Shown here: piece by piece, positions 1 through 64,000 of the stretch
How positions within the stretch are numbered: the first letter of the stretch is position 1
Layout: each line of letters opens with the position of its first letter
Assembly: GCF_003018255.1 (NCBI RefSeq)
Contig: NZ_CP027440.1
Reading direction: 5' to 3' (one strand)
Source of the DNA: Escherichia coli
Lineage (GTDB): Bacteria; Pseudomonadota; Gammaproteobacteria; Enterobacterales; Enterobacteriaceae
DNA: 64,000 nucleotides
Program-made: the position numbers and the translations under genes
Notes under the pieces: generated by a model
Database searches by the model: none
What the model saw: the letters and a program-made list of their open reading frames with translations, nothing else
What the model was told of the DNA's origin: nothing

Positions 1-2073
1 GCGGGCAGTGGTAAGACGCGCGTACTGGTGCATCGTATCGCCTGGCTGATGAGCGTGGAAAACTGCTCGCCATACTCGATTATGGCGGTGACGTTTACCA
101 ACAAAGCGGCGGCGGAGATGCGTCATCGTATCGGGCAACTGATGGGCACCAGCCAGGGCGGCATGTGGGTCGGCACCTTCCACGGGCTGGCGCACCGTCT
201 GCTGCGTGCGCACCATATGGACGCCAATCTGCCGCAGGATTTTCAGATCCTCGACAGCGAGGACCAGCTACGCCTGCTCAAACGCCTAATCAAGGCGATG
301 AACCTCGACGAGAAGCAGTGGCCGCCGCGCCAGGCAATGTGGTACATCAACAGCCAGAAAGATGAAGGCCTGCGTCCACATCATATTCAAAGCTACGGTA
401 ATCCGGTGGAGCAGACCTGGCAGAAGGTGTATCAGGCGTATCAGGAAGCGTGTGACCGCGCGGGCCTGGTGGACTTCGCCGAGCTGCTGCTACGTGCTCA
501 CGAGTTGTGGCTTAACAAGCCGCATATCCTTCAGCACTATCGCGAACGGTTTACCAATATCCTGGTGGATGAATTCCAGGATACCAACAACATTCAGTAT
601 GCGTGGATCCGCCTGCTGGCGGGCGATACCGGCAAAGTGATGATCGTTGGCGATGACGACCAGTCAATCTACGGCTGGCGTGGGGCGCAGGTCGAGAATA
701 TTCAGCGTTTCCTCAATGATTTCCCCGGTGCTGAAACTATCCGTCTGGAGCAGAACTACCGCTCTACCAGCAATATTCTGAGCGCCGCTAACGCCCTGAT
801 TGAAAACAATAACGGGCGTCTGGGTAAAAAACTGTGGACCGATGGCGCGGACGGTGAGCCTATTTCCCTCTATTGCGCTTTTAACGAACTCGACGAAGCG
901 CGTTTTGTGGTTAACCGTATCAAGACCTGGCAGGACAATGGCGGGGCGCTTGCCGAGTGCGCCATTCTCTACCGCAGCAACGCCCAGTCGCGTGTACTGG
1001 AAGAAGCACTGTTGCAGGCGAGTATGCCGTACCGTATTTACGGCGGGATGCGCTTCTTCGAACGCCAGGAAATCAAAGATGCGCTCTCGTATCTGCGCCT
1101 GATTGCCAACCGTAATGACGACGCGGCGTTTGAGCGCGTGGTGAATACACCAACGCGGGGTATTGGTGACCGGACGCTGGACGTGGTACGTCAGACATCG
1201 CGCGATCGCCAGTTAACACTCTGGCAGGCATGTCGTGAACTGTTGCAGGAAAAAGCCCTCGCCGGACGTGCTGCCAGTGCCTTACAGCGGTTTATGGAAC
1301 TGATCGACGCCTTAGCGCAGGAAACTGCCGATATGCCGCTGCATGTACAGACTGACCGGGTAATTAAAGACTCCGGCCTGCGCACAATGTACGAGCAGGA
1401 GAAAGGCGAAAAAGGCCAGACGCGTATCGAAAACTTAGAGGAACTGGTAACGGCGACGCGCCAGTTCAGCTACAACGAAGAAGACGAAGATTTAATGCCG
1501 CTGCAGGCGTTCCTCTCCCATGCGGCACTGGAAGCGGGCGAGGGGCAGGCGGATACCTGGCAGGATGCGGTGCAGTTGATGACGCTACACTCGGCGAAAG
1601 GTCTGGAATTCCCGCAGGTGTTTATCGTTGGTATGGAAGAGGGCATGTTCCCAAGCCAGATGTCGCTGGATGAAGGCGGGCGTCTGGAAGAAGAACGCCG
1701 TCTGGCCTACGTTGGCGTAACCCGCGCGATGCAGAAACTGACGCTGACCTACGCGGAAACCCGCCGTCTATATGGCAAAGAGGTTTACCATCGCCCGTCG
1801 CGCTTTATCGGTGAGTTGCCGGAAGAGTGTGTGGAAGAGGTGCGCCTGCGCGCCACGGTAAGCCGCCCGGTCAGCCATCAACGGATGGGGACGCCGATGG
1901 TCGAGAACGACAGCGGCTACAAGCTCGGCCAGCGCGTACGCCACGCTAAGTTTGGTGAAGGCACCATCGTCAATATGGAAGGCAGCGGTGAGCATAGCCG
2001 TTTGCAGGTGGCGTTCCAGGGCCAGGGTATTAAATGGCTGGTGGCGGCTTACGCCCGGTTGGAGACGGTGTGA
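1..2073 (+). CDS. uvrD: DNA helicase II UvrD, 5' end truncated by window start
   Basis: Frame 1 from base 1 reads AGSGKTRVLVHRIAWLM (Walker A GSGKT) continuous with the 28..2073 ORF; UvrD/Rep helicase motifs (DEFQD, helicase C-terminal region); position upstream of corA as in K-12. Confidence 0.95.
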   Translation, partial: AGSGKTRVLVHRIAWLMSVENCSPYSIMAVTFTNKAAAEMRHRIGQLMGTSQGGMWVGTFHGLAHRLLRAHHMDANLPQDFQILDSEDQLRLLKRLIKAMNLDEKQWPPRQAMWYINSQKDEGLRPHHIQSYGNPVEQTWQKVYQAYQEACDRAGLVDFAELLLRAHELWLNKPHILQHYRERFTNILVDEFQDTNNIQYAWIRLLAGDTGKVMIVGDDDQSIYGWRGAQVENIQRFLNDFPGAETIRLEQNYRSTSNILSAANALIENNNGRLGKKLWTDGADGEPISLYCAFNELDEARFVVNRIKTWQDNGGALAECAILYRSNAQSRVLEEALLQASMPYRIYGGMRFFERQEIKDALSYLRLIANRNDDAAFERVVNTPTRGIGDRTLDVVRQTSRDRQLTLWQACRELLQEKALAGRAASALQRFMELIDALAQETADMPLHVQTDRVIKDSGLRTMYEQEKGEKGQTRIENLEELVTATRQFSYNEEDEDLMPLQAFLSHAALEAGEGQADTWQDAVQLMTLHSAKGLEFPQVFIVGMEEGMFPSQMSLDEGGRLEEERRLAYVGVTRAMQKLTLTYAETRRLYGKEVYHRPSRFIGELPEECVEEVRLRATVSRPVSHQRMGTPMVENDSGYKLGQRVRHAKFGEGTIVNMEGSGEHSRLQVAFQGQGIKWLVAAYARLETV

Positions 2074-2117
2074 CGTTGCGGGATGCGGTGCGCCACACCG
2101 CATTCCGCATCAGCACC

Positions 2118-3020
2118 TTACTTAGCGCACTTCTTCACATCAATATTCCAGTCAGCACCAGACGCAACCTGATGTTTCTGCGCAAAATTATCCATATTCA
2201 GCGCCACGGAAACATTCAATAAGCTGTTCAGATACACCATCGGCTGGCCTTCCGGCACATCGCCGAAGCTTGCGACATACGGCATTTTCCCTGCGTATTT
2301 TTGCTGGGAACCTTCGGAAATGGTCACACACAACGTGTCGTTGAGTTTGATTCCTGCCTGTTTCAGCAACTCGTCGCTGATATTGCTCCAGACGTTGCCG
2401 TACTGAATATCGAGAATCGGGATATTGCCCTTCACTTCACCTTTTGTTGCTTTTGCTTTCTGATAAGAAAGTTCGACAACTTTTGCAGGAAGCTCTGGCC
2501 CCACCTGTTCGAACGTAATCGCTCCGGAAGCCAGACGCGCACCAGTGTAGGCATATACATCGCGACCATGGAAGGTATATGACTTTTCAGAACCTTTCAG
2601 GCGGTTAGCTTTTTCGTCGATTTCCCGGACGCTATCAATACCCAGAGTTTGTGCCACCAAAGTGAGCGTACCGTTATCTGGTGAAACGAAGTATTGACCG
2701 TTTTTGGTTTTCAGCACTACCGATTTACGGTCAGTGCCTACGCCCGGATCGACCACGCTAACAAACACCGAACCTTGCGGCCAGTAACTGGCAGTCTGAT
2801 ACAGGCGATAAGCGCCTTCCCAGATGTTATACGGTGGAATTTCGTGTGTTAAATCAAAGATTTTAAGATTATGGTCAACGCCGAATGCGACCCCTTTCAT
2901 CGCCGAGACGGCACCATCTTTCAGGCTAAAATCCGTTTGTAAAATCAAAGCGTTATCCGCATAAGCGGATGATGACCCCAGACAGGTTAATAAAAATAAT
3001 GTTGCGAGCGTTTTTTTCAT
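2118..3020 (-). CDS. DUF62 family SAM hydroxide adenosyltransferase (SAM hydrolase)-like protein with N-terminal signal peptide
   Basis: 300 aa ORF; N-terminus MKKTLATLFLLTCLGSSSAYA is signal-peptide-like; recalled DUF62 motifs present (LTHEIP, VVDPGVGT, YGNVWSNI, FGDVPEGQPMVYLNS); not recalled as present at this position in K-12. Confidence 0.75.
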   Translation of the reverse strand: MKKTLATLFLLTCLGSSSAYADNALILQTDFSLKDGAVSAMKGVAFGVDHNLKIFDLTHEIPPYNIWEGAYRLYQTASYWPQGSVFVSVVDPGVGTDRKSVVLKTKNGQYFVSPDNGTLTLVAQTLGIDSVREIDEKANRLKGSEKSYTFHGRDVYAYTGARLASGAITFEQVGPELPAKVVELSYQKAKATKGEVKGNIPILDIQYGNVWSNISDELLKQAGIKLNDTLCVTISEGSQQKYAGKMPYVASFGDVPEGQPMVYLNSLLNVSVALNMDNFAQKHQVASGADWNIDVKKCAK

Positions 3021-3102
3021 TTTTGTTTCCCTTCATTTATCTGATGATTTTCCAGCTGTGTAGCCAGCCCCAGTTTGTCTGGCCTCCTCGAGTGTACAAT
3101 GT

Positions 3103-3867
3103 TTAACCTTTCTGCTCGACGGAAATCATGGTGACAAAAGGATAGCGTTGCCACGGGATTGCCTCGCCTTTCATATACATATGTGAAATTGTGCCATCAA
3201 GATAAAGCAGCTGCCCAACGTTCAGTTTCGCTTTGGCATAACAGGCAAAATCATAAAAATTTGTCGCCTGCTGGCTCAACAAAAACACGGCGTTCCCATG
3301 TTTATTAATCCCAACACCGTTACGAATTTTACGTGAGGCGACGTTGGGATGAATACGCGGATTAATTACACCGTTTTCCATCAACAATGGCCCTGACTGC
3401 ACCGCAAACTGAATCTCTTTACTGGTTTTAAAGGCATCCAGACGAACGATGCCGACTTTATCTCCCGCGACATAAAACACTCCGCCAGGACGAATAAAGA
3501 AATTCCCTTCACCTGAAGCGAGATTTAACGCCACCTTCTGCTGACCGTTTTCGATGTACAAACCGAGCGGCGCATAGCTTTCATCATAGATGCCGCCGTT
3601 CATCGCCATCTGCACCTGACCCTGACTATTAATATCCGCCAGCAGAGCATGTAACGTTCCCCACGCTTCGCCATTGGCTTTTTGCCAGTACATTTTCACC
3701 CGCTCTGTTTGAGGATTAACGGTATACGCCTGTACGGTCAGCGTCGGATCTGAGGGTGCGCAATCATCAGCGGCAACAGCAAACAAGGGAAGTAAGGTGA
3801 GGGTGAGAAAAATCCGTTTGAGATTCAAGGTGATCATTCCTTTACCAATGAATAGCCGATGCGCCAT
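3103..3867 (-). CDS. yigE: DUF2233 family protein YigE
   Basis: 254 aa ORF with N-terminal signal-like segment; length and position next to corA match K-12 yigE from memory. Confidence 0.8.
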   Translation of the reverse strand: MAHRLFIGKGMITLNLKRIFLTLTLLPLFAVAADDCAPSDPTLTVQAYTVNPQTERVKMYWQKANGEAWGTLHALLADINSQGQVQMAMNGGIYDESYAPLGLYIENGQQKVALNLASGEGNFFIRPGGVFYVAGDKVGIVRLDAFKTSKEIQFAVQSGPLLMENGVINPRIHPNVASRKIRNGVGINKHGNAVFLLSQQATNFYDFACYAKAKLNVGQLLYLDGTISHMYMKGEAIPWQRYPFVTMISVEQKG

Positions 3868-4236
3868 TATAGGCCCTGGATGTGGGATTTTTTTATCCTG
3901 TTAGCGACCTTGACGAGTACCAAAAAGCGCGAAGTTCAACTATTGTTCTGTGGTGTTCTGTTGCGTGTTGACGGCAAAATTTTGCTGGCGTAACATGCGC
4001 GCACGATCACTCTAAGAGGACATTCGCCTTGGACACACCCAGTAGATACTGGCTCACTATCCTGTCATCCAGGATCAACTCCTAAGGCTATCCCTTTTTG
4101 CTGATAGCCTTAGCGGTTGTCAGCGACCTCAATTTTTCCCGTCGCGCTGAGTCAGGCTGTTTAATGGTCTGAAACCCAATTTGTTTCTGTGTGCCCACCG
4201 AACTGTCCGATATTTTAAGCATTGGGAGTCCCGGTC

Positions 4237-5187
4237 ATGCTGAGCGCATTTCAACTGGAAAATAACCGACTGACCCGGCTGGAAGTCGAAGAGTCACAAC
4301 CCCTTGTAAATGCAGTATGGATTGATCTTGTCGAACCGGACGACGACGAGCGACTGCGCGTACAATCTGAACTTGGTCAGAGCCTGGCAACCCGCCCGGA
4401 ACTGGAAGACATCGAAGCATCGGCACGTTTCTTTGAAGACGATGACGGCCTGCATATTCACTCCTTCTTCTTCTTTGAAGATGCGGAAGATCACGCCGGT
4501 AACTCTACTGTGGCATTTACCATCCGTGATGGTCGTCTGTTTACTCTGCGTGAGCGTGAACTGCCTGCATTCCGTCTGTATCGTATGCGCGCCCGTAGCC
4601 AGTCAATGGTGGACGGTAACGCCTACGAGCTGCTGTTGGATCTGTTCGAAACCAAAATCGAACAGTTGGCGGATGAAATTGAAAACATCTACAGCGATCT
4701 GGAGCAGTTGAGCCGGGTGATTATGGAAGGGCATCAGGGCGATGAGTACGACGAGGCGCTCTCCACGCTGGCGGAACTGGAAGATATCGGCTGGAAAGTT
4801 CGCCTGTGTCTGATGGATACCCAGCGTGCGCTCAACTTCCTGGTACGTAAAGCACGCTTACCGGGTGGGCAACTGGAGCAGGCGCGTGAAATCCTGCGAG
4901 ATATCGAATCCCTGCTGCCGCATAACGAATCCCTGTTCCAGAAGGTGAACTTCCTGATGCAGGCGGCGATGGGCTTTATCAATATCGAGCAGAACCGCAT
5001 CATCAAAATCTTCTCGGTGGTATCCGTGGTGTTCCTGCCACCGACGCTGGTCGCTTCCAGCTACGGGATGAACTTTGAGTTTATGCCGGAACTGAAGTGG
5101 AGCTTCGGCTACCCAGGCGCGATTATCTTTATGATCCTCGCGGGCCTGGCACCGTATCTGTACTTTAAGCGGAAGAACTGGTTGTAA
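4237..5187 (+). CDS. corA: Magnesium/cobalt transport protein CorA
   Basis: C-terminal two TM helices with YGMNF motif and KRKNWL tail; start set at the internal Met ([10 protein letters not shown]) giving 316 aa as in K-12; the ORF track start at 4222 is probably an upstream extension. Confidence 0.95.
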
Positions 5188-5222
5188 TATAAATGCCGGG
5201 TAAAGATTGTTCTTTATCCGGC

Positions 5223-5720
5223 TTATTGCTGAAAATTGTCTTTTTCAAAGTCATGCGGGTTGAACACTCGCTCTATCTTATTTTCCTGGGTTAGTTGATA
5301 CTCATTGTTATCAGCAATAAAAAAATGAGTATTACGGTAAGGATATTCATTAATAACCATTAAATAGTTTTTTACGATGCAATTATCATTGCTCTTAATC
5401 GTCGGGAAACAGTAGAGATCTTCATACGGCCCTTCGATATATTTTTTATAGTCAGTGAAGCCATTACCGATATCAATAACATACCAGGTATGCCAACTAC
5501 CTTCTGGTAGGGGATGTTGATTTTTAATTTCATTCTGACGCTTCAGATACCAATTTATTTTATCGCTGTCAGTCCATGGCAGATGATCAACGACCAGAAA
5601 GACTGAATTGCCAGCATCAGAGTATGTATACAAAATCTGTACAGGACGCAATGTCCATAAATTATAGATGCAGCATAGAAGAAATAAACATAATATAATT
5701 TTCTGGAGTTTGCTTTTCAT
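5223..5720 (-). CDS. Hypothetical protein with N-terminal signal peptide/membrane anchor, candidate immunity protein
   Basis: 165 aa ORF; hydrophobic N-terminus KIILCLFLLCCIYNLW; start overlaps stop of the upstream 282 aa gene by 4 bp (ATGA); visibly AT-rich. Confidence 0.55.
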   Translation of the reverse strand: MKSKLQKIILCLFLLCCIYNLWTLRPVQILYTYSDAGNSVFLVVDHLPWTDSDKINWYLKRQNEIKNQHPLPEGSWHTWYVIDIGNGFTDYKKYIEGPYEDLYCFPTIKSNDNCIVKNYLMVINEYPYRNTHFFIADNNEYQLTQENKIERVFNPHDFEKDNFQQ

Positions 5721-6565
5721 AGATAATTTTCGATTCTTTCTATAGTGTTAAAATTGGTGAAAAAAGGTTTGAAAGCAAAGTCTTTATGCCGTTGTAAAAA
5801 GAACCATATGCGAAAAAATCTATATTTGCTATAAGTCTTGTTTTTGATATCAGTTACATCAAGACCGAAGTGGTCCTGTGCTACAAAATGAATTGTTGCA
5901 CTCCATCCTATAGCGTATTTTTGAAAACTTAAAAGAGATATTTTTTGAGCTGAAATATCATGAACACTGATTCCTAAGCCATTAAAACTGTCCTCGAAGT
6001 CATTAAATTTATTTAGTCTTGATGAAAGTAATTCGGTCTTAATCTTTTGTAGGAGAAGAGGCCGGTATCCTATCGTAGGTGTTGAAGAAATATCATTTTC
6101 GATACATTCTTTGATTACACGTATTGGGCTATTATAATCATATTTGTTTATTCGTTCATGAAAAGATAAGTTCAATTCCTGGCTATGGAAACTGTTGCCA
6201 TTTCCATATCTAAAATGATCAATCAGATCCTGGATGAGTGTTTTGTATTGTCCAAAAAAGGAAAACATTTTTGCCAGATCTTTCATTTCTGCAAATAAAA
6301 TATCAATACATTCACTTTGTGATATTTTTGTTCCAGAAGTTGGAACACTAAAAGCACCATAAGTAGAATTCGGCCCAGGAAAATGGTATTTAATGAGGCG
6401 GTAAGGATCAACTTTTGCAGAGATGTCGCTCAAGCCGAGTGAGAGAAAATCTTGTTCTTCCATATCCCCATATTGCATATCATCAGCAGAAAAATCATCG
6501 AATAAAGTAATAGTTTCGAAAAGTGTACAGGGCATATTAATTGATGAGCCTAATATGTTGTTCAT
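5717..6565 (-). CDS. Hypothetical protein, candidate toxin/effector, family not recognised
   Basis: 282 aa ORF without signal peptide, AT-rich codon usage; translationally coupled to the downstream secreted 165 aa ORF; occupies the corA-rarD gap. Confidence 0.55.
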   Translation of the reverse strand: MNNILGSSINMPCTLFETITLFDDFSADDMQYGDMEEQDFLSLGLSDISAKVDPYRLIKYHFPGPNSTYGAFSVPTSGTKISQSECIDILFAEMKDLAKMFSFFGQYKTLIQDLIDHFRYGNGNSFHSQELNLSFHERINKYDYNSPIRVIKECIENDISSTPTIGYRPLLLQKIKTELLSSRLNKFNDFEDSFNGLGISVHDISAQKISLLSFQKYAIGWSATIHFVAQDHFGLDVTDIKNKTYSKYRFFRIWFFLQRHKDFAFKPFFTNFNTIERIENYL

Positions 6566-6875
6566 TTATATTCTCCTTTCTTATAATTAAGGGCAATGTT
6601 AATTTGATAAGAAATAATAGGCTAAAAAAATTTTAAAAAAGAAATGCACTTCACATTTTTCATTACATTCTGAAGAGAACTTGGTTAATGATTGGTCTTG
6701 CTCATCGCTAATAACATAATGCTGAATTTACCAAAAATGAAATTTATTAAAGCAAATGAAAATATACAACGACGTCTGGAAATTCTGCCTTTCCTTATGT
6801 GAGTCTCCTGTCAGCATGGCAATATGCCCACTCTCATGCAAGAGTCGGCATATTTTTTCAGAATATATTTATTTT

Positions 6876-7766
6876 TTATTTGGCCGTTCTACGCTGCGTA
6901 TAAATCGCATCCATCACAAAAATTGCCAGCGCCACCCAAATAAAGGTGAAAGTCACCATCTTATCGGCACCCGGTTTTTCACCATAAAACGTCACTGCCA
7001 ACAGGAACATTAGCGTCGGCCCAATGTACTGGAAAAAGCCTAATGTTGAGAGTCGTAAGCGTGTAGCTGCTGCGGTAAAACATAACAGTGGCACGGTGGT
7101 GACAATACCGGCGGCGATCAGCAGTAAATTCAGCGACATCGGGTTTTGCCCCATATGGCTGGTTGAGCTGTCGGCAATAGCAAACAGGTAAATCGCCGCC
7201 ACGGGCAGCAGCCACATGGTTTCGATTAACATGCCGGTTTGCGCTTCAACGGCAATTTTCTTGCGTACCAGGCCGTAGAAGGCAAAACTAAACGCCAGCC
7301 CCAGCGCGATGATTGGCAGCGAACCAAAAGTCCAGAGCTGGACCAATACACCACATATCGCCAGAATCACCGCCAGCCATTGCATCCGGCGGAATCGCTC
7401 GCCGAGGAAAATCATCCCCAGCACAATGTTCACCAGCGGGTTAATAAAGTAACCAAGGCTCGCTTCCAGCATATGGTGATTGTTCACCGCCCAGATAAAC
7501 AGTAGCCAGTTGCCACCAATCAGCACGGCAGAGACTGCCAGCATGAAGATTTTCTTTGGTGTCTGAATCAGCGTTTTTAAATAGGACCACTGGCGGCAAA
7601 TGCTCATCAGCACCACCATAAAGAAAAACGACCAGATCACGCGATGCGTCAGGATCTCATCGGCGGGCACGTAGTAAATCAGCTTGAAGTACGCTGGCGC
7701 AATACCCCAAATAAAATAAGCGGCAAGAGCGAGTAATACGCCCTGCCGCGTTTGTTTGGTGTCCAT
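6876..7766 (-). CDS. rarD: Chloramphenicol-sensitivity protein RarD (DMT superfamily permease)
   Basis: Polytopic membrane protein with EamA-like repeats; start chosen at MDTKQTRQG; the ORF track gives an alternative start two codons upstream at 7772. Confidence 0.9.
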   Translation of the reverse strand: MDTKQTRQGVLLALAAYFIWGIAPAYFKLIYYVPADEILTHRVIWSFFFMVVLMSICRQWSYLKTLIQTPKKIFMLAVSAVLIGGNWLLFIWAVNNHHMLEASLGYFINPLVNIVLGMIFLGERFRRMQWLAVILAICGVLVQLWTFGSLPIIALGLAFSFAFYGLVRKKIAVEAQTGMLIETMWLLPVAAIYLFAIADSSTSHMGQNPMSLNLLLIAAGIVTTVPLLCFTAAATRLRLSTLGFFQYIGPTLMFLLAVTFYGEKPGADKMVTFTFIWVALAIFVMDAIYTQRRTAK

Positions 7767-7817
7767 TGGCAAAACTCATTTTTTATTGGTAAAAGCAGTT
7801 TACCTGCTTTTACGTTA

Positions 7818-8285
7818 TCAACCTACCATATAGGTGGCGGTGGCACTGGCTATATAAAGCTGTTCTTCATTGTGTAATTCAACGCGGGCAACGGCGACTT
7901 TATTGCCTGCACGCAACAGACTACTGGTAGCAGTAAAACGCTCGCCCCTGCCTGGGCGCAGATAATCGACGCGAAGATCAATGGTCCCCATCCGCGATAG
8001 CCGCTGGCGTAGTTCATCTTCACTGATGGTTTCGTGGCGGGTTAAGGTACTTCCCACGCACACCAGACCTGCGGCGACATCCAGCGCCGACGCAATGACC
8101 CCGCCGTGCAAAATGCTTTGCGCCCAGTTACCCACCATCATTGGCTGATTTTTAAAGGCCAGCTGTGCGAACTCTTTTTCGTAACGCTCCAGTTCCATCC
8201 CCAATGCGCGGTTAAATGGCATGTGATAAACAAACATCTCACCCACTAATTTCAGGGCTTGTTCAGCGGTCAGTACGGCAGACAT
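7818..8285 (-). CDS. yigI: PaaI/hotdog-fold thioesterase YigI
   Basis: ORF 7818..8303 trimmed to start [12 protein letters not shown] (155 aa); hotdog thioesterase-like sequence; K-12 synteny. Confidence 0.85.
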
Positions 8286-8449
8286 ATCATCCTTACACCT
8301 CATTGGTTAATGAAATGTTGATTTTATGCTTCTTAATTGTGGTTTTCTACTTTAGGAAGGGATAACTAACGGCAAAGGAGTTAAGTATGTAAAATAGCCC
8401 GCAGAAAAATATTCATCTAATCAATAATTCGTTACGGAGAACACGACCG

Positions 8450-9319
8450 ATGCGGACTCTGCAGGGCTGGTTGTTGCCGGTGTTTATGTTGCCAATGGCA
8501 GTGTATGCGCAAGAGGCAACGGTAAAAGAGGTGCATGACGCGCCTGCGGTGCGTGGCAGTATTATTGCGAATATGCTGCAGGAGCATGACAATCCTTTCA
8601 CGCTCTATCCTTATGACACCAACTACCTCATCTACACCCAAACCAGCGATCTGAACAAAGAAGCGATCGCCAGTTATGACTGGGCGGAAAACGCGCGTAA
8701 GGATGAAGTGAAATTCCAGTTGAGCCTGGCATTTCCGCTGTGGCGCGGAATATTGGGGCCAAACTCGGTGTTGGGGGCTTCTTACACGCAAAAATCCTGG
8801 TGGCAACTGTCCAATAGCGAAGAGTCTTCACCGTTTCGTGAAACCAACTACGAACCGCAATTGTTCCTTGGTTTTGCCACCGATTACCGCTTTGCTGGCT
8901 GGACGCTGCGCGATGTGGAGATGGGTTATAACCACGACTCTAACGGGCGTTCAGACCCGACTTCCCGCAGCTGGAACCGCCTTTATACCCGTCTGATGGC
9001 AGAAAACGGTAACTGGCTGGTAGAGGTGAAGCCGTGGTATGTGGTGGGGAATACTGACGATAACCCAGATATCACCAAATATATGGGTTACTACCAGCTT
9101 AAAATCGGCTATCACCTGGGTGATGCGGTGCTGAGTGCGAAAGGACAGTACAACTGGAACACCGGTTACGGTGGTGCGGAGTTAGGCTTAAGTTACCCGA
9201 TCACCAGGCATGTGCGCCTTTATACCCAGGTTTACAGCGGTTATGGCGAATCGCTCATCGACTATAACTTTAACCAGACCCGTGTGGGTGTGGGGGTTAT
9301 GCTGAACGACTTGTTCTAA
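8450..9319 (+). CDS. pldA: Outer membrane phospholipase A
   Basis: 289 aa, signal peptide MRTLQGWLLPVFMLPMAVYA, beta-barrel-like alternating pattern, YTQ...HDSNGR motif region recalled for OMPLA. Confidence 0.93.
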   Translation: MRTLQGWLLPVFMLPMAVYAQEATVKEVHDAPAVRGSIIANMLQEHDNPFTLYPYDTNYLIYTQTSDLNKEAIASYDWAENARKDEVKFQLSLAFPLWRGILGPNSVLGASYTQKSWWQLSNSEESSPFRETNYEPQLFLGFATDYRFAGWTLRDVEMGYNHDSNGRSDPTSRSWNRLYTRLMAENGNWLVEVKPWYVVGNTDDNPDITKYMGYYQLKIGYHLGDAVLSAKGQYNWNTGYGGAELGLSYPITRHVRLYTQVYSGYGESLIDYNFNQTRVGVGVMLNDLF

Positions 9320-9401
9320 TGTGAGTTGATTGAAAGGCAAAACTGGAATCCAGTATCCAGGATTACCCTCTCAGAGACTAAAAGCATTGCAGTTTCTCGC
9401 G

Positions 9402-9430
9402 CAGGCGCTGAAAATAGCGCCTGTTTTTAT
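9402..9430 (+). terminator. Rho-independent terminator downstream of pldA
   Basis: Hairpin caggcgct-gaaaata-gcgcctg followed by tttttat. Confidence 0.6.
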
Positions 9431-9450
9431 TTCAGGCAATCGGGGTTAAT

Positions 9451-11280
9451 GTGGCGCAGGCGGAAGTGTTGAATCTGGAGTCCGGAGCTAAACAGGTTTT
9501 ACAAGAAACCTTTGGCTACCAACAGTTTCGCCCCGGCCAGGAAGAGATTATCGACACCGTACTTTCCGGTCGCGATTGCCTGGTCGTCATGCCCACTGGT
9601 GGCGGAAAATCCCTTTGCTATCAAATTCCTGCCTTACTGCTAAACGGTCTTACCGTGGTTGTTTCACCACTGATTTCGTTGATGAAAGATCAGGTGGATC
9701 AGCTACAGGCCAACGGTGTGGCGGCGGCGTGCCTTAACTCGACGCAAACCCGCGAGCAGCAGCTTGAAGTGATGACAGGCTGTCGCACCGGGCAAATTCG
9801 TCTGCTTTATATCGCCCCGGAACGCCTGATGCTGGATAACTTTCTTGAGCATCTGGCGCACTGGAATCCGGTGTTATTAGCCGTTGATGAAGCGCACTGT
9901 ATCTCCCAATGGGGCCACGATTTCCGCCCGGAATATGCCGCGCTCGGTCAGTTGCGCCAGCGGTTCCCGACGCTGCCGTTTATGGCGCTAACCGCCACCG
10001 CCGACGACACCACGCGGCAGGATATCGTGCGCCTGCTGGGGCTGAACGATCCGCTGATTCAAATTAGCAGTTTTGACCGTCCGAATATTCGCTACATGCT
10101 GATGGAGAAATTCAAACCGCTCGATCAGTTGATGCGTTATGTACAGGAACAACGCGGTAAGTCGGGGATTATTTACTGTAATAGTCGTGCGAAAGTAGAA
10201 GACACCGCCGCGCGTCTGCAAAGCAAGGGTATCAGCGCAGCGGCTTATCACGCCGGGCTTGAAAACGATGTCCGTGCGGACGTGCAGGAAAAATTCCAGC
10301 GTGATGACCTGCAAATTGTGGTGGCGACGGTAGCGTTCGGCATGGGCATCAACAAGCCTAACGTCCGCTTCGTGGTTCACTTTGATATTCCACGCAATAT
10401 CGAATCCTATTATCAGGAAACCGGTCGCGCCGGGCGTGATGGCCTGCCCGCGGAAGCGATGCTGTTTTACGATCCGGCTGATATGGCGTGGCTGCGCCGT
10501 TGTCTGGAAGAGAAGCCGCAGGGGCAGTTGCAGGATATCGAGCGCCATAAACTCAATGCGATGGGCGCTTTTGCCGAAGCGCAAACTTGCCGTCGTCTGG
10601 TGCTGCTGAACTACTTTGGCGAAGGGCGGCAGGAGCCGTGCGGGAACTGCGATATCTGCCTCGATCCGCCGAAACAATACGATGGTTCAACCGATGCGCA
10701 GATTGCGCTTTCCACCATTGGTCGTGTGAATCAGCGTTTTGGGATGGGCTATGTAGTGGAAGTGATTCGCGGCGCCAATAACCAGCGAATCCGCGACTAT
10801 GGTCATGACAAACTGAAAGTCTACGGCATGGGCCGCGATAAAAGTCATGAGCACTGGGTGAGCGTAATCCGCCAGTTGATTCATCTCGGTCTGGTGACGC
10901 AAAACATCGCCCAGCATTCGGCATTACAACTGACAGAAGCCGCACGCCCGGTGTTGCGCGGCGAATCCTCTTTACAACTTGCCGTGCCGCGTATTGTGGC
11001 GCTCAAACCGAAAGCAATGCAGAAATCTTTCGGTGGCAATTACGATCGCAAACTGTTCGCCAAATTACGCAAACTGCGTAAATCGATTGCCGATGAAAGT
11101 AATGTCCCGCCGTATGTGGTGTTTAACGATGCGACCTTGATTGAGATGGCGGAACAGATGCCGATCTCCGCCAGCGAAATGCTCAGCGTTAACGGCGTTG
11201 GGATGCGCAAGCTGGAACGCTTTGGCAAACCGTTTATGGCGCTAATTCGTGCGCATGTCGATGGCGATGACGAAGAGTAG
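9451..11280 (+). CDS. recQ: ATP-dependent DNA helicase RecQ
   Basis: 609 aa; GTG start; helicase motifs (PTGGGKS, DEAH), RecQ zinc-binding Cys cluster ([12 protein letters not shown]...CGNCDIC) and HRDC region. Confidence 0.96.
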
Positions 11281-11343
11281 TCAGCAGCATAAAAAAGTGC
11301 CAGGATGAAGACTCCGTAAACGATTTCTCCGCGAGTCAATTGA

Positions 11344-11964
11344 ATGTTGATGTTATTCCTCACCGTTGCCATGGTGCACATTGTGGCGCTTATGAGCCCC
11401 GGTCCCGATTTCTTCTTTGTTTCTCAGACCGCTGTCAGTCGTTCCCGTAAAGAGGCGATGATGGGCGTGCTGGGCATTACCTGCGGCGTAATGGTCTGGG
11501 CAGGGATCGCGTTGCTTGGCCTGCATTTGATTATCGAAAAAATGGCCTGGCTGCATACGCTGATTATGGTGGGCGGTGGCCTGTATCTCTGCTGGATGGG
11601 TTATCAGATGCTGCGTAGCGCACTGAAAAAAGAGGTCGTTTCTGCGCCTGCGCCACAGGTAGAACTGGCAAAAAGCGGGCGCAGTTTCCTGAAAGGCTTA
11701 CTGACCAATCTCGCCAATCCGAAAGCAATTATCTACTTTGGTTCGGTATTCTCGCTGTTTGTCGGCGATAACGTCGGCACCACTGAGCGCTGGGGCATTT
11801 TCGCGTTGATTATTATCGAAACACTGGCATGGTTTACGGTGGTTGCCAGCCTGTTTGCTCTACCGCAAATGCGCCGTGGTTATCAACGTCTGGCGAAGTG
11901 GATTGATGGTTTTGCCGGGGCGTTATTTGCCGGATTTGGCATTCATTTGATTATTTCTCGTTGA
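11344..11964 (+). CDS. rhtC: Threonine efflux protein RhtC (LysE family)
   Basis: 206 aa LysE/RhtB-family membrane protein; K-12 synteny after recQ. Confidence 0.9.
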   Translation: MLMLFLTVAMVHIVALMSPGPDFFFVSQTAVSRSRKEAMMGVLGITCGVMVWAGIALLGLHLIIEKMAWLHTLIMVGGGLYLCWMGYQMLRSALKKEVVSAPAPQVELAKSGRSFLKGLLTNLANPKAIIYFGSVFSLFVGDNVGTTERWGIFALIIIETLAWFTVVASLFALPQMRRGYQRLAKWIDGFAGALFAGFGIHLIISR

Positions 11965-11987
11965 TGCCAAACGCTTCATCAGAGTAA

Positions 11988-12017
11988 GTCGGATAAGGCG
12001 TTTATGCCGCATCCGAC
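11988..12017. repeat. REP (repetitive extragenic palindromic) element between convergent rhtC and rhtB
   Basis: Imperfect palindrome gtcggataaggcgtttatgccgcatccgac typical of enterobacterial REP units. Confidence 0.7.
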
Positions 12018-12025
12018 ATTATTTT

Positions 12026-12646
12026 TCACGCATGCCTCGCCGATGCCAACAACGCTCCTACCAGCATAAACAGCGAGCCAAAAATCTTATTCAATGCCTT
12101 CATCTGTTTCGGCCCTTTTATCCATAACGCAATCCGTTGAGCAAGTGTGGCGTAACCGATCATCACAATAATATCGACCACAATAGTGGTGACGCCGAGC
12201 ACGATATACTGCATCAGTTGTGGCTGCTGCGGCATGATGAATTGCGGAAATAGCGCCGCCAGAAACACAATACTTTTGGGATTGGTGAGATTGACAAAAA
12301 CTGCGCGCTGGAACAAATGTCGACGCGATTGAGTAGAGGCCAGCGGTTTAAGATCAATTGCGCCAGCGGCGCGCCACTGCTGGATCCCAAGCCAAATCAA
12401 GTAAGCTGCGCCTGCCCACTTCAACACTTCAAACGCAATCACTGAGCGGGAAAATAGCGTCCCCAACCCCACGCCAACCAGCACAATATGAATCGCCAGT
12501 CCGGTCTGAAGCCCAGCAATAGACGCCACCGCGCCGCGATAACCGTGGTTGAGCGAGGTGGTCATGGTGTTGATTGCACCAGAGCCTGGCGACAGGCTTA
12601 AAATGATCGATGTCAGCAGGTAGGCAAACCACCATTCTAAGGTCAT
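12026..12646 (-). CDS. rhtB: Homoserine/homoserine lactone efflux protein RhtB (LysE family)
   Basis: 206 aa LysE-family membrane protein; K-12 synteny. Confidence 0.9.
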
Positions 12647-12756
12647 GATGAACTCCCGGTGTGTCTATTTTTGTGCCACAATACGCTACTGTCGAAGCGT
12701 TGTGTCAGGCACGCTTAAAAAAACGATTTTACGTGGTTTAAGAGGCAGATTACCCG

Positions 12757-13779
12757 ATGTTTCAGCAGCAAAAAGACTGGGAAACAAGAGAAAACGCGTT
12801 TGCTGCTTTTACCATGGGACCGCTGACTGATTTCTGGCGTCAGCGTGATGAAGCAGAGTTTACTGGTGTAGATGACATTCCGGTGCGCTTTGTCCGTTTT
12901 CGCGCACAGCACCATGACCGGGTGATAGTCATCTGCCCGGGGCGTATTGAGAGCTACGTAAAATATGCGGAACTGGCCTACGACCTGTTCCATTTGGGGT
13001 TTGATGTCTTAATCATCGACCATCGCGGGCAGGGACGTTCCGGTCGCCTGTTAGCCGATCCGCATCTTGGGCATGTTAATCGCTTTAATGATTATGTCGA
13101 TGACCTGGCGGCATTCTGGCAACAGGAGGTCCAGCCTGGTCCGTGGCGTAAGCGCTATATACTGGCACATTCGATGGGCGGTGCGATCTCCACGTTATTT
13201 CTGCAACGCCATCCAGGTGTATGTGACGCCATTGCGCTAACTGCGCCAATGTTTGGGATCGTGATTCGTATGCCGTCATTTATGGCGCGGCAGATCCTTA
13301 ACTGGGCCGAAGCGCATCCACGTTTCCGTGATGGCTATGCAATAGGCACCGGGCGCTGGCGCGCGTTGCCGTTTGCTATCAACGTACTGACCCACAGCAG
13401 ACAGCGATATCGACGTAACTTACGCTTTTATGCTGATGACCCAACGATTCGCGTCGGTGGGCCGACCTACCATTGGGTACGCGAAAGTATTCTGGCTGGT
13501 GAACAGGTGTTAGCCGGTGCGGGTGATGACGCCACGCCAACGCTTCTCTTGCAGGCTGAAGAGGAACGCGTGGTGGATAACCGCATGCACGACCGTTTTT
13601 GTGAACTCCGCACCGCTGCGGGCCATCCTGTCGAAGGGGGACGACCGCTGGTAATTAAAGGTGCGTACCATGAGATCCTTTTTGAAAAGGACGCAATGCG
13701 CTCAGTCGCGCTCCACGCCATTGTTGATTTTTTCAACAGGCATAACTCACCCAGCGGAAACCGCTCTACAGAGGTTTAA
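12757..13779 (+). CDS. pldB: Lysophospholipase L2
   Basis: 340 aa alpha/beta hydrolase with HSMGG nucleophile elbow; K-12 synteny. Confidence 0.92.
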   Translation: MFQQQKDWETRENAFAAFTMGPLTDFWRQRDEAEFTGVDDIPVRFVRFRAQHHDRVIVICPGRIESYVKYAELAYDLFHLGFDVLIIDHRGQGRSGRLLADPHLGHVNRFNDYVDDLAAFWQQEVQPGPWRKRYILAHSMGGAISTLFLQRHPGVCDAIALTAPMFGIVIRMPSFMARQILNWAEAHPRFRDGYAIGTGRWRALPFAINVLTHSRQRYRRNLRFYADDPTIRVGGPTYHWVRESILAGEQVLAGAGDDATPTLLLQAEEERVVDNRMHDRFCELRTAAGHPVEGGRPLVIKGAYHEILFEKDAMRSVALHAIVDFFNRHNSPSGNRSTEV

Positions 13780-13786
13780 ATTTCTT

Positions 13787-14587
13787 ATGTACCAGGTTGT
13801 TGCGTCTGATTTAGATGGCACGTTACTTTCTCCCGACCATACGTTATCCCCTTACGCCAAAGAAACTCTGAAGCTGCTCACCGCGCGCGGCATTAACTTT
13901 GTGTTTGCGACCGGTCGCCACCACGTTGATGTAGGGCAAATTCGCGATAATCTGGAGATTAAGTCTTACATGATTACCTCCAATGGCGCGCGTGTTCACG
14001 ATCTGGATGGCAATCTGATTTTTGCTCATAACCTGGATCGCGACATTGCCAGCGATCTGTTTGGCGTGGTCAACGACAACCCGGACATCATTACTAACGT
14101 TTATCGCGACGACGAATGGTTTATGAATCGCCACCGCCCGGAAGAGATGCGCTTTTTTAAAGAAGCAGTGTTCAAATATGCGCTGTATGAGCCAGGATTA
14201 CTGGAGCCGGAAGGCGTCAGCAAAGTGTTCTTCACCTGCGATTCTCATGAGCAACTGCTGCCGCTGGAGCAGGCAATCAACGCTCGTTGGGGCGATCGCG
14301 TCAACGTCAGCTTCTCTACCCTAACTTGTCTGGAAGTGATGGCGGGCGGCGTTTCAAAAGGCCATGCCCTGGAAGCGGTGGCGAAGAAACTGGGCTACAG
14401 TCTGAAAGATTGTATTGCCTTTGGTGACGGGATGAACGACGCCGAAATGCTGTCGATGGCAGGTAAAGGCTGCATTATGGGCAGTGCGCACCAGCGTCTG
14501 AAAGATCTGCATCCGGAGCTGGAAGTGATTGGTACTAATGCCGAAGACGCGGTGCCGCATTATCTGCGTAAACTCTATTTATCGTAA
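13787..14587 (+). CDS. yigL: HAD-superfamily (Cof-type) sugar phosphatase YigL
   Basis: Start set at MYQVVASDLDGTLL (HAD motif I DxDGT) at 13787, just after the pldB stop; ORF track start at 13661 is an upstream in-frame extension overlapping pldB. Confidence 0.9.
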   Translation: MYQVVASDLDGTLLSPDHTLSPYAKETLKLLTARGINFVFATGRHHVDVGQIRDNLEIKSYMITSNGARVHDLDGNLIFAHNLDRDIASDLFGVVNDNPDIITNVYRDDEWFMNRHRPEEMRFFKEAVFKYALYEPGLLEPEGVSKVFFTCDSHEQLLPLEQAINARWGDRVNVSFSTLTCLEVMAGGVSKGHALEAVAKKLGYSLKDCIAFGDGMNDAEMLSMAGKGCIMGSAHQRLKDLHPELEVIGTNAEDAVPHYLRKLYLS

Positions 14588-14662
14588 TCGTTCTTTATTT
14601 GGTCAGTTGTCAACCTGATACTTCGCTACAATGGATACTCGTTAATCAAAGAGTTTTCCATT

Positions 14663-15562
14663 GTGGCGCTACTTATCATCACCACGATTCTGTGGGCCTT
14701 CTCCTTTAGCTTTTATGGCGAGTACCTTGCGGGGCACGTCGATAGCTATTTTGCAGTGCTGGTGCGCGTTGGCCTGGCGGCACTCGTGTTTCTGCCGTTT
14801 CTGCGTACCCGTGGCAATAGCCTGAAAACGGTTGGCCTGTATATGCTGGTGGGCGCGATGCAGCTCGGTGTGATGTATATGCTGAGTTTTCGCGCCTATC
14901 TCTACCTGACGGTCTCCGAACTGTTGCTGTTCACCGTACTGACTCCGCTCTACATCACGCTGATTTATGACATCATGAGTAAGCGCCGTCTGCGCTGGGG
15001 CTATGCTTTTAGCGCCTTGTTGGCGGTGATTGGTGCCGGAATTATTCGCTATGATCAGGTCACCGACCACTTCTGGACTGGCCTGCTGCTGGTGCAACTC
15101 TCCAATATCACTTTTGCCATCGGCATGGTGGGTTACAAACGCCTGATGGAAACTCGTCCGATGCCACAGCATAACGCCTTTGCGTGGTTCTATCTTGGTG
15201 CGTTCCTGGTGGCGGTGATTGCATGGTTTTTGCTGGGAAATGCGCAGAAAATGCCGCAAACCACGCTGCAATGGGGCATTCTGGTGTTTCTTGGCGTGGT
15301 GGCTTCCGGTATTGGCTACTTTATGTGGAACTACGGCGCGACTCAGGTGGACGCCGGAACGCTGGGCATTATGAATAATATGCACGTTCCGGCAGGGCTG
15401 TTGGTTAACCTGGCTATCTGGCACCAACAGCCGCACTGGCCAACGTTTATTACAGGCGCGCTGGTGATCCTGGCCTCACTGTGGGTGCATCGTAAGTGGG
15501 TCGCTCCGCGCTCTTCACAAACGGCAGATGATCGCAGGCGTGATTGCGCGCTGAACGAATAA
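14663..15562 (+). CDS. yigM: Inner membrane DMT-family transporter YigM (biotin transporter BioP)
   Basis: 299 aa polytopic membrane protein, GTG start; 3' end overlaps metR convergently. Confidence 0.85.
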
Positions 15563-16403
15563 ACGCTTCTGTAATCGGCTGACGCTGCTCGCCATCGCGC
15601 ACGGCGGCGTACAGTCGGCTCCACAAGCCTTCGCCCAGGGTTTTGGTGACCACCAGACCCTGGCGTTCAAAACTCTCCACCACCCAATGCGGTAGCGCAG
15701 CGATGCCCATCCGCGCGGCAACCATCTGAATCAACAACAAGGTGTTATCGACGCTTTTCAGTGACGGGCTAACGCCTGCGGGCTGAAGAAAATGCCGCCA
15801 GACATCCAGTCGGCTACGCTGCACCGGATAAATCAACAGCGTTTCGCTGGCGAGGTCTTCCGGCGTGATTCGCGTTTTCGCCGCCAGTGGATGGTCAGGT
15901 GCCAACACCAGACGCACTTCATAATCGAACATCGGCGAATAATGCAGGCCACTGCGCGGCAGAATATCGGAGGTCATCACCAGATCCAGCTCACCCTGCT
16001 GCAACGCGGGCTGCGGGTCAAACGTCACGCCCGATTTAAAATCCATCTCCACCTGCGGCCAGTTCTTATGGAAATTTTCTAACGCGGGCGTCAGCCACTG
16101 AATACAGCTATGGCACTCAATGGCAATGCGCAGGCGCGTCTGCTGCGGTTCATTGCAGGCTTGCAGTGCCTGGCTGATTTGAGGCAGCACCTGATTCGCC
16201 AGTTGCAACAGGATTTCTCCCTGCGGTGTAAACCGAAGCGGCTGGCTTTTACGCACAAATAGCCGGAAGCCAAGGCGTTGTTCCAGATCGCTAAACTGGT
16301 GAGACAGGGCGGATTGCGTTTGATGCAACGTCGCCGCAGCGGCTGCGAGTGAGCCGCAGTTCCGCAACGCTTGTAGCGTTTTCAGGTGTTTTACTTCGAT
16401 CAT
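15450..16403 (-). CDS. metR: LysR-family transcriptional activator MetR
   Basis: 317 aa; N-terminal LysR HTH ([20 protein letters not shown]); divergent from metE. Confidence 0.95.
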
Positions 16404-16520
16404 GAAAGTCCTTCACTTCGGCATGAATAATTTGCGCTTGAGGAATATACAGTAACCGCCAATTATGGATGTGTAAACATCTGGACGGCTAAATACTAAA
16501 AATTCCATAAGGGGCATATA

Positions 16521-18782
16521 ATGACAATTCTTAATCACACCCTCGGTTTCCCTCGCGTTGGCCTGCGTCGCGAGCTGAAAAAAGCGCAAGAGAGTTATTG
16601 GGCGGGGAACTCCACGCGTGAAGAACTGCTGGCTGTTGGGCGTGAATTACGTGCCCGTCACTGGGATCAACAAAAGCAGGCGGGTATCGACCTGCTGCCG
16701 GTGGGCGATTTTGCCTGGTACGATCATGTACTGACCACCAGTCTGCTGCTGGGTAACGTTCCGCCACGTCATCAGAACAAAGATGGTTCGGTAGATATCG
16801 ACACCCTGTTCCGTATTGGTCGTGGACGTGCACCGACTGGCGAACCTGCGGCGGCAGCGGAAATGACCAAATGGTTTAACACCAACTATCACTACATGGT
16901 GCCGGAGTTCGTTAAAGGCCAACAGTTCAAACTGACCTGGACGCAGCTGCTGGAGGAAGTGGACGAGGCGCTGGCGCTGGGCCACAAGGTCAAGCCCGTG
17001 CTGCTGGGGCCGGTTACCTACCTGTGGCTGGGTAAAGTGAAAGGTGAACAGTTTGATCGCCTGAGCCTGCTGAACGACATTCTGCCGGTTTATCAGCAAG
17101 TGTTGGCAGAACTGGCAAAACGCGGCATTGAGTGGGTACAGATCGACGAACCAGCGCTGGTACTGGAACTACCGCAGGCGTGGCTGGACGCATACAAACC
17201 CGCTTACGACGCGCTCCAGGGCCAGGTGAAACTGCTGCTGACTACCTATTTTGAAGGCGTAACGCCAAATCTCGACACGATTACTGCGCTGCCTGTTCAG
17301 GGGCTGCATGTGGACCTTGTACATGGTAAAGATGACGTTGCTGAACTGCACAAGCGTCTGCCTTCTGACTGGCTACTGTCTGCGGGTCTGATCAATGGTC
17401 GTAACGTCTGGCGCGCCGATCTTACCGAGAAATATGCGCAAATTAAGGACATTGTCGGCAAACGCGATTTGTGGGTGGCATCTTCCTGCTCGTTGCTGCA
17501 CAGCCCCATCGACCTGAGCGTGGAAACGCGTCTTGATGCAGAAGTGAAAAGCTGGTTTGCCTTCGCCCTACAAAAATGCCATGAACTGGCACTGCTGCGC
17601 GATGCGCTGAACAGTGGTGATACGGCGGCTCTGGCAGAATGGAGCGCTCCGATTCAGGCGCGTCGTCACTCTACCCGTGTCCATAATCCGGCGGTAGAAA
17701 AGCGTCTTGCAGCCATTACCGCCCAGGACAGTCAGCGTGCGAATGTCTATGAAGTGCGTGCTGAAGCCCAGCGTGCGCGTTTTAAACTGCCCGCGTGGCC
17801 GACTACCACGATTGGTTCCTTCCCGCAAACCACGGAAATTCGTACACTGCGTCTGGATTTCAAAAAGGGTAATCTCGACGCCAACAACTACCGCACGGGC
17901 ATTGCGGAACATATCAAGCAGGCCATTGTCGAGCAGGAACGTTTGGGACTGGATGTGCTGGTACATGGCGAGGCCGAGCGTAATGACATGGTGGAATACT
18001 TTGGCGAGCATCTGGATGGCTTTGTCTTTACGCAAAACGGTTGGGTACAGAGCTACGGTTCCCGCTGCGTGAAGCCACCGATTGTCATTGGTGACGTTAG
18101 CCGCCCGGCACCAATTACCGTGGAGTGGGCGAAATATGCACAATCGCTGACCGACAAACCGGTGAAAGGGATGCTGACGGGGCCGGTAACCATACTCTGC
18201 TGGTCATTCCCGCGTGAAGATGTCAGCCGTGAAACCATCGCCAAACAAATTGCGCTGGCGCTGCGTGATGAAGTGGCGGACCTGGAAGCCGCTGGAATTG
18301 GCATCATCCAGATTGATGAACCGGCACTGCGCGAAGGTTTACCGCTGCGTCGCAGCGACTGGGATGCCTATCTCCAGTGGGGCGTGGAGGCTTTCCGTAT
18401 CAACGCCGCCGTGGCGAAAGATGACACACAAATCCACACTCACATGTGTTACTGCGAGTTCAACGACATCATGGATTCGATTGCGGCGCTGGACGCAGAC
18501 GTCATCACCATCGAAACCTCGCGTTCCGACATGGAGTTGCTGGAGTCGTTTGAAGAGTTTGATTATCCAAATGAAATTGGTCCAGGCGTCTATGACATTC
18601 ACTCGCCAAACGTACCGAGCGTGGAATGGATTGAAGCCCTGCTGAAGAAAGCGGCAAAACGCATTCCGGCAGAGCGTCTGTGGGTAAACCCGGACTGTGG
18701 CCTGAAAACGCGCGGCTGGCCAGAAACCCGCGCGGCACTGGCGAACATGGTGCAGGCGGCGCAGAATTTGCGTCGGGGATGA
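16521..18782 (+). CDS. metE: Cobalamin-independent methionine synthase
   Basis: 753 aa; duplicated UroD-like barrel, C-terminal zinc-binding His/Cys/Glu region (HMCYCEF...); divergent from metR. Confidence 0.97.
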
Positions 18783-18821
18783 TGAGTATTAACGAGTCAT
18801 TGTAAATTGCAGTACGATAAT

Positions 18822-18847
18822 GGCTTCCAGTACTGGAAGCCATTTTG
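18822..18847 (+). terminator. Rho-independent terminator downstream of metE (possibly bidirectional)
   Basis: Inverted repeat ggcttccag/ctggaagcc followed by attttgc. Confidence 0.6.
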
Positions 18848-18950
18848 CATGAGTGCCAGATTGAAGCAGATCTTCAGGAGTAGAAATAACCGAATCGTTT
18901 TTTTCGCAAAACACAGTTTTGAGTGATTCCGTTCAGTAATCAACGCTACG

Positions 18951-19211
18951 TTATTTATTCTCACGTTGCACGAGATTGTATCCCTTTTCACTAACGTGGT
19001 AGTGAGGCATAGACTTATGCCCGCTATCCTCAATAATAACCAAACCTTCGTTAGCTAATTTGTTAACAATATTAACAATATTACCGAATCCTGGTATTTG
19101 CCTTATGGATAGTGTGCGATCGAGATTCATCCAGTTCCAGTTTATATCTTTCTCAGTCATAACGTTCAGCACGTTAAGTTCATTTTTAGTGATCACGATA
19201 TTCTGTACCAA
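18951..19211 (-). CDS. Candidate immunity protein, paralog 2 (distal copy)
   Basis: 86 aa; clearly paralogous to the 19271..19528 ORF (shared NVL.VM.EKDI.W.WM.LDRTL.IR.IPGFGN..NIV.KL...GLV); AT-rich; downstream of the Hcp-fusion gene. Confidence 0.6.
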   Translation of the reverse strand: MVQNIVITKNELNVLNVMTEKDINWNWMNLDRTLSIRQIPGFGNIVNIVNKLANEGLVIIEDSGHKSMPHYHVSEKGYNLVQRENK

Positions 19212-19270
19212 AATTGATGAGTATCTTATTGAAAGATCACAATGTAAATCATGCTCCTGTAATGGCTGGA

Positions 19271-19528
19271 TCAGAAGAGGTTGTCTTGTTGTTCTTTGAT
19301 AAGATTCAATCCATATTGAGAAACTCTGTAGCGTGGTTTAGAGTTGCCCTCACCATTTACGATATCAACCAACCCATGATTAACCAGCTTTGTTACGATA
19401 TTCGCTACGTTGCCAAATCCTGGAATATTTCGTATAGCTAAAGTACGATCCAGCACCATCCAGCTCCAGTCAATATCTTTCTCAGCCATAACTTTCAGCA
19501 CGTTAAATTCAACTATCGTAATCGTCAT
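19271..19528 (-). CDS. Candidate immunity protein, paralog 1 (proximal copy)
   Basis: 85 aa; start codon overlaps stop of the Hcp-fusion gene by 4 bp (ATGA at 19525-19528), i.e. translationally coupled; paralog of the 18951..19211 ORF. Confidence 0.65.
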   Translation of the reverse strand: MTITIVEFNVLKVMAEKDIDWSWMVLDRTLAIRNIPGFGNVANIVTKLVNHGLVDIVNGEGNSKPRYRVSQYGLNLIKEQQDNLF

Positions 19529-20658
19529 TTTTTTGCATCCGGATGAAATAAGTCAGTATCTTTAATTTTAAAGTCTTCTAGAGTTGCAGTATGTACATTA
19601 TTCCATAATTCATATCCATCTAAACCTTTCGGTTCACCTGTTTCCCATCCTAAATTACAATAACGCTGATACTCGCGACATTCATGAGTATAGTAGTTCA
19701 GATCGTATTTTTCAGGAAGCAATTCTTTATTTGCTATTTTCTTTAGCCTTGAAATCATTACATCATTAGCTGGATCATGATCAAATCTGGAGATATGCTT
19801 TTCAACAATAGCGATACCTTCCCTGTTGATTGTTACGCCATCTATCGTCAGGTTTTCAATTGGACCACCGGCAAGGTCGGGATTAAATGGTCTTCCTGAT
19901 ACTGCTCCTCTGGCTCCGAAATGCTCAAGTGATTCCAAATCAGGGAATCTCATTCTTCCCAGAACAACTCCAGCAACTATTGAAGCACCAGCGATGAGTA
20001 ACCCTTTGTTATCCATAACTTGATCGTAACCAGCAGGTGCATCTCCTCCCAACTTGTTTGCTGTTTCCCTGAATCCTTCGATATTCCCATTGTATATGCC
20101 GCCAGCAGCAAGCAGTCTGCCAACCGCTTTACTATTGAGTGTTTTGAGGCCATTATCATCTTTAGTTTTTGGCCGTGGTATAAACAGACGGTTGTAGTTA
20201 TCGGGAAATGCCAAATAACTAAATTCAGTATTAGCAATCAGATGCCTGGAGAGTATATATTCATAACTGGCAGTGATGGTTTCTGTATCCAGATTGTTCT
20301 CAGTAAACAGGTGATTGATTGCTGATAAGAGCGCGCCGCGGAGTTGAATGTTGTAATATTTCTCCCATCGACCAAATCTATTGATCCGATAGAAGTCAAA
20401 CTCCATGAACAACTGCTCGTTATTGTTAATAGCGTTAATAAGTAACGGGGAGCTTTTGTCAATCAACTTACAGAAACTAAGGCCATGTAATTGTGACCCT
20501 TTGCCTGTATTCGTAATACTATTAGATAGCGAGAACGCGAAGATTTCATCTTCATGGCCAATCTGCCAGCGATTACCTATTGATGCGCTCGTTCCGCAAC
20601 GAGAGGAAATACATCCTTGTTGTTCTCCGGTTATGGTCAGGTAAATAATATCACTCAT
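19525..20658 (-). CDS. Hcp (T6SS tube protein) domain fused to C-terminal extension of unknown function: candidate Hcp-ET type effector
   Basis: 377 aa; first ~165 aa resemble enterobacterial Hcp from memory (YLTITGEQQGCISSRCGTSASIGNRWQIGHEDEIFAF...KLIDKSSPLLINAI...EFDFYRI); ~210 aa C-terminal extension with GxxxG-rich hydrophobic segment and His/Glu/Tyr-rich tail (YYTHECREYQRY); AT-rich. Confidence 0.75.
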   Translation of the reverse strand: MSDIIYLTITGEQQGCISSRCGTSASIGNRWQIGHEDEIFAFSLSNSITNTGKGSQLHGLSFCKLIDKSSPLLINAINNNEQLFMEFDFYRINRFGRWEKYYNIQLRGALLSAINHLFTENNLDTETITASYEYILSRHLIANTEFSYLAFPDNYNRLFIPRPKTKDDNGLKTLNSKAVGRLLAAGGIYNGNIEGFRETANKLGGDAPAGYDQVMDNKGLLIAGASIVAGVVLGRMRFPDLESLEHFGARGAVSGRPFNPDLAGGPIENLTIDGVTINREGIAIVEKHISRFDHDPANDVMISRLKKIANKELLPEKYDLNYYTHECREYQRYCNLGWETGEPKGLDGYELWNNVHTATLEDFKIKDTDLFHPDAKK

Positions 20659-21049
20659 CCTTGAAAAACCTTTTGTTAATTCTTTTGTGAAAGAAAAATA
20701 GTATTGTTATTTTTTACCTTTATTTACGCCCAAAAGGGATGAACTAAAATGTGAAAAACAAAATGTTTCACTTTAATATCTTTTTATCAGGAAGGTCTGA
20801 GATAATTTATAATTAATGTGAATGTGTTGATAATAATTAATGTTTGTTTGAGAATGGGAGTTGATGGTAAATCTCTAAGGTGTCTGCCAGTGAAGAGACT
20901 CATTTATGACTATGACTTGCCGACTTTCTTAAGGTCAAATAGCGGAGTCGTGCTCTCCAATCAATTCATACTGATTATTTTTTGGGGGACAGAGATGGCA
21001 GCAAAATGCACTCGTTCACTCACCATCTCAAATATAGACTAAGAGGAAA
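20659..21049 (-). promoter_or_regulatory. AT-rich upstream/promoter region of the Hcp-fusion operon
   Basis: About 390 bp strongly AT-rich non-coding DNA upstream of the Hcp-fusion start; no precise -35/-10 assigned. Confidence 0.4.
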
Positions 21050-21862
21050 CTAATTCCGCTTCCCACCATACTGCTTAAACCACTCCAGCATACGCTGCCA
21101 GCCATCTTTCGCAGATTCGGCATGATAGCTCGGGCGATAATCGGCGTTGAATGCATGCCCGGCATCCGGGTAGACGATAATCTCTGCTTTCGCATTAGCA
21201 GCCCGCAGCGCCTGGCGCATGGTTTCAACGCTCTCCTGCGGAATGCTGTTATCCTGACCACCATATAAGCCGAGAACCGGCGCGTTAAGATCGGTTGCGA
21301 TATCAACAGGTTGTTTCGGTGAATTCAGCGACTTGTCGCCCGTCAGTTTGCCGTACCACGCCACTGCGGCTTTTAGCTGTGGATTATGCGCGGCATACAG
21401 CCAGGTGATACGTCCACCCCAGCAGAATCCGGTGATCATTAAACGATGAACATCGCCGCCGTTGCGGGAAGCCCAACTGGCGACATGATCGAGATCGGCC
21501 AGCACCTGCGAGTCAGGCACTTTTGCTACCAGACCGCTAAGCAACGTGGGGATATCGGCAAAATCATTCGGATCGCCTTCGCGGAAGTAAAGTTCAGGTG
21601 CAATAGCCAGATACCCCTCCAGCGCCAGACGGCGACAAATGTCGCGGATATGTTCATGCACGCCAAAAATTTCCTGCACTACAATGACCACTGGCAGTGG
21701 GCCATCGCTTTGCTTTGGTCTGGCATGGTAAGCAGGCATGTTATCCCCTTGTGAAGGGATAGAGGTGAAGCCCGCCACAATCGCGTCGTCCGGAGTCTGA
21801 ACGATGGTCGAAGCGAGAGGCGATGCCGCAGGTGCAAATCCAGATTGTTGTGTTGTTGCCAT
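21050..21862 (-). CDS. ysgA: Dienelactone hydrolase family protein YsgA
   Basis: alpha/beta hydrolase with dienelactone hydrolase-like sequence (GFCWGG nucleophile region); start chosen at MATTQQSGF; ORF track start at 21928 is a longer alternative. Confidence 0.85.
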   Translation of the reverse strand: MATTQQSGFAPAASPLASTIVQTPDDAIVAGFTSIPSQGDNMPAYHARPKQSDGPLPVVIVVQEIFGVHEHIRDICRRLALEGYLAIAPELYFREGDPNDFADIPTLLSGLVAKVPDSQVLADLDHVASWASRNGGDVHRLMITGFCWGGRITWLYAAHNPQLKAAVAWYGKLTGDKSLNSPKQPVDIATDLNAPVLGLYGGQDNSIPQESVETMRQALRAANAKAEIIVYPDAGHAFNADYRPSYHAESAKDGWQRMLEWFKQYGGKRN

Positions 21863-21982
21863 GGTATTCTCCGTACCCTTATAAAAATGTTGCGCAATGT
21901 TAACTATAGTCAGCATGCAACAAATCACATTGCCTGAATCGGCTCATCTTTTATGCAGTCCTGCAGAATGAAGAGTGATTTA

Positions 21983-21998
21983 TGTGATTTGCATCACT
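21983..21998. promoter_or_regulatory. Candidate CRP binding site in the udp promoter region
   Basis: tgtgatttgcatcact matches TGTGA-N6-TCACA consensus closely; udp is known to be CRP/CytR regulated. Confidence 0.6.
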
Positions 21999-22123
21999 TT
22001 TGATGGGTAAATTTATGCAACGCATTTGCGTCATGGTGATGAGTATCACGAAAAAATGTTAAACCCTTCGGTAAAGTGTCTTTTTGCTTCTTCTGACTAA
22101 ACCGATTCACAGAGGAGTTGTAT

Positions 22124-22888
22124 ATGTCCAAGTCTGATGTTTTTCATCTCGGCCTCACTAAAAACGATTTACAAGGGGCTACGCTTGCCATCGTCCCTGG
22201 CGACCCGGATCGTGTGGAAAAGATCGCCGCGCTGATGGATAAGCCGGTTAAGCTGGCATCTCACCGCGAATTCACCACCTGGCGTGCAGAGCTGGATGGT
22301 AAACCTGTTATCGTCTGCTCTACCGGTATCGGCGGCCCGTCTACCTCTATTGCTGTTGAAGAGCTGGCACAGCTGGGCATTCGCACCTTCCTGCGTATCG
22401 GTACAACGGGCGCTATTCAGCCGCATATTAATGTGGGTGATGTCCTGGTTACCACGGCGTCTGTTCGTCTGGACGGCGCGAGCCTGCACTTCGCACCGCT
22501 GGAATTCCCGGCTGTCGCTGATTTCGAATGTACGACTGCGCTGGTTGAAGCGGCGAAGTCAATTGGTGCCACCACTCACGTTGGTGTGACGGCTTCTTCT
22601 GATACCTTCTACCCGGGTCAGGAACGTTACGATACTTACTCTGGTCGCGTAGTTCGTCACTTTAAAGGTTCTATGGAAGAGTGGCAGGCGATGGGCGTAA
22701 TGAACTATGAAATGGAATCTGCAACCCTGCTGACCATGTGTGCAAGTCAGGGCCTGCGTGCCGGTATGGTAGCGGGGGTTATCGTTAACCGCACCCAGCA
22801 AGAGATCCCGAATGCTGAGACGATGAAACAAACCGAGAGCCATGCGGTGAAAATCGTGGTGGAAGCGGCGCGTCGTCTGCTGAAATAA
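22124..22888 (+). CDS. udp: Uridine phosphorylase
   Basis: Start at [11 protein letters not shown] (253 aa); PNP/UDP phosphorylase family motifs; K-12 synteny. Confidence 0.95.
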
Positions 22889-22914
22889 AAAACGCTCCCC
22901 AACTTCGGGGAGCG
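22886..22914. terminator. Bidirectional rho-independent terminator between udp and the convergent tctA-like gene
   Basis: Hairpin cgctcccc-aacttc-ggggagcg; A-run on + strand 5' side gives a T-run on the minus strand. Confidence 0.6.
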
Positions 22915-22921
22915 ATATCAG

Positions 22922-24412
22922 TTACTGACGCCGTAAACGCATTATTTTGCGGATTATTGGCGTCAGTAGCGTAAAGGCTGCCAGAGTTAGCAATGCCAGA
23001 GTGATCGGTCGGGTATACAGAAAGTCCAGTGAACCCCCTGAAAGCGACAGCGCACGGCGAAAATTACTTTCTGCCATCGGGCCCATAATCAATGCCAGCA
23101 CTACGGGTGATGCCGGATATCCTCCTTTCTGCATGAAATAGCCCACCACGCCTGCAATCAGCATAATGCCAACATCAAACAGGCTATTGTTCAACGCATA
23201 AGTCCCGACCACACAAAGTGCGAGGATCATCGGTGTGAGAATATTGCCGGGGATCTTCACCACGTTACCGATGACTTTCAAAGAGAGCAGTCCAAGAACT
23301 AGCAGCATGAAGTAACAAAAGATCATGCCGACAAACAGTGTATAAACCATATCGCCGTGGTCGGTAAACATCAGCGGGCCTGGTTGCATTCCCTGTAACG
23401 TTAACGCGCCCAGCATGATGGCGGTTACCGCATCGCCAGGGATCCCCAGCGTCAGCATAGGTAACAATGCGCCACCGGTGCAGCCATTCGCGCCTGCCTC
23501 ACAGGAGGCCACAGCTTTAATTTCACCCTTACCAAAGTTTTCTGGTGTCTTACTGAAACGACGAGTTTCGTTATAGGCAACAAAAGCTGCAATATCCGCC
23601 CCCGCACCGGGGATCATGCCGATAAAAACCCCTAATCCTGATGAGCGCAAAATGGTTAATGCAATGCGGCGTAGTGTTTGCCAGGGCAGTAACAGACTGC
23701 CGATAGCCACCTTCGCCCCCTGACGAATTTGCTGGTTTTGCTCCATAGAGCGGAATGCTTCTGAAGCAGCAAATAAACCAATCATCACCGGGATAAATGG
23801 CACATTCATCAGCTCCACAAATCCACCTGTAAACCGTGGAAAACCGCCCATTGGATCAAGGCCTATCGTTGCGATCAGCAATCCGCCAACCCCGGCAATC
23901 AGCCCTTTAATCAGCGACTCACCGGAAATACTGGCAATAATACTCAGTCCGAAGGTTGCCAGGGCGAAGGACTCCGAGGCACTAAATTTCAGCGCCCAAC
24001 TGGCAAGTACCGGAGAGAGAAACATCAGCACGATAATGCTGAGCGTTCCGCCACTAAAGGAAGAGAACGTGGCGGCACTCAATGCCAGCCCTGCTTTTCC
24101 CTGTTTCGTCAGCTCATAACCATCAATAGCGGTGGCTGCGGCGGCAGGCGTTCCGGGAATTTTGAGCAAAATTGCGGTGATAGAACCACCGTAGACGCCA
24201 CCAAAAAAGACGCCGCAAATCATCAACAAGCCAGAAACAGGCTCCATGCCGTAGGTGAAAGGCAGCAAAATCGCCACACCCATGGTCGCTGTCAGACCAG
24301 GCAAAGCGCCAATCACAATACCCAGCATCACCCCAAAAGTGGCAAACAGCAGCGCCTGAGGATTATTGAGTAATGTCGAAAAACCCTGAGTTAAAAGTTC
24401 ACTTTCAAACAT
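22922..24412 (-). CDS. Tripartite tricarboxylate transporter large permease, TctA family
   Basis: 496 aa polytopic membrane protein with internal duplication typical of TctA; follows tctB/tctC-like genes. Confidence 0.8.
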   Translation of the reverse strand: MFESELLTQGFSTLLNNPQALLFATFGVMLGIVIGALPGLTATMGVAILLPFTYGMEPVSGLLMICGVFFGGVYGGSITAILLKIPGTPAAAATAIDGYELTKQGKAGLALSAATFSSFSGGTLSIIVLMFLSPVLASWALKFSASESFALATFGLSIIASISGESLIKGLIAGVGGLLIATIGLDPMGGFPRFTGGFVELMNVPFIPVMIGLFAASEAFRSMEQNQQIRQGAKVAIGSLLLPWQTLRRIALTILRSSGLGVFIGMIPGAGADIAAFVAYNETRRFSKTPENFGKGEIKAVASCEAGANGCTGGALLPMLTLGIPGDAVTAIMLGALTLQGMQPGPLMFTDHGDMVYTLFVGMIFCYFMLLVLGLLSLKVIGNVVKIPGNILTPMILALCVVGTYALNNSLFDVGIMLIAGVVGYFMQKGGYPASPVVLALIMGPMAESNFRRALSLSGGSLDFLYTRPITLALLTLAAFTLLTPIIRKIMRLRRQ

Positions 24413-24424
24413 TGCTGGCCCCTG

Positions 24425-24934
24425 TTATTCGAAAAATGTGCCGACAGGCAATGGCACCTGTAACGCTTCGACAAACAGCAACCAGAGGATTGCCGTTAAC
24501 AGCAGCGCAATACCCGGTGTGAGTACCCATCGCCTGTAGCCCATCAACGTCATAATGACGATGAGGAAAACAGGAGTAGTAATGAGATAACCGCAGTAGC
24601 TCATCGCCACAATATAAAACGCGGTTGCCGCAATTCCTGTTGCTGTTTTCCTGAATGCCGGTTTTTCCTGTGCGTTGGCGCAAGAGGCTGGTTTTGCCTG
24701 CAAAAGATCGCGTATCACCAGCAAGACAGCGAGCACAATCAGGGCACAGGCATAGAAGGTAGGGAAGGCACTTGCACCGGGATCCGTTTCAATGGCAGTT
24801 GCTGGAAAATCAGCGGCATTAATCATCACCGCGCCAGCAACCACACAAAGTAACAGCGCCACCACCATCGTTGATGAAAGGCGCTTGCGGTGCGGTACGG
24901 CGAGTTGAGCAACAGACTGTTTTGTGTTCATCAA
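24425..24934 (-). CDS. Tripartite tricarboxylate transporter small subunit, TctB family
   Basis: 169 aa with about four hydrophobic helices, located between TctC-like and TctA-like genes. Confidence 0.7.
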   Translation of the reverse strand: MMNTKQSVAQLAVPHRKRLSSTMVVALLLCVVAGAVMINAADFPATAIETDPGASAFPTFYACALIVLAVLLVIRDLLQAKPASCANAQEKPAFRKTATGIAATAFYIVAMSYCGYLITTPVFLIVIMTLMGYRRWVLTPGIALLLTAILWLLFVEALQVPLPVGTFFE

Positions 24935-24947
24935 CCGTACCTCAGGT

Positions 24948-25922
24948 TTATTTTTTCAGGCCCAGGCGAGTCAGCAACTCGTCAAAGTACTTTTCCTGTT
25001 CGCTGATTTGGGTCTGGAAGCTGGCAGCGTCAAGCCATGCATAGTTGAGATTCAACTTTTGCAGTGCATCCTGGAATGCAGGCTCTTCAGCCGTCTCTTT
25101 TGCTGCCTTTGCCAGAACATCCACCACATCCTGCGGCGTTTTTTGCGACACAATCAGGCCGCGCCAGGTGCCGATGGAGAGATCAACGCCTTTCTCTTTT
25201 AACGTCGGGACGTCAGGCATGGTTTTCATTCGCTCATCCGCCATCACTACCAGTGTCTTCAGCTTGCCGCCATTCACATGGTTGATAACTTCTCCTGGGC
25301 TTACGGAAACCGCTTCAATATGCCCGCCTAACAGGCCTGTAATGGCAGGGGCTGCGCCGTCATACGGGACATGAGAAAACTTTGTGCCCGTTTTGTCTTC
25401 CAGTGCAGCTGCCGCCAGATGCCAGATAGCTCCGGTGCCTGAGTTACCAATGCGTACTTTTCCGGGATTCGCTTTGGAGTAAGCCATAAATTCTTCATAG
25501 CTATTCCACGGCGCATCGGCACGGACTGTGATAGCAGCCGGATCCGCATTCAGACGGGCAATGGGTTTAAAGTCGCTGGTTTTAAAACGCACCATTCCGA
25601 GGCTGGGAAGGGTGGTCAGTTCAACCGTGCCTAAACCAATTTTGTAACCGTTAGGGCGGGCAGCGGCGATTTCACTCAGGCCGATAGCACCGCCTCCGCC
25701 AGGTTTATTGATAACCCCGATGCTGACGGGTAAATGGTTTTTGGCGGCATCAGCAAAGGCACGGGCAACCAGATCCGTACCGCCTCCGGCAGCGTAGGGA
25801 ACGACTAACTCGATCTGTTTGGTTGGGTAGGAGGCAGCCTGTACAGGCGCAATGCTGAGGGCAGCGCCTGCAAGAAGTACCATTGCAGCCATTTTTTTCG
25901 GTAAGGTAAGATGTTTTATCAT
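24948..25922 (-). CDS. Tripartite tricarboxylate transporter periplasmic substrate-binding protein, TctC/Bug family
   Basis: 324 aa with signal peptide; Bug-family signature near N-terminus (YPTKQIELVVPYAAGGGTDLVAR). Confidence 0.8.
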   Translation of the reverse strand: MIKHLTLPKKMAAMVLLAGAALSIAPVQAASYPTKQIELVVPYAAGGGTDLVARAFADAAKNHLPVSIGVINKPGGGGAIGLSEIAAARPNGYKIGLGTVELTTLPSLGMVRFKTSDFKPIARLNADPAAITVRADAPWNSYEEFMAYSKANPGKVRIGNSGTGAIWHLAAAALEDKTGTKFSHVPYDGAAPAITGLLGGHIEAVSVSPGEVINHVNGGKLKTLVVMADERMKTMPDVPTLKEKGVDLSIGTWRGLIVSQKTPQDVVDVLAKAAKETAEEPAFQDALQKLNLNYAWLDAASFQTQISEQEKYFDELLTRLGLKK

Positions 25923-25946
25923 TGCTTTTATATCCTTATTTATCAG

Positions 25947-26576
25947 TTAGTTGCTATTTAAATTGTTCCATGCGTTCATAAACAGTACTGCATTTTCATA
26001 GACTTGCTCTGGCGTCATGCCGGGGCGATATAGCGCAGAACCGAGGCCAAAGCCGTTTGCGCCGTGGCTCAGATAACGCGCCATGGTTTCCGGTGTGATA
26101 CCGCCAACCGGTAACATCGGAACGGATTGTGGAATAACCGCACGCCAGGCTTTGGTAACTTCTGGCGTAATTTGTTCAGCCGGGAACAGCTTGATGGCAT
26201 TAGCACCATGTTCAATGGCAGCAAAGGCTTCGGTGGGCGTGGCGACGCCAGGCGCACAATACATACCCAGCGCACGGGCGCGACGGATCACCGCAGTATC
26301 GCAATGCGGCATCACGATAATCTGGCCCCCAGCCTCTTTAACCGCAACCACCTGCTCTACCGAAAGCACAGTTCCGGCTCCGACCAGGCAGTCCTTAGGC
26401 AGGGCGTCGCGCAGTAAACTGATACTTTGCAACGCCTCCGGCGAGTTCATAGGAATCTCAATCAGGCGGAATCCGGCGGCGTACAGTTTTTCACCGATGG
26501 CGACAATCTCATCCGGTTTCACGCCGCGTAAAATGGCGACTAACCCGGTTTTTTGCAAAAGTGTATTAAATGGCAT
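25947..26576 (-). CDS. 2-dehydro-3-deoxy-6-phosphogalactonate / KDPG aldolase family protein (DgoA-like)
   Basis: Aligns by eye with E. coli DgoA (LVAILRGVKPDE...IEIPMNSP...GAGTVL...GGITPE); start chosen at MPFNTLLQ (209 aa); ORF track start at 26651 is an upstream extension. Confidence 0.8.
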   Translation of the reverse strand: MPFNTLLQKTGLVAILRGVKPDEIVAIGEKLYAAGFRLIEIPMNSPEALQSISLLRDALPKDCLVGAGTVLSVEQVVAVKEAGGQIIVMPHCDTAVIRRARALGMYCAPGVATPTEAFAAIEHGANAIKLFPAEQITPEVTKAWRAVIPQSVPMLPVGGITPETMARYLSHGANGFGLGSALYRPGMTPEQVYENAVLFMNAWNNLNSN

Positions 26577-27570
26577 GGGTACATTCCCTGGCGTTGGTGG
26601 ACAGTAACCCGGCAGCGTGGGCGATTCGCCATAATCCATGTTCAGTGGCATTAGGAATGGCGTGTATCTGTCTGTCGGGAAAAACGTGGCTGAATGCTTG
26701 TGAATAGCGGCTGTTCAGATTTGCGCTACCGATTAAGGCGATCGGTGTTGTGGCGGGTAAATCACGTAGCAAACTGGATGCCAGACCACATAATTCATGG
26801 CCTATCAGTAATCCGGAAAGGTAATCCCCCTGCGAGGACGACGTAAGATTACTGGTCAGCAGGCGCGAACGGGTCGAAAACAGCGTCGATAATAATCCGG
26901 TCTGATGATGCTCTTGTGCTGCTGTCAGCCCGTGGGTGAAGGCATCCCAGTGCGGTTCATCTCCAGGATGCATGGTGGCACCGAGAATCGAATGGCGGGA
27001 TAAAACATCAAATAACTCGCCCGTCATAAAGGTTCGGAAATCGGTAATGGTGTTGTTTTCAACTACTGCCCATTTCGCATGTGTGCCGGGTAAGCCTATC
27101 AGCACTGGCATACCCTGATGGATCGCGTTTTGCAGGGCCGGTTCCATCGAGATAGCACCGAAGATTTGTGTCTCTTCGCCACGCATCACTTCGGGCATTT
27201 CACCTTCTTTAATCACGCCAGGAATGATGTGCAGCATTGTCTGCTGCTGGTGGATAACAGGCGTCAACTGCTTCGCCAGACCCTCGAGAGTGACCGGGCA
27301 AGGTAAATAAGCTGCTGATTGCCACCCTTGCGCACTGCCGAGCATGCCGCAAGCCAGTACCGGGCATGGGGTTTGTGCCAGCCAGTCGCCGCAGACACGT
27401 AAAAACGTATCGTGGAAAGCGTCCTCACGTGTTGCTGCCTGGGAGGGTAATTTCATGATCCCCCAGGGGAATTCACGTTTTTCTTGTGGATTTGGTGATT
27501 CGCCAAAACGCCATGCCCGAAGCGATGACGTTCCCCAGTCCAGGGCAATAAATGAGGGTGCTCCCGGCAT
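26566..27570 (-). CDS. 2-dehydro-3-deoxygalactonokinase family protein (DgoK-like)
   Basis: 334 aa; N-terminal IALDWGTSSLRAW and internal VMRGEETQIFG and PGTHAKW motifs resemble DgoK as recalled; 3' end overlaps aldolase start by 11 nt. Confidence 0.8.
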   Translation of the reverse strand: MPGAPSFIALDWGTSSLRAWRFGESPNPQEKREFPWGIMKLPSQAATREDAFHDTFLRVCGDWLAQTPCPVLACGMLGSAQGWQSAAYLPCPVTLEGLAKQLTPVIHQQQTMLHIIPGVIKEGEMPEVMRGEETQIFGAISMEPALQNAIHQGMPVLIGLPGTHAKWAVVENNTITDFRTFMTGELFDVLSRHSILGATMHPGDEPHWDAFTHGLTAAQEHHQTGLLSTLFSTRSRLLTSNLTSSSQGDYLSGLLIGHELCGLASSLLRDLPATTPIALIGSANLNSRYSQAFSHVFPDRQIHAIPNATEHGLWRIAHAAGLLSTNARECTHAI

Positions 27571-27593
27571 TAGTCGTTTCCTTTAATCATGGT

Positions 27594-28361
27594 TTATTTA
27601 TCTTTGCGGACGTGCTTACCCCAGCCCAGTTCAGCGGATATCTCTTCTGCACAGGATTTGACGTAAGGTGCCAGTTCTTCCAGACGCGCCAGCGACATAT
27701 ACGTGGTGGTACTGGCGACAGAAATAGCCGCCACAATTTCATCCCGGGCGTTGTAAACCGGCGCTGCAACGCAACGGATAGTCGGCTCGTTCTCTTCCAG
27801 ATCAAAAGCAAAACCACTGGCGGCATAACGACGCATGTTCTGAATAAATGCGCCCAGTTTTGTTTCATCACCACAGGTCTTAAACAGCGTGCGCCACTCT
27901 TCTTCTGTTCGGTTGAGGATCAATGCCTTGCCGATGCCGGTGATTGCCAGTGGCATGCGATGGCCTGGGCGTGAGCGCATTTCCAGCCCGCGCTGACTGT
28001 TGATCTTCTCCAGATACAGCACTTCGTCGCCTTCAACGATCCCCAGATGCACGGTGTCCAGGGTGTAACGGGCAAGGCGTTGCAAAACGGGCTGGGCAAT
28101 TTCGTACAGTGAGGTGCTTTCCAGTGCTCTGGCACCGAATTCGATCAGTTTGGCACCCAGTTGGTAGCCCTGCGTTGGGACATGGCGCAGGTAGCGTTGT
28201 TCCACCAGAACGGTGACTAAACGATGGGTTGTGCTCCGGGTCGTGCCGGTGAACTCGCCGATACTTTTTAGGTCATGGCAGCCGTTATAAACAGCATTAA
28301 GAACCGCCAGTCCACGTAATAACGTTTGTGCGCCTGCGGTGGTTGAAGAGGTTTCTGCCAT
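27594..28361 (-). CDS. IclR-family transcriptional regulator
   Basis: Start chosen at MAETSSTTAG (ATG 28361, RBS-like aggag upstream) giving about 255 aa; N-terminal wHTH plus C-terminal IclR effector-binding domain; 23 bp upstream of the kinase gene. Confidence 0.8.
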   Translation of the reverse strand: MAETSSTTAGAQTLLRGLAVLNAVYNGCHDLKSIGEFTGTTRSTTHRLVTVLVEQRYLRHVPTQGYQLGAKLIEFGARALESTSLYEIAQPVLQRLARYTLDTVHLGIVEGDEVLYLEKINSQRGLEMRSRPGHRMPLAITGIGKALILNRTEEEWRTLFKTCGDETKLGAFIQNMRRYAASGFAFDLEENEPTIRCVAAPVYNARDEIVAAISVASTTTYMSLARLEELAPYVKSCAEEISAELGWGKHVRKDK

Positions 28362-28421
28362 ACGTTTCTCCTGATGATATTGCTGAAGTGTTCCACATAA
28401 TGACGTGGGGAAAAGGTGATA

Positions 28422-28459
28422 TATCCCACAATATAAACTCCATCTCATATTGTGGGATA
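28422..28459. promoter_or_regulatory. Perfect 13-bp inverted repeat, candidate operator
   Basis: tatcccacaatat (28422-28434) and atattgtgggata (28447-28459) separated by 12 bp, located upstream of the IclR-family regulator gene and of rmuC. Confidence 0.5.
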
Positions 28460-28577
28460 AAATAATGAAAATTAACGATCGTTTTGCGTAGCGCCTCGCA
28501 GGAAATGCCTTTCCAACTGGACGTTTGTACAGCACAATTCTATTTTGTGCGGGTAAGTTGTTGCGTCAGGAGGCGTT

Positions 28578-30005
28578 GTGGATTTCTCAATCATGGTTTA
28601 CGCAGTTATTGCATTGGTGGGTGTGGCAATTGGCTGGCTGTTTGCCAGTTATCAACATGCGCAGCAAAAAGCCGAGCAATTAGCTGAACGTGAAGAGATG
28701 GTCGCGGAGTTAAGCGCGGCAAAACAACAAATTACTCAAAGCGAGCACTGGCGCGCTGAGTGCGAGTTACTCAATAACGAAGTGCGCAGCCTGCAAAGTA
28801 TTAACACCTCTCTGGAGGCCGATCTGCGTGAAGTAACCACGCGGATGGAAGCCGCACAGCAACATGCTGACGATAAAATTCGCCAGATGATCAACAGCGA
28901 GCAGCGCCTCAGTGAGCAGTTTGAAAACCTCGCCAACCGTATTTTTGAGCACAGCAATCGCCGGGTTGATGAGCAAAACCGTCAGAGTCTGAACAGCCTG
29001 TTGTCGCCGCTACGTGAACAACTGGACGGTTTCCGCCGTCAGGTTCAGGACAGCTTCGGTAAAGAAGCACAGGAACGTCATACCCTGACCCACGAAATTC
29101 GCAATCTCCAGCAGCTCAACGCGCAAATGGCTCAGGAGGCGATCAACCTGACGCGCGCGCTGAAAGGCGACAATAAAACCCAGGGCAACTGGGGCGAGGT
29201 GGTATTGACGCGGGTGCTGGAGGCTTCCGGTCTGCGTGAAGGGTATGAATATGAAACTCAGGTCAGCATCGAAAATGACGCCCGCTCGCGGATGCAGCCG
29301 GATGTCATCGTGCGGTTGCCGCAGGGAAAAGATGTGGTGATCGACGCCAAAATGACGCTGGTCGCCTATGAACGCTATTTCAACGCCGAAGATGACTACA
29401 CCCGCGAAAGCGCGCTACAGGAACATATCGCGTCGGTGCGTAACCATATCCGTTTGCTGGGACGCAAAGATTATCAACAGCTGCCGGGGCTGCGAACCCT
29501 GGATTACGTGCTGATGTTTATTCCCGTTGAACCCGCTTTTTTACTGGCGCTTGACCGCCAGCCGGAGCTGATCACCGAAGCGTTGAAAAACAATATCATG
29601 CTGGTTAGCCCGACTACGCTGCTGGTGGCGCTGCGCACTATCGCCAACCTGTGGCGTTATGAGCATCAAAGCCGCAACGCCCAGCAAATCGCCGATCGTG
29701 CCAGCAAGCTGTACGACAAGATGCGTTTGTTCGTCGATGACATGTCAGCGATTGGTCAAAGTCTCGACAAAGCGCAGGATAACTACCGCCAGGCAATGAA
29801 AAAACTCTCTTCAGGTCGCGGAAATGTGCTGGCGCAGGCAGAAGCGTTTCGCGGTTTAGGGGTAGAAATTAAACGCGAGATTAATCCTGATTTGGCTGAA
29901 CAGGCGGTGAGCCAGGATGAAGAGTATCGACTGCGGTCGGTTCCGGAGCAGCCGAATGATGAAGCTTATCAACGCGATGATGAATATAATCAGCAGTCGC
30001 GCTAG
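28578..30005 (+). CDS. rmuC: DNA recombination protein RmuC
   Basis: 475 aa, N-terminal TM helix then long coiled-coil and RmuC nuclease-like C-terminal domain; GTG start; K-12 synteny before ubiE. Confidence 0.92.
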   Translation: MDFSIMVYAVIALVGVAIGWLFASYQHAQQKAEQLAEREEMVAELSAAKQQITQSEHWRAECELLNNEVRSLQSINTSLEADLREVTTRMEAAQQHADDKIRQMINSEQRLSEQFENLANRIFEHSNRRVDEQNRQSLNSLLSPLREQLDGFRRQVQDSFGKEAQERHTLTHEIRNLQQLNAQMAQEAINLTRALKGDNKTQGNWGEVVLTRVLEASGLREGYEYETQVSIENDARSRMQPDVIVRLPQGKDVVIDAKMTLVAYERYFNAEDDYTRESALQEHIASVRNHIRLLGRKDYQQLPGLRTLDYVLMFIPVEPAFLLALDRQPELITEALKNNIMLVSPTTLLVALRTIANLWRYEHQSRNAQQIADRASKLYDKMRLFVDDMSAIGQSLDKAQDNYRQAMKKLSSGRGNVLAQAEAFRGLGVEIKREINPDLAEQAVSQDEEYRLRSVPEQPNDEAYQRDDEYNQQSR

Positions 30006-30099
30006 CCCATTGGGGGTAGTTAAGCCGGGTAGAAATCTAGGGCATCGACGCCCAATCTGTTACACTTCTGGAACAATTTTTTGATGAGCAGGCATTGAG

Positions 30100-30855
30100 A
30101 TGGTGGATAAGTCACAAGAAACGACGCACTTTGGTTTTCAGACCGTCGCGAAGGAACAAAAAGCGGATATGGTCGCTCACGTTTTCCATTCCGTGGCATC
30201 AAAATACGATGTCATGAATGATTTGATGTCATTCGGTATTCATCGTTTGTGGAAGCGATTCACGATTGATTGCAGCGGCGTACGCCGTGGGCAGACCGTG
30301 CTGGATCTGGCTGGTGGCACCGGCGACCTGACAGCGAAATTCTCTCGCCTGGTCGGAGAAACTGGCAAAGTGGTCCTTGCTGATATCAATGAATCCATGC
30401 TCAAAATGGGCCGCGAGAAGCTGCGTAATATCGGTGTGATTGGCAACGTTGAGTATGTTCAGGCGAACGCTGAGGCGCTGCCGTTCCCGGATAACACCTT
30501 TGATTGCATCACCATTTCGTTTGGTCTGCGTAACGTCACCGACAAAGATAAAGCACTGCGTTCAATGTATCGCGTGCTGAAACCCGGCGGCCGCCTGCTG
30601 GTGCTTGAGTTCTCGAAGCCAATTATCGAGCCGCTGAGCAAAGCCTATGATGCATACTCCTTCCATGTGCTGCCGCGTATTGGCTCACTGGTCGCGAACG
30701 ACGCCGACAGCTACCGTTATCTGGCAGAATCCATCCGTATGCATCCCGATCAGGATACCCTGAAAACCATGATGCAGGATGCCGGATTCGAAAGTGTCGA
30801 CTACTACAATCTGACGGCAGGGGTTGTGGCGCTGCATCGTGGTTATAAGTTCTGA
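30100..30855 (+). CDS. ubiE: Ubiquinone/menaquinone biosynthesis C-methyltransferase UbiE
   Basis: 251 aa class I SAM methyltransferase ([10 protein letters not shown] motif). Confidence 0.96.
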
Positions 30856-30868
30856 CAGGAGACCGGAA

Positions 30869-33111
<2,243 letters not shown>

Positions 33112-33189
33112 TTTTTTCATCGCTCAAGGCGGGCCGTGTAACGTATAATGCGGCCTTGTTTAATCATCATCTACCACAGAGGAACATGT

Positions 33190-33459
33190 ATGGGTGGTAT
33201 CAGTATTTGGCAGTTATTGATTATTGCCGTCATCGTTGTACTGCTTTTTGGCACCAAAAAGCTCGGCTCCATCGGTTCCGATCTTGGTGCGTCGATCAAA
33301 GGCTTTAAAAAAGCAATGAGCGATGATGAACCAAAGCAGGATAAAACCAGTCAGGATGCTGATTTTACTGCGAAAACTATCGCCGATAAGCAGGCGGATA
33401 CGAATCAGGAACAGGCTAAAACAGAAGACGCGAAGCGCCACGATAAAGAGCAGGTGTAA
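33190..33459 (+). CDS. tatA: Sec-independent translocase TatA
   Basis: Start at [29 protein letters not shown] (89 aa); ORF track start at 33148 is an upstream extension. Confidence 0.95.
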
Positions 33460-33462
33460 TCC

Positions 33463-33978
33463 GTGTTTGATATCGGTTTTAGCGAACTGCTATTGGTATT
33501 CATCATCGGCCTCGTCGTTCTGGGGCCGCAACGACTGCCTGTGGCGGTAAAAACGGTCGCGGGCTGGATTCGCGCGTTGCGTTCACTGGCGACAACGGTG
33601 CAGAACGAACTGACCCAGGAGTTAAAACTCCAGGAGTTTCAGGACAGTCTGAAAAAGGTTGAAAAGGCGAGCCTCACTAACCTGACGCCCGAACTGAAAG
33701 CGTCGATGGATGAACTACGCCAGGCCGCGGAGTCGATGAAGCGTTCCTACGTTGCAAACGATCCTGAAAAGGCGAGCGATGAAGCGCACACCATCCACAA
33801 CCCGGTGGTGAAAGACAATGAAGCTGCGCATGAAGGCGTAACGCCTGCTGCTGCACAAACGCAAGCCAGTTCGCCGGAACAGAAGCCAGAAACCACGCCA
33901 GAGCCGGTGGTAAAACCTGCTGCGGACGCTGAACCGAAAACCGCTGCACCTTCCCCTTCGTCGAGTGATAAACCGTAA
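33463..33978 (+). CDS. tatB: Sec-independent translocase TatB
   Basis: 171 aa, [27 protein letters not shown]-terminus, GTG start. Confidence 0.95.
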
Positions 33979-33980
33979 AC

Positions 33981-34757
33981 ATGTCTGTAGAAGATACTCA
34001 ACCGCTTATCACGCATCTGATTGAGCTGCGTAAGCGTCTGCTGAACTGCATTATCGCGGTGATCGTGATATTCCTGTGTCTGGTCTATTTCGCCAATGAC
34101 ATCTATCACCTGGTATCCGCGCCATTGATCAAGCAGTTGCCGCAAGGTTCAACGATGATCGCCACCGACGTGGCCTCGCCGTTCTTTACGCCGATCAAGC
34201 TGACCTTTATGGTGTCGCTGATTCTGTCAGCGCCGGTGATTCTCTATCAGGTGTGGGCGTTTATCGCCCCAGCGCTGTATAAGCATGAACGTCGCCTGGT
34301 GGTGCCGCTGCTGGTTTCCAGCTCTCTGTTGTTTTATATCGGCATGGCGTTCGCCTACTTTGTGGTCTTTCCGCTGGCATTTGGCTTCCTTGCCAATACC
34401 GCGCCGGAAGGGGTACAGGTATCCACCGACATCGCCAGCTATTTAAGCTTCGTTATGGCGCTGTTTATGGCGTTTGGTGTCTCCTTTGAAGTGCCGGTGG
34501 CAATAGTGCTGCTGTGCTGGATGGGAATTACCTCGCCAGAAGACTTACGCAAAAAACGTCCGTATGTGCTGGTTGGCGCATTTGTTGTCGGGATGCTGCT
34601 GACGCCGCCGGATGTCTTCTCGCAAACGCTGCTGGCGATCCCGATGTATTGCCTGTTTGAAATCGGTGTCTTCTTCTCACGCTTTTACGTTGGTAAAGGG
34701 CGAAATCGGGAAGAGGAAAACGACGCTGAAGCAGAAAGCGAAAAAACTGAAGAATAA
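33981..34757 (+). CDS. tatC: Sec-independent translocase TatC
   Basis: 258 aa six-TM protein immediately after tatB. Confidence 0.96.
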
Positions 34758-34798
34758 ATTCAACCGCCCGTCAGGGCGGTTGTCATATGGAGTACAGG

Positions 34799-36111
<1,313 letters not shown>

Positions 36112-36232
36112 TTACGCTAAGTTAATTATATTCCCCGGTTTGCGTTATACCGTCAGAGTTCACGCTAATTTAACAAATTTACAGCATCGCAAAGATGAAC
36201 GCCGTATAATGGGCGCAGATTAAGAGGCTACA

Positions 36233-37726
36233 ATGGACGCCATGAAATATAACGATTTACGCGACTTCTTGACGCTGCTTGAACAGCAGGGTGAGCTAAA
36301 ACGTATCACGCTCCCGGTGGATCCGCACCTGGAAATCACTGAAATTGCTGACCGCACTTTGCGTGCCGGTGGGCCTGCGCTGTTGTTCGAAAACCCTAAA
36401 GGCTACTCAATGCCGGTGCTGTGCAACCTGTTCGGTACGCCAAAGCGCGTGGCGATGGGCATGGGGCAGGAAGATGTTTCGGCGCTGCGTGAAGTTGGTA
36501 AATTATTGGCGTTTCTGAAAGAGCCGGAGCCGCCAAAAGGTTTCCGCGACCTGTTTGATAAACTGCCGCAGTTTAAGCAAGTATTGAACATGCCGACAAA
36601 GCGGCTGCGTGGTGCGCCTTGCCAACAAAAAATCGTCTCTGGCGATGACGTCGATCTCAATCGTATTCCCATTATGACCTGCTGGCCGGAAGATGCCGCG
36701 CCGCTGATTACCTGGGGGCTCACCGTAACGCGCGGCCCGCATAAAGAGCGGCAGAATCTGGGCATTTATCGCCAGCAGCTAATTGGTAAAAACAAACTGA
36801 TTATGCGCTGGCTGTCGCATCGCGGCGGCGCGTTGGATTATCAGGAGTGGTGTGCGGCGCATCCGGGCGAACGTTTCCCGGTTTCTGTGGCGCTGGGTGC
36901 CGATCCCGCCACGATTCTCGGTGCAGTCACCCCCGTTCCGGATACGCTTTCAGAGTATGCGTTTGCCGGATTGCTGCGCGGCACCAAGACCGAAGTGGTG
37001 AAGTGTATCTCCAATGACCTTGAAGTGCCCGCCAGTGCGGAGATTGTGCTGGAAGGGTATATCGAACAAGGCGAAACTGCGCCGGAAGGGCCGTATGGCG
37101 ACCACACCGGTTACTATAACGAAGTCGATAGTTTTCCGGTATTTACCGTGACGCATATTACCCAGCGTGAAGATGCGATTTATCATTCCACCTATACCGG
37201 GCGTCCGCCAGATGAACCTGCGGTACTGGGTGTAGCACTGAACGAAGTGTTCGTGCCGATTCTGCAAAAACAGTTCCCGGAAATTGTCGATTTTTATCTG
37301 CCGCCGGAAGGCTGTTCTTATCGTCTGGCGGTAGTGACGATCAAAAAACAGTATGCCGGACACGCGAAGCGCGTCATGATGGGCGTCTGGTCGTTCTTAC
37401 GCCAGTTTATGTACACTAAATTTGTGATCGTTTGCGATGATGACGTCAACGCCCGCGACTGGAACGATGTGATTTGGGCGATTACCACCCGTATGGACCC
37501 GGCGCGGGATACCGTTCTGGTAGAAAATACGCCTATTGATTATCTGGATTTTGCCTCCCCTGTCTCCGGGCTGGGTTCAAAAATGGGGCTGGATGCCACG
37601 AATAAATGGCCGGGGGAAACCCAGCGTGAATGGGGACGTCCCATCAAAAAAGATCCAGATGTTGTCGCGCATATTGACGCCATTTGGGATGAACTGGCTA
37701 TTTTTAACAACGGTAAAAGCGCCTGA
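36233..37726 (+). CDS. ubiD: 3-octaprenyl-4-hydroxybenzoate decarboxylase UbiD
   Basis: 497 aa UbiD family sequence; K-12 synteny. Confidence 0.96.
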
Positions 37727-37771
37727 TGCGCGTTTGTTTTGCCCTATTTATCGATCCGACAGAGAAAGCGC

Positions 37772-38473
37772 ATGACAACCTTAAGCTGTAAAGTGACCTC
37801 GGTAGAAGCTATCACGGATACCGTATATCGTGTCCGCATCGTGCCAGACGCGGCCTTTTCTTTTCGTGCTGGTCAGTATTTGATGGTAGTGATGGATGAG
37901 CGCGACAAACGTCCGTTCTCAATGGCTTCGACGCCAGATGAAAAAGGGTTTATCGAGCTGCATATTGGCGCTTCTGAAATCAACCTTTACGCGAAAGCAG
38001 TCATGGACCGCATCCTCAAAGATCATCAAATCGTGGTCGATATTCCCCACGGAGAAGCGTGGCTGCGCGATGATGAAGAGCGTCCGATGATTTTGATTGC
38101 GGGCGGCACCGGGTTCTCTTATGCCCGCTCGATTTTGCTGACAGCGTTGGCGCGTAACCCAAACCGTGATATCACCATTTACTGGGGCGGGCGTGAAGAG
38201 CAGCATCTGTATGATCTCTGCGAGCTTGAGGCGCTTTCGTTGAAGCATCCTGGTCTACAAGTGGTGCCGGTGGTTGAACAACCGGAAGCGGGCTGGCGTG
38301 GGCGTACTGGCACCGTGTTAACGGCGGTATTGCAGGATCATGGTACGCTGGCAGAGCATGATATCTATATTGCCGGACGTTTTGAGATGGCGAAAATTGC
38401 CCGTGACCTGTTTTGCAGCGAGCGTAATGCGCGGGAAGATCGCCTGTTTGGCGATGCGTTTGCATTTATCTGA
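37772..38473 (+). CDS. fre: NAD(P)H-flavin reductase Fre
   Basis: Start chosen at [21 protein letters not shown] (233 aa); ferredoxin-NADP reductase fold motifs (RPFSMAS, GGTGFS). Confidence 0.94.
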
Positions 38474-38479
38474 GATATA

Positions 38480-38503
38480 AAAAACCCGCCCCTGACAGGC
38501 GGG
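38480..38503. terminator. Rho-independent terminator (fadBA operon end, possibly bidirectional with fre)
   Basis: aaaaa-cccgcc-cctgaca-ggcggg hairpin; T-run on minus strand. Confidence 0.6.
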
Positions 38504-38544
38504 AAGAACGGCAACTAAAACTTTATACAGTGGCATTTAGATCT

Positions 38545-38660
38545 ATGTCGCATCCGGCATTCGGCACACGCTGCCTGATGCGACGCTGGCGCGTCTTATC
38601 AGGCCTACAATTGGTGCAGGATCGGTAGACCGGATAAGGCGTTCACGCCGCATCTGGCAA
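38545..38660. repeat. Cluster of REP elements (BIME-like) between fre and fadA
   Basis: Multiple copies of REP-type palindromes e.g. gcctgatgcgacgctggcgcgtcttatcaggcctac and ccggataaggcgttcacgccgcatctgg. Confidence 0.8.
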
Positions 38661-38664
38661 GTGG

Positions 38665-39837
<1,173 letters not shown>

Positions 39838-42027
39838 TTAAGCCGTTTTCAGGTCGCCAACCGGACGGGCTGGCTCAACCGGGGGATAGTACGGTTCGTT
39901 ATGACGCGCTTTATTACGCAGACCTTCCGGCACTTCATACAGCGGGCCGAGGTGCTGATATTGTTGTGCCATATCGAGGTATTTTGCGCTACCGAGGGTG
40001 TCCAGCCAGCGGAACGCACCACCGTGGAACGGAGGGAAGCCCAGGCCGTAGACCAGCGCCATATCCGCTTCTGCTGGAGTGGCGATAATGCCTTCTTCCA
40101 GACAGCGCACCACTTCGTTGACCATCGGGATCATCATGCGGGCGATAATCTCTTCTTCGCGGAAATCGCGCTTCGGCTGGCTCACTTCTGCCAGCAGGTC
40201 GTCAACAGCGGCGTCTTCTTCTTTCTTCGGCTTACCTTTGCTGTCTTCTTTATAACGCCAGAAACCGAGGCCGTTCTTCTGACCAAAGCGGTTGGCATCA
40301 AACAGCGCGTCGATGGCATCGCGATAATCTTTCTGCATCCGCTGCGGGAAGCCTGCTGCCATGACAGCCTGGGCATGATGCGCGGTGTCAATGCCCACAA
40401 CGTCCAGCAGATATGCCGGACCCATAGGCCAGCCAAACTGTTTTTCCATCACTTTGTCGATCTTGCGGAAATCCGCGCCGTCGCGCAGCAGCTGGCTGAA
40501 ACCGGCGAAATACGGGAACAGCACGCGGTTAACAAAGAAGCCGGGGCAGTCGTTAACCACAATCGGCGTCTTGCCCATCTTGCTCGCCCAGGCGACAACT
40601 TTCGCGATGGTTTCGTCGGAGCTTTTCTCGCCGCGAATAATTTCCACCAACGGCATTCGGTGGACCGGGTTAAAGAAGTGCATCCCGCAGAAGTTTTCCG
40701 GACGCTCCAGCGCGTTGGCCAGTTCGCTGATAGGAATGGTTGAAGTGTTAGACGCCAGCACGGTATCCGGGCGTACTTTTTGTTCGGTTTCTGCCAGTAC
40801 GGCTTTTTTCACTTTCGGGTTTTCAACAACCGCTTCTACCACAATATCCACGCGGTCAAACCCGGCGTAGTCGAGCGTTGGGTGGATTGTAGAGATCACG
40901 CCAGCCAGTTTCAGACCATCGATCTTGCCGCGCTCAAGCTGCTTGTTCAGCAGTTTCGCTGCTTCGGTCATGCCGAGGGTTAACGACTTGTCGTTAATAT
41001 CTTTCATGACAACCGGCACGCCTTTCCACGCAGACTGGTAAGCGATGCCGCCGCCCATAATGCCTGCGCCCAGCACAGCGGCCTGTTTCGGCGTTTCAAC
41101 GTCTTTGGTGAGTTTCTTCGCTTTGCCTTTTACATATTGATCGTTAAGGAATATGCCGACCAGTGCGCGAGCTTCGTTGGTATGCGCCAGCGGGACAAAA
41201 CTTTTGTTTTCCAGGTTTAGGGCTTCTTCACGACCAAAACGGGCCGCAGCTTCAATGGTTTTTACTGCGGTGATGGGGGCCGGATAATGTTTCCCCGCCG
41301 TTTGTGCGACCATCCCTTTAGCGATGGTGAAGCTCATGGTGGCTTCAATCTTGCTCAGTTTTAGCGGTTCCAGCTTCGGCTGACGTTTCGCTTTCCAGTC
41401 GAGGTCGCCGTTAATGGCCTGGCGTAAAATCGCCATCGCCCCTTCAATCAGTTTTTCTGCTTTGACTACGCCATCCACCAGACCGATTTTCAGCGCTTGA
41501 TCCGCGCCGACATCTTTACCGGCGGCAATGATTTCCAGCGCACTGTCAGCGCCCAGCATACGTGGCATACGTACAGAACCGCCAAAGCCCGGCATGATGC
41601 CCAGTTTGGTTTCCGGCAGACCGATGCGCAGATCCGGCGTCGCCAGACGATAATCGGTCGCCAGCACGCATTCGCAGCCACCGCCCAGCGCATAGCCGTT
41701 GACGGCAGCAATGGTCGGCACCGGCAGATCTTCCAGGCGATTAAACACGCTATTGGCAAAATGTAGCCACTGGCTTAACTGTTCTTCAGGAACGAGGAAC
41801 AGGGACAAAAATTCGGTGATATCAGCACCGACGATAAAGGCTGCTTTGTTCGAACGCAGCAGCAGCCCTTTTAGATCTGATTGCTGTTCCAGCACGCCGA
41901 TGGCCTCGCCGAGGCTGGCGACGGTGGCAGTGTCGAGTTTATTAACTGAACCTGGGGCATCAAATACCAGTTCGGCAATGCCATCTTCCAGCCAGTCAAG
42001 GTACAGGGTGTCGCCTTTGTAAAGCAT
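39838..42027 (-). CDS. fadB: Fatty acid oxidation complex alpha subunit FadB (enoyl-CoA hydratase / 3-hydroxyacyl-CoA dehydrogenase)
   Basis: Start chosen at [23 protein letters not shown] (729 aa); crotonase and 3HCDH domains; ORF track start at 42153 is an upstream extension that would run through the FadR operator. Confidence 0.95.
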
Positions 42028-42052
42028 GTCAGTCTCCTGAATCCGCAAGGTG

Positions 42053-42069
42053 ATCTGGTCGTACCAGAT
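42053..42069 (-). promoter_or_regulatory. FadR operator of the fadBA promoter
   Basis: Minus-strand reading atctggtacgaccagat, identical to the fadB FadR operator sequence as I recall it; lies 26-42 bp upstream of the fadB start. Confidence 0.8.
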
Positions 42070-42216
42070 GCATCGAAGTGTGTATTTTGTGTTAAAAATA
42101 TGCAAATAAAAGATTAAAGAAATGCCGATCTGATCACGCTCGGCAGAAATCACGCTCTGGATGAACGATGTGCTAAGATGCGGAGACTTAAGGTCAAAAA
42201 AACAGAAGGGTAAAAA

Positions 42217-43548
42217 ATGGAATCACTGGCCTCGCTCTATAAAAATCATATAGCTACCTTACAGGAACGGACTCGCGATGCGCTGGCGCGCTTCAAGCTG
42301 GATGCGTTACTTATTCACTCCGGCGAACTGTTCAACGTTTTTCTCGACGATCATCCCTATCCGTTTAAAGTGAATCCGCAATTCAAAGCGTGGGTGCCGG
42401 TAACTCAGGTGCCAAACTGCTGGCTGCTGGTGGATGGCGTGAACAAGCCGAAACTGTGGTTTTATCTGCCGGTTGATTACTGGCACAACGTCGAACCGCT
42501 GCCGACCTCCTTCTGGACTGAAGATGTAGAAGTGATCGCGCTGCCGAAAGCCGATGGCATTGGTAGCCTGCTGCCTGCTGCGCGCGGGAATATCGGTTAT
42601 ATCGGTCCGGTGCCGGAGCGTGCGCTGCAACTGGGTATTGAGGCCAGCAATATCAACCCGAAAGGGGTGATCGACTACCTGCATTACTACCGCTCCTTCA
42701 AAACCGAGTACGAACTGGCCTGTATGCGTGAAGCGCAGAAAATGGCGGTCAACGGTCATCGCGCGGCAGAAGAAGCGTTCCGTTCTGGCATGAGCGAGTT
42801 CGATATCAATATTGCCTATCTGACCGCGACCGGTCATCGTGATACCGACGTACCTTACAGCAACATTGTGGCGCTTAACGAACACGCTGCGGTGTTGCAT
42901 TACACCAAACTGGACCACCAGGCACCGGAAGAGATGCGCAGCTTCCTGCTGGATGCCGGGGCCGAATATAACGGCTATGCGGCTGACCTGACCCGTACCT
43001 GGTCGGCAAAAAGCGACAACGACTACGCACAGCTGGTGAAAGACGTAAATGATGAGCAACTGGCGCTGATCGCCACCATGAAAGCAGGCGTCAGCTATGT
43101 GGATTACCATATCCAGTTCCATCAGCGCATCGCCAAACTGCTGCGTAAACATCAAATCATCACCGATATGAGTGAAGAAGCGATGGTCGAAAACGATCTC
43201 ACCGGACCGTTTATGCCGCACGGTATCGGCCATCCGCTGGGCCTGCAGGTGCATGACGTAGCCGGTTTCATGCAGGATGATAGCGGTACGCACCTCGCGG
43301 CACCGGCAAAATATCCGTACCTGCGCTGCACCCGTATTCTCCAGCCGGGCATGGTGTTAACCATCGAGCCGGGTATCTACTTCATCGAATCGCTACTGGC
43401 ACCGTGGCGTGAAGGGCAGTTCAGTAAACACTTTAACTGGCAGAAAATTGAAGTACTGAAACCGTTCGGCGGCATTCGTATCGAAGACAACGTGGTGATC
43501 CACGAAAACAACGTGGAGAACATGACCCGGGATCTGAAACTGGCGTGA
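42217..43548 (+). CDS. pepQ: Xaa-Pro dipeptidase PepQ
   Basis: 443 aa M24B metallopeptidase ([13 protein letters not shown] metal-binding region). Confidence 0.96.
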
Positions 43549-44162
43549 TGGAAAGCTGGTTAATTCCTGCGGCACCGGTCACGGTCGTTGAAGAGATTAA
43601 AAAGAGCCGCTTCATTACGCTGTTGGCGCATACCGATGGCGTTGAGGCGGCGAAAGCGTTTGTTGAATCGGTGCGAGCAGAACACCCCGATGCCCGCCAC
43701 CATTGCGTGGCGTGGGTGGCGGGTGCGCCTGACGATTCACAACAGCTGGGTTTCTCTGACGACGGGGAGCCGACGGGAACGGCAGGTAAACCGATGCTCG
43801 CCCAACTAATGGGCAGCGGCGTCGGGGAAATTACCGCTGTGGTGGTGCGCTACTACGGCGGCATATTGCTTGGCACCGGTGGGTTAGTGAAAGCGTATGG
43901 CGGCGGCGTGAATCAGGCGCTGCGCCAGCTAACGACCCAACGCAAGACACCATTAACCGAATATACTTTGCAATGTGAATATAGTCAGTTAACCGGCATT
44001 GAAGCGTTGCTGGGGCAGTGTGACGGCAAAATTATCAACAGTGATTATCAGGCATTCGTTCTGCTGCGGGTGGCGCTTCCGGCGGCGAAAGTGGCTGAAT
44101 TTTCCGCAAAGCTGGCGGATTTTAGCCGTGGTTCATTGCAATTGTTAGCGATTGAAGAATAA
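43548..44162 (+). CDS. yigZ: IMPACT-family protein YigZ
   Basis: 204 aa; start chosen at [10 protein letters not shown]; conserved IMPACT-family residues; overlaps pepQ stop. Confidence 0.9.
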   Translation: MESWLIPAAPVTVVEEIKKSRFITLLAHTDGVEAAKAFVESVRAEHPDARHHCVAWVAGAPDDSQQLGFSDDGEPTGTAGKPMLAQLMGSGVGEITAVVVRYYGGILLGTGGLVKAYGGGVNQALRQLTTQRKTPLTEYTLQCEYSQLTGIEALLGQCDGKIINSDYQAFVLLRVALPAAKVAEFSAKLADFSRGSLQLLAIEE

Positions 44163-44200
44163 TCCCCACTTCGTTTTGCAGAACTAAGGAAGCGGCAGAG

Positions 44201-45652
44201 ATGCATTTTCGCGCCATTACCCGAATCGTTGGACTACTGGTCATCTTATTTTCAGGGACCATGATTATCCCTGGGCTGGTAGCACTCATCTACCGGGATG
44301 GAGCGGGCCGCGCTTTTACCCAGACCTTTTTTGTCGCCCTCGCCATTGGCTCTATGCTGTGGTGGCCGAACCGCAAAGAGAAGGGCGAACTGAAATCCCG
44401 TGAGGGGTTTCTGATAGTGGTGCTGTTCTGGACCGTGCTGGGTAGCGTCGGTGCGCTCCCTTTTATCTTCTCGGAAAGCCCGAACCTCACGATTACCGAT
44501 GCGTTTTTTGAATCTTTCTCTGGCCTGACCACCACGGGGGCCACTACGCTAGTGGGGCTGGATTCGCTCCCTCACGCCATCCTCTTTTATCGCCAGATGC
44601 TGCAATGGTTTGGCGGGATGGGGATCATCGTGTTAGCGGTTGCGATACTGCCTATCCTCGGCGTGGGTGGGATGCAGCTCTATCGCGCAGAAATGCCCGG
44701 CCCGCTGAAAGATAACAAAATGCGCCCGCGAATTGCGGAAACGGCGAAAACCCTGTGGTTGATTTATGTCTTGCTGACCGTCGCCTGTGCGCTGGCGTTG
44801 TGGTTTGCCGGAATGGATGCCTTTGATGCCATCGGCCATAGCTTTGCGACTATCGCTATTGGCGGCTTCTCGACACATGATGCCAGTATCGGTTATTTCG
44901 ACAGCCCGACTATTAACACTATCATTGCTATCTTCCTGCTGATCTCCGGCTGTAACTACGGTCTGCACTTTTCACTGTTAAGTGGGCGTAGTCTGAAGGT
45001 TTATTGGCGCGATCCGGAATTTCGCATGTTTATCGGCGTACAGTTTACGCTGGTGGTTATTTGTACACTCGTACTGTGGTTTCATAATGTCTACAGTTCG
45101 GCGCTGATGACAATTAACCAGGCGTTTTTCCAGGTGGTATCGATGGCGACAACCGCCGGGTTTACGACTGACAGCATTGCCCGCTGGCCGCTCTTTTTGC
45201 CGGTACTGCTCTTATGTTCAGCTTTTATCGGCGGTTGCGCCGGGTCAACGGGCGGTGGCCTGAAAGTGATCCGCATCCTGCTGCTGTTTAAGCAGGGGAA
45301 CCGTGAGCTGAAACGACTGGTGCATCCGAACGCCGTCTATAGCATTAAGCTGGGGAATCGCGCACTGCCGGAACGTATCCTCGAAGCCGTGTGGGGATTT
45401 TTCTCCGCCTATGCATTGGTGTTTATTGTCAGTATGCTGGCGATTATCGCCACGGGCGTGGATGACTTTTCTGCCTTTGCCTCGGTTGTTGCGACATTGA
45501 ATAACCTGGGGCCAGGGCTTGGTGTGGTTGCTGATAACTTTACCAGTATGAACCCGGTGGCTAAATGGATCCTGATTGCCAACATGCTGTTTGGTCGTCT
45601 CGAGGTCTTTACATTGCTGGTGCTCTTTACCCCGACTTTCTGGCGTGAATGA
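44201..45652 (+). CDS. trkH: Potassium uptake protein TrkH
   Basis: 483 aa polytopic membrane protein of Trk/Ktr family. Confidence 0.95.
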   Translation: MHFRAITRIVGLLVILFSGTMIIPGLVALIYRDGAGRAFTQTFFVALAIGSMLWWPNRKEKGELKSREGFLIVVLFWTVLGSVGALPFIFSESPNLTITDAFFESFSGLTTTGATTLVGLDSLPHAILFYRQMLQWFGGMGIIVLAVAILPILGVGGMQLYRAEMPGPLKDNKMRPRIAETAKTLWLIYVLLTVACALALWFAGMDAFDAIGHSFATIAIGGFSTHDASIGYFDSPTINTIIAIFLLISGCNYGLHFSLLSGRSLKVYWRDPEFRMFIGVQFTLVVICTLVLWFHNVYSSALMTINQAFFQVVSMATTAGFTTDSIARWPLFLPVLLLCSAFIGGCAGSTGGGLKVIRILLLFKQGNRELKRLVHPNAVYSIKLGNRALPERILEAVWGFFSAYALVFIVSMLAIIATGVDDFSAFASVVATLNNLGPGLGVVADNFTSMNPVAKWILIANMLFGRLEVFTLLVLFTPTFWRE

Positions 45653-45663
45653 TGGAGTAATAC

Positions 45664-46209
45664 GTGAAAACATTAATTCTTTTCTCAACAAGGGACGGAC
45701 AAACGCGCGAGATTGCCTCCTACCTGGCTTCGGAACTGAAAGAACTGGGGATCCAGGCGGATGTCGCCAATGTGCACCGCATTGAAGAACCACAGTGGGA
45801 AAACTACGACCGTGTGGTCATTGGTGCTTCTATTCGCTATGGTCACTACCACTCTGCGTTCCAGGAGTTTGTCAAAAAGCATGCGACGCGACTGAATTCG
45901 ATGCCGAGCGCCTTTTACTCCGTAAACCTGGTGGCGCGTAAACCGGAGAAGCGTACTCCACAGACCAACAGCTACGCGCGGAAGTTTCTGATGAGTTCAC
46001 AATGGCGTCCCGATCGCTGTGCCGTCATTGCCGGGGCGCTGCGTTACCCACGTTATCGCTGGTACGACCGTTTTATGATCAAGCTGATTATGAAGATGTC
46101 AGGCGGTGAAACGGATACGCGCAAAGAAGTTGTCTATACCGATTGGGAGCAGGTGGCGAATTTCGCCCGAGAAATCGCCCATTTAACCGACAAACCGACG
46201 CTGAAATAA
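45664..46209 (+). CDS. hemG: Protoporphyrinogen IX dehydrogenase (menaquinone) HemG
   Basis: 181 aa flavodoxin-like protein ([18 protein letters not shown]). Confidence 0.95.
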
Positions 46210-46224
46210 GCATAAAGAATAAAA

Positions 46225-46295
46225 AATGTGCGGTCAGAAAATTATTTTAAATTTCCTCTTGTCAGGCCGGAATAACTCCCTATAATGCGCCACCA
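46225..46295 (+). promoter_or_regulatory. rrn P1 promoter with AT-rich UP element
   Basis: -35 ttgtca (46259-46264), 16-bp spacer, -10 tataat (46281-46286), AT-rich UP element upstream. Confidence 0.8.
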
Positions 46296-46376
46296 CTGAC
46301 ACGGAACAACGGCAAACACGCCGCCGGGTCAGCGGGGTTCTCCTGAGAATCTCAACAGAGAAAAGCAAAAAAATGC

Positions 46377-46410
46377 TTGACTCTGTAGCGGGAAGGCGTA
46401 TTATGCACAC
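46377..46410 (+). promoter_or_regulatory. rrn P2 promoter
   Basis: -35 ttgact (46377-46382), 16-bp spacer, -10 tattat (46399-46404). Confidence 0.75.
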
Positions 46411-46585
46411 CCCGCGCCGCTGAGAAAAAGTGAAGCGGCACTGCTCTTTAACAATTTATCAGACAATCTGTGTGGGCACTCGAAGATACGGATTCTTAAC
46501 GTCGCAAGACGAAAAATGAATACCAAGTCTCAAGAGTGAACACGTAATTCATTACGAAGTTTAATTCTTTGAGCATCAAACTTTT

Positions 46586-48127
<1,542 letters not shown>

Positions 48128-48195
48128 CCTTAAAGAAGCGTACTTTGCAGTGCTCACACAGATTGTCTGATGAAAATGAGCAGTAAAACCTCTAC

Positions 48196-48272
<77 letters not shown>

Positions 48273-48314
48273 AATTTGCACGGCAAATTTGAAGAGGTTT
48301 TAACTACATGTTAT

Positions 48315-48390
48315 GGGGCTATAGCTCAGCTGGGAGAGCGCCTGCTTTGCACGCAGGAGGTCTGCGGTTCGATCCCGCATAGCTCCACCA
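48315..48390 (+). tRNA. alaT: tRNA-Ala (anticodon TGC) in 16S-23S spacer
   Basis: ggggctatagctcagctgggagagcgcctgctttgcacgcaggaggtctgcggttcgatcccgcatagctccacca; G3:U70 Ala identity pair and TGC anticodon. Confidence 0.95.
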
Positions 48391-48564
48391 TCTCTGTAGT
48401 GATTAAATAAAAAATACTTCAGAGTGTACCTGCAAAGGTTCACTGCGAAGTTTTGCTCTTTAAAAATCTGGATCAAGCTGAAAATTGAAACACTGAACAA
48501 CGAAAGTTGTTCGTGAGTCTCTCAAATTTTCGCAACTCTGAAGTGAAACATCTTCGGGTTGTGA

Positions 48565-51468
<2,904 letters not shown>

Positions 51469-51567
51469 TTACAACGCCGAAGATGTTTTGGCGGATGAGA
51501 GAAGATTTTCAGCCTGATACAGATTAAATCGACATGTCATAACGAGACGTGTTGATAAAACAGAATT

Positions 51568-51687
51568 TGCCTGGCGGCCTTAGCGCGGTGGTCCCACCTG
51601 ACCCCATGCCGAACTCAGAAGTGAAACGCCGTAGCGCCGATGGTAGTGTGGGGTCTCCCCATGCGAGAGTAGGGAACTGCCAGGCAT
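51568..51687 (+). rRNA. rrfA: 5S ribosomal RNA
   Basis: tgcctggcggcc...aactgccaggcat, 120 nt. Confidence 0.97.
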
Positions 51688-51744
51688 CAAATTAAGCAGA
51701 AGGCTATCCGTCAGGATGGCCTTTTTGCGCTGGAGCAGAATAAA

Positions 51745-51782
51745 TACCGGATGCGACGCTGGCGCGTCTTATCCAGCCTACT
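51745..51782. repeat. REP element downstream of the rrn operon
   Basis: ccggatgcgacgctggcgcgtcttatccagcctac REP-type palindrome. Confidence 0.7.
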
Positions 51783-51787
51783 TTTGC

Positions 51788-52315
51788 TTATCCGTCCTGC
51801 TTTTGCATCCACTCCACCACAAAATCAGCCAGCCCCTCAACATCATTAATATCCATTAACGCGACATCAAGATTAAGCGGCACATCACTGGCTACAGCAA
51901 TAACATGTCTGTCTATCACTAATTCTTCCGGTCGATGTCCGGCTCCATCGCGAAACAGCACAATCTTTGCGATCTCTTCATGCTTAAACCCTTCGACCAG
52001 AATCAAATCCAGCTTTGAGGTATCCATTCGACTTGCGAGAAAATGTAGATCCAGCTCTTCTTCGTCTGGTGTTTCCGTCATCAAGGCCCATCGTTGCTGG
52101 CTGGCAACGATGGTTTGTGCCGCGCCAGCCTTGCGCAACTCATAGCTATCTTTGCCCGGTTTATCAACATCCATATCATGGTGCGTATGCTTAATCAGTC
52201 CCGGACGGATCCCTCTGGCGCATAATACCGGGATCAGTTTTTTCAGCAGTGTAGTTTTTCCAGTACCACTCCACGCGGCAAAGGCGAGTAACGGTATCAT
52301 CGTTTTTCCTGCCAT
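51788..52315 (-). CDS. mobB: Molybdopterin-guanine dinucleotide biosynthesis adapter protein MobB
   Basis: P-loop GTPase (AWSGTGKTT); overlaps mobA stop; an alternative start at MIPLL (52300) is possible. Confidence 0.92.
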
Positions 52316-52881
52316 CGGGCAAGCTCCTCTGGCGTATTCACGTTTATAAATGCCTCTTTACGATCGCTGAAATCAACCGCATGACCGCCAGCCAGACGCA
52401 TAAATGCCATAACCCGGCGTTCTCCTGCTTGCAGATATTCCAGTAATAAAGGCTCAATTGCGCGGTTTACCAGAGCAATAGTCGGGTGATCGCGTTCACC
52501 GTCGTGGATCCACACGACAGGCGCATCTTTGCGCTGATGATTAAGCCGGGCGGCTAAATCATGGGGAATGTAAGGCGTATCGCACGGACAAAACAAAAAC
52601 CACTCACCCGCTTCCTGCTGCATTACTGAAAGCATTCCTGCCAGAGGGCCTGGGTAATCCGCCAGTGAATCTTCAATCACTTTCAGACCGCTTGCCTGAT
52701 AGATTTCCTGATGACGATTAGCATTAACCACGACGTGAGAGAGCTGCGTCATAAGCGCGTCAGCGACATGTTGCCATAATGGTTTGCCGTTTAATTCAAG
52801 CAATCCTTTATCTACGCCGCCCATTCGTCTGGCTTTACCGCCTGCCAGCACAACGCCTGTTATCGTCGTCATCAGATTCAC
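52297..52881 (-). CDS. mobA: Molybdenum cofactor guanylyltransferase MobA
   Basis: 194 aa, N-terminal [20 protein letters not shown] nucleotide-binding motif. Confidence 0.95.
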
Positions 52882-52950
52882 CGATATCGCCTCTTTTATT
52901 GTGGGATTGACCCTGCTAACGTGTCTGTCTCAAGAGTAAGGAGCATTACT

Positions 52951-53220
52951 ATGAAATGTAAACGTCTGAATGAAGTTATTGAACTCCTCCAGCCAGCCTG
53001 GCAAAAAGAGCCAGACCTTAACCTGCTGCAATTTTTGCAGAAACTGGCGAAAGAGTCAGGTTTTGACGGCGAACTGGCGGATTTGACGGATGACATTCTG
53101 ATCTATCACCTGAAAATGCGTGATTCCGCGAAAGATGCGGTGATCCCGGGTTTGCAGAAAGATTATGAAGAAGACTTCAAAACGGCGCTGTTACGCGCTC
53201 GCGGCGTAATTAAAGAGTAA
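52951..53220 (+). CDS. yihD: DUF1040 protein YihD
   Basis: Start chosen at [14 protein letters not shown] (89 aa); K-12 synteny divergent from mobA. Confidence 0.85.
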
Positions 53221-53296
53221 AAGCTTGTAAGCGGTGCCACCAAAATCATCGTGAAATGATATCCTTCATCATTCGTAATGTTTTCCGGATGATGGG

Positions 53297-54283
53297 ATGA
53301 ACAACAGCGCTTTTACTTTCCAGACACTACACCCGGATACCATCATGGATGCTCTGTTTGAGCAAGGGATCCGGGTGGATTCCGGTCTTACCCCGCTTAA
53401 CAGCTATGAAAACCGTGTCTATCAATTTCAGGACGAAGATCGTCGACGTTTTGTCGTCAAATTTTATCGTCCTGAACGTTGGACACCCGATCAAATCCTC
53501 GAAGAACATCAATTTGCGTTGCAGTTGGTAAATGATGAAGTTCCGGTCGCAGCACCTGTGGCCTTTAACGGTCAGACTTTATTGAATCATCAGGGATTTT
53601 ATTTCGCTGTTTTTCCAAGCGTCGGTGGTCGCCAGTTCGAAGCTGATAATATCGATCAGATGGAAGCGGTTGGGCGTTATTTAGGGCGTATGCACCAGAC
53701 GGGGCGCAAACAGCTTTTTATCCATCGCCCGACCATCGGTCTGAATGAATATCTCATTGAGCCTCGCAAGCTGTTTGAGGACGCTACACTGATACCTTCC
53801 GGGTTGAAAGCGGCATTTCTGAAAGCGACAGATGAGCTGATCGCCGCCGTTACAGCACACTGGCGGGAAGATTTCACCGTTCTGCGGCTACATGGAGACT
53901 GCCACGCCGGGAATATTCTCTGGCGCGATGGTCCAATGTTTGTTGATCTGGATGATGCACGTAATGGTCCGGCTATTCAGGATTTGTGGATGTTGCTCAA
54001 TGGCGATAAAGCCGAGCAGCGGATGCAACTGGAAACTATTATTGAAGCTTATGAAGAATTTAGCGAGTTCGACACCGCTGAAATCGGACTGATTGAACCT
54101 TTACGCGCCATGCGTTTGGTTTATTATCTTGCCTGGCTAATGCGGCGTTGGGCTGATCCCGCGTTCCCGAAAAATTTCCCGTGGTTAACCGGGGAAGATT
54201 ACTGGCTGCGACAGACGGCGACTTTTATAGAACAGGCAAAAGTTCTACAAGAACCCCCTTTGCAATTAACACCTATGTATTAA
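53297..54283 (+). CDS. srkA: Stress response Ser/Thr kinase SrkA (RdoA/YihE)
   Basis: 328 aa; aminoglycoside-phosphotransferase-like kinase fold motifs (HGDCHAGNILW, DLDD). Confidence 0.93.
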   Translation: MNNSAFTFQTLHPDTIMDALFEQGIRVDSGLTPLNSYENRVYQFQDEDRRRFVVKFYRPERWTPDQILEEHQFALQLVNDEVPVAAPVAFNGQTLLNHQGFYFAVFPSVGGRQFEADNIDQMEAVGRYLGRMHQTGRKQLFIHRPTIGLNEYLIEPRKLFEDATLIPSGLKAAFLKATDELIAAVTAHWREDFTVLRLHGDCHAGNILWRDGPMFVDLDDARNGPAIQDLWMLLNGDKAEQRMQLETIIEAYEEFSEFDTAEIGLIEPLRAMRLVYYLAWLMRRWADPAFPKNFPWLTGEDYWLRQTATFIEQAKVLQEPPLQLTPMY

Positions 54284-54299
54284 TCGGAGAGAGTAGATC

Positions 54300-54926
54300 A
54301 TGAAAAAGATTTGGCTGGCGCTGGCTGGTTTAGTTTTAGCGTTTAGCGCATCGGCGGCGCAGTATGAAGATGGTAAACAGTACACTACCCTGGAAAAACC
54401 AGTTGCTGGCGCGCCGCAAGTGCTGGAGTTTTTCTCTTTCTTCTGCCCGCACTGCTATCAGTTTGAAGAAGTTCTGCATATTTCTGATAACGTGAAGAAA
54501 AAACTGCCGGAAGGCGTGAAGATGACTAAATACCACGTCAACTTCATGGGGGGTGACCTGGGCAAAGATCTGACTCAGGCATGGGCAGTGGCGATGGCAC
54601 TGGGCGTGGAAGACAAAGTCACTGTTCCGCTGTTTGAAGGCGTACAGAAAACCCAGACCATTCGTTCAGCATCTGATATCCGCGATGTATTTATCAACGC
54701 AGGTATTAAAGGTGAAGAGTACGACGCAGCGTGGAACAGCTTCGTGGTGAAATCCCTGGTCGCTCAGCAGGAAAAAGCTGCAGCTGACGTGCAATTGCGT
54801 GGCGTTCCGGCGATGTTTGTTAACGGTAAATATCAGCTGAATCCGCAGGGTATGGATACCAGCAATATGGATGTTTTTGTTCAGCAGTATGCTGATACTG
54901 TGAAATATCTGTCCGAGAAAAAATAA
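54300..54926 (+). CDS. dsbA: Periplasmic thiol:disulfide oxidoreductase DsbA
   Basis: 208 aa, signal peptide, CPHC active site ([13 protein letters not shown]). Confidence 0.97.
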
Positions 54927-54945
54927 TTCAATGTAAATTACATAA

Positions 54946-54974
54946 AGCCCGTGAATATTCACGGGCTTTTTTTA
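54946..54974 (+). terminator. Rho-independent terminator downstream of dsbA
   Basis: agcccgtgaatattcacgggct hairpin followed by ttttttt. Confidence 0.75.
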
Positions 54975-55080
54975 TTATTTAATAAATATAAATACATTCT
55001 GATAATGCGTCCTGCCGCTGGACATTATTTCAGCATAAGTGGATATTCAAAGTTTTGCTGTTTTATCAGGGAATATTTAT

Positions 55081-56511
55081 ATGATACGTAAGTCAGCTAC
55101 AGGTGTTATTGTTGCGTTAGCCGTAATCTGGGGTGGTGGCACATGGTACACAGGTACGCAAATTCAGCCTGGTATCGAAAAGTTTATTAAAGATTTTAAC
55201 GATGCTAAAAAGAAAGGTGAACATGCCTACGATATGACGTTAAGTTATAAAAATTTTGACAAAGGCTTTTTTAATTCTCGTTTTCAAATGCAAATGACAT
55301 TTGATAACGGTGCACCTGATCTCAATATCAAACCTGGCCAGAAAGTTGCGTTTGATGTGGATGTTGAGCACGGTCCGTTACCCATCACAATGTTAATGCG
55401 TGGTAATGTCATCCCCGCACTGGCAGCGGCAAAAGTGAAATTAGTGGATAATGAACTGACACAACCGCTATTTATCGCCGCAAAAAATAAATCTCCTATG
55501 GAAGCGACATTGCGATTCGCGTTTGGTGGCTCATTCTCCACGACATTAGATGTTGCCCCTGCAAAATATGGAAAGTTTTCTTTTGGTGAGGGCCAGTTTA
55601 CTTTTAATGGTGATGGTAGTTCATTGTCTAATCTGGATATTGAAGGCAAAGTCGAAGATCTTGTTCTGGAATTATCGCCATTGAATAAAGTAACGGCGAA
55701 AAGTTTTACCATTGATTCTCTAACGCGATTAGAAGAAAAGAAATTTCCGGTTGGCGAAAGCGAGTCGAAATTCAATCAGATTAACATTATCAATCAGGGA
55801 GAAGACGTTGCCCAAATCGATGCTTTCGTTGCAAAAACCAGGCTGGATCGCGTTAAAGACAAAGATTATATCAATGTCAATCTGACCTACGAACTTGATA
55901 AGTTAACAAAAGGGAATCAGCAACTCGGTAGTGGTGAGTGGTCATTGATTGCTGAATCTATTGATCCCTCAGCGGTGCGCCAATTTGTCATCCAGTATAA
56001 CATTGCGATGCAGAAGCAGCTTGCTGCACACCCTGAGTTAGCAAACGATGAAGTTGCTCTGCAAGAAGTGAATGCTGCATTGTTCAAAGAGTATTTACCG
56101 TTATTACAAAAAAGTGAGCCGACCATTAAACAACCGGTAAGATGGAAGAATGCACTCGGCGAACTAAATGCCAATCTGGATATCAGTATTGCCGACCCAG
56201 CCAAATCCTCATCATCCACAAACAAAGATATTAAATCGCTCATTTTTGATGTGAAGTTACCGCTTAATGTTGTCACAGAAACCGCAAAACAGCTTAATTT
56301 ATCTGAAGGAATGGATGCTGAAAAAGCGCAAAAGCGGGCTGATAAACAAATCAGCGGGATGATGACATTAGGTCAGATGTTTCAGTTAATCACGATTGAC
56401 AACAATACCGCCTCGCTGCAACTGCGTTATACACCGGGTAAAGTTGTTTTTAACGGACAGGAGATGAGCGAAGAAGAATTTATGTCTCGTGCCGGACGTT
56501 TTGTTCATTAA
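55081..56511 (+). CDS. yihF: DUF945 family protein YihF
   Basis: Start chosen at MIRKSATGVIVALAVIWGGGTWYTG (476 aa) with N-terminal TM anchor; K-12 synteny. Confidence 0.85.
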   Translation: MIRKSATGVIVALAVIWGGGTWYTGTQIQPGIEKFIKDFNDAKKKGEHAYDMTLSYKNFDKGFFNSRFQMQMTFDNGAPDLNIKPGQKVAFDVDVEHGPLPITMLMRGNVIPALAAAKVKLVDNELTQPLFIAAKNKSPMEATLRFAFGGSFSTTLDVAPAKYGKFSFGEGQFTFNGDGSSLSNLDIEGKVEDLVLELSPLNKVTAKSFTIDSLTRLEEKKFPVGESESKFNQINIINQGEDVAQIDAFVAKTRLDRVKDKDYINVNLTYELDKLTKGNQQLGSGEWSLIAESIDPSAVRQFVIQYNIAMQKQLAAHPELANDEVALQEVNAALFKEYLPLLQKSEPTIKQPVRWKNALGELNANLDISIADPAKSSSSTNKDIKSLIFDVKLPLNVVTETAKQLNLSEGMDAEKAQKRADKQISGMMTLGQMFQLITIDNNTASLQLRYTPGKVVFNGQEMSEEEFMSRAGRFVH

Positions 56512-56551
56512 AATACTCACTCGCCTCTGCTCATTCAGAGGCGAGCAAAAT

Positions 56552-57484
56552 TTACTTGTCCTGCCGCTGTGATGACATCAACGACATCAGAAGCCGGTCT
56601 TTTTCCTGCCACAGTGAGTTCAGCCATTGCTGAAAATGGCGCTTAAAGCTTTTGTCATTGATGTAGTCGCCATGTAACTCATCGGAAATAGGCTGCAAAT
56701 CCACATGTACGACAATTCGCGTCAGTTTACCGCTTAACATATCGAAGAACGGCTGACGGTTATTGTCCGGATAACACAGCGTAACATTAAGCAGTTTATC
56801 GAATTGTTTACCCAGTACATTTAGCGCCATCGCAATGCCTGCCGCCTTTGGTGGCAACAAGTTTTGAAAAGTGGAGTGCGTTTGCTGATGTTTTTCTTGC
56901 GTGAAACGGGAGCCTTCAACGAAATTGACAATGGTGGTGGGGTGCAGGCGAAACTTTTCACAAGAACGCCGGGTGGTTTCAACATCTTTACCACGTCGTT
57001 CCGGATGACGTAATAAATAAGCGCGGGAATAACGCTTCATAAACGGCATATCCAGCGCCCAGCATGCCAGGCCAAGAAATGGCACCCAGGCAAGCTGCTG
57101 CTTGAGGAAATATTTATTCATCGGAATGTGCTTACGAAACAGCACGCACAGTACGACAATATCTGCCCAACTACGGTGGTTACAAATAAGCAGATACCAG
57201 TTCTTCTTACTTAACCCTTCCAGCCCGTGAACTTCCCATTGCAGGTGTGGGTTCAGATGCAGTAATACCGCCAGACTTTCACACCAGCAATACATCATAA
57301 AATCACAAAAACGCGAAACCTTTCGCCAAATGACTGGCACAGGTAGCAATAGTTTTACAATCCCGGCAATGATGATCGGGACGGAGCAAAAAATAGTGAC
57401 CAAAATGGTCAATACGATACTCAGCAAAAGGGTTATCGCAGCGAGTATTCTCGTCATAATGAATTTATTCAAAAGGTTAGCCAT
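56552..57484 (-). CDS. yihG: PlsC-family acyltransferase YihG
   Basis: Start chosen at [10 protein letters not shown] (310 aa); acyltransferase HX4D-like motif ([10 protein letters not shown]); K-12 synteny. Confidence 0.88.
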
Positions 57485-57847
57485 AGACAGTGCGCTAAAG
57501 AAGCGCAAGGCGCCGATTTTAGCAGAAAACGCCCCAAATAACGGATGATCCTTAAGGAGAAAAATAATTCATATATATCCACATTAGAAAAAATCCCATT
57601 ATCACAATTATTAGGGATGGCTTTATATTTAACTGTATGAAAAGCAAAGACAAATATCATGCTGTAAAAAGCATGATAATAAATTAAAAGCGATGTAAAT
57701 AATTTATGCACAAAGTTATCCACATGACGATTTGCGAGCGATCCAGAAGATCTACAAAAGATTTTCACGAAAAGCGGTGAAAAACTCATGTTTTCATCCT
57801 GTCTGTGGCATCCTTTACCCATAATCTGATAAACAGGCACGGACATT

Positions 57848-60634
57848 ATGGTTCAGATCCCCCAAAATCCACTTATCCTTGTAGATGGTTCATCTTATCT
57901 TTATCGCGCATATCACGCGTTTCCCCCGCTGACTAACAGCGCAGGCGAGCCGACCGGTGCGATGTATGGTGTCCTCAACATGCTGCGCAGTCTAATCATG
58001 CAATATAAACCGACGCATGCAGCGGTGGTCTTTGACGCCAAGGGAAAAACCTTTCGTGATGAACTGTTTGAACATTACAAATCACATCGCCCGCCAATGC
58101 CGGACGATCTGCGTGCACAAATCGAACCCTTGCACGCGATGGTTAAAGCGATGGGACTGCCGCTGCTGGCGGTTTCTGGCGTAGAAGCGGACGACGTTAT
58201 CGGTACTCTGGCGCGGGAAGCCGAAAAAGCCGGGCGTCCGGTGCTGATAAGCACAGGCGATAAAGATATGGCGCAGCTGGTGACGCCAAATATTACGCTT
58301 ATCAATACCATGACGAATACCATCCTCGGCCCGGAAGAGGTGGTGAATAAGTACGGCGTGCCGCCAGAACTGATCATCGACTTCCTGGCGCTGATGGGTG
58401 ACTCCTCTGATAACATCCCTGGCGTACCGGGCGTTGGTGAAAAAACCGCGCAAGCATTGCTACAAGGTCTTGGCGGACTGGATACGCTGTATGCCGAGCC
58501 AGAAAAAATTGCTGGGTTGAGCTTCCGTGGCGCGAAAACAATGGCGGCGAAGCTCGAGCAAAACAAAGAAGTGGCTTATCTCTCTTACCAGCTGGCGACG
58601 ATTAAAACCGACGTTGAACTGGAGCTGACCTGTGAACAACTGGAAGTGCAGCCACCGGTGGCAGAAGAGTTGTTAGGGCTGTTCAAAAAGTATGAGTTCA
58701 AACGCTGGACTGCTGATGTCGAAGCGGGCAAATGGTTACAGGCCAAAGGGGCAAAACCAGCCGCGAAGCCGCAGGAAACCAGTGTTGTAGACGAAGCGCC
58801 AGAAGTGACGGCAACGGTGATTTCTTATGACAACTACGTCACCATCCTTGATGAAGAAACACTGAAAGCGTGGATTGCGAAGCTGGAAAAAGCGCCGGTA
58901 TTTGCATTTGATACCGAAACCGACAGCCTTGATAACATCTCTGCTAACCTGGTCGGGCTTTCTTTTGCTATCGAGCCAGGCGTAGCGGCATATATTCCGG
59001 TTGCTCATGATTATCTTGATGCGCCCGATCAAATCTCTCGCGAGCGTGCACTCGAGTTGCTAAAACCGCTGCTGGAAGATGAAAAGGCGCTGAAGGTTGG
59101 GCAAAACCTGAAATACGATCGCGGTATTCTGGCGAATTACGGCATTGAGCTGCGTGGGATTGCGTTTGATACCATGCTGGAGTCCTACATTCTCAATAGC
59201 GTTGCCGGGCGTCACGATATGGACAGCCTCGCGGAACGTTGGTTGAAGCACAAAACCATCACTTTTGAAGAGATTGCGGGTAAAGGCAAAAATCAACTGA
59301 CCTTTAACCAGATTGCCCTCGAAGAGGCCGGACGTTACGCCGCCGAAGATGCAGATGTCACCTTGCAGTTGCATCTGAAAATGTGGCCGGATCTGCAAAA
59401 ACACAAAGGGCCGTTGAACGTCTTCGAGAATATCGAAATGCCGCTAGTGCCGGTGCTTTCACGCATTGAACGTAACGGTGTGAAGATCGATCCGAAAGTG
59501 CTGCACAATCATTCTGAAGAGCTCACTCTTCGTCTGGCTGAGCTGGAAAAGAAAGCGCATGAAATTGCAGGTGAAGAATTTAACCTTTCCTCCACCAAGC
59601 AGTTGCAAACCATTCTGTTTGAAAAACAGGGAATTAAACCGCTGAAGAAAACGCCGGGTGGCGCGCCGTCAACGTCGGAAGAGGTACTGGAAGAACTGGC
59701 GCTGGACTATCCGTTGCCAAAAGTGATTCTGGAGTATCGTGGTCTGGCGAAGCTGAAATCGACTTACACCGACAAGCTGCCGCTGATGATCAACCCGAAA
59801 ACCGGGCGTGTGCATACCTCTTATCACCAGGCAGTAACTGCAACGGGACGTTTATCGTCAACCGATCCTAACCTGCAAAACATTCCGGTGCGTAACGAAG
59901 AAGGTCGTCGTATCCGCCAGGCGTTTATTGCGCCAGAGGATTATGTGATTGTCTCGGCGGACTACTCGCAGATTGAACTGCGCATTATGGCGCATCTCTC
60001 GCGTGACAAAGGCTTGCTGACCGCATTCGCGGAAGGAAAAGATATCCACCGGGCTACGGCGGCAGAAGTGTTTGGTTTGCCACTGGAAACCGTAACCAGC
60101 GAGCAACGCCGTAGCGCGAAAGCGATCAACTTTGGTCTGATTTATGGCATGAGTGCTTTCGGTCTGGCGCGGCAATTGAACATTCCACGTAAAGAAGCGC
60201 AGAAGTACATGGACCTTTACTTCGAACGCTACCCTGGCGTGCTGGAGTATATGGAACGCACCCGTGCTCAGGCGAAAGAGCAGGGCTACGTTGAAACGCT
60301 GGACGGACGCCGTCTGTATCTGCCGGATATCAAATCCAGCAATGGGGCTCGTCGTGCAGCGGCTGAACGTGCAGCCATTAACGCGCCAATGCAGGGAACC
60401 GCCGCCGACATTATCAAACGGGCGATGATTGCCGTTGATGCGTGGCTACAGGCTGAGCAACCGCGTGTGCGTATGATCATGCAGGTACACGATGAACTGG
60501 TATTTGAAGTTCATAAAGATGATGTCGATGCCGTCGCGAAGCAGATTCATCAACTGATGGAAAACTGTACCCGTCTGGATGTGCCGCTGCTGGTGGAAGT
60601 GGGGAGTGGCGAAAACTGGGATCAGGCGCACTAA
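57848..60634 (+). CDS. polA: DNA polymerase I
   Basis: 928 aa; 5' nuclease, 3'-5' exonuclease and polymerase domains (motif A DYSQIELR, motif [15 protein letters not shown], motif C QVHDE). Confidence 0.98.
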
Positions 60635-60781
60635 GATTCGCCTGAACATGCCCTTTTTTCGTAAGTAAGCAACATAAGCTGTCACGTTTTGTGATGGCTA
60701 TTAGAAATTCCTATGCAACAACTGAAAAAAAATTACAAAAAATGCTTTCTGAACTGAACAAAAAAGAGTAAAGTTAGTCGC

Positions 60782-60890
60782 GTAGGGTACAGAGGTAAGA
60801 TGTTCTATCTTTCAGACCTTTTACTTCACGTAATCGGATTTGGCTGAATATTTTAGCCGCCCCAGTCAGTAATGACTGGGGCGTTTTTTA
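60782..60890 (+). ncRNA. spf: Spot 42 small regulatory RNA
   Basis: Sequence gtagggtacagaggtaagatgttctatctttcagacc... ending in intrinsic terminator gccgccccagtcagtaatgactggggcgtttttta matches Spot 42 as recalled; immediately downstream of polA. Confidence 0.9.
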
Positions 60891-60957
60891 TTGGGCGAAA
60901 GAAAAGATCCGTAATGCCTGATACGCCACATCCGGCACAAGCATTAAGGCAAGAAAA

Positions 60958-61590
60958 TTATTCGCCGTCCTGCGTTTCTTCTACAGGCTGCATCTCGCTA
61001 AACCAGGTATCCAGTTTCTGCCGCAGCTTGTCCACGCCTTGTTTCTTCAGCGAAGAAAACGTTTCAACCTGCACATCACCGTTAAACGCCAGCACCGCTT
61101 CACGCACCATATTCAATTGCGCTTTACGTGCGCCGCTTGCCAGTTTGTCCGCTTTGGTCAGCAGTACCAGCACGGCGATATTGCTGTCTACCGCCCACTC
61201 AATCATCTGCTGATCCAAATCTTTCAGCGGATGGCGAATATCCATTAGCACCACCAGACCTTGCAGGCTCTGACGTTTTTCGAGGTACTCGCCGAGCGCG
61301 CGCTGCCATTTGCGCTTCATCTCTTCCGGGACTTCCGCATAACCGTACCCAGGCAAGTCAACCAGACGCTTGCCGTCAGCCACTTCAAACAGGTTGATAA
61401 GCTGGGTGCGCCCCGGGGTTTTTGAGGTACGAGCCAGGCTTTTCTGGTTAGTCAGCGTGTTCAGCGCGCTGGATTTACCTGCGTTGGAACGGCCTGCAAA
61501 AGCCACTTCAATTCCGGTATCGGAAGGTAGGTGGCGAATATCAGGCGCACTCATCACAAAATGCGTCTGTTGATAATTCAAATTAGTCAA
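60958..61590 (-). CDS. yihA: Ribosome biogenesis GTPase EngB (YihA)
   Basis: GTPase motifs ([20 protein letters not shown]); start likely a TTG codon giving 210 aa; ORF track start at 61605 is a slightly longer alternative. Confidence 0.9.
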
Positions 61591-61860
61591 AGCGGTCGTC
61601 TCCATCAGTCAAAGCTTTGCGGCGATTATACCTGAACCATAATAAAAGGCGGATTTTTCGGCGTGAGCGTTGTAAGTAAAAGCCATATGCTTTGTGAGAC
61701 ATTGCCGATAGTCTTTATGCGAAATAGCAGAGAAAATTCTGCGACGTATGTCAAATAAGCTATATAAATCAGTGAATTGCTTTTATATAAAACTCTGAAA
61801 ATGTGCAAATACTGATGGCGGTTGATTGTTTATTTAAAGCAAAGGCGTAAAGTAGCACCC

Positions 61861-62103
61861 ATAGAGCGAGGACGCTAACAGGAACAATGACTCAGGATGA
61901 GGGTCAGGAGCGCCAGGAGGCGAAGACAGAGGATTGTCAGGAAGATAAACGTCCGGAGACGTAATTAAACGGAAATGGAATCAACACGGATTGTTCCGGC
62001 TAATGGAAAAACAGGGTGTGTTGGCGGCCTGCAAGGATTGTAAGACCCGTTAAGGGTTATGAGTCAGGAAAAAAGGCGACAGAGTAATCTGTCGCCTTTT
62101 TTC
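61861..62103 (+). ncRNA. csrC: CsrC small RNA (CsrA-sequestering)
   Basis: About 240 nt non-coding stretch between yihA and yihI with many GGA-containing motifs (aggacg, caggaa, aggatga, caggag, aggagg, aggatt, caggaa...) and terminal hairpin aggcgacagagtaatctgtcgcc followed by ttttttc; ends approximate. Confidence 0.8.
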
Positions 62104-62171
62104 TTTGCTTGCTTTCTGTTAGATTCCGCCGCAAATCTATACTGAATAAAACGGCTAAAAGACGAACCATT

Positions 62172-62681
62172 ATGAAACCATCATCTTCAAACTCACGCAG
62201 CAAAGGTCATGCAAAAGCGCGTCGAAAAACACGCGAGGAGCTGGATCAGGAAGCTCGTGACCGTAAGCGTCAGAAAAAACGTCGTGGTCATGCGCCGGGC
62301 AGCCGCGCAGCGGGCGGTAACACCACGTCAGGCAGCAAAGGCCAGAACGCACCGAAAGATCCACGTATTGGCAGTAAAACCCCTATTCCATTGGGCGTGA
62401 CTGAAAAAGTCACCAAACAGCACAAACCGAAGAGTGAGAAACCTATGCTTTCACCGCAGGCGGAGTTGGAGTTACTGGAAACGGATGAGCGTCTGGATGC
62501 GCTGCTGGAACGTCTGGAAGCAGGCGAAACCCTGAGCGCCGAAGAGCAATCCTGGGTGGATGCCAAACTGGATCGTATTGATGAGTTGATGCAGAAACTC
62601 GGCCTCTCTTATGACGATGACGAAGAAGAGGAAGAAGACGAGAAGCAAGAAGACATGATGCGTCTGCTGCGGGGCAACTAA
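62172..62681 (+). CDS. yihI: Der GTPase-activating protein YihI
   Basis: Start chosen at [19 protein letters not shown] (169 aa); basic N-terminus, acidic C-terminus; ORF track start at 62109 is an upstream extension. Confidence 0.88.
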
Positions 62682-62869
62682 CGGATTGCCGCCGTGGGCC
62701 TTCCCGTTCTGCTGATAACCCTTCCGGTTATATGTTATCTGGTGTGGTTATTCGTTAAACTACAGCGGTTGTCGCGGCGACAAAAGTGGCTGCGCAACCG
62801 GCTGATGACTCGAAACGGGCATCCGCCGGTACGCCGTAGCCGCCAGAGACGCCATCGGAAGGAGTGAGC

Positions 62870-64000
62870 ATGTCTGTACAGCAAATCGACTGGGATCTGG
62901 CCCTGATCCAGAAATATAACTATTCCGGGCCACGATACACCTCGTACCCGACCGCGCTGGAGTTTTCAGAAGACTTCGGCGAACAGGCGTTTTTACAAGC
63001 CGTGGCGCGCTATCCTGAGCGTCCATTATCTCTCTACGTACATATTCCGTTCTGCCATAAGCTTTGTTACTTCTGCGGTTGCAATAAGATAGTTACTCGC
63101 CAGCAGCACAAGGCCGATCAGTATCTGGACGCGCTGGAGCAAGAAATCGTCCATCGTGCACCGCTGTTCGCCGGGCGTCACGTCAGCCAATTGCACTGGG
63201 GCGGCGGAACGCCGACGTATCTGAATAAAGCGCAAATCAGCCGTCTGATGAAGCTGCTGCGCGAAAACTTCCAGTTCAATGCCGATGCGGAGATCTCGAT
63301 CGAAGTCGATCCGCGGGAAATCGAACTGGATGTACTCGATCATTTACGCGCCGAAGGCTTTAATCGCCTGAGCATGGGCGTGCAGGACTTCAACAAAGAA
63401 GTGCAACGTCTGGTTAACCGCGAGCAGGATGAAGAGTTCATCTTTGCACTGCTTAACCATGCGCGTGAGATTGGCTTTACCTCCACCAACATCGACCTGA
63501 TTTACGGCCTGCCGAAACAGACGCCGGAGAGTTTCGCCTTTACCCTGAAACGTGTGGCGGAGCTGAACCCCGATCGTCTGAGTGTCTTTAACTACGCGCA
63601 TCTGCCGACCATTTTTGCTGCTCAGCGCAAAATCAAAGATGCTGACCTGCCGAGTCCGCAGCAAAAACTCGATATCCTGCAGGAAACCATCGCCTTCCTG
63701 ACACAATCGGGCTATCAGTTTATCGGTATGGATCACTTTGCCCGTCCGGATGACGAGCTGGCGGTGGCCCAGCGTGAAGGCGTGCTGCATCGTAACTTCC
63801 AGGGCTACACCACTCAGGGCGATACCGATCTGCTGGGGATGGGCGTTTCCGCCATCAGCATGATTGGCGACTGCTACGCGCAGAACCAGAAAGAGTTGAA
63901 GCAGTACTATCAGCAAGTGGATGAACAAGGCAATGCGCTGTGGCGTGGTATTGCGCTAACGCGTGATGACTGTATTCGCCGCGATGTGATTAAGTCGCTC
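62870..64000 (+). CDS. hemN: Oxygen-independent coproporphyrinogen III oxidase HemN, 3' end truncated by window end
   Basis: ATG at 62870 with ggaaggag RBS; MSVQQIDWDLALIQKYNYSGPRYTSYPTA N-terminus; radical SAM CxxxCxxC motif (HIPFCHKLCYFCGCN); open to window end so absent from the ORF track. Confidence 0.92.
   Translation, partial: MSVQQIDWDLALIQKYNYSGPRYTSYPTALEFSEDFGEQAFLQAVARYPERPLSLYVHIPFCHKLCYFCGCNKIVTRQQHKADQYLDALEQEIVHRAPLFAGRHVSQLHWGGGTPTYLNKAQISRLMKLLRENFQFNADAEISIEVDPREIELDVLDHLRAEGFNRLSMGVQDFNKEVQRLVNREQDEEFIFALLNHAREIGFTSTNIDLIYGLPKQTPESFAFTLKRVAELNPDRLSVFNYAHLPTIFAAQRKIKDADLPSPQQKLDILQETIAFLTQSGYQFIGMDHFARPDDELAVAQREGVLHRNFQGYTTQGDTDLLGMGVSAISMIGDCYAQNQKELKQYYQQVDEQGNALWRGIALTRDDCIRRDVIKSL

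What the first reader, a model, noticed from the sequence alone, without database searches (positions are those of the whole stretch)
2118..3020. Extra gene between uvrD and yigE: DUF62 SAM-hydrolase-like protein with a signal peptide
DUF62 enzymes (SAM hydroxide adenosyltransferase, fluorinase, chlorinase relatives) are normally cytoplasmic, but this ORF begins with a classic signal peptide (MKKTLATLFLLTCLGSSSAYA) while retaining the family's motifs. I recall only yigE between uvrD and corA in K-12, so the gene may be accessory. A periplasmic SAM-cleaving enzyme would be unusual, since SAM is not known to be abundant in the periplasm.
Basis: partly seen in the sequence, partly recalled or inferred. 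Interest (0 to 1): 0.5.

Follow-up and report, generated by a model that had tools for sequence, protein, structure and literature searches.

The report
Exported SAM-hydrolase-family enzyme, absent from K-12
This E. coli gene encodes a member of a normally cytoplasmic family of S-adenosylmethionine-cleaving enzymes that is built for export to the periplasm; it belongs to a large, unstudied exported branch of that family, is missing from K-12, and has a 90%-identical copy in Helicobacter pylori.

Summary
Window 2118-3020 (minus strand) is an intact 300-aa ORF with both DUF62 / SAM hydroxide adenosyltransferase domains. It keeps the family's Asp-Arg-His water-activating triad (D91, R98, H151) and carries a 21-residue Sec-type signal peptide (cleavage AYA|D).

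It is accessory. It occurs in 2413 of 5426 complete E. coli genomes, including O157:H7 and the BL21 lineage. MG1655 has only REP-like sequence at that position.

It is an old resident rather than an insertion. Two other enterobacterial contigs carry it next to uvrD or corA, and its divergence matches that of the neighbouring uvrD.

Export is not an E. coli oddity. All 70 close homologues I could parse, from many phyla, have an equivalent signal peptide. A Cys231/Cys298 pair co-occurs perfectly in the proteobacterial clade, which suggests a disulfide.

The nearest relative outside Escherichia is H. pylori HP0709 (90% aa, 84.5% nt). It nests inside the enterobacterial clade, so H. pylori most likely acquired it by horizontal transfer.

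Most likely function: a periplasmic hydrolase that splits non-importable SAM, or a related adenosyl-sulfonium compound, into adenosine and methionine. Activity, substrate and localisation are all untested. I rate it a new variant of a known kind, of moderate to high interest.

The parts
2118..3020 (-). Complete ORF (300 aa plus stop) of the exported DUF62 / SAM hydroxide adenosyltransferase-family protein
   Evidence: ORF listing and sequence. Pfam PF01887 plus PF20257. RefSeq annotation WP_000751622.1. AlphaFold2 model with mean pLDDT 93.6. Foldseek TM 0.89-0.90 to T. maritima DUF62 and SalL.
2958..3020 (-). Signal peptide, residues 1-21: n-region MKK, h-region TLATLFLLTCLG, c-region SSSAYA. 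Predicted SPase I cleavage is A19-Y20-A21 | D22.
   Evidence: Read directly from the sequence. Lies outside the homology to all PDB family members. pLDDT is 57-59 with a helix at 2-12, against >90 from residue 21 on. Equivalent extensions occur in 70/70 parsed homologues. There is no canonical lipobox (T at -1; the Cys is not conserved in H. acinonychis or H. pylori SA213A) and no twin-arginine motif.
2121..2957 (-). Predicted mature protein, residues 22-300
   Evidence: The domain begins 2-4 residues after the predicted cleavage site.
2499..2945 (-). N-terminal SAM_HAT_N domain (residues 26-174). Contains D30 (ribose-binding Asp, FlA D16 equivalent), the PxNGxL motif P114-L119, and the triad D91 (2748-2750), R98 (2727-2729) and H151 (2568-2570).
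   Evidence: Pfam. Column mapping to PH0463 D7/D68/R75/H127. Triad and motifs are defined in PMC4859513 and PMC10491745.
2148..2429 (-). C-terminal SAM_HAT_C beta domain (residues 198-291), with the IDxxFGN-type motif L203-D204-I-Q-Y207-G208-N209
   Evidence: Pfam. The N209 column matches PH0463 N183 and is Asn in 125/145 family members.
2328..2330 (-). Cys231 codon, first half of a putative periplasmic disulfide
   Evidence: Cys231 and Cys298 co-occur in 38 sequences, are both absent in 107, and never occur singly. All 38 carry a signal peptide.
2127..2129 (-). Cys298 codon, second half of the putative disulfide, in a C-terminal tail that extends beyond the solved cytoplasmic structures
   Evidence: the final strand 291-297 ends just before it.
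3028..3033 (-). Shine-Dalgarno-like AAGGGA, 7 nt upstream of the ATG
   Evidence: Read from the sequence. This 5' UTR stretch falls within the segment still alignable with H. pylori (homology runs to window 3046).
2078..2108 (.). Strong inverted repeat (REP-like hairpin) between the convergent uvrD and DUF62 stop codons. Probably acts as a transcript-end or stabilising hairpin for both genes.
   Evidence: RNA fold -27.9 kcal/mol, z -4.2, 0 of 200 shuffles as stable. It has no U-tract, so it is not a canonical intrinsic terminator.
3021..3102 (-). 82-nt yigE-DUF62 spacer with no terminator, so co-transcription with yigE is possible
   Evidence: No terminator-like site on the minus strand. The fold is not better than shuffles (z -1.5). 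A weak promoter-like site lies at 3279-3250 inside yigE.
3103..3867 (-). yigE (DUF2233 / phosphodiester glycosidase family), the upstream neighbour on the same strand. Not a conserved partner.
   Evidence: Annotation. yigE homologues flank the DUF62 gene only in Escherichia loci. L007 has the DUF62 gene without yigE.

Best explanation
The gene encodes a Sec-exported, signal-peptidase-I-processed periplasmic member of the DUF62 / SAM hydroxide adenosyltransferase family. After cleavage at AYA|D, the mature 279-residue protein folds into the standard two-domain DUF62 structure. It is probably stabilised by a Cys231-Cys298 disulfide and, like its relatives, probably forms a trimer.

It uses the conserved Asp91-Arg98-His151 triad to activate water for SN2 attack on C5' of an adenosyl-sulfonium substrate. 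The most likely substrate is S-adenosylmethionine, giving adenosine plus L-methionine.

E. coli cannot import SAM, so the most plausible physiological role is scavenging. Extracellular SAM, from host tissue, diet or lysed cells, would be converted in the periplasm into two transportable nutrients, much as periplasmic nucleotidases act on nucleotides.

The gene is an old resident of the enterobacterial uvrD-corA interval. It has been lost from K-12-type E. coli lineages and retained under strong purifying selection in about 44% of E. coli. A copy was transferred from an Escherichia-like donor into the ancestor of H. pylori and H. acinonychis, where it is now HP0709.

Shown here: the ORF, the family membership, intact catalytic residues, signal-peptide features and their conservation, the presence/absence pattern, synteny and phylogeny. 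Inferred: actual export and cleavage, the disulfide, SAM as the physiological substrate, and the scavenging role.
For: Family and chemistry:
- Pfam N and C domains are both present.
- phmmer to PDB gives 2zbu at E 9e-44, plus SalL, PH0463, MJ1651 and fluorinases.
- The AF2 model has pLDDT 93.6. All 40 significant Foldseek PDB hits are family members, with TM up to 0.90.
- PH0463 D68/R75/H127 map to D91/R98/H151, and D30 and N209 are conserved.
- No column conserved in the signal-peptide-less relatives is lost in the exported group.
- dN/dS is 0.03-0.10 in all comparisons.

Export:
- The N-terminus has a +2 n-region, a 12-residue hydrophobic core and an A-x-A motif.
- It lies outside the homology to every solved structure.
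- The next Met is M41, inside the domain and after the essential D30, so no cytoplasmic isoform is possible.
- 70/70 parsed homologues from Proteobacteria, Bacteroidota, Verrucomicrobiota, Synergistota, Fusobacteriota, Planctomycetota and Desulfobacterota carry the same kind of extension, although its sequence is not conserved. The Tissierellia and Thermotogota loci failed the motif parser; on visual reading they also show hydrophobic N-termini.
- 114 of 143 aligned relatives are signal-peptide-like, and the query sits in a pure signal-peptide clade of 72.
- The Cys231/Cys298 pair is all-or-none: 38 both, 107 neither, 0 single.
- H. pylori HP0709 is listed in an OMV proteome and is seroreactive in patients.

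Scavenging logic:
- E. coli is impermeable to SAM (PMC3104491).
- H. pylori, which fixed the gene, is a purine auxotroph that relies on salvage.
- The H. pylori gene rose 2.9-fold in biofilm, together with methionine permease metI.

History:
- The gene is present in 2413 of 5426 genomes, single copy and chromosomal.
- MG1655 lacks it.
- Contigs from two other enterobacteria carry it next to the corA leader (L007) or next to uvrD (L091).
- The BL21 allele is 95.2% identical to the window, matching the 95.4% of the adjacent uvrD 3' end.
- An NJ tree places Helicobacter as sister to Escherichia (93% bootstrap) inside Enterobacterales (99% and 88%).
Against: - No enzymatic, localisation or genetic data exist for this protein or for any exported family member in the literature I could search.
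- I could not run a dedicated signal-peptide predictor. Cleavage is inferred from rules and conservation.
- SAM is not known to be abundant outside cells and is chemically unstable at neutral pH. Characterised DUF62 hydrolases prefer the (R,S) epimer, and one is inhibited by physiological salt (PMC12120602). The real substrate could therefore be another adenosyl compound.
- The protein scores far below the NCBIfam (R)-SAM hydrolase equivalog cut-offs (131.6 against 350, and 116.2 against 470).
- No neighbour is conserved across phyla that would point to a pathway.
- The Cys-pair signal comes from essentially one clade and so may reflect a single evolutionary event. I had no model coordinates to check the Cys-Cys distance.
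- The OMV proteome that lists HP0709 also lists many cytoplasmic proteins.
Confidence: 0.55

Rival explanations
1. It is an exported DUF62-fold hydrolase whose physiological substrate is not SAM. The substrate would be another extracellular 5'-substituted adenosine or sulfonium compound, such as decarboxylated SAM, a SAM-derived natural product or toxin, or the inactive (R,S)-SAM epimer accumulating in decaying biomass. The role would be detoxification or degradation of a signal or antibiotic rather than nutrition.
For: The exported clade has its own conserved positions, for example K42, W67, Y207, N265 and L267, that are variable in the signal-peptide-less relatives. It scores well below the (R)-SAM hydrolase equivalog cut-offs. 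Published doubts exist that SAM hydrolysis is the physiological activity even of cytoplasmic StDUF62. The clade is widespread in soil Bacteroidota and Verrucomicrobiota.
Against: Every family-wide conserved position is retained, including the ribose-binding Asp, the adenine-contacting Asn and the triad. No biosynthetic or resistance genes are consistently adjacent. No candidate alternative substrate is supported by any data here.
Confidence: 0.22
2. It is a periplasmic SAM-dependent halogenase (chlorinase), making 5'-chloro-5'-deoxyadenosine from SAM and chloride. Some automated annotations call it 'adenosyl-chloride synthase / salL'.
For: HP0709 is labelled adenosyl-chloride synthase in the GWAS and biofilm papers. 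The fold is as close to SalL as to the hydrolases (TM 0.89). Chloride is plentiful in the stomach and gut.
Against: The protein has the full Asp-Arg-His triad, which the literature describes as present only in the hydrolases and absent from both halogenases. In the alignment to SalL the three triad positions are Y72, T79 and Y130 in SalL, and the halide-binding Tyr70 of SalL aligns with Val89 here. The fluorinase equivalog TIGR04507 scores 83.6 bits against a cut-off of 400. DUF62 hydrolases are reported to have no halogenation activity. No downstream halometabolite genes are adjacent.
Confidence: 0.04
3. The N-terminus does not direct export, being either a mis-called start or an uncleaved membrane anchor. 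The protein would then act on the cytoplasmic side as an ordinary (R,S)-SAM-clearing hydrolase.
For: All characterised family members are cytoplasmic. No experimental localisation exists for the E. coli protein.
Against: No alternative start exists: the next Met is residue 41, after the essential D30. The hydrophobic core is only about 12 residues, too short for a membrane span, and is followed by A-x-A. The same architecture is preserved with divergent sequence in 70/70 homologues, including clear lipoprotein-type variants in relatives such as LLGGC and LTAC. The all-or-none Cys pair fits an oxidising compartment. A Shine-Dalgarno sequence sits 7 nt before the annotated ATG.
Confidence: 0.05
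4. It is a decaying or functionless remnant in E. coli, which would explain its absence from more than half of strains.
For: It is absent from 56% of complete genomes, including K-12. One strain carries a frameshifted copy.
Against: All 2413 matches cover at least 80% of the gene, and 39 of the 40 sampled rows cover 100%. dN/dS is 0.03-0.10 within Escherichia and between genera. The catalytic residues are intact.
Confidence: 0.03

Closest known systems
SAM hydroxide adenosyltransferase / (R)-S-adenosyl-L-methionine hydrolase (DUF62; PH0463, MJ1651, TM DUF62 2zbu, StDUF62/SaDUF62, SaciSAMH)
   Same: Same two Pfam domains and the same fold, with about 34% identity to 2zbu over the Foldseek structural alignment. 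Same PxNGxL and (I/L)DxxF/YGN motifs, the same ribose-binding Asp, and the same Asp-Arg-His water-activating triad.
   Different: It carries a cleavable signal peptide and a C-terminal Cys-containing tail, whereas all characterised and crystallised members start directly at the domain and are cytoplasmic. It scores far below the NCBIfam equivalog cut-offs. The proposed role of those enzymes, clearing (R,S)-SAM from the cytoplasmic pool, cannot apply outside the cytoplasm.
SAM-dependent halogenases: chlorinase SalL and fluorinase FlA
   Same: Same fold (TM 0.78-0.90) and the same SN2 adenosyl-transfer chemistry on SAM.
   Different: The halogenases lack the triad. SalL has Y72, T79 and Y130 at those positions and uses Tyr70, which aligns with Val89 here. 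They sit in biosynthetic clusters, whereas this gene stands alone.
Helicobacter pylori HP0709 (jhp0648, UniProt O25413)
   Same: It is an orthologue by transfer: 300 aa with no gaps, 90% aa and 84.5% nt identity, with the same signal-peptide architecture, triad and Cys pair.
   Different: In H. pylori it is a near-universal gene beside the homA/homB locus. The 90% cluster has 2579 member sequences, and the gene is also found in H. acinonychis. Its GC content is 0.43 in a 0.38 background. It is uncharacterised functionally. It is known only from an OMV proteome, a gastric-cancer GWAS SNP (D49N) and serology.
Periplasmic nutrient-releasing hydrolases of E. coli (UshA, CpdB, AphA-type nucleotidases; from my own knowledge)
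   Same: The proposed logic is the same: a Sec-exported enzyme converts a charged, non-transportable adenosine derivative into a nucleoside that the inner membrane can take up.
   Different: They are unrelated in fold and chemistry, being phosphoester hydrolysis rather than C5'-S cleavage. The analogy is functional and inferred, not tested.

Membership tests
DUF62 / SAM hydroxide adenosyltransferase superfamily (PF01887 + PF20257) | Both Pfam domains, in N-then-C order | tested here: met
   PF01887 at E 4.9e-53 (residues 26-174) and PF20257 at E 2.6e-18 (residues 198-291).
DUF62 / SAM hydroxide adenosyltransferase superfamily (PF01887 + PF20257) | Two-domain fold: an alpha/beta/alpha sandwich plus a beta domain | tested here: met
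   AF2 pLDDT 93.6. Foldseek gives 2zbu at E 5.8e-32 with TM 0.89. All 40 hits with E<=0.001 are family members.
DUF62 / SAM hydroxide adenosyltransferase superfamily (PF01887 + PF20257) | Conserved motifs PxNGL and IDxxFGN, and substrate-binding residues equivalent to FlA D16 and N215 (PMC4859513) | tested here: met
   P114-D-N-G-T-L119, L203-D-I-Q-Y-G-N209, D30 and N209 are all present. The I-to-L and F-to-Y changes are conservative.
SAM hydrolase branch (hydroxide adenosyltransferase, as opposed to halogenase) | Asp-Arg-His triad (PH0463 D68-R75-H127) that activates water | tested here: met
   D91, R98 and H151 fall in the same alignment columns. These columns are D in 139, R in 133 and H in 120 of 145 relatives. 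Definition.
SAM hydrolase branch (hydroxide adenosyltransferase, as opposed to halogenase) | Catalyses SAM + H2O -> adenosine + L-methionine | not testable with these tools
   This needs an assay of the purified mature protein.
SAM hydrolase branch (hydroxide adenosyltransferase, as opposed to halogenase) | Homotrimer with active sites at subunit interfaces | not tested
   Only a monomer was modelled.
(R)-S-adenosyl-L-methionine hydrolase equivalogs (NCBIfam NF058624, NF053629) | Whole-protein score above the curated cut-off | tested here: not met
   131.6 bits against a cut-off of 350, and 116.2 against 470. It is therefore a relative, not a member, of these equivalog groups.
(R)-S-adenosyl-L-methionine hydrolase equivalogs (NCBIfam NF058624, NF053629) | Cytoplasmic location, acting on the cell's own SAM pool | tested here: not met
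   A signal peptide is present and conserved across the clade. Experimental localisation has not been done.
SAM-dependent halogenases (fluorinase TIGR04507; chlorinase SalL) | Absence of the triad, with halide-binding residues present (SalL Y70/G131; FlA T80/S158) | tested here: not met
   The triad is present. SalL Y70 aligns with V89. TIGR04507 scores 83.6 bits against a cut-off of 400.
Sec-dependent, signal peptidase I-cleaved secretory proteins | Positively charged n-region, 7-15 residue hydrophobic h-region, small residues at -3 and -1, and a mature domain starting just after | tested here: met
   MKK / TLATLFLLTCLG / SSSAYA | D22. The best 9-residue Kyte-Doolittle mean in the near-identical E. 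coli homologue L008 is 2.6. The pattern recurs in 70/70 homologues. This was judged by rules and conservation, because no SignalP-type predictor was available.
Sec-dependent, signal peptidase I-cleaved secretory proteins | Demonstrated export and cleavage | not testable with these tools
   Only indirect evidence exists: the H. pylori orthologue appears in an OMV proteome and is seroreactive.
Bacterial lipoproteins (SPase II) | Lipobox [LVI][ASTVI][GAS]C | tested here: not met
   L-L-T-C13 has Thr at -1. Cys13 is replaced in H. acinonychis (H) and in H. pylori SA213A (Q).

The most novel reading that the evidence does not exclude
The protein represents an unrecognised, phylum-spanning clade of extracellular or periplasmic SAM hydrolases that harvest environmental or host SAM as a combined purine and methionine source. 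On this reading, the purine-auxotrophic H. pylori captured the gene from an Escherichia-like gut bacterium for exactly this purpose. The adenosine it releases at the mucosa could additionally dampen host immunity, linking HP0709 to its gastric-cancer GWAS signal.
Probability: 0.25. Interest if true: 0.8.

Novelty: new variant of a known kind. Interest (0 to 1): 0.6.

Why it matters
The physiological role of DUF62 enzymes is still debated. The only proposal is removal of the inactive (R,S)-SAM epimer from the cytoplasm. An exported clade with an intact active site, conserved in many phyla, cannot do that job. It therefore points either to an extracellular SAM economy (scavenging, competition or host interaction) or to a second substrate class for this fold.

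The system is easy to test. The gene is present in BL21-lineage laboratory strains and absent from K-12, which gives natural plus and minus backgrounds.

There is a practical warning too. BL21 is commonly used to express and assay SAM hydrolases and SAM-dependent enzymes, and it carries an endogenous homologue.

The 90%-identical H. pylori copy, HP0709, is near-universal in that pathogen, seroreactive, and carries a GWAS hit for gastric cancer risk, yet it has no assigned function. It also looks like a clean example of gene flow from Enterobacteriaceae into Helicobacter.

Tried and rejected
- Conserved-neighbour analysis over 81 loci. I used six-frame ORFs, all-against-all BLASTP and clustering. 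Only Aeromonas-internal synteny, antisense artefacts and generic paralogous families (DEAD-box, GGDEF, LysR) recurred. yigE is adjacent only in Escherichia. This gives no pathway clue.
- Anti-phage defence. PADLOC gave no hit for this protein, yigE or the two island ORFs.
- Mobile-element carriage. The high-identity 'plasmid' hits (two E. coli, one Aeromonas) are multi-megabase records, so they are mislabelled chromosomes. The remaining plasmid-collection hits, two on real Enterococcus plasmids, are distant homologues at 48% identity or less that align from query residue 25 onward. The one high-identity phage hit is a predicted H. pylori prophage record, consistent with the gene lying beside a known prophage integration hotspot. 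There is no evidence for a vector.
- Remnant of the gene in K-12. None was found. Homology stops about 20-30 nt after the uvrD stop and resumes at the yigE stop, with REP-like sequence in between.
- Literature. Searches for DUF62 with 'signal peptide', for SAM hydrolase terms, for HP0709, jhp0648 and O25413, and for Helicobacter/Enterobacteriaceae transfer found no functional study and no mention of exported members or of the transfer. Deng et al. 2009 (PMC3063057) was not available.
- Halogenase reading. Rejected on the triad and on the equivalog scores.
- Lipoprotein and Tat export. Rejected on sequence motifs.
- Disulfide geometry. I could not verify it because model coordinates are not returned.
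- Phylogroup distribution. I did not determine it within E. coli because the tools give no phylogroup labels.
Full report
**1. What is there**

Window 2118-3020 on the minus strand is a 300-codon ORF starting with ATG. An AAGGGA Shine-Dalgarno sequence lies 7 nt upstream.

The gene is convergent with uvrD, whose stop is at 2071-2073. A strong hairpin separates the two stop codons (2078-2108; -27.9 kcal/mol, z -4.2).

The gene sits 82 nt downstream of yigE on the same strand. That spacer has no terminator-like site and no significant structure, so co-transcription with yigE is possible but not shown.

The region from 1500 to 4300 is 100% identical to E. coli strain 104 (chicken). There the ORF is annotated WP_000751622.1, 'SAM hydrolase/SAM-dependent halogenase family protein'.

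**2. Family membership**

- Pfam finds SAM_HAT_N (PF01887, E 4.9e-53, residues 26-174) and SAM_HAT_C (PF20257, E 2.6e-18, residues 198-291).
- Against PDB sequences the best match is the Thermotoga maritima DUF62 protein 2zbu (E 9e-44). It is followed by chlorinases (7ccg, SalL), PH0463, MJ1651 and the fluorinases.
- An AlphaFold2 model built on 48 homologues has mean pLDDT 93.6. All 40 Foldseek PDB hits with E<=0.001 belong to this family, with target TM-scores up to 0.90.

The literature defines the hydrolase branch by a strictly conserved Asp-Arg-His triad (PH0463 D68-R75-H127). The triad activates water and is absent from the halogenases. The literature also cites the motifs PxNGL and IDxxFGN and the residues equivalent to FlA D16 and N215 (PMC10491745, PMC4859513).

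I recovered the PH0463 sequence from the PDB search and aligned it with 144 relatives. The triad falls on D91, R98 and H151 of the query. The ribose-binding Asp is D30 and the Asn is N209. The motifs are P114-DNGT-L119 and L203-DIQYG-N209.

In the printed alignment to SalL, the triad positions are Y72, T79 and Y130, and SalL's halide-binding Tyr70 aligns with Val89 of the query. The protein therefore belongs to the hydrolase type, not the halogenase type. This is despite the 'adenosyl-chloride synthase / salL' labels attached to its H. pylori orthologue in two papers.

It does not reach the curated cut-offs of the NCBIfam (R)-SAM hydrolase equivalogs (131.6 against 350, and 116.2 against 470) or of the fluorinase equivalog (83.6 against 400). 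It is a distinct subfamily.

**3. The signal peptide**

Residues 1-21 have the canonical tripartite layout:
- n-region: M-K-K.
- h-region: a 12-residue hydrophobic core, TLATLFLLTCLG.
- c-region: SSSAYA, with Ala at -3 and -1, followed by Asp22.

There is no lipobox, because Thr occupies -1 and Cys13 is not conserved in orthologues. There is no twin-arginine motif.

Homology to every crystallised, cytoplasmic family member begins at query residue 24-29, matching chain residue 2-15. The segment is therefore an add-on.

In the model, residues 1-20 have pLDDT 57-59 (a helix at 2-12 followed by coil), whereas the 10-residue blocks from residue 21 onward average above 90 (one dips to 82).

The next Met is residue 41, beyond the essential D30. 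No signal-less isoform can be made from this gene.

I could not run a trained signal-peptide predictor. The assignment rests on these rules plus comparative evidence.

**4. Export is a clade property**

A scan of one genome per species (GTDB r220) returned 80 loci encoding relatives of 55-98% identity. In all 70 loci where I could parse the ORF, a 19-27-residue extension immediately precedes the conserved 'ALVxQTDFG' domain start (longer where an upstream ATG was picked). Each extension has K/R near the N-terminus, a strongly hydrophobic 9-residue window (mean Kyte-Doolittle 1.8-3.9) and small residues before the junction. The extension's sequence itself is not conserved.

The organisms with parsed ORFs are Escherichia, Helicobacter, Aeromonas, Edwardsiella, Pasteurellaceae, Thorsellia, Neisseriales and Burkholderiales MAGs, Desulfobacterales, Chitinophaga and other Bacteroidota, Verrucomicrobiota, Synergistota, Fusobacteriota and Planctomycetota. 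The Tissierellia and Fervidobacterium loci failed the motif parser; read by eye they also have hydrophobic N-termini.

Among the best 150 representatives from 1.84 billion proteins, some relatives instead have lipoprotein-type signals, such as LLGGC, LTGC and LAGC. Others have no extension at all.

In a joint alignment of 145 sequences:
- 114 are signal-peptide-like and 29 have no extension.
- On an NJ tree the character changes at least 10 times, and the query lies in a pure signal-peptide clade of 72 sequences.
- No column that is at least 80% conserved in the extension-less group is lost or changed in the exported group. The active site has been kept intact through export.

One independent pointer to an oxidising compartment is the Cys pair. 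Cys231 and Cys298 are either both present or both absent, and never single. Cys298 lies in a C-terminal tail that extends beyond the solved structures. Both are present in 38 sequences, namely the proteobacterial clade plus one Desulfobacterales MAG, all with signal peptides. Both are absent in 107. This fits a disulfide. However, it may be a single historical event, and I had no coordinates to check the geometry.

**5. Accessory status and history in E. coli**

The gene alone matches 2413 of 5426 complete E. coli genomes. Every match covers at least 80% of the gene, and the gene is single copy and chromosomal, at 94.7-100% identity apart from one outlier at 80.9%. Carriers include O157:H7, O55:H7 and C43(DE3), which is the BL21 lineage.

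MG1655 has uvrD-yigE-ysgD-corA with a 146-nt uvrD-yigE spacer. In K-12-type genomes the spacer is REP-like sequence with no remnant of the gene.

Several observations indicate that the gene is ancestral and was lost, rather than recently inserted:
- Metagenome contig L007 encodes a 90%-identical protein (80.6% nt, GC 0.53). It has the corA-leader region about 180 nt upstream of the gene, without yigE.
- Contig L091 (89% aa, 79% nt) has the 3' end of uvrD convergent downstream of the gene. That uvrD fragment is 95.7% identical in amino acids and 82% in nucleotides. The gene therefore occupies the same locus in other Enterobacteriaceae genera, at a divergence similar to uvrD itself.
- Between the window strain and BL21 the gene is 95.2% identical and the adjacent uvrD 3' end is 95.4% identical.
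- dN/dS is 0.03-0.10 in every comparison.
- Only one frameshifted copy was seen.

**6. The Helicobacter copy (unexpected)**

Outside Escherichia and Shigella, the best database hits are Helicobacter pylori and H. acinonychis proteins. They are 300 aa, 89-90% identical and gap-free, and one 90%-identity cluster holds 2579 member sequences. They have a signal peptide of their own, MKKTILALFLSTCIGLSSVHA|DN.

The gene lies between rsmH/HP0708 and the homA/homB outer-membrane-protein locus, which makes it HP0709 / jhp0648.

- Nucleotide identity to the E. coli gene is 84.5%. Homology is confined to the ORF plus 26 nt of 5' UTR and 6 nt after the stop.
- Its GC content (0.43; GC3 0.45) is above the local H. 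pylori background (0.38; neighbours' GC3 0.34-0.44). The E. coli gene is 0.47.
- dS is 0.88 for E. coli against H. pylori, and 1.4-2.1 for E. coli against the other enterobacterial contig.
- An NJ tree on 278 mature-protein columns with 300 bootstraps gives Escherichia + Helicobacter at 93%, + L007 at 71%, + P0048 at 99% and + Edwardsiella at 88%. Aeromonas, Pasteurellaceae and the others fall outside.

Together with the enterobacterial synteny, the parsimonious reading is a transfer from an Escherichia-like donor into the common ancestor of H. pylori and H. acinonychis.

No other Helicobacter species appeared in the species scan. That scan relies on exact peptide patterns, so the absence is provisional.

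I found no paper that mentions this transfer. The gene is not on real plasmids or phages at high identity. The one high-identity phage record is a predicted H. pylori prophage, and the gene is a known flank of a prophage integration hotspot.

**7. What it most likely does**

The chemistry can be inferred with reasonable confidence. It is triad-activated water attacking C5' of an adenosyl-sulfonium compound, releasing adenosine and the thioether. The compartment, periplasm, is inferred with good confidence.

The substrate and purpose are less certain. E. coli is impermeable to SAM (PMC3104491), so a periplasmic SAM hydrolase would turn an unusable metabolite into adenosine and methionine. From my own knowledge, both have dedicated uptake systems: NupC/NupG and MetNIQ.

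The idea gains some support from the host range. The gene was fixed in H. pylori, a purine auxotroph that depends on salvage and already uses a surface nuclease and a NupC homologue for that purpose. From my own knowledge, H. pylori also requires methionine. The clade is common in host-associated scavengers (Pasteurellaceae, Aeromonas, Edwardsiella) and in polymer-degrading Bacteroidota and Verrucomicrobiota. In an H. pylori biofilm transcriptome the gene rose 2.9-fold alongside the methionine permease metI.

Against this:
- Extracellular SAM levels are unknown.
- Characterised DUF62 enzymes prefer (R,S)-SAM, and one is salt-sensitive.
- No conserved neighbour points to a pathway.

The main rival is therefore the same enzyme acting on a different extracellular adenosyl compound.

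**8. Known or new**

The gene is annotated generically in RefSeq, and the family and its chemistry are known. What I could not find in the searchable literature is any recognition that a large clade of the family is exported, any functional work on the E. coli protein or on HP0709, or any mention of the Enterobacteriaceae-Helicobacter relationship.

HP0709 appears only in three contexts:
- an OMV proteome;
- a gastric-cancer GWAS, where the D49N variant is associated with risk;
- as a seroreactive antigen.

I classify the finding as a new variant of a known kind.

Noticed in passing
L003 6001-6903 (H. pylori CP079344.1); compare window 2112-3046: H. pylori and H. acinonychis HP0709 is 90% aa and 84.5% nt identical to this E. 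coli gene. It nests inside the enterobacterial clade (93% bootstrap with Escherichia), and homology is limited to the ORF plus 26 nt of 5' UTR. This is an apparent Enterobacteriaceae-to-Helicobacter gene transfer that I could not find described.
   Followed up: partly
window 5223-6565 (minus strand): Immediately after corA there is a low-GC (0.31-0.37) two-gene islet: a DUF943-family ORF (5223-5720) and a YPO3983-family/TIGR03034 ORF (5717-6565, E 1e-121). It occupies the position where K-12 has yigF-yigG. Neither ORF hits PADLOC. In strain 104 the YPO3983 gene is interrupted by IS1, whereas here it is intact, so the window is not from strain 104 itself.
   Followed up: partly
L089 (E. coli C43(DE3), NZ_CP011938.1 3868099-3869001): The BL21/C43(DE3) expression-host lineage carries an intact copy (WP_000751614.1, 95.2% nt identity). 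Published SAM-hydrolase work expresses enzymes in BL21, so this is a possible background activity in lysates, and a ready natural plus/minus pair with K-12.
   Followed up: no
window 2074-2117 and L002 2075-2220 (K-12-type spacer): The uvrD-corA interval behaves as a small variable hotspot. K-12-type strains have REP-like repeats plus yigE. This window has a REP-like hairpin, DUF62 and yigE. Contig L007 has DUF62 without yigE. Contig L091 has DUF62 plus an extra 70-aa hydrophobic ORF before uvrD.
   Followed up: partly
window 618-2073 versus L089 1-1446: The uvrD 3' portion differs by 4.6% at the nucleotide level between the window strain and BL21, although RefSeq assigns both the same UvrD protein accession (WP_000383407.1). 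The differences are therefore entirely synonymous, unlike the about 1% divergence in yigE-corA a few hundred bases away. This suggests a recombination boundary near the DUF62 gene.
   Followed up: no
window 3103-3867 and 2118-3020: yigE and the DUF62 gene have the same GC content (0.473 and 0.472; GC3 0.50 for both). This is clearly below the flanking uvrD (0.574) and corA (0.532). Both encode proteins with N-terminal signal-like sequences.
   Followed up: no
H81, Helicobacter phage Pt11444_1 PQ159899.1 22058-22957: A deposited H. pylori 'phage' record contains the HP0709 gene. The gene is reported as a frequent right-hand flank of a prophage integration hotspot next to homA (PMC11321410). The record probably includes host flank rather than showing phage carriage.
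   Followed up: partly

Follow-up and report, generated by a model that had tools for sequence, protein, structure and literature searches.

An orphan DUF3289/DUF943 gene pair between corA and rarD of Escherichia coli as a probable T6SS effector/immunity module

Introduction

The best described counterpart of the gene pair considered here comes from Yersinia pseudotuberculosis, in which a PAAR-DUF3289 protein encoded within a T6SS operon kills E. coli when it is targeted to the periplasm, with the affected cells becoming round (PMC11148199, Mol Syst Biol 2024). The toxicity of this protein is restricted to periplasmic targeting, and it is neutralised by the product of the neighbouring DUF943 gene, in which residues 7-26 form a transmembrane helix and the remainder is periplasmic (PMC11148199). 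The authors of that work proposed that the DUF3289 protein is a homologue of colicin M and that the DUF943 protein is its immunity protein, secretion not being shown there (PMC11148199).

A second example was reported in Aeromonas jandaei. An orphan DUF3289 protein is present in the T6SS-dependent secretome, and self-competition identified it, together with the downstream gene, as a true effector/immunity pair, the loss of which sensitises prey to a T6SS+ attacker (PMC12135965, PLoS Biol 2025). Moreover, in a survey of Klebsiella, clusters of DUF3289 and DUF943 proteins were linked 780 times within T6SS-associated neighbourhoods. DUF3289 is also found as the C-terminal toxin of PIX-type effectors, and it adjoins VgrG in Enterobacter. 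A literature search under the family identifiers YPO3983, TIGR03034, PF11692 and PF06092 gave no match.

The present work concerns a window of 64,000 nucleotides of the E. coli chromosome (NZ_CP027440.1), in which two AT-rich genes lie between corA and rarD. An initial annotation of this DNA had proposed that they encode a periplasm-acting toxin and its immunity protein, of families that it did not recognise. This proposal is supported by the analysis, particularly as the same DUF3289/DUF943 pairing has been published as toxin and immunity protein (PMC11148199). Both families do have names, DUF3289/TIGR03034 and DUF943, and RefSeq already applies them to the proteins of the closest genomes (WP_001059675.1 and WP_000837559.1).

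Organisation of the locus

The interval between corA and rarD contains two overlapping open reading frames on the minus strand, encoding proteins of 282 and 165 aa (Table 1). Their coordinates and lengths, the ATGA motif at which they overlap and their low GC content had all been described in the initial annotation, and each of these features was borne out. The GC content of the two reading frames is 0.33-0.35, and that of the segment 5150-6800 is 0.28-0.35, compared with 0.50-0.56 in corA and rarD. The third codon positions follow the same pattern, with GC3 values of 0.27 and 0.36 in the pair genes versus 0.63 in each of the two flanking genes.

The ATGA overlap implies that the putative effector and immunity genes would be translationally coupled. 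The gene ends also overlap or abut in the homologous pairs of Salmonella, Enterobacter and other bacteria. The AT-rich region upstream of the 282-aa reading frame presumably carries the promoter of the effector gene; in 6566..6875, a consensus scan of the minus strand turned up neither a sigma-70-like site nor any excess over shuffled sequences. At the other end of the pair, a hairpin recovered by a terminator scan is likely to be a terminator common to corA and the DUF943 gene, which converge on it.

Table 1. Features of the corA-rarD interval and of related segments. Positions refer to the window unless another contig is named.
Feature	Position	Strand	Description
Candidate effector gene	5717..6565	-	282-aa stand-alone protein of the DUF3289 / YPO3983 family, ATG start, without signal peptide
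Candidate immunity gene	5223..5720	-	165-aa DUF943 protein, ATG start, N-terminal transmembrane anchor, remainder predicted periplasmic
ATGA stop/start overlap of the two reading frames	5717..5720	-	read from the sequence
Shine-Dalgarno AGGAG (gaaAGGAGaatataaATG)	6573..6577	-	7 nt 5' of the effector ATG; read from the sequence
AT-rich upstream intergenic region	6566..6875	-	GC about 0.28-0.36; contains the yigG 5' remnant
Hairpin, 12-bp stem	5195..5222		between the convergent corA and DUF943 genes; inside the islet; terminator scan
AT-rich islet, putatively inserted, about 1.54-1.55 kb	5188..6731		from the corA stop codon to the yigG-remnant junction
corA	4237..5187	+	left flank of the pair
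rarD	7766..6876	-	right flank of the pair
yigG 5' remnant	about 6732-6790		alignment to K-12 yigG
147-bp corA 3'-end duplicate	L003 (E. coli B) 5649-5795; L002 4153-4299		92-95% identity with the end of the functional corA
Second AT-rich islet, GC 0.38	18951-20658		between metE (16521-18782) and ysgA (21050-21862)
Hcp-toxin fusion gene (candidate), 377 aa	20658..19525	-	N-terminal TssD/Hcp: TIGR03344, 124.5 bits (cut-off 58.9), PF05638
Paralogous small ORFs, 85 and 86 aa	19528..19271, 19211..18951	-	3' of the Hcp-toxin fusion

Properties of the two proteins

The 282-aa protein matches the Pfam family PF11692 (DUF3289) with an E-value of 6.7e-83 over profile positions 2-270 of 272, and the NCBIfam model TIGR03034 (YPO3983 family) with 405.6 bits (cut-off 156.45) over positions 1-274 of 274. 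The 165-aa protein matches PF06092 (DUF943) with an E-value of 1.8e-27 over positions 1-150 of 151. These two Pfam E-values indicate that the pair consists of real genes, ruling out chance open reading frames. The effector reading of the initial annotation met no competing housekeeping function either, as the homology search assigned the 282-aa protein to DUF3289/TIGR03034. Additionally, neither of the two proteins matches any anti-phage defence model in PADLOC.

In an alignment of 30 DUF3289 sequences, with identities down to 27%, residues D24, D29, M30, F91, H232, F233, G234, D239, F251, W254, L257, Q258 and P267 are invariant, and H202, D203, D231 and D236 are nearly invariant. The protein encoded in the window has every one of these residues. 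The earlier claim that it is made without a signal peptide holds as well: no hydrophobic N-terminal segment was found, the maximum 19-residue Kyte-Doolittle mean being 1.17.

The DUF3289 family, represented by 476 sequences at E <= 0.001, comprises stand-alone forms of about 280 aa and N-terminally extended fusions. In relatives of about 410 aa, the N-terminal extensions look PAAR-like in our own reading of the sequences, and the AlphaFold database calls such fused relatives 'PAAR domain-containing protein'. NCBIfam models applied to the long fused relatives gave zero VgrG, PAAR or Rhs matches. Residues 9-274 of the E. coli protein align to residues 129-394 of one such relative (P0170) with 37% identity, a value that refers to the closest PAAR-fused relative found, used as a stand-in for the tested Yersinia protein.

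An AlphaFold model of the 282-aa protein, built from the 30-sequence alignment, reached a pLDDT of 87.1 and a pTM of 0.83. The predicted fold matches a solved T6SS effector structure of DUF3289 type. Among the best 50 structural matches in the AlphaFold database, nearly all bear the name DUF3289 or YPO3983/TIGR03034, several have PAAR domain names as well, and a few have uninformative or other names.

The 165-aa protein has a hydrophobic segment at residues 8-26, with a 19-residue Kyte-Doolittle mean of 1.79, in agreement with the N-terminal signal or anchor recognised in the initial annotation. Its AlphaFold model places a helix over residues 2-23, in a model with a pLDDT of only 59.9. At the positions of two cysteines within the hydrophobic segment, homologues have G, A or S. 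Since these cysteines are not conserved, the segment is a membrane anchor and not a lipoprotein signal. A search of PDB sequences with the DUF943 profile found no chain. The DUF943 gene lies directly 3' of a DUF3289 gene, on the same strand, in four to five other contexts, including those of Salmonella and Enterobacter, a gene order that is thus conserved in unrelated neighbourhoods.

Relation to the colicin M family

The proposed kinship of DUF3289 proteins with colicin M was considered at the levels of both structure and sequence. Beyond the DUF3289 family, the next Foldseek match to the effector model is PaeM (4g76), a marginal one with an E-value of 0.035 and a TM-score of 0.29. The sole non-DUF3289 structures that align over 120-200 residues are those of PaeM, syringacin M, colicin M and pectocin M1, in each case with marginal fold scores.

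At the sequence level, the colicin M signature DxYDx5HR, with residues D226, Y228, D229, H235 and R236 of ColM, is invariant throughout an alignment of colicin M catalytic domains. The colicin M query sequence used for this alignment agreed with 2xmx at 270/271 residues, and frameshifted homologues were left out. A regular-expression search of the 282-aa protein found neither DxYDx5HR nor the relaxed form D.[YFW]D, and the set of invariant DUF3289 residues differs from the colicin M signature. Homology to colicin M (PF14859) at the sequence level was rejected, as an hhalign comparison of the DUF3289 and colicin M alignments gave a probability of 0.12% and an E-value of 0.48, and the Pfam scan returned DUF3289 alone. 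The label 'colicin M homologue' for DUF3289 proteins goes back to a weak structural similarity, which was reproduced here only at marginal scores.

Distribution and history of the locus

The 1851-bp interval was searched for, at a coverage of at least 80%, in 5426 complete E. coli genomes. The pair occupies the corA-rarD position in 2625 of them (48%), and the remainder carry yigF-yigG. In the K-12-type order, corA-yigF-yigG-rarD, the genes yigF and yigG are 381 bp each, and yigF belongs to DUF2628. In E. coli B, corA is followed by the DUF943 and DUF3289 genes, then by 147 bp copied from the corA 3' end, and then by yigF, a yigG that contains an internal stop, and rarD; this layout, in which both gene sets stand side by side, is common to 299 genomes. 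A Shiga-toxin-type strain has the pair and the corA fragment, followed by an unrelated 300-bp reading frame. In effect, the dimorphism of E. coli at corA-rarD can be read as the presence or absence of an orphan toxin module of T6SS type.

In the window, homology to K-12 ends at the corA stop codon (5187, by BLAST) and restarts at 6732, within the 5' end of yigG. The window has no duplicate of the corA 3' end, and its islet directly abuts what is left of yigG. The islet of E. coli B and 2009C-4687 runs about 17 bp longer and is then followed by the 147-bp duplicate. All copies of the corA 3' end are 92-97% identical to each other, values that do not single out the native copy. The coexistence of the pair, the corA fragment and yigF/yigG in E. 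coli B suggests that the islet, about 1.55 kb long, was inserted next to corA, with the duplicated corA end marking the junction, and that in the lineage of the window a later deletion may have taken the corA fragment together with yigF and the greater part of yigG. The replacement of yigF and yigG, as originally described, thus holds for this strain, but it is not complete, as the 5' remnant of yigG stays, and it does not extend to the species, as other E. coli have both sets.

Related pairs are found beyond E. coli. In Salmonella enterica, a pair with 64% identity occupies the same position between rarD and corA (the carrier of P0041; related clusters bear the names houtenae, arizonae and salamae). 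In Enterobacter, a truncated DUF3289 gene and a DUF943 gene precede a complete pair at another locus (L007 6499-9319). Other enterobacteria have the pair beside valS, and elsewhere one DUF3289 gene is followed by two DUF943 genes (L015 341-2238). Such arrays resemble those of orphan immunity genes in other polymorphic toxin systems. No T6SS genes were found near the pair in the Salmonella, Enterobacter or other enterobacterial contexts examined, indicating that the stand-alone form of DUF3289 is typically an orphan.

The alleles of the pair also differ within E. coli. Relative to the allele of E. coli B, the effector shows 34 residue differences, all within positions 1-178, and the immunity protein differs mostly at residues 133-139 and at its C-terminus. 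In terms of DNA, positions 5388-5987 of the window, corresponding to immunity codons 1-110 and effector codons 181-282, are 98-100% identical to the E. coli B-type allele, and the flanks 5188-5387 and 5988-6748 are 78-91% identical to it. The C-terminal 100 effector codons are conserved between the alleles even at synonymous sites. By this comparison with the E. coli B-type allele, which is the common one, the islet is a recombination mosaic. If the variable N-terminal part of the effector and the variable C-terminal part of the immunity protein are the contact surfaces, the alleles would not cross-protect. That the pair serves as a kin-discrimination module, with its specificity in a swappable part, is a long shot. 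Should it be true, carriers would be sorted into immunity groups, and strains without a T6SS would keep the pair as armour.

T6SS genes in the window and in related genomes

Over positions 1-25000, the window and E. coli JNE23-011 share 99.9% identity and the same gene coordinates. An identity of at least 99% over these 25 kb was reached by only 3 of 5443 E. coli records, among them JNE23-011 and JNE112863 (human, Japan) at 99.9%. All other E. coli records lie at 95-99%, the best remaining among the matches listed being at 96.4-96.9%. So few near-identical records indicate that the window stems from an E. coli lineage that is divergent and seldom sequenced.

The closest genome, JNE23-011, which serves as a stand-in for the genome of the window, has a complete T6SS core gene set. 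At aspV, it carries tssA, tssB, tssC, tssE, tssF, tssG, tssH, tssJ, tssK, tssM, tagH, dotU, vasI, two hcp genes, vgrG and an rhs core gene. In this cluster, a gene with a VasL domain (L010 14772-16182) is annotated as frameshifted. No PAAR, VgrG, Hcp, MIX, FIX, PIX or adaptor gene was found in the effector or at the corA-rarD locus.

The pair also occurs in strains without this cluster. Strain 200164, which encodes an identical effector, has IS remnants alone between aspV and yafV, and E. coli B (B-LamR, L011) has IS1/ISAs1 remnants in place of the cluster, with the pair intact. These two strains lack the aspV cluster yet have the pair, which shows that it persists without that machine, the absence of a T6SS having been judged at the aspV region alone.

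Derivatives of E. coli B serve as hosts in toxicity assays of the DUF3289 family. For instance, E. coli BL21 was the host in which the periplasmic toxicity of the Yersinia DUF3289 protein was observed (PMC11148199). If BL21 keeps the pair of B-LamR, its own DUF943 protein did not protect it, which would mean either that immunity is allele-specific or that the gene is silent.

Another element of the window carries a T6SS-related gene. The second AT-rich islet contains an open reading frame whose product begins with a TssD/Hcp domain, and the C-terminal part of this product, about 230 aa, has no match in Pfam, NCBIfam, PADLOC or the PDB. RefSeq labels the 377-aa protein plainly as tssD. Together with the paralogous small reading frames that follow it, the module at 18951-20658 looks like an 'evolved Hcp' toxin accompanied by two candidate immunity genes.

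A stretch of lower GC content (0.40-0.44) at 55000-58000, situated between a DsbA-like gene and polA, contains a 490-aa reading frame (55039-56511, plus strand) and a 318-aa acyltransferase-like one (57508..56552, minus strand). These are presumably the core genes yihF and yihG.

Interpretation and alternative explanations

The favoured explanation is that the pair constitutes an orphan antibacterial effector/immunity module of DUF3289/DUF943 type, delivered by a T6SS and acting in the periplasm, with a probability of about 0.72. Its components differ in strength. That the two genes are an orphan effector/immunity pair is very probable. Delivery by a T6SS in this lineage, as judged by analogy, is probable. 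Action on the cell wall within the periplasm is reasonably supported by the homologues, and for a periplasmic toxin of this kind the cell wall is the better guess as the target.

According to this model, the DUF3289 protein, lacking a signal peptide, would be synthesised in the cytoplasm and loaded as cargo on a T6SS encoded elsewhere in the chromosome, which would inject it into the periplasm of nearby bacteria, where it would damage the synthesis or integrity of the cell wall. In the least certain step of the model, it may cleave the undecaprenyl-linked peptidoglycan precursor as colicin M does; such cleavage of lipid II by the DUF3289 protein is a tentative and somewhat doubtful hypothesis. 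The DUF943 protein, co-translated through the ATGA overlap, would be tethered to the inner membrane by one N-terminal helix, most of the protein lying in the periplasm, where it would bind the toxin arriving from sister cells and block it. Toxicity, neutralisation, T6SS dependence and the cell-wall target are all modelled here on homologues, whereas family membership, topology, gene coupling, the fold match and the T6SS of the closest genome come from the analysis itself. The candidate Hcp-toxin fusion in the window speaks for the model as well. Against it count the missing T6SS marker at the locus, the retention of the pair by strain 200164 and E. coli B without the aspV cluster, the missing consensus promoter and the distance of the closest PAAR-fused relative, with its 37% identity.

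Several other explanations deserve weighing. The pair could be an effector and its immunity protein as proposed, with the toxin hitting another envelope target, such as mature peptidoglycan or another step involving a lipid carrier. This is a serious contender but an unlikely one, as the colicin M-type bacteriocins are the sole other structures aligned over 120-200 residues, and the rounding of cells caused by the periplasmic homologue fits a loss of cell-wall synthesis (PMC11148199). Another explanation regards the module as mainly defensive or as a leftover: the effector would go unfired in many carriers, the DUF943 protein would shield them against the DUF3289 toxins of neighbours, and the effector gene would be a silent passenger in AT-rich DNA of the H-NS type. 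The intact pairs that E. coli B and strain 200164 keep without the aspV cluster speak in its favour, as do the missing consensus promoter upstream of the effector gene, the effector-less extra DUF943 genes and the truncated DUF3289 gene at other loci, and the many short E. coli DUF3289 clusters, some of which contig ends may account for. It is nevertheless improbable for the module as a whole, considering that the effector reading frame is intact and 100% identical in the window and in strain 200164, that the alleles agree over its last 100 codons even at synonymous sites, and that the closest genome has a complete T6SS. For this particular strain, a defensive or leftover role is compatible with the main explanation.

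A module that works independently of any T6SS, either as a chromosomal addiction or abortive-infection toxin-antitoxin system or as a released bacteriocin, would agree with the orphan locus, which has no secretion gene nearby, and with the occurrence of the pair in genomes without the aspV cluster. PADLOC gives no match for such a system, and a cytoplasmic toxin-antitoxin pair is hard to reconcile with a toxin devoid of a signal peptide and an antidote exposed to the periplasm. A bacteriocin fits no better, as the whole protein is a DUF3289 domain, and neither a domain for receptor binding or translocation nor a lysis gene is present. Moreover, relatives of the protein are PAAR-fused, and one relative is a proven T6SS cargo, so that this explanation is highly improbable. 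Finally, the position between corA and rarD, which the pair shares with yigF and yigG, could mean that its genes are diverged orthologues of the latter. The chance of this is practically nil: the pair belongs to DUF3289 and DUF943, as against DUF2628 for yigF, its genes differ in length from the 381-bp K-12 genes, and both sets coexist in E. coli B. The initial view that these reading frames are distinct from the K-12 yigF and yigG products is thereby upheld.

The favoured module of effector and immunity protein would belong to a kind of system that is already known, present in about half of E. coli. Little in it is new, as both families are named in RefSeq and the DUF3289/DUF943 pairing has been in the literature since 2024, described as an effector that targets the cell wall and the corresponding immunity protein.

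Comparison with described systems

The colicin M family (ColM, PaeM, syringacin M and the pectocins; PF14859) resembles the putative effector in its periplasmic action. The immunity protein of colicin M is anchored in the inner membrane and faces the periplasm, and the DUF943 protein is predicted to share this arrangement. The two systems differ in the way in which the toxin reaches its target: colicin M is taken up via FhuA/TonB, whereas the DUF3289 protein would be delivered by a T6SS, without receptor-binding or translocation domains.

A structural counterpart is the C-terminal domain of BtpeA, with its partner BtpiA, from Bacteroides fragilis (PDB 9jdi, 9jg8, 9jg9). Its identity to the E. 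coli effector is only 18-21%, and it forms part of a 608-aa PAAR-like spike effector, whereas the E. coli protein is a bare domain. BtpiA has no detectable relationship to DUF943, as the DUF943 profile finds no PDB chain.

Both Pfam domains recur, with an effector gene followed by an immunity gene, in the pair T6EC1/T6IC1 of Yersinia pseudotuberculosis IP32881, whose immunity protein likewise has an N-terminal transmembrane helix and its bulk in the periplasm (PMC11148199). The difference lies in architecture and location, as the Yersinia effector is PAAR-fused, whereas the E. coli protein is a bare DUF3289 domain encoded at an orphan housekeeping locus. The Aeromonas jandaei DSM 7311 protein WP_042032936.1 resembles the E. 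coli effector in that it contains DUF3289, is encoded away from the T6SS genes and is followed downstream by its immunity gene (PMC12135965).

Follow-up and report, generated by a model that had tools for sequence, protein, structure and literature searches.

How do the 3′ ends of bioP (yigM), which encodes a biotin transporter, and metR, which encodes the regulator of methionine synthesis, come to lie over one another in Escherichia coli, and does this arrangement serve the expression of either gene? We studied the pair in a window of 64,000 nucleotides, which is the whole stretch of DNA analysed here (RefSeq assembly GCF_003018255.1, contig NZ_CP027440.1). A sequence-only reading of this window had described a convergent overlap of 113 bp, which it expected to be present in K-12 and to be conserved rather than novel, and had raised the possibility of antisense interference between the two genes. 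The features concerned are the following.

14663-15562, plus strand: bioP (yigM) coding sequence, 299 amino acids, GTG start, TAA stop (open reading frame list and RefSeq)
15450-16403, minus strand: metR coding sequence, 317 amino acids, ATG start, TAA stop (open reading frame list and RefSeq)
15450-15562, both strands: convergent overlap of 113 bp (from the open reading frame coordinates)

The overlap was borne out exactly, by the open reading frame list as well as by the sequence. Within it, first codon positions of the two genes lie opposite each other, bioP second positions lie opposite metR third positions and bioP third positions lie opposite metR second positions. In a domain search, BioP was assigned to the EamA/DMT family of transporters (Pfam EamA to residue 275, TIGR00950 to residue 273), and its function as a biotin transporter has been reported (Côté et al. 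2016, PMC5120140; PMC10038027). MetR is a LysR-type regulator of methionine synthesis, for which the equivalog NF011950 spans residues 1-317 and Pfam gave HTH_1 and, extending to residue 288, LysR_substrate. The structure 5fo5 corresponds to residues 1-92 of E. coli MetR, and 4ab5, whose chain was deposited as a LysR-family regulator, is the closest solved homologue of the MetR effector domain and aligned to residues 87-296. The pair thus has the properties of a genuine convergent overlap, namely two real functional genes, opposite-strand 3′ ends that are set by stop codons and occurrence in several species. Antisense to nearly all of bioP, there is also an open reading frame of 255 amino acids on the minus strand (14669-15436), which is probably a chance open frame.

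As had been anticipated, the same overlap is annotated in RefSeq for K-12 MG1655 (NZ_CP010440 and NC_000913.3), with bioP at 4011076-4011975 and metR at 4011863-4012816 in NC_000913.3. The K-12 pair (b3827/b3828) is identical to that of the window in its genes, the 113-bp overlap, the frames and the stop positions, and the proteins are 99.7% identical. It differs by point changes only, such as S298 in K-12 BioP versus N298 in the window, which reflects a CGT/CGC difference that is synonymous in MetR R283. For strain DETEC-S792, which is 100% identical to the window, RefSeq gives the same two coding sequences and the 113-bp overlap. The overlap of yigM and metR has in addition been noted in print (Côté et al. 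2016, mBio, PMC5120140). It is therefore already known, and what the present analysis adds is confined to a codon-level partition of the constraint, the finding that a rare CGA codon is frozen and a connection to Rho data from the literature.

Over positions 14600-16500, no more than 8 of 5425 E. coli genomes were at least 99% identical to the window, and all others were 95-99% identical. This indicates that, for the bioP/metR locus at least, the window stems from a rather divergent lineage of E. coli. The metR-metE intergenic region measures 117 bp in the window (16404-16520) versus 236 bp in K-12, where the metE leader contains an extra dispersed repeat of about 119-128 bp (locus L086, 3908-4035) that the window does not have. 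We take the hairpin core of this repeat to be ERIC/IRU-like. It was present at 95% identity or more in about 2100 of 5426 E. coli genomes, with copies of 60-90% identity elsewhere (median of three places per genome), and is therefore an insertion polymorphism in a regulated leader.

The bioP/metR locus was found in 5422 of 5426 complete E. coli genomes. A scan with one genome per species returned 80 Enterobacteriaceae loci with BioP identities of 81-99%, from Escherichia, Salmonella, Citrobacter, Klebsiella, Enterobacter, Kosakonia, Raoultella, Siccibacter, Trabulsiella and other genera; together with two E. coli records, these made up the 82 loci that were compared. In all 82, the starts of bioP and metR lay exactly 1741 nt apart, without indels, and the codon at the bioP stop position was TAA in every one of them. 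The lengths of the overlap were distributed as follows.

72 loci: MetR of 317 amino acids, overlap of 113 bp
7 loci: MetR of 318 amino acids, overlap of 116 bp
2 loci: MetR of 312 amino acids, overlap of 98 bp
1 locus (L030): early bioP stop with a BioP of 284 amino acids, overlap of 68 bp

Conservation, as supposed by the sequence-only reading, thus extends to an unchanged spacing in 80 species. The yigM frame ends at the TAA in 81 of the 82 loci and stops earlier in L030, so a shortened or frameshifted yigM is confined to a single locus and is not the state of most genomes. Retention of the arrangement without gaps in 80 species is far beyond chance. Since any indel would shift the reading frame of both genes, coding constraint fully explains this conservation.

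When variation was scored per site in the 82 loci, the variable codon position switched sharply at 15499/15500. The overlap could be divided into three parts.

15450-15499: BioP-dominated part, BioP residues 263-279 opposite MetR residues 302-317 and the metR stop; variation at bioP third positions
about 15500-15515: doubly constrained junction, BioP V280-A281-P282-R/H283-S284 opposite MetR R/K297-S298-A299-E300-R301; near-invariant at all three codon positions in the 82 loci
15516-15562: MetR-dominated part, MetR residues 281-296 opposite the BioP tail (residues 285-299) and the bioP TAA; variation at metR third (bioP second) positions

BioP residues 263-279 form the end of the last membrane helix (...SLWVHRxW279). 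Opposite the MetR tail, BioP synonymous diversity was not reduced (1.15 observed versus 1.04 ± 0.15 expected, P=0.76). The amino-acid entropy of this MetR tail (302-317) was 1.19 compared to 0.20 for MetR 1-280, a six-fold difference, and the tail seems essentially unconstrained. As to the MetR-dominated part, few stretches of MetR are as conserved as residues 281-296. Here a residue of the BioP tail changes at each MetR synonymous change, and BioP 285-295 varies freely via its second codon positions. The entropy of the BioP tail was 0.70 versus 0.32 for the BioP core, and past residue 284 BioP would be at most weakly constrained.

At the junction almost every base is invariant, which requires selection in both frames. 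MetR R301 was CGA in 81 of 82 loci, a codon that accounts for 6.8% of the Arg codons elsewhere in metR. Further MetR codons were frozen as well, with GAG for E300 in 77 of 82 loci, GCG for A299 in all 82 and CGG for R297 in 59 of the 64 loci with an Arg codon. MetR is thus forced onto unusual codons at the junction. Opposite BioP 280-299, MetR synonymous diversity was reduced to 0.617, compared to 0.978 ± 0.084 (P=1e-4) for codons that were matched by amino acid within the gene and species. The reduction was concentrated in about five junction codons and about three last BioP codons, and a test for dual coding over the whole overlap found it only at about 15500-15515 and at these last BioP codons. 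At the latter, MetR F281 (TTT in 82 of 82) and I282 (ATT in 81 of 82) keep BioP E299 and the TAA invariant, and Ala296 of BioP is likewise retained through frozen MetR synonymous sites. The BioP tail is on this account not fully neutral, and it may have some function or contain a signal at the nucleotide level.

Two synonymous sites of bioP were also unusually invariant, at H276 (15488-15490; CAT in 81 of 82 loci) and V268 (15464-15466; GTG in 79 of 82). They face second positions of MetR D305 and S313, respectively, in the otherwise drifting tail, and weak selection on either MetR residue is possible. A GTT codon for V268 would create a metR stop, as is the case in both variants with a 312-residue MetR.

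We then asked whether the tails are needed. Distant BioP homologues (36-49% identity; clusters with members from Vibrio, Microbulbifer, Shewanellaceae and Helicobacter among others) end 3-20 residues past the last helix, and their tails are non-conserved and often basic. Natural truncations of BioP occur directly after the WVAP(R/H)S motif, at 284 amino acids (42 member sequences), which is also the length in L030, and at 285 amino acids (66 member sequences), in a cluster of Salmonella serovar Gaminara (proteins P0076 and P0077; equivalent to 15512-15517). The early stop in L030 is a TGA that arose from a change at a MetR third codon position. An AlphaFold model of BioP (mean pLDDT 92.6) extended the last helix to residue 297 at a moderate pLDDT of about 73; a model of MetR had a mean pLDDT of 41.6 on a shallow alignment of 23 sequences and was excluded from the evidence. 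Both tails are presumably translated as annotated and would have little function.

On the opposite strand, the bioP TAA falls within MetR Phe281-Ile282 (TTT-ATT) and the metR stop (TAA or TGA) within BioP Ile263-Thr264, so that each stop codon is a by-product of conserved codons of the partner. Stop codons occur in this antisense phase at a frequency of 0.048 per codon, as counted in 44 long open reading frames of the window. At this frequency an open run of at least 20 codons has a probability of about 0.37-0.45, and one of at least 16 codons of about 0.45-0.48. Given abutting cores, the length of the overlap is not beyond chance and the tail lengths are unremarkable.

By geometry, a full-length mRNA of either gene is antisense to its partner over at least 113 nt. 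Since there is no intergenic space, there is no intrinsic terminator and each transcript must enter the other gene. A pattern scan found no intrinsic-terminator-like site in 15300-15800 or in the overlap apart from a weak one inside metR (15849-15837). Folding of either strand gave z-scores of -1.2 and -2.1, with no hairpins followed by U-tracts and no excess structure, so neither between nor within the two 3′ ends was a bidirectional intrinsic terminator seen. The covariance models of Rfam 15 gave 0 matches at E<=1 within 14300-16800. Published data and base composition pointed to two regions on the plus strand.

15291, plus strand: equivalent of the peak of a Rho termination region, K-12 position 4011704 mapped by coordinates, with a resolution of ±800 nt
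15600-15750, plus strand: candidate Rho loading region in the bioP-sense RNA past the stop, C-rich and G-poor, GC skew -0.19 to -0.30

The Rho termination region at K-12 4011704 was reported on the plus strand and classed as internal to yigM, with a Rho score of 5.07 and a p value of 1.3e-12 (Adams et al. 2021, eLife, PMC7815308, Supplementary file 2). In windows of 800 nt, the reads upstream and downstream were 98 and 21 without bicyclomycin and 300 and 326 with it (Adams et al. 2021, PMC7815308), so that about five times as much bioP-sense transcription continues into antisense metR when the inhibitor is present. At the low resolution of these K-12 data, Rho appears to curtail bioP-sense transcription before it proceeds far into antisense metR, which limits an interference rather than demonstrating one. 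No Term-seq 3′ end or antisense RNA is given for yigM/bioP or metR in the tables of the same study (PMC7815308). The RNA in the metR sense past the metR stop (15200-15400) is likewise C-rich and G-poor, and the stretches on both sides would be compatible with Rho loading; the position at which the metR transcript ends is one that we infer. The Rho peak lies 271 nt before the bioP stop, and if this position, drawn from 800-nt windows, is accurate, many bioP transcripts may be terminated prematurely.

The data are best explained by a genuine, old and passively maintained tail-to-tail overlap of two real genes, which we regard as highly probable. The conserved cores adjoin without a spacer, with BioP reaching to about residue 284 (last membrane helix and WVAP(R/H)S) and MetR to about residue 301. 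Past the junction each frame runs on over the antisense of the partner core until it meets a stop encoded by the partner. The 113 bp are in this view made up of 16 drifting residues at the end of MetR, 15 residues at the end of BioP that are weakly constrained, and some 15 nt under dual selection. With coding constraint on both cores, any indel would be lethal to both genes and the arrangement would be frozen, while bioP-sense transcription would be ended by Rho. The junction may have originated by loss of a spacer. The species scan gave only Enterobacteriaceae, at 81% identity or more, and among them no outgroup with a spacer was found. A search of representatives returned homologues from Vibrio, Microbulbifer, Shewanellaceae and Helicobacter at 51% identity or less, and in the three contigs examined, including those of Vibrio and Microbulbifer, they did not adjoin metR.

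The search of representatives also returned three degraded or frameshifted loci. In L083 (556-1455), residues of about 205-245 of bioP did not align, as if the gene were doubly frameshifted, and a 98-bp overlap with a metR of 312 amino acids is still present. L087 contains decaying, fragmented genes for a rhtB-like protein, bioP, metR and metE, and L088 likewise fragments of yigL, bioP and metE. L087 and L088 may come from host-restricted relatives.

Other explanations of the overlap were considered. It could be an artefact of annotation or sequencing in which one frame has been extended by error, as is the case for most prokaryotic overlaps of more than 60 bp (Pallejà et al. 2008, PMC2478687). 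However, the 3′ ends depend on stop codons and not on the choice of a start, independently assembled genomes of 80 species and 5422 genomes of E. coli have the same ends, convergent orientation is the only one that allows real long overlaps (Pallejà et al. 2008, PMC2478687), and BioP function is lost when metR is deleted (Côté et al. 2016, PMC5120140). An artefact is therefore scarcely conceivable, and we rejected it on the genome counts, the species and the deletion phenotype. A more substantial alternative is that both C-terminal tails are functional and that the overlap is truly dual-coding over its whole length. The reduced variability of MetR synonymous sites opposite the BioP tail (P=1e-4) would be expected in this case, as would the conservation of BioP V280-S284, A296 and E299 at the cost of unusual MetR codons, and the BioP tail is predicted to be helical. 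The signal is nevertheless limited to about five junction codons and about three terminal codons, with BioP 285-295 free to vary. In addition, truncated forms of BioP (284 and 285 amino acids) persist in natural lineages, the MetR tail has six times the entropy of its core, imposes no net synonymous constraint on BioP and varies in length, and distant homologues have no conserved tails. Dual coding of the entire overlap is for these reasons unlikely.

The overlap might instead serve regulation. If the two convergent transcription units interfere, or if their complementary 3′ ends of at least 113 nt pair, polymerase collision or cleavage by RNase III would make bioP and metR mutually antagonistic in the manner of an excludon and would couple biotin uptake to methionine or homocysteine status. 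Biotin synthesis consumes S-adenosylmethionine, which offers a conceivable physiological link. Complementary 3′ ends are forced by the geometry, the arrangement is kept throughout the family without indels, and the five-fold rise of bioP-sense read-through upon bicyclomycin treatment means that antisense metR RNA could be formed when Rho is limiting. On the other hand, the frameshift that an indel would cause in both genes is alone sufficient to account for the conservation, and neither excess RNA structure (z = -1.2 and -2.1) nor an Rfam match was seen. In untreated cells Rho would remove most of the read-through and the counts are low (98 to 21), the tables of Adams et al. (2021, PMC7815308) hold no 3′ end or antisense RNA for either gene, and our literature search found no report of reciprocal bioP/metR expression. 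We consider a regulatory role of this kind improbable. In a more specific form, the spacer-less junction, the frozen BioP C-terminus and the TAA would be kept by convergent transcription, involving Rho and possibly RNase III, which links biotin uptake to the methionine/SAM regulon, so that, in certain conditions, less MetR is made when bioP transcription reads through, or the other way round; this is more improbable still. The antisense interference between bioP and metR raised at the outset is possible but unsupported.

The overlap has its main practical weight as a caveat for the design of knockouts, because neither gene can be deleted or interrupted within its last 113 bp without damage to its partner. 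The Keio deletions of Baba and colleagues (2006) reportedly keep only the last 21 nt of a gene. By this design, the Keio ΔmetR allele removes BioP from codon 270 on and with it a portion of the conserved last helix, in keeping with the constraint map, and ΔyigM would be expected to delete the end of MetR, starting at about residue 288. A metR deletion mutant was defective in biotin uptake and phenocopied the loss of BioP (Côté et al. 2016, PMC5120140). It was synthetic-lethal with bioA and sensitive to a BioA inhibitor in rich medium, which was attributed to the disruption of yigM (Côté et al. 2016, PMC5120140). Nothing was found in our literature search on Keio ΔyigM and methionine prototrophy. 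The phenotypes of ΔmetR or ΔyigM mutants may thus be confounded. Beyond this, the locus is a small, clean example of how a long convergent overlap persists, with mostly dispensable tails and about five dual-coding codons, one of them rare (CGA). As such it is ordinary and opens no new question.

Conserved long convergent overlaps of genes in prokaryotes were reportedly described by Rogozin and colleagues in 2002. No overlap of more than 60 bp can be real unless it is convergent, and most of the real ones are conserved only in very close species (Pallejà, Harrington and Bork 2008, PMC2478687). The bioP/metR pair resembles these in its length of more than 60 bp, its ends defined by stop codons and the extension of 3′ ends into the neighbour. 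It is unlike most of them in being fixed in at least 80 species of a family, and unlike them also in a constraint that could here be partitioned codon by codon.

The pair also bears a likeness to an excludon in its oppositely oriented neighbours and, by geometry, in its overlapping transcripts. Excludons were described in Listeria, and their defining feature is measurable repression of the neighbouring gene by a long antisense transcript. For bioP/metR, in contrast, neither a repressing antisense transcript nor reciprocal expression is documented, and Rho appears to curtail the read-through. Suppression of antisense and read-through transcription by Rho in E. coli is said to have been shown by Peters and colleagues in 2012. 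The bioP 3′ region is similar to such cases in its bicyclomycin-sensitive drop in coverage, seen in 800-nt windows on the plus strand (Adams et al. 2021, PMC7815308), and in the C-rich, G-poor RNA that follows the bioP stop.

Follow-up and report, generated by a model that had tools for sequence, protein, structure and literature searches.

The interval 16404-16520 of the window (by which we mean the whole stretch of Escherichia coli DNA analysed, 64,000 bases) is a 117-bp spacer between the divergent genes metR and metE. On the minus strand, metR (15450-16403) is an open reading frame for a LysR-type activator of 317 aa, matching the NCBIfam model NF011950 (MetR) over positions 1-317 of 317 with 741 bits, and its ATG, read as CAT, occupies 16401-16403. 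On the plus strand, the full-length open reading frame of metE (16521-18782) encodes the 753-aa cobalamin-independent methionine synthase, with matches to NF003556 (1193 bits) and TIGR01371 (1127 bits). An initial annotation had named 16404-16520 as the metR-metE intergenic control region; these coordinates are exact, and NF011950 and NF003556 identify the flanking genes accordingly. A search of the spacer against Rfam returned no RNA family, and a check of the spacer for small open reading frames found none that is credible. At its 3' end, metR is convergent with bioP (yigM), the two reading frames overlapping there by 113 bp (15450-15562), as annotated in K-12.

The predicted MetJ operator

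Augustus & Spicer 2011 (PMC3228920, Table 3) give a symmetrised information matrix for MetJ sites, with which we scanned all 64,000 bases. By their thresholds, a site consists of at least two contiguous boxes in 8-bp register resembling AGACGTCT, each scoring at least one quarter of the consensus score and together scoring at least the consensus, 12.58 bits. A single site in the 64 kb passes. It lies at 16467-16490, carries no strand, and is a predicted MetJ operator of three tandem 8-bp metboxes totalling 21.06 bits. Box 1 (GGATGTGT, 16467-16474) is weak, at 4.47 bits, while box 2 (AAACATCT, 16475-16482) and box 3 (GGACGGCT, 16483-16490) score 9.34 and 7.25 bits. The initial annotation had suggested a matrix scan of this kind, which thus returns a significant MetJ site inside 16404-16520. 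It had also picked out the string acatctggacggct as similar to tandem MetJ boxes. That string is present at 16477-16490 and is true metbox DNA, but its register is off by 2 nt, as it starts inside box 2; and although the boxes do form a tandem array, they number three (starting at 16467, 16475 and 16483), with a weaker extra box upstream, rather than two.

The operator is orthologous to the one already described. It sits in a methionine-regulon spacer, and its 24-mer is letter-for-letter the published E. coli site: the supplementary table of PMC3228920 gives the identical sequence for E. coli metE/metR, with three boxes and 21.08 bits, and lists the same site in K-12, CFT073, UTI89, APEC O1, IAI39 and E. 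fergusonii. In that table the distance from operator to metR start is 63 nt in every strain, and the distance to the metE start is 149 nt in K-12 and 30 nt in CFT073, UTI89, APEC O1, IAI39 and E. fergusonii. The geometry in the window (63 nt to metR, 30 nt to metE) is that of the latter group.

One alternative is that the metbox-like and TGAA strings arose by chance in AT-rich intergenic sequence and play no part in regulation. Every box departs from AGACGTCT at two or more positions, and when the double consensus AGACGTCTAGACGTCT was searched for across the whole window at up to three mismatches, no 16-mer matched. A natural operator is too degenerate for a search of that type, which is why the published matrix was used instead. 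By the matrix, shuffled windows contained 0.88 passing sites on average, but a site of 21.06 bits or more appeared in only 0.6% of shuffled 64-kb windows, or 0.8% when the spacer's own AT-rich composition was used, and in the real window the operator is the sole passing site. These statistics argue against a chance origin for the metboxes, and the MetR sites bear on the same question.

Predicted MetR sites, putative promoters and the regulatory model

The sequence TGAAAGTCCTTCA (16403-16415) is the only perfect occurrence in the window of the pattern TGAANNNNNTTCA (TGAA-N5-TTCA). Its flanked form ATGAAAGTCCTTCAC (16402-16416, no strand) is likewise the only match in the window, at one mismatch or fewer, to the 15-bp MetR motif ATGAA-N5-TTCAT of Leyn et al. 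2014, agreeing at 9 of the 10 specified bases. We refer to this predicted site as IR1; two bases of the metR start codon fall within it. A second predicted site, IR2 (ATGAATAATTTGCGC, 16423-16437, no strand), was read from the sequence, with 5/5 matches in its left half and 2/5 in its right half, and it abuts a -35-like hexamer of metE. The centres of the two sites are 21 bp apart. According to Oliver et al. 2016 (PMC5002191), E. coli has two inverted repeats, of which IR1, with its centre at -63 from the metE start, is conserved and IR2, at -41, is less so. In the window, too, metR is divergent, and positions relative to the start site follow from identity with K-12. The two-site MetR model was shown experimentally in Salmonella and not in E. 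coli, where IR2 is without experimental support (PMC5002191). Identification of the two TGAA segments as the IR1 and IR2 described for E. coli is supported, both being predictions here. A TGAA-containing segment had been proposed earlier as a possible MetR site, and the perfect palindrome at 16403-16415 bears this out, except that there are two sites and not one.

Taken singly, the palindrome is compatible with chance at the scale of the window, in which about 1.5 perfect copies of TGAA-N5-TTCA are expected per 64 kb. The expectation for 117 bp, however, is about 0.003, and the single copy falls within the same 117 bp as the metboxes. Moreover, both elements are described sites of K-12 and are kept in other species, including Pseudocitrobacter. 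Chance matching is in our judgment extremely improbable, and as an explanation it is already effectively refuted.

Placement of the promoters is more indirect. A generic stringent sigma-70 consensus scan reported neither of the two expected promoters, only one unconvincing plus-strand match (16402-16431), and hence we inferred the hexamer positions. Failure of such a scan to find the metE promoter is expected if that promoter is activator-dependent. The putative metE promoter (16438-16466, plus strand), assigned from the sequence and from the start implied by PMC5002191, would be a weak one and consists of TTGAGG at 16438-16443, a 17-nt spacer and AATTAT at 16461-16466. Transcription would start at 16471-16472 on the plus strand, given that the centre of IR1 plus 63 (16409+63) is 16472 and the centre of IR2 plus 41 (16430+41) is 16471; the published site positions used in this calculation come from secondary sources. 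For metR, a candidate promoter (16449-16477, minus strand), read from the sequence, has TTTACA at 16477-16472, a 17-nt spacer and TACTGT at 16454-16449. The metE and metR promoters are described as overlapping and divergent (PMC5002191). The candidate -35 hexamer of metR falls within the metbox array, and the metboxes span about -4 to +19 relative to the putative metE start. An 18-nt inverted repeat with 78% complementarity (16422-16439 / 16454-16471, centre ~16446) flanks the space between the divergent promoters; MetR site 2 forms one of its arms, and the metE -10 area lies within the other.

The model that fits this arrangement is established knowledge for metR-metE; as applied to the window, we infer protein binding, start sites and regulatory direction from published work and from the K-12 identity. 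MetR with homocysteine would bind the strong palindrome (16402-16416) and the adjacent weak site (16423-16437) touching the metE -35, and would thereby activate metE. The same binding would repress metR itself, because the MetR sites lie in the transcribed leader of that gene. MetJ with S-adenosylmethionine would bind cooperatively to the three tandem metboxes (16467-16490), and since these cover both the putative metE start and the candidate metR -35, one operator could turn off the pair under methionine-rich conditions. Transcription of metE from about 16471 would produce a mostly unstructured leader of about 50 nt with a good Shine-Dalgarno sequence.

Conservation of the control region

An alignment with K-12, as the initial annotation had recommended, shows the MetJ and MetR sites to be base-for-base identical. 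From within metR through the last metbox (16351-16493) there are zero differences; the shared elements include the 24-bp metbox site and its score, the 63-nt distance to metR, and both IR1 and IR2. To the left of this block lie 53 differences in 1407 nt, 43 of them in metR, and the first 548 nt of metE contain 21. Only one of the 43 nucleotide differences in metR changes an amino acid, such that the MetR protein is identical to that of K-12 at 316 of 317 positions. The earlier suggestion that methionine regulation of metE and metR is intact holds as far as MetR and the predicted cis elements are concerned, metJ being located outside the window. Taken together, the coding parts of metR and metE (15450-17068) are about 4% divergent from K-12, nearly all of it synonymous, and the control region between them is unchanged.

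Across complete E. coli genomes, identity of at least 99% over 16200-16800 (601 nt) is seen in only 32 of 5425, with DETEC-S792 as the best match, indicating that the window carries a rarer coding haplotype. With a 120-nt query comprising the spacer, by comparison, the best match reaches 99% identity or more in 5379 of 5425 genomes, although in genomes with a long allele (see below) the match covers the first 90 nt of the spacer only. CFT073 and ST131 genomes match this query at 100%, and no spacer difference from them was detected. A match to the metR-metE junction is lacking in 1 of 5426 complete genomes; one copy was found on a plasmid record, and a few genomes carry the region twice.

Outside the species, we collected related loci with a pattern scan for the metR N-terminus, which gave 8 loci, Salmonella not among them; one Salmonella-like contig was obtained with the published metbox sequence. 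Only a few changes separate the control region of the window from that of E. albertii, E. whittamii, Escherichia sp. E1V33 and two species of Pseudocitrobacter; they fall in the -10 area, in the leader and, within box 3, at a single base. IR1 is unchanged in K-12, E. albertii, E. whittamii and Pseudocitrobacter, and IR2 has one substitution in Pseudocitrobacter.

Experimental characterisation of the MetR sites and of the shared MetJ operator was carried out in Salmonella enterica. The arrangement there is much the same, with a MetR palindrome beside the metR ATG, a second site, and three metboxes 63 nt from metR. Two differences stand out. The Salmonella boxes (GGATGTGT AAACATCC AGACGTCT) are nearer the consensus, at 24.18 bits, and they are followed by an ERIC element, which puts them 161 nt from metE; the window has no ERIC.

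From these comparisons we conclude that 16404-16520 is very probably the canonical divergent metR-metE control region of E. coli, in the ERIC-less form common to most strains, a reading based on sequence identity and statistics. The locus is already known, and there is nothing new in the control region. The window carries the textbook regulatory region in unaltered form, and the exact boundaries of its boxes are now fixed.

ERIC repeats and the metE leader

The spacer is 117 bp in the window versus 236 bp in K-12. The two sequences are identical through GGACGGCTAAA, beyond which K-12 is longer by ~119 bases and departs from the window in the final ~25 nt ahead of the ATG. The K-12 insert (1408-1528 of L001, our K-12 locus) is a 121-nt imperfect palindrome and a dispersed repeat, found in 39,926 places with a median of 8 per genome. 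It agrees with the ERIC2 primer at 17 of 18 positions and with ERIC1R at 15 of 16, in the expected back-to-back arrangement, and its features conform to the published description of ERIC/IRU elements (PMC2229807). Defining such an element as a ~127-bp imperfect palindrome with a core matched by ERIC1R and ERIC2 and several copies per genome, we find one in the K-12 allele and none in the spacer of the window; indeed, no ERIC core occurs anywhere in the 64 kb. The extra DNA of K-12 is an ERIC repeat, and the spacer of the window is the empty-site allele. The empty site (16493/16494, no strand) is the point at which, in alignments, K-12 and Salmonella carry the ~121-127-bp repeat. As this point is downstream of the operator and of the putative transcription start, the insert would fall within the metE 5' untranslated region. 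The ERIC and the altered ribosome-binding region account for the 149 nt, rather than 30 nt, between the K-12 operator and the metE ATG.

The K-12 allele differs from that of the window in two further respects. Its ribosome-binding region, AGAGGAAGAAAAAATG, is unlike that of the window (16491-16532, compared with 1529-1565 of L001), and codons 3-4 of its metE carry three synonymous changes (16529, 16530 and 16532), which are derived with respect to all short-allele outgroups. We considered whether the short leader might be a remnant of the right end of a deleted ERIC; the similarity is within that of shuffles (P ~0.23 versus K-12, ~0.56 versus Salmonella), and we set the idea aside as unsupported.

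With K-12 as the reference, the window could be viewed as truncated, a deletion having taken regulatory DNA and altered the control of metE. The ~119 bp of extra length in K-12, together with its different ribosome-binding region and codons 3-4, would be compatible with this. Yet the extra DNA begins past the last metbox, downstream of the putative start, so that the MetJ, MetR and promoter elements are all retained, and it is by every measure above an ERIC repeat. Nor is the short form exceptional: it is the majority form, seen in 3325 of 5425 complete E. coli genomes (61%), and occurs also in E. albertii, E. whittamii, E. fergusonii, Pseudocitrobacter and Enterobacter cloacae. Truncation is, we believe, highly improbable. 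The half of the spacer that appears to be missing in the K-12 alignment corresponds to a repeat in the K-12 leader and not to lost regulatory DNA.

K-12 itself carries the minority allele, its form being present in the other 2100 of the 5425 genomes. The long form is found in K-12, B and O157:H7, and the short form in CFT073, ST131 and ATCC 25922. Across the Enterobacteriaceae, the distance between operator and metE ATG tabulated in PMC3228920 is bimodal. Values of 28-30 nt are given for E. fergusonii and for two strains listed as Enterobacter cloacae (ATCC 13047 and SCF1), and values of 145-161 nt for Salmonella, Klebsiella, C. rodentium and Enterobacter sp. 638, with K-12 (149 nt) likewise in the upper group. 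The Escherichia outgroups (the short leader being present in E. albertii, E. whittamii and Escherichia sp. E1V33) and Pseudocitrobacter are short, and Salmonella, Klebsiella and C. rodentium are long. Insertion or loss of the ERIC on several occasions, or exchange between lineages, could each have led to this distribution. In the Salmonella-like contig (L011, 546-715), the ERIC has the same insertion point and orientation as in K-12 and is ~70% identical to it, as judged by eye. After it comes a ribosome-binding region resembling that of K-12 (AGAGGAAGTAAAATG; P ~0.02 versus shuffles), and the K-12 changes in metE codons 3-4 likewise resemble the Salmonella-like sequence. This likeness between the long alleles of K-12 and Salmonella could have come about by common descent, by lateral exchange or through a preference for this insertion site.

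MetE is among the most abundant proteins in minimal medium. In the window, the rest of its leader (16473-16520, plus strand) brings the total to ~50 nt from the putative start, and the Shine-Dalgarno sequence AAGGGG (16509-16514, plus strand) lies 6 nt before the ATG. Folding of the RNA corresponding to the leader and first codons (16471-16560) gave -6.3 kcal/mol, versus -12.85 kcal/mol for shuffled sequences (z = +2.8), and all 200 shuffles fold at least as stably as the native sequence. So open a fold would fit selection to keep the translation-initiation region accessible in a gene that is expressed at very high levels.

These properties raise the possibility that, under canonical control of transcription, the ERIC-less leader changes the post-transcriptional setting of MetE relative to K-12, through translation, mRNA stability or small-RNA pairing. 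The leaders differ in length (~50 nt versus ~169 nt in K-12), in Shine-Dalgarno sequence (AAGGGG-N6-ATG versus AGAGGAAG-N6-ATG) and in structure, that of the window being almost unstructured and that of K-12 containing the ERIC hairpin; in Yersinia, ERIC elements within transcripts alter mRNA stability (PMC2229807). On the other hand, both forms occur widely in nature and are apparently viable. Literature searches linking ERIC to metE found nothing relevant, and a search on pairing between FnrS and metE yielded nothing usable. We regard such an effect as possible, though on balance somewhat doubtful. It is an addition to the reading of the spacer as the canonical control region and not a competitor to it.

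More tentatively still, the leader with and without ERIC may represent an old two-state polymorphism, possibly selected or laterally exchanged, that sets different regimes of MetE translation or mRNA stability. The suggestion stems from the insertion point, orientation and similar ribosome-binding region shared by the long alleles of K-12 and Salmonella, and we think it rather unlikely to be correct in full. If it were, what is known of post-transcriptional control of metE in K-12 would be inapplicable to most E. coli. In practice, before results on the K-12 metE 5' untranslated region are applied to other E. coli, it should be checked which leader the strain carries.

Elsewhere in the window, Rfam matches were obtained at 31223-31474 (Erse small RNA, RF02757), at 46586-51685 (a complete rRNA operon with two tRNAs and StyR-44), at 60772-60890 (Spot 42) and at 61861-62114 (CsrC).

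Follow-up and report, generated by a model that had tools for sequence, protein, structure and literature searches.

The general type of system described here is well known. Specialised Hcp effectors are followed by downstream immunity genes, cassette replacement leaves displaced immunity genes behind as orphans, and colicin operons can carry a second immunity gene. In nuclease colicin operons, ColE3-CA38 and ColE6 have an extra E8-type imm gene. In Enterobacteriaceae, Hcp-ET effectors are accompanied by ETI immunity genes (Ma et al. 2017, Virulence, as summarised in the reviews PMC6730261 and PMC6099711). In the account given by these reviews, Hcp-ET3-4 has three copies of its own immunity gene downstream, and ET1 carries recognisable HNH/colicin DNase domains. 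One immunity family of polymorphic toxins, Imm-NMB0513/DUF596 (PDB 2O5H), is of the winged-helix type (Zhang et al. 2012, PMC3482391). The partner toxins of DUF596 are Ntox7, which has a BECR fold (alpha+beta), and the mostly beta Ntox20 (PMC3482391).

The locus considered here lies in a stretch of 64,000 nucleotides of Escherichia coli DNA, which was analysed as a whole and is called the window. An Hcp-toxin gene is followed by two small genes, ORF A and ORF B (Table 1). With a probability of roughly three in four, we read the locus as an orphan type VI secretion system (T6SS) effector-immunity module in which ORF A encodes the cognate immunity protein and ORF B the orphan immunity protein of a second (type-2) toxin allele. 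Computation establishes that the small genes are paralogues, how the genes are arranged, that a cassette was swapped, that toxin and immunity genes co-occur with matching subtypes, and which fold is predicted; binding and neutralisation of the toxin, its compartment and activity, and the expression of ORF B are what we infer. Two components appear to be new. The toxin domain has no name, and its fold, although predicted with confidence, is without a solved relative. The immunity family, PadR-like and likewise unnamed, is unannotated or probably misannotated.

An Hcp-toxin gene and two small genes on a low-GC island

The island is present, with at least 80% of its length covered, in 841 of 5,426 complete E. 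coli genomes, among them CFT073, S88 and Nissle 1917, and is always chromosomal. It contains three co-oriented genes, namely the Hcp-toxin gene, ORF A and ORF B. Current annotation of the locus offers only 'tssD' and 'hypothetical', while relatives of the small proteins are called 'MarR family regulator'. A literature search by RefSeq accession returned no paper mentioning these proteins.

Table 1. Features of the locus and its chromosomal surroundings (positions in the window)
Feature	Position	Strand	Remarks
metR	15450-16403	minus	E. coli chromosome neighbour
metE	16521-18782	plus	Flanks the island
Low-GC island	18800..21050		34-44% GC, flanks 51-57%; between metE and ysgA; from composition profile and flanking genes
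ORF B, distal	18951..19196	minus	81 aa from GTG 19196; mechanically called ORF extends to TTG 19211 (86 aa); predicted orphan immunity of the type-2 allele
Spacer between ORF A and ORF B	19197..19270	minus	AGGAG, then 8-codon mini-ORF 19226-19252; promoter-like match 19248-19220 (promoter scan, consensus match only)
Swapped cassette	19198..19791	minus	Last ~90 toxin codons, ORF A and intergenic spacer; from sliding DNA comparison with locus L011
ORF A, proximal	19271..19528	minus	85 aa, ATG; predicted cognate immunity of the resident type-1 toxin (ATGA overlap, type-1 orthologues); predicted winged-helix fold
Specialised Hcp (TssD) with C-terminal toxin	19525..20658	minus	377 aa, intact; Pfam T6SS_HCP, TIGR03344; RefSeq orthologue name tssD
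Toxin domain	19528..19938	minus	Residues 241-377, 137 aa; predicted all-alpha; no Pfam family
Conserved linker/pre-toxin region	19939..20166	minus	Residues about 165-240; Gly/Ala-rich hydrophobic stretch GLLIAGASIVAGVVLG
Hcp tube-protein domain	20209..20658	minus	Residues 1 to about 150; T6SS delivery module; Pfam, TIGR03344, PDB Hcp 6a2v
ysgA	21050-21928	minus	Flanks the island
udp	22118-22888	plus	E. coli chromosome neighbour

The N-terminal part of the large protein is a recognisable Hcp. Pfam T6SS_HCP matches residues 6-135 (E 1.5e-13), TIGR03344 reaches 124.5 bits, above its cut-off of 58.9, and the PDB Hcp 6a2v matches this domain at E 2.4e-14. Beyond it extends a C-terminal region of 230 residues. 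Searched by sequence against Pfam, NCBIfam and the PDB, the extension matched nothing, and residues 150-377 have no Pfam match even at E <= 10. Comparison with relatives splits the extension into a linker and a terminal 137-aa domain. The same linker occurs in both Hcp and non-Hcp proteins that end in colicin D (PF11429) or DUF6883 (PF21814). The terminal domain is modelled as all-alpha with a pLDDT of 93, and its model has no convincing match in the PDB. A profile of the domain retrieves 763 proteins, many of them stand-alone proteins of 130-165 aa, and the sources include Pseudomonas, Burkholderiales, Acidobacteriota, Anaerolineae, Planctomycetes and cyanobacteria. In a 73-sequence alignment, G24, H48, R51, F52, L65, H85, E86, R92, W112, L120 and E121 (domain numbering) are invariant.

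ORF A and ORF B are identical at 46 of 80 residues (58%) in an ungapped alignment with a BLASTP E of 6e-32, a likeness far beyond chance. Pairwise alignment thus bears out the original prediction that the two are paralogous yet diverged, and the shared core quoted there is present. Their synonymous divergence is saturated (dS about 1.6, dN 0.31, dN/dS 0.19), which makes them old paralogues under purifying selection and not a recent duplicate. Only the proximal copy had been considered translationally coupled to the toxin gene, and the gene arrangement agrees. The ATG of ORF A overlaps the toxin TGA by 4 nt in an ATGA at 19525-19528, whereas the gap between the ORF A stop and ORF B measures 59 nt to the TTG and 74 nt to the GTG, and inspection of the sequence upstream of ORF B revealed no obvious Shine-Dalgarno motif. 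Of the two candidate starts of ORF B, the GTG, which RefSeq also uses, is more likely than the TTG. Read by eye, neither small protein has a signal peptide or a membrane segment. Searches of ORF A, ORF B and the toxin against Pfam, NCBIfam, PADLOC, PHROGs and PDB sequences gave nothing significant beyond the Hcp domain of the toxin gene.

The winged-helix-like core proposed for the small proteins was recovered in the structural model. The AlphaFold2 model of ORF A, built on a 76-sequence alignment (pLDDT 87.9), runs helix, strand, helix, helix, beta-hairpin, helix, as in a winged helix. The top PDB matches by Foldseek are RosR, PadR-family, Rv0880 and MarR proteins, with TM scores of about 0.7-0.77 at 12-23% identity (about 0.75 for RosR, PadR and MarR). 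The family profile matches PadR-like proteins of the PDB at E 1e-4 to 1e-3, for example the PadR-like TM0937 (E 1.4e-4). Pfam PadR (PF03551) is matched by seven of the 76 members at E <= 1e-3 and by 27 at E <= 0.1; neither ORF A nor ORF B is among them. Such weak profile matches suggest a distant relationship with PadR more than membership. It is a small family of 90 representatives (E <= 1e-3) out of 1.84 billion. Almost all have about 80 aa, and W-x-W-[YM]-x-L-D-R is the common motif.

MarR-type proteins have about 140-150 aa, with N- and C-terminal dimerisation helices. A full-length MarR-type protein was considered for the family and rejected, since the members have 81-90 aa against 134-146 in the matched MarR-family chains and lack a Pfam MarR match: none of the 76 is listed for PF01047/PF12802, and HTH_27 matches one. 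For E. coli MarR (3vod), the TM score is 0.73 when normalised to ORF A as the query but about 0.47 when normalised to the MarR target. The 'MarR family regulator' label that NCBI gives to relatives is therefore probably wrong.

Carriers and subtypes of the toxin domain and its partner

The order of toxin and co-oriented partner is found again in loci L002, L005, L011, L017, L019, L022, L025, L027 and L028. The small protein tracks the toxin domain whatever the carrier is: Hcp, a non-Hcp N-terminal domain, or no carrier at all in the stand-alone form. In Lonsdalea and Pantoea, 348-aa non-Hcp proteins have an unrelated N-terminus and are 69-72% identical to the Hcp-toxin of the window over about 240 C-terminal residues, rising to 77-81% over the 137-aa toxin domain. 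The gene of each is followed by an ORF A homologue with a 4-nt overlap, and ORF A orthologues stand behind type-1 toxin domains in Lonsdalea, Pantoea and Enterobacter. In the cyanobacterium Microcoleus, the gene after a stand-alone toxin domain encodes a protein that belongs to the family in its N-terminal half (first 85 residues; GKWSWYELANALS). In this fusion the family half is joined to a HicB-like antitoxin domain, and other toxin-antitoxin (TA) genes lie nearby. In a further genome, a stand-alone toxin behind a CdiA_C/SitI3 module precedes a 91-aa family member, and in protein P0283 the C-terminal end of the toxin is joined to a distant family member. One homologue has an unrelated Ala/Gly-rich N-terminal region that, as read by eye, may be pre-toxin-TG-like.

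Three toxin subtypes occur, each with its own subtype of small protein. Type-1 toxins, ending in ...DLFHPDAxK, pair with A-type proteins. Type-2 toxins (E. coli O166:H15, SCPM-O-B-8794) pair with B-type proteins only. Type-3 toxins of Cronobacter sakazakii and Salmonella bongori, ending in ...DLYHPDAPxW, pair with C-type proteins, which are about 40% identical to A and B. Across 10 modules, the identities of toxin and partner co-vary with r = 0.93, although the pairs are not independent and the co-variation is partly plain co-inheritance.

Family members also occur as orphans. In CFT073 and SCU-123, the toxin gene is a pseudogene and both small genes are intact and protein-identical. In Citrobacter and Kosakonia, family members stand last in line behind unrelated toxin/immunity pairs, and Cronobacter malonaticus and Pseudescherichia have toxin-less tandem pairs of the family. 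In Cronobacter, the C-type cognate is followed by an A-type orphan, which is either intact or truncated; in C. sakazakii (L027), a truncated orphan of the same family has 59 aa. The description of the small genes as immunity-like gains support from this distribution: the partner accompanies this toxin domain even where the carriers are unrelated and the phyla distant, stays intact beside the CFT073 pseudogene, and appears as an orphan behind other modules.

Bacteriocins encoded on small ColE-type plasmids also end in the toxin domain (about 48% identity). The one from E. coli matches colicin D in its central region (E 3e-63), and the plasmid gene order is bacteriocin, small gene in the immunity slot, lysis gene. 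By profile comparison (hmmsearch 16.6 bits; hhalign 79%, E 1.6e-5), the immunity-slot protein is a probable distant relative of the ORF A/B family. On plasmid NZ_CP065166.1 of K. variicola, an E2-type DNase immunity gene stands second, behind the presumed cognate. A search of the klebicin literature turned up no identification of this warhead.

The probable site of action of the toxin is the cytoplasm of the target cell, and its probable substrate is nucleic acid. Several features point in this direction: the partner is cytoplasmic, lacking a signal peptide or membrane segment; His, Glu and Arg residues of the toxin are invariant; a bacteriocin with a colicin D-like centre uses the domain as its warhead; and the stand-alone pairs of the domain resemble TA modules. 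A bolder reading, which we put forward only tentatively, is that the domain might represent a new enzymatic fold. T6SS Hcp effectors, colicin D-like bacteriocins and stand-alone TA-like pairs of different phyla would then all use one warhead that has so far gone unrecognised. As its inhibitor, a minimal PadR-like winged helix would have switched from DNA binding to toxin binding, or would combine the two and so tie immunity to autoregulation. The features cited for this reading are the invariant His48, Arg51, His85, Glu86, Arg92 and Glu121 together with a confident model that has no PDB neighbour.

Origin and role of the second small gene

A different allele (allele 2) occupies the metE-ysgA site in the O166:H15 strain JNE070796 and in about 134 further complete E. 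coli genomes, while the arrangement with both ORF A and ORF B (allele 1) is found in about 709. The allele-2 Hcp-toxin is 90% identical overall, diverges over the last ~90 residues, and has a single small gene behind it. This sole gene (1568-1813 in the allele-2 locus L011) is 86% identical to ORF B and 60% to ORF A. It starts with ATG in L011, and the B-type gene of the window starts with GTG.

When the DNA of the window was compared with L011 in sliding steps, the toxin gene proved to be a mosaic with a sharp internal boundary. From 21049 to 19792 the two alleles are 90-100% identical, for the most part 97-100%, and between 19791 and 19558 the figure drops to about 70%. The block 19557-19198, which contains ORF A, is absent from L011. 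Homology resumes at the start codon of ORF B, with 85-97% identity from 19197 to 18958 and 83% to 18898. The same comparison found no remnant of a displaced toxin tip between the two immunity genes. Since the distal gene resembles the sole gene of allele 2 and the alleles differ by a cassette, the array was built by cassette replacement and not by local duplication. 'Tandem duplicated', as the pair had been called, is therefore misleading, because the two genes were brought together when a toxin-3'-end/immunity cassette was replaced.

In allele-2 strains with an intact toxin, the B-type protein is the only candidate for self-protection and must be the cognate immunity protein of that toxin. 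ORF B in the window is therefore best read as an orphan immunity gene. A cognate with a non-matching immunity gene behind it is likewise what Cronobacter and the Klebsiella bacteriocin plasmid present. The earlier suggestion that such an array protects against more than one toxin variant is strengthened, as the distal copy closely resembles the only family member behind the second allele at the same site.

The proposed mechanism is as follows. The Hcp-fused protein would carry an all-alpha toxin domain that most likely acts in the cytoplasm of the target cell. The ATGA overlap would keep the synthesis of ORF A in pace with that of the toxin. As a small cytoplasmic winged helix, ORF A would bind the toxin domain in the cytoplasm of the producer and block it. 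The specificity determinants on the toxin would lie within the swapped C-terminal ~90 residues. A cassette of toxin 3' end and ORF A would have replaced the 3' end of a type-2 toxin and left ORF B behind. ORF B, if expressed, would protect against neighbours that fire the type-2 toxin.

The part of this scheme that concerns ORF B has a competitor, in which ORF A is functional immunity and ORF B is a non-functional relic, either untranslated or no longer recognising a circulating toxin. We regard this as a real possibility, if a doubtful one. GTG has taken the place of ATG as the start codon, ORF B no longer begins in a toxin-coupled context, and a clear ribosome-binding site is missing. Constraint against the allele-2 immunity gene is relaxed (dN/dS 0.47), so ORF B may be weakly expressed or decaying, and the truncated C. 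sakazakii orphan indicates that such genes do decay. On the other hand, the frame of ORF B is intact, and among 37 allele-1 records, a sample from about 709 that includes S88 and Nissle 1917, its DNA gives a nearly uniform 94% match in all but two. The protein (WP_001298603.1) has the same RefSeq annotation in the three allele-1 loci inspected (JNE23-011, CFT073 and SCU-123). The purifying selection on A and B since their divergence and the promoter-like match just upstream also argue against a relic. In addition, the allele-2 toxins circulating in E. coli provide a selective reason to keep ORF B.

The fold raises a different question, namely whether the small proteins bind DNA. They might be antitoxin-like and dual in function, neutralising the toxin and also binding DNA as PadR-like dimers, so that the operon is autoregulated as with type II antitoxins. 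This would extend the preferred reading without contradicting it, and we consider it unlikely. The winged helix has a C-terminal helix like that of small PadR proteins, and the stand-alone toxin-partner pairs of relatives resemble TA modules, among whose genes the Microcoleus pair with its HicB-like fusion is found. In that fusion, the other domain may do the neutralising and the winged helix may bind DNA. The PadR matches in seven of 76 members, the regulator-type fold, and Arg66 and Arg68, which are common in the wing, leave room for DNA binding. However, the would-be recognition helix (helix 3) contains few Lys or Arg residues, a median pI of 6.3 places the family in the near-neutral to acidic range, and conservation peaks on helix 2, which carries the W-x-W-x-x-L-D-R motif, away from helix 3. 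In the window, the toxin carries a secretion domain and both small genes come after it. A search for an operator palindrome upstream of the Hcp gene turned up imperfect AT-rich repeats but nothing convincing.

That the small proteins are ordinary transcription regulators without toxin interaction, lying next to the toxin gene because they regulate a gene of the island, is highly improbable. Many relatives are indeed named 'MarR family transcriptional regulator' by NCBI, and the Foldseek and profile matches are all transcription factors. However, the alignment with the much longer MarR-family chains covers the winged-helix core only, as the low target-normalised TM score reflects, and the Pfam matches of the family are weak ones to PadR and other winged-helix families. 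Moreover, a pure regulator leaves the carrier-independent pairing, the subtype matching, the tandem and orphan copies, and the retention beside a dead toxin unexplained. A small DNA-binding regulator had been named in the original prediction as the alternative to immunity. Its structural half stands, since the fold is predicted to be a winged helix, but regulation as the sole role is disfavoured by size, pairing, subtypes and orphans.

The reading of cognate plus orphan immunity corrects a probable misannotation and defines a toxin/immunity family pair that plasmid bacteriocins also use. With three toxin and three immunity subtypes, the family pair offers a compact natural system for the evolution of immunity specificity. 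The same subtypes can serve as a model for how strains gather protection against the weapons of their rivals.

Comparison with known systems

The locus resembles the Hcp-ET effectors, as far as the reviews describe them, in three respects: an Hcp protein ends in a toxin, the locus is an orphan outside the T6SS cluster, and one or more immunity genes follow directly downstream. Unlike in the ET clans outlined there, however, the C-terminal domain matches no ET clan and no Pfam family. Identity with Hcp-ET1-ET5, including the HNH DNase ET1, was considered and rejected within the limits of these descriptions, given the missing Pfam match and an all-alpha model without the beta-beta-alpha-metal HNH fold. 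The two small genes also differ from the multiple immunity copies reported in the reviews for Hcp-ET3-4, because they would be the cognates of two toxin alleles and not duplicates. T6EC4, an Hcp effector of Citrobacter koseri (PMC11148199), was rejected as a counterpart as well; it is Tox-REase-5-like and thus a different domain.

The orphan immunity genes of CDI, Rhs and T6SS loci provide a close parallel for the history of the array. There, too, a new toxin-tip/immunity cassette enters by recombination in a conserved part of the toxin, the old immunity gene is left downstream, and immunity genes are kept after the toxin is lost. In contrast to CDI and Rhs systems, the carrier is Hcp and not CdiA or Rhs, and the displaced tip has left no remnant between the immunity genes. 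Nuclease colicin operons share the order of toxin, cognate immunity gene and second, non-cognate immunity gene. However, the window locus lacks a lysis gene as well as receptor and translocation domains, which argues for delivery by the T6SS, unlike in colicins. The colicin-type plasmids that share the toxin domain differ in their immunity-slot proteins, which are probably only distant relatives of the ORF A/B family.

Imm-NMB0513/DUF596 is a precedent for winged-helix immunity, being likewise a small winged-helix immunity protein with two conserved tryptophans. The partner toxin differs, however, in that it is predicted to be all-alpha, and DUF596 membership was rejected because none of the 76 family members matches that Pfam family. 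With PadR- and MarR-like transcription factors, the ORF A/B family shares the predicted fold (TM about 0.7-0.77) and a weak profile similarity. It differs from MarR-family chains in being about 40% shorter and not basic, and in having helix 2 as its conserved surface. Unlike these factors, the family is found invariably in the context of a toxin locus.

The toxin domain and its linker

Matches to the toxin domain, the C-terminal domain of the Hcp-fused protein Hcp-toxin, number 763 and are spread over many phyla, and this large family has no Pfam model. The AlphaFold model of the domain is all-alpha and confident, and no neighbour of this model was found in the PDB. In Klebsiella and E. coli, small ColE-type plasmids encode bacteriocins that carry this domain as their warhead, and the central region of the E. 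coli bacteriocin is colicin D-like.

The toxin domain is preceded by a conserved linker. Upstream of this linker lies either Hcp or an unrelated N-terminal domain of approximately 110 amino acids (MLQHYQAKSL...), and the C-terminal toxins downstream of it are interchangeable, including the domain of Hcp-toxin itself, colicin D, DUF6883, and others. The linker looks like a pre-toxin module that these proteins share.

Coordinates of features in the Hcp-toxin gene and in the spacer between ORF A and ORF B
Feature	Position	Strand	Also found in
Toxin domain (Hcp C-terminal domain)	19528-19938		loci L023, L025, L030, L031
Conserved linker, containing a Gly/Ala-rich hydrophobic stretch (GLLIAGASIVAGVVLG)	19939-20166		proteins P0219-P0240
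AGGAG (strong Shine-Dalgarno sequence), then 8-codon mini-ORF MIYIVIFQ*	19226-19258	minus	
Promoter-like match, overlapping the AGGAG/mini-ORF element	19248-19220	minus	

Damaged toxin genes in other strains

In CFT073-type strains (L010, NC_004431.1 4518115-4523187; L012), the Hcp-toxin gene contains an internal stop or a frameshift, and hxlB and a ptsG-like PTS gene are present in place of the ysgA side of the locus. Both small genes, which encode the predicted immunity proteins, are intact and protein-identical in these strains, despite the broken Hcp-toxin gene. A toxin fragment of Shigella sonnei (P0195), labelled 'IS1 orfB', is found on 365 contigs, which suggests that the toxin gene has been inactivated repeatedly. 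IS1 or IS3 insertions are seen inside or beside the locus in many strains (E. coli genome matches H4-H20).

Small-protein relatives and additional immunity genes

The AGGAG/mini-ORF/promoter-like element in the spacer between the two paralogous genes may either be a relic or play a part in the expression of ORF B. Cyanobacterial members of the small-protein family (Microcoleus L023 3411-3893; P0322, P0311, and P0315) vary in their C-terminal additions, with a HicB-like antitoxin domain in one, another tail in one, and none in one. P0286, a protein of 851 amino acids with about 15 near-identical 57-aa repeats, matched the family profile (E 1.6e-6), and this match looks like a false positive driven by the repeats.

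In Citrobacter sp. FP75 (L013 4144-5397), a related Hcp effector carries the same linker with a different C-terminal toxin and is interrupted at 4389/4390 by an in-frame stop. Two unrelated small genes come next, and the third gene after the effector is an A-type member of the small-protein family. On the K. variicola plasmid NZ_CP065166.1 (L030), the presumed cognate immunity gene of the toxin-domain bacteriocin is followed by a colicin E2-type DNase immunity gene (584-841; E 5e-29 to Im2), which is an orphan immunity gene against another bacteriocin class.

Follow-up and report, generated by a model that had tools for sequence, protein, structure and literature searches.

An orphan Hcp fusion of Escherichia coli with a putative all-alpha toxin domain and two candidate winged-helix immunity genes

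[quoted passage not shown] According to its sequence relationships, the C-terminal part (residues 238-377) is a putative toxin from a large all-alpha family that lacks annotation. The toxin fold has no solved match. The type of weapon is already known, and the locus is not a wholly new system.

Table 1. Features of the metE-ysgA island in the analyzed stretch (aa, amino acids).
Feature	Positions	Strand	Description
Accessory island	18779..21058	.	low GC (~38%); between metE and ysgA; contains the gene of the Hcp-toxin fusion and putative immunity genes 1 and 2
Putative immunity gene 2	18951..19196	-	81 aa (RefSeq); paralogue of gene 1
Putative immunity gene 1	19271..19528	-	85 aa, winged-helix; predicted cognate to the toxin from ATGA overlap and synteny
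Hcp-ET gene	19525..20658	-	377 aa; specialised Hcp/TssD with C-terminal putative toxin
Putative toxin domain	19528..19947	-	residues 238-377 (140 aa); all-alpha, acidic (pI 5.2), no Pfam/PDB match
Invariant H325-E326-x-x-E329 motif	19672..19686	-	helix 3; with H288, D319 and H356 the predicted metal/active site
Hydrophobic Gly/Ala-rich segment GLLIAGASIVAGVVLG	19957..20004	-	residues 219-234; junction of conserved module and variable toxin
Conserved linker ("pre-toxin" region)	19948..20217	-	residues 148-237; basic (pI 9.8), predicted helical with low confidence
Hcp (TssD) tube domain	20218..20658	-	residues 1-147; TIGR03344, PF05638 and PDB Hcp matches

The N-terminal domain was identified as Hcp/TssD by TIGR03344 (residues 1-147, E-value 3.8e-36, 124.5 bits at a cut-off of 58.9), by PF05638 (T6SS_HCP; residues 6-135, E-value 1.5e-13) and by Hcp chains of the PDB, of which 6a2v was the best match (E-value 2.4e-14). 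In the predicted full-length model this region is a beta-barrel. The original prediction had placed an Hcp-like domain at approximately residues 1-165; its nature could be confirmed, and its end was moved to residue 147, where the profile stops. T6SS_HCP is the only Pfam domain of the protein. Beyond residue ~147 no match was found in Pfam-A (E-value ≤10), NCBIfam, PADLOC or the PDB sequences, so that the profile comparison proposed earlier gave no characterised domain for the extension. The identical protein is present in NCBI solely under the name "type VI secretion system tube protein Hcp/TssD".

The extension beyond residue 147 comprises 230 aa, and positions 19525-20160 correspond to residues 167-377 and the stop codon. 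It is conserved in 542 close proteins and in 544 representative clusters at 50% identity, hence the 377-aa ORF is not a chance ORF. Hcp-ETs are recognised by an N-terminal Hcp/TssD domain, an extension of more than 60-120 aa with a toxin, and a downstream immunity gene. All of these were found here, the toxin as a candidate judged by its sequence. A signal peptide was not visible in the 377-aa sequence, which fits a cytoplasmic target.

The C-terminal extension after the Hcp domain is real, and the three motifs quoted for it were found where they had been placed (RPKTKDDNG at residues 162-170, YYTHECREYQRYCNLGW at residues 322-338, and GLLIAGASIVAGVVLG). The original prediction had treated its last ~200 aa as one domain. 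Approximately 90 aa turned out to be a linker that also occurs in Hcp-ETs with a toxin of another class and in proteins without Hcp, which leaves the last 140 aa for the toxin. Residues 1-228 are 74% identical to YhhZ of E. coli K-12, and the homology ends at residue 228, within GLLIAGASIVAGVVLG. On the nucleotide level, positions 20038-20156 match the yhhZ-type tssD gene with 79% identity (~3,000 E. coli genomes). The linker was also found in front of other C-termini (P0211, P0212, P0256 and P0259) and behind non-Hcp N-termini (a 348-aa class and a DUF8093 class). The 348-aa carriers without Hcp are encoded among housekeeping genes, and no T6SS gene was found at a distance of up to 4 kb.

Helices of the linker are modeled at residues 176-184, 193-203, 207-216 and 220-232 with a pLDDT of 24-66. 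The full-length model has a pLDDT of 59.8, which is too poor for judging the behavior of the linker or the hydrophobic helix. The highest Kyte-Doolittle value of the protein in a 19-residue window was determined for residues 220-238 (1.69). The GxxxG-rich stretch GLLIAGASIVAGVVLG, formerly counted as toxin, lies at the end of the YhhZ homology; from its position it is assigned to the linker, outside the putative toxin, and is predicted to mark a recombination junction.

For the analysis of the toxin domain, 73 sequences with less than 75% mutual identity were aligned. Six columns are invariant (H51, D82, H88, E89, E92 and H119 of the alignment, corresponding to H288, D319, H325, E326, E329 and H356). 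R256, R291, R304, Y323, R332, Y333, W352 and E361 are nearly invariant. The His/Glu/Tyr/Cys-rich patch YYTHECREYQRYCNLGW, which had been singled out before, was thus borne out for H325, E326 and E329, which are invariant, and for Y323, which is nearly so, but not for the cysteines. C327 and C334 are confined to an enterobacterial subclade, whereas most members carry L and R/K/S.

The model of the toxin domain is of high confidence and all-alpha. A fold search of the PDB with this model gave no structural neighbour, and in particular no nuclease, His-Me-finger, zincin or other hydrolase fold; a profile search of the PDB with the toxin alignment found nothing either. The suspicion of an unclassified fold agrees with this result. 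None of the Pfam domains HNH, DUF2235, Pyocin_S, Colicin-DNase, papain-like, Colicin_D, Colicin_E5, "Cytotoxic" (E3) or peptidase was matched by the toxin at an E-value of up to 10. The domain definition (residues 238-377 with H288/D319/HExxE/H356) together with the winged-helix partner provides a concrete construct for structural and activity work.

The toxin domain was found in 544 clusters at 50% identity and in 221 GTDB species representatives from several phyla. Dickeya, Neisseria, Vibrio and K. pneumoniae were not among the matches listed, which are the best 80 of the 221 loci. The domain also forms the C-terminus of Rhs/YD-repeat, PAAR and LysM proteins (PAAR proteins and S-type pyocins from AFDB50). 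Bacteriocins carrying it were identified in E. coli, Klebsiella, Salmonella, Serratia and Pseudomonas. On the E. coli plasmid pS19_141-d and on 5,783-bp Klebsiella plasmids, the bacteriocin gene is accompanied by a small immunity gene and a lysis gene. In the pS19_141-d bacteriocin, Pyocin_S (PF06958) ends at residue 597 and the toxin domain follows directly. A pyocin of the P. aeruginosa toxA locus carries the same toxin domain as the Hcp fusion; its N-terminus is presumably of the pyocin S2 type.

The Salmonella plasmid bacteriocin matches the colicin D structure (PDB 5znm, E-value 5e-92) over residues 276-577. It resembles colicin D- and klebicin-type bacteriocins in its receptor and translocation regions, and differs from colicin D in that the tRNase domain is swapped for a toxin domain of the Hcp-fusion type, which has no similarity to Colicin_D. 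In RefSeq and UniProt, some carriers are named "colicin-like bacteriocin tRNase domain-containing protein", "Colicin-D" or "klebicin D activity protein", and truncated copies are listed by NCBI as "HNH endonuclease" or "colicin". The names "tRNase", "colicin D" and "HNH endonuclease" were rejected as a guide to function, as they go back either to regions outside the toxin or to names that were propagated unreliably.

Taken by its distribution, the domain is a phylum-spanning family of putative polymorphic toxins, which also arms colicin- and pyocin-type bacteriocins. A constant N-terminal module, a diverging C-terminus and predicted cognate and orphan immunity genes, as described for polymorphic toxins, were all found. 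Between E. coli alleles the identity is 93% for the Hcp domain, 95% for the linker and 81% for the toxin. Proteobacteria, cyanobacteria, planctomycetes and actinobacteria are among its carriers. The family has no Pfam model, solved structure or defined mechanism, and in the literature no experiment on any member was found under a connectable name. The original prediction had seen in the domain the most likely genuinely novel element of the window. This singular status does not hold, as the family is large and spans phyla, and a Pfam-less non-HNH DNase class, to which it very probably belongs, is already recognised in surveys (PMC5536347, S1 Table; PMC9990079).

Two small genes lie downstream of the toxin gene. 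The ATG of immunity gene 1 overlaps the TGA of the toxin gene as ATGA. Among 79 loci of different species, with cyanobacteria, planctomycetes and actinobacteria represented, 48 have a homologue of this gene directly 3' of the toxin domain. Immunity protein 2 would be 86 aa long if started from an upstream TTG at position 19211, and it is 58% identical to immunity protein 1. A much closer relative is the product of the single immunity gene beside the divergent toxin allele of strain OkiPb01680, with 86% identity on the protein and 93.5% on the nucleotide level. The toxin and the adjoining small gene diverge in step between alleles. From gene order and allele matching, immunity gene 1 is the predicted cognate partner of the toxin, and immunity gene 2 is probably an orphan immunity gene against the sister toxin allele. 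The earlier suggestion that small downstream genes act in immunity is consistent with the ATGA overlap and synteny, the paralogy and the allele match.

A profile of the immunity family matches PadR/MarR winged-helix structures of the PDB with E-values of 1.3e-5 to 1e-3, and family members match the Pfam domains PadR, HTH_45 and DUF4364 at E-values of up to 1e-3. Transmembrane segments were not found in the immunity proteins. Their RefSeq family name is "MarR family transcriptional regulator". Defining the toxin and immunity pair would mend the annotation of many genomes, in which immunity proteins are now filed as MarR regulators. In the bacteriocin carriers, a different small protein of 85-90 aa occupies the position of the immunity gene.

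The GC content of the island is 0.35-0.43 compared to ~0.55 in the flanks. In an alignment of the site with strain 55989, metE is next to ysgA and the island is missing; the flanks are 96-99% identical to those of 55989 up to position 18778 and from position 21059 onwards. The 2.3-kb island was found in 857 of 5,426 complete E. coli genomes, and every copy is chromosomal. Thus, approximately one in six complete genomes carries a locus which is annotated only as a tube protein and two hypothetical proteins. The metE-ysgA locus is a compact natural case in which toxin and immunity alleles turn over while their place in the chromosome stays fixed. A scan of the island for promoters and terminators yielded consensus-level matches and nothing better.

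Hcp-ETs carry an N-terminal Hcp domain, a polymorphic C-terminal toxin and downstream immunity genes, which are sometimes duplicated, and they occur at orphan sites outside the T6SS cluster (PMC6730261, PMC6099711). The protein described here resembles the Hcp-ETs of Enterobacteriaceae in the fusion of Hcp to a C-terminal toxin, the duplicated immunity genes and the orphan location. The closest relative in K-12 is the pair YhhZ/YrhA, which shares the Hcp domain and the linker as well as an immunity gene directly downstream. The C-terminal ~160 residues of YhhZ are wholly different and have weak HNH/Col-Pyo_DNase matches, its immunity protein YrhA belongs to another family, and its locus is yhhY-yrhB instead of metE-ysgA.

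Ma et al., in Virulence in 2017 (8:1189), reportedly divided more than 350 Hcp-ET sequences into the classes ET1 (HNH-DNase), ET2 (DUF2235/Tle1), ET3 ("Pyocin S3"), ET4 (Colicin-DNase) and ET5 (papain-like). Unlike these, the 377-aa protein matches no Pfam toxin domain by which one of the five classes is defined, at an E-value of up to 10. The protein is thus outside these classes as far as Pfam defines them, as had been supposed. An identity with Hcp-ET1 was rejected, since the site is empty in strain 55989 and the HNH-type YhhZ shares only Hcp and linker.

Most likely, the toxin domain cuts nucleic acid. Nuclease bacteriocins comprise five cytotoxic classes, and only the non-HNH DNase of pyocin S3 and its immunity protein are without Pfam models (PMC5536347, main text and S1 Table). 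In a further survey, pyocin S3 is entered as a DNase without a detectable domain (PMC9990079). By elimination among the five classes, the toxin domain is probably this "non-HNH (pyocin S3-type) DNase" class. Among the killing domains of nuclease bacteriocins, this is probably the last class without a known structure, and defining it would fill that gap. The nuclease assignment is in line with the observation that cytotoxic domains of nuclease bacteriocins are common to T6SS effectors and LysM/MIX proteins of Vibrio (Sharp et al., PMC5536347). In our reading of the same study, bacteriocins of the nuclease type generally carry Pyocin_S and the DPY motif (PMC5536347).

The likeness to the pyocin S3 class, drawn at family level and by elimination, consists of a killing domain after Pyocin_S and an adjacent small immunity gene, with no HNH motif, Pfam model or structure. 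The toxin family here is acidic, with a median pI of 5.4 and 84% of its members below 7. Pyocin S3 was reportedly described by Duport et al. in 1995. Its immunity protein has ~153 aa, in contrast to the 85-90 aa found for the immunity proteins of the bacteriocin members. CdiA-CT(3937-2) of D. dadantii is pyocin S3-like.

In the preferred explanation, the fusion protein would be built into the Hcp tube and delivered with it by a T6SS whose genes lie elsewhere in the genome. No T6SS genes were found within the window, i.e., the whole 64-kb stretch analyzed, so that we infer the delivery from the Hcp domain alone. The linker and the hydrophobic helix may aid the toxin in crossing the inner membrane, and the toxin would work as a metal-dependent nuclease inside the cytoplasm of the target cell. 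Inside the producer, immunity protein 1 would bind and block the toxin, and immunity protein 2 would guard against the sister allele circulating in E. coli.

The acidic toxin family and the near-neutral immunity proteins count against the preferred explanation, and the size of the S3 immunity protein counts against the link to pyocin S3. Colicin DNase/Im pairs show the reverse charge pattern, and an acidic pI is unexpected for a non-specific DNA-binding nuclease. A new all-alpha H/D/HExxE/H metalloenzyme of uncharacterised fold, which would hit a specific cytoplasmic target (e.g., one particular RNA, a protein or a nucleotide cofactor) instead of degrading DNA generically and would be blocked by a winged-helix immunity protein mislabelled as a MarR regulator in several phyla, is kept as a possible, clearly less favored reading.

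It is unlikely, though worth weighing, that the domain is a metal-dependent enzyme for a non-DNA cytoplasmic target, such as an HExxE peptidase-like metallohydrolase or a nucleotide/cofactor enzyme, and that the likeness to bacteriocins concerns the delivery context only. The charges mentioned above would suit such an enzyme, and the invariant H/D/HExxE/H residues, together with several conserved Arg and Tyr, are compatible with many metalloenzymes that act on phosphates or peptides; the fold search gave no nuclease fold. However, HExxE differs from the zincin motif HExxH in that the second His at +4 is absent, and no zincin or hydrolase fold was recovered. In addition, the bacteriocin toxin domain sits right after Pyocin_S, the place that Table 2 of Dingemans et al. 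[quoted passage not shown]

An RNase (tRNA or rRNA nuclease) instead of a DNase appears improbable. The toxin domain stands in for the tRNase domain in the colicin D-like Salmonella bacteriocin, some carriers bear tRNase or colicin D names, and acidity would be less odd in a specific RNase. But since the colicin D match covers only residues 276-577, before the toxin domain, these names derive from the non-toxic part. Moreover, Colicin_D, Colicin_E5 and the E3 "Cytotoxic" domain gave no Pfam match, although models exist for all three known bacteriocin RNase classes (PMC5536347, S1 Table).

A heavily diverged HNH/His-Me-finger DNase (Hcp-ET1 or the Hcp-ET4 colicin DNase) is very improbable. It is suggested by the NCBI names of the truncated copies and by the spacing H325 ... 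N353/N354 ... H356, which is loosely H...N...H-like. N353 and N354, however, vary across the family, and the confident all-alpha model has no beta-beta-alpha finger and no His-Me-finger fold match. HNH and Colicin-DNase were not matched even at an E-value of 10, whereas YhhZ is matched weakly, and the metE-ysgA site is empty in 55989, which is an Hcp-ET1 strain (bioRxiv 10.1101/2024.03.05.583533).

Killing by membrane insertion of the GxxxG-type hydrophobic helix (as a pore-former or disruptor) is hardly credible, as the value of 1.69 for residues 219-234 slightly exceeds the usual transmembrane threshold but the run has only 16 residues, the linker segment is common to the HNH-type Hcp-ET and would leave immunity that is specific to an allele unexplained, the immunity proteins have a predicted soluble winged-helix fold, and the catalytic-looking conserved residues are in the soluble C-terminal domain. 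Equally remote is the absence of any toxin system, with a structural or regulatory extension and ordinary MarR-type regulators as the RefSeq label has it, given that the same domain ends Rhs proteins and colicin-type bacteriocins with lysis genes, that the small gene abuts the toxin gene with a start/stop overlap and co-diverges with it between alleles, and that another small protein takes the same position in the bacteriocin carriers.

Other short toxins were compared as well. PT1 and PT7 are polymorphic-toxin DNases of novel fold, for which crystal structures of the complexes were reported; PT1 has 119 aa, the catalytic residues H44/H48 and an immunity protein of 122 aa (Nachmias et al., bioRxiv 10.1101/2021.10.19.465003). 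T6EC4 is an Hcp-fused Citrobacter toxin with a Tox-REase-5-like alpha/beta fold (Geller et al., 2024, PMC11148199). These toxins share with the one described here a short unannotated C-terminal domain, a His-based metal site (predicted here) and an adjacent small immunity gene. All three are toxic in the E. coli cytoplasm. An identity with PT1 or PT7 was rejected because they differ in fold and length, in the catalytic residues and in the size of the immunity protein, and because no PDB chain matches the toxin model. T6EC4 was rejected because of its alpha/beta fold, as opposed to all-alpha. Carocin S3 was discarded as a lead, being colicin D/carocin S2-like. LysM proteins were among the matches of the toxin family, as in the LysM/MIX statement of Sharp et al. 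(PMC5536347).

[quoted passage not shown] The motifs quoted in the original prediction were located at residues 162-170, 219-234 and 322-338, and the region under study (19525-20160) corresponds to residues 167-377. That this tail has no assignable domain was confirmed, since past residue ~147 no match was found in Pfam-A (even at E <= 10), NCBIfam, PADLOC or the PDB sequences. The protein shares its architecture with the Hcp-ET effectors but, as had been expected, fits none of their five described toxin classes. The proposal of an unclassified fold also held, as no PDB chain matches the model of the toxin domain. However, the ~200 aa do not form one domain, because residues 148-237 are conserved separately from the toxin, and the tail is not a singular novelty, as its toxin domain belongs to a large family.

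Features of the Hcp-fusion locus (coordinates refer to the window)
Feature	Coordinates	Strand	Size	Remarks
Hcp-fusion ORF	19525-20658	minus	377 codons	
Immunity gene 1	19271-19528	minus	85 aa	its ATG overlaps the toxin TGA (ATGA)
Immunity gene 2	18951-19196/19211	minus		58% identical to gene 1
Low-GC island	18779-21058		2.28 kb	between metE and ysgA; GC 0.35-0.43 (flanks ~0.55)

Residues 162-377 were searched against 1.84 billion representative proteins at E <= 1e-3, resulting in 544 matched clusters. Nearly all distant matches cover only query positions 84-216 (residues 245-377), located at their own C-termini, while a few cover only the linker (query 9-97) and then run into a different C-terminus. 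The Hcp-ET sister protein YhhZ of K-12 is 74% identical across residues 1-228, where the similarity ends; this comparison is the clearest evidence pointing to a two-part extension. The YhhZ tail shows weak Pfam matches to HNH and Col-Pyo_DNase, and YrhA, which belongs to a different immunity family, is encoded directly 3' of yhhZ. The linker DNA (20038-20156) matches the yhhZ-type gene with 79% in ~3000 genomes. Furthermore, the linker and toxin unit was found in proteins without Hcp, behind N-terminal domains of two kinds (348-aa class and DUF8093 class), in genera that include Pantoea, Lonsdalea, Cronobacter and Klebsiella. The split of the search results, the identity to YhhZ and the sharing with non-Hcp carriers argue that residues 148-237 are a conserved basic linker (pI 9.8). 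The hydrophobic Gly-rich segment 219-234 lies outside the toxin and is the junction between the conserved module and the variable toxin. The AlphaFold full-length model (pLDDT 59.8) was too uncertain beyond a "probably helical" linker.

In Lonsdalea and Pantoea (loci L009 and L010; 3347-4692), linker, toxin and immunity gene follow an uncharacterised N-terminal domain of ~140 aa. These carriers are 348-358 aa in length, with cbpA, cytochrome b561 and AHL synthase as neighbours; the surroundings are housekeeping, and the nearest 4 kb hold no T6SS gene.

The toxin family was aligned using 73 members with less than 75% mutual identity. H288, D319, H325, E326, E329 and H356 are invariant, and R256, R291, R304, Y323, R332, Y333, W352 and E361 nearly so. 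The two cysteines highlighted in the original prediction are confined to the enterobacterial branch of the family. From this alignment, AlphaFold2 built a five-helix model with high confidence (pLDDT 92.9, pTM 0.86), in which the conserved residues map to helices 1, 3 and 4. The toxin domain is thus confidently predicted to consist of alpha-helices only; its H/D/HExxE/H cluster is invariant, and Arg and Tyr residues are conserved as well.

Directly 3' of the toxin, 76 of the 79 loci retrieved carry a short ORF, usually of 77-91 aa (overall range roughly 60-160 aa). One BLAST family, which includes both window proteins, comprises 48 of these ORFs and extends to cyanobacteria, planctomycetes and one actinobacterium; a second family with the motif KGPNWKEP was found in 21 bacteriocin-type loci. 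The profile of the window immunity family matches PadR/MarR structures (E 1.3e-5 to 1e-3), and single members match Pfam PadR, HTH_45 and DUF4364, which identifies the family as a winged-helix domain. In RefSeq the family (P0405-P0517) is named "MarR family transcriptional regulator" in many genomes; this name is correct as to the fold, but the gene neighbourhood points to a function in immunity. No signal peptide is visible on the immunity proteins. The Hcp fusion, the modular junction at the linker end and the conserved toxin/immunity pair are shown by these results.

The divergent allele of strain OkiPb01680, which illustrates the evolution of the locus, shows nucleotide identities to the window of 93% (Hcp), 95% (linker) and 81% (toxin). 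Its single immunity gene is closer to gene 2 (86% protein, 93.5% nucleotide identity) than to gene 1 (only 62%), so that, judged from these identities, gene 1 is the cognate immunity gene of the window toxin; protection by gene 2 is most likely directed at the sister toxin. An allele-matched extra immunity gene is the usual pattern in polymorphic toxins.

Relatives of the toxin domain in AFDB50 are labelled as S-type pyocins, "pyosin/cloacin translocation domain", "colicin", PAAR and RHS. Long carriers comprise LysM proteins and Rhs/YD-repeat proteins, the latter reaching 5214 aa. In a GTDB scan with one genome per species, relatives were detected in 221 stretches from gamma-, beta- and alphaproteobacteria, many cyanobacteria, planctomycetes, Bacteroidota, Acidobacteriota and one actinobacterium. 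A tblastn search of plasmids revealed true colicin-type operons on E. coli pS19_141-d (6995 bp) and on 5783-bp Klebsiella ColE1-type plasmids, in which a ~750-780-aa bacteriocin with a C-terminal toxin domain is followed by an 87-90-aa gene and a lysis gene. In the E. coli bacteriocin, Pyocin_S (PF06958) ends at residue 597 and the toxin domain, serving as killing domain, follows directly. A pyocin of the P. aeruginosa toxA hot spot (L008, NZ_CP131792.1, 2303-6330), the N-terminus of which we take to be of the pyocin S2 type, also carries the toxin domain and comes with an immunity gene of 85 aa. Downstream (3') of it lie an orphan colicin-immunity gene, remnants of a pyocin S6 toxin and, still intact, the S6 immunity gene. 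The 847-kb record is classed as a plasmid yet carries toxA.

A Salmonella bacteriocin (L088, NZ_CP045061.1, 1300-3695) on a conjugative 271-kb plasmid matches the colicin D structure 5znm up to residue 577 (E 5e-92) and carries the toxin domain in place of the colicin D tRNase. Its RefSeq name, "colicin-like bacteriocin tRNase domain-containing protein", and "Colicin-D" names are misleading, because the likeness to colicin D ends before the swapped-in domain. Solved klebicin G (9hn1) matches in the central region only. In a Klebsiella plasmid of the 5783-bp type (L007, NZ_AP024178.1, 2670-5725), the bacteriocin with its own 87-aa immunity gene is accompanied by a second gene, whose product RefSeq names "bacteriocin immunity protein" and which by eye resembles Im proteins from DNase colicins; this looks like what remains of an exchange of toxin domains in an operon of the klebicin type. 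Microcoleus and related cyanobacteria (L034-L042; ~4000-4900 each) contain a toxin-antitoxin-like two-gene form of the module: a stand-alone ~136-aa toxin copy followed by a 160-aa protein, whose N-terminal half is the winged-helix immunity domain and whose C-terminal half resembles a HicB-type antitoxin by eye.

Five cytotoxic classes have been described for nuclease bacteriocins, and their domains also occur in T6SS effectors and LysM/MIX Vibrio proteins (Sharp et al., PMC5536347); our matches include LysM proteins too. Pfam models are missing solely for the "non-HNH DNase" of pyocin S3 and for the immunity protein that goes with it (PMC5536347 S1 Table), and in a 2023 review pyocin S3 is given as a DNase in which no domain can be detected (PMC9990079). 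The toxin family is abundant in pyocins, is placed after Pyocin_S and matches none of the four Pfam-modelled classes; by elimination, it is therefore probably the non-HNH DNase of the pyocin S3 type of bacteriocin, long known but uncharacterised in structure. We give this assignment by elimination an even chance. One caveat is the size of the pyocin S3 immunity protein (~153 aa). Another is that the toxin family is acidic (median pI 5.4) and its immunity proteins are near neutral, opposite to the charge pattern of colicin DNase/Im pairs.

It is very likely that this is a toxin-immunity module delivered by a T6SS. Linker and hydrophobic helix may help in crossing the inner membrane, by pure analogy to CdiA-CT entry domains and the transmembrane helices of PAAR effectors. 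The target would be cytoplasmic and the chemistry metal-dependent. The activity would most likely be that of a nuclease, which we favour with moderate confidence; the combined explanation (Hcp-delivered toxin with immunity, metal-dependent nuclease, pyocin S3 class) is considered reasonably probable. An activity other than DNA degradation would make the toxin of greater interest.

Among the known systems, PT1 and PT7 were rejected because their size and catalytic residues are different; crystal structures of their complexes were reported, and the toxin model has no match among the PDB chains. Hcp-ET1 was excluded as an HNH class (PF01844; PMC9990079) whose carrier 55989 lacks the island, and T6EC4 because its toxin is Tox-REase-5-like. 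The Hcp fusion carries a toxin of a new type, the sixth, of the known Hcp-ET/polymorphic-toxin kind. The analysis yields exact limits of the domains, residues that may be catalytic, a winged-helix immunity family together with the recognition that it is mis-annotated, and the arrangement of alleles and orphan immunity at the E. coli locus.

In strain 55989, metE adjoins ysgA, and the flanks align up to 18778 and resume at 21059. The island was identified in 857 of 5426 complete E. coli genomes, chromosomal every time, and is annotated as "tssD" and two hypothetical proteins. Some genomes have an IS1 or IS3 insertion in the island or a frameshift in the gene. Such damaged islands were often seen in other strains (genome matches H4-H20, locus L005; proteins P0002, P0105, P0386, P0396), and frameshifted copies leave C-terminal ORFs of 229, 180 or 163 aa. 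These fragments are labelled "HNH endonuclease" or "colicin" in NCBI/UniProt, names that no model run supports.

The window contains no T6SS genes elsewhere, so the Hcp fusion is an orphan; its neighbours are housekeeping genes and one second accessory block (~22922-27600) directly after udp. In 55989 this block is absent and rmuC follows udp. It encodes a tripartite tricarboxylate transporter (permease, TctB-like and Bug-family binding protein), 2-dehydro-3-deoxy-6-phosphogalactonate aldolase, 2-dehydro-3-deoxygalactonokinase and an IclR regulator.
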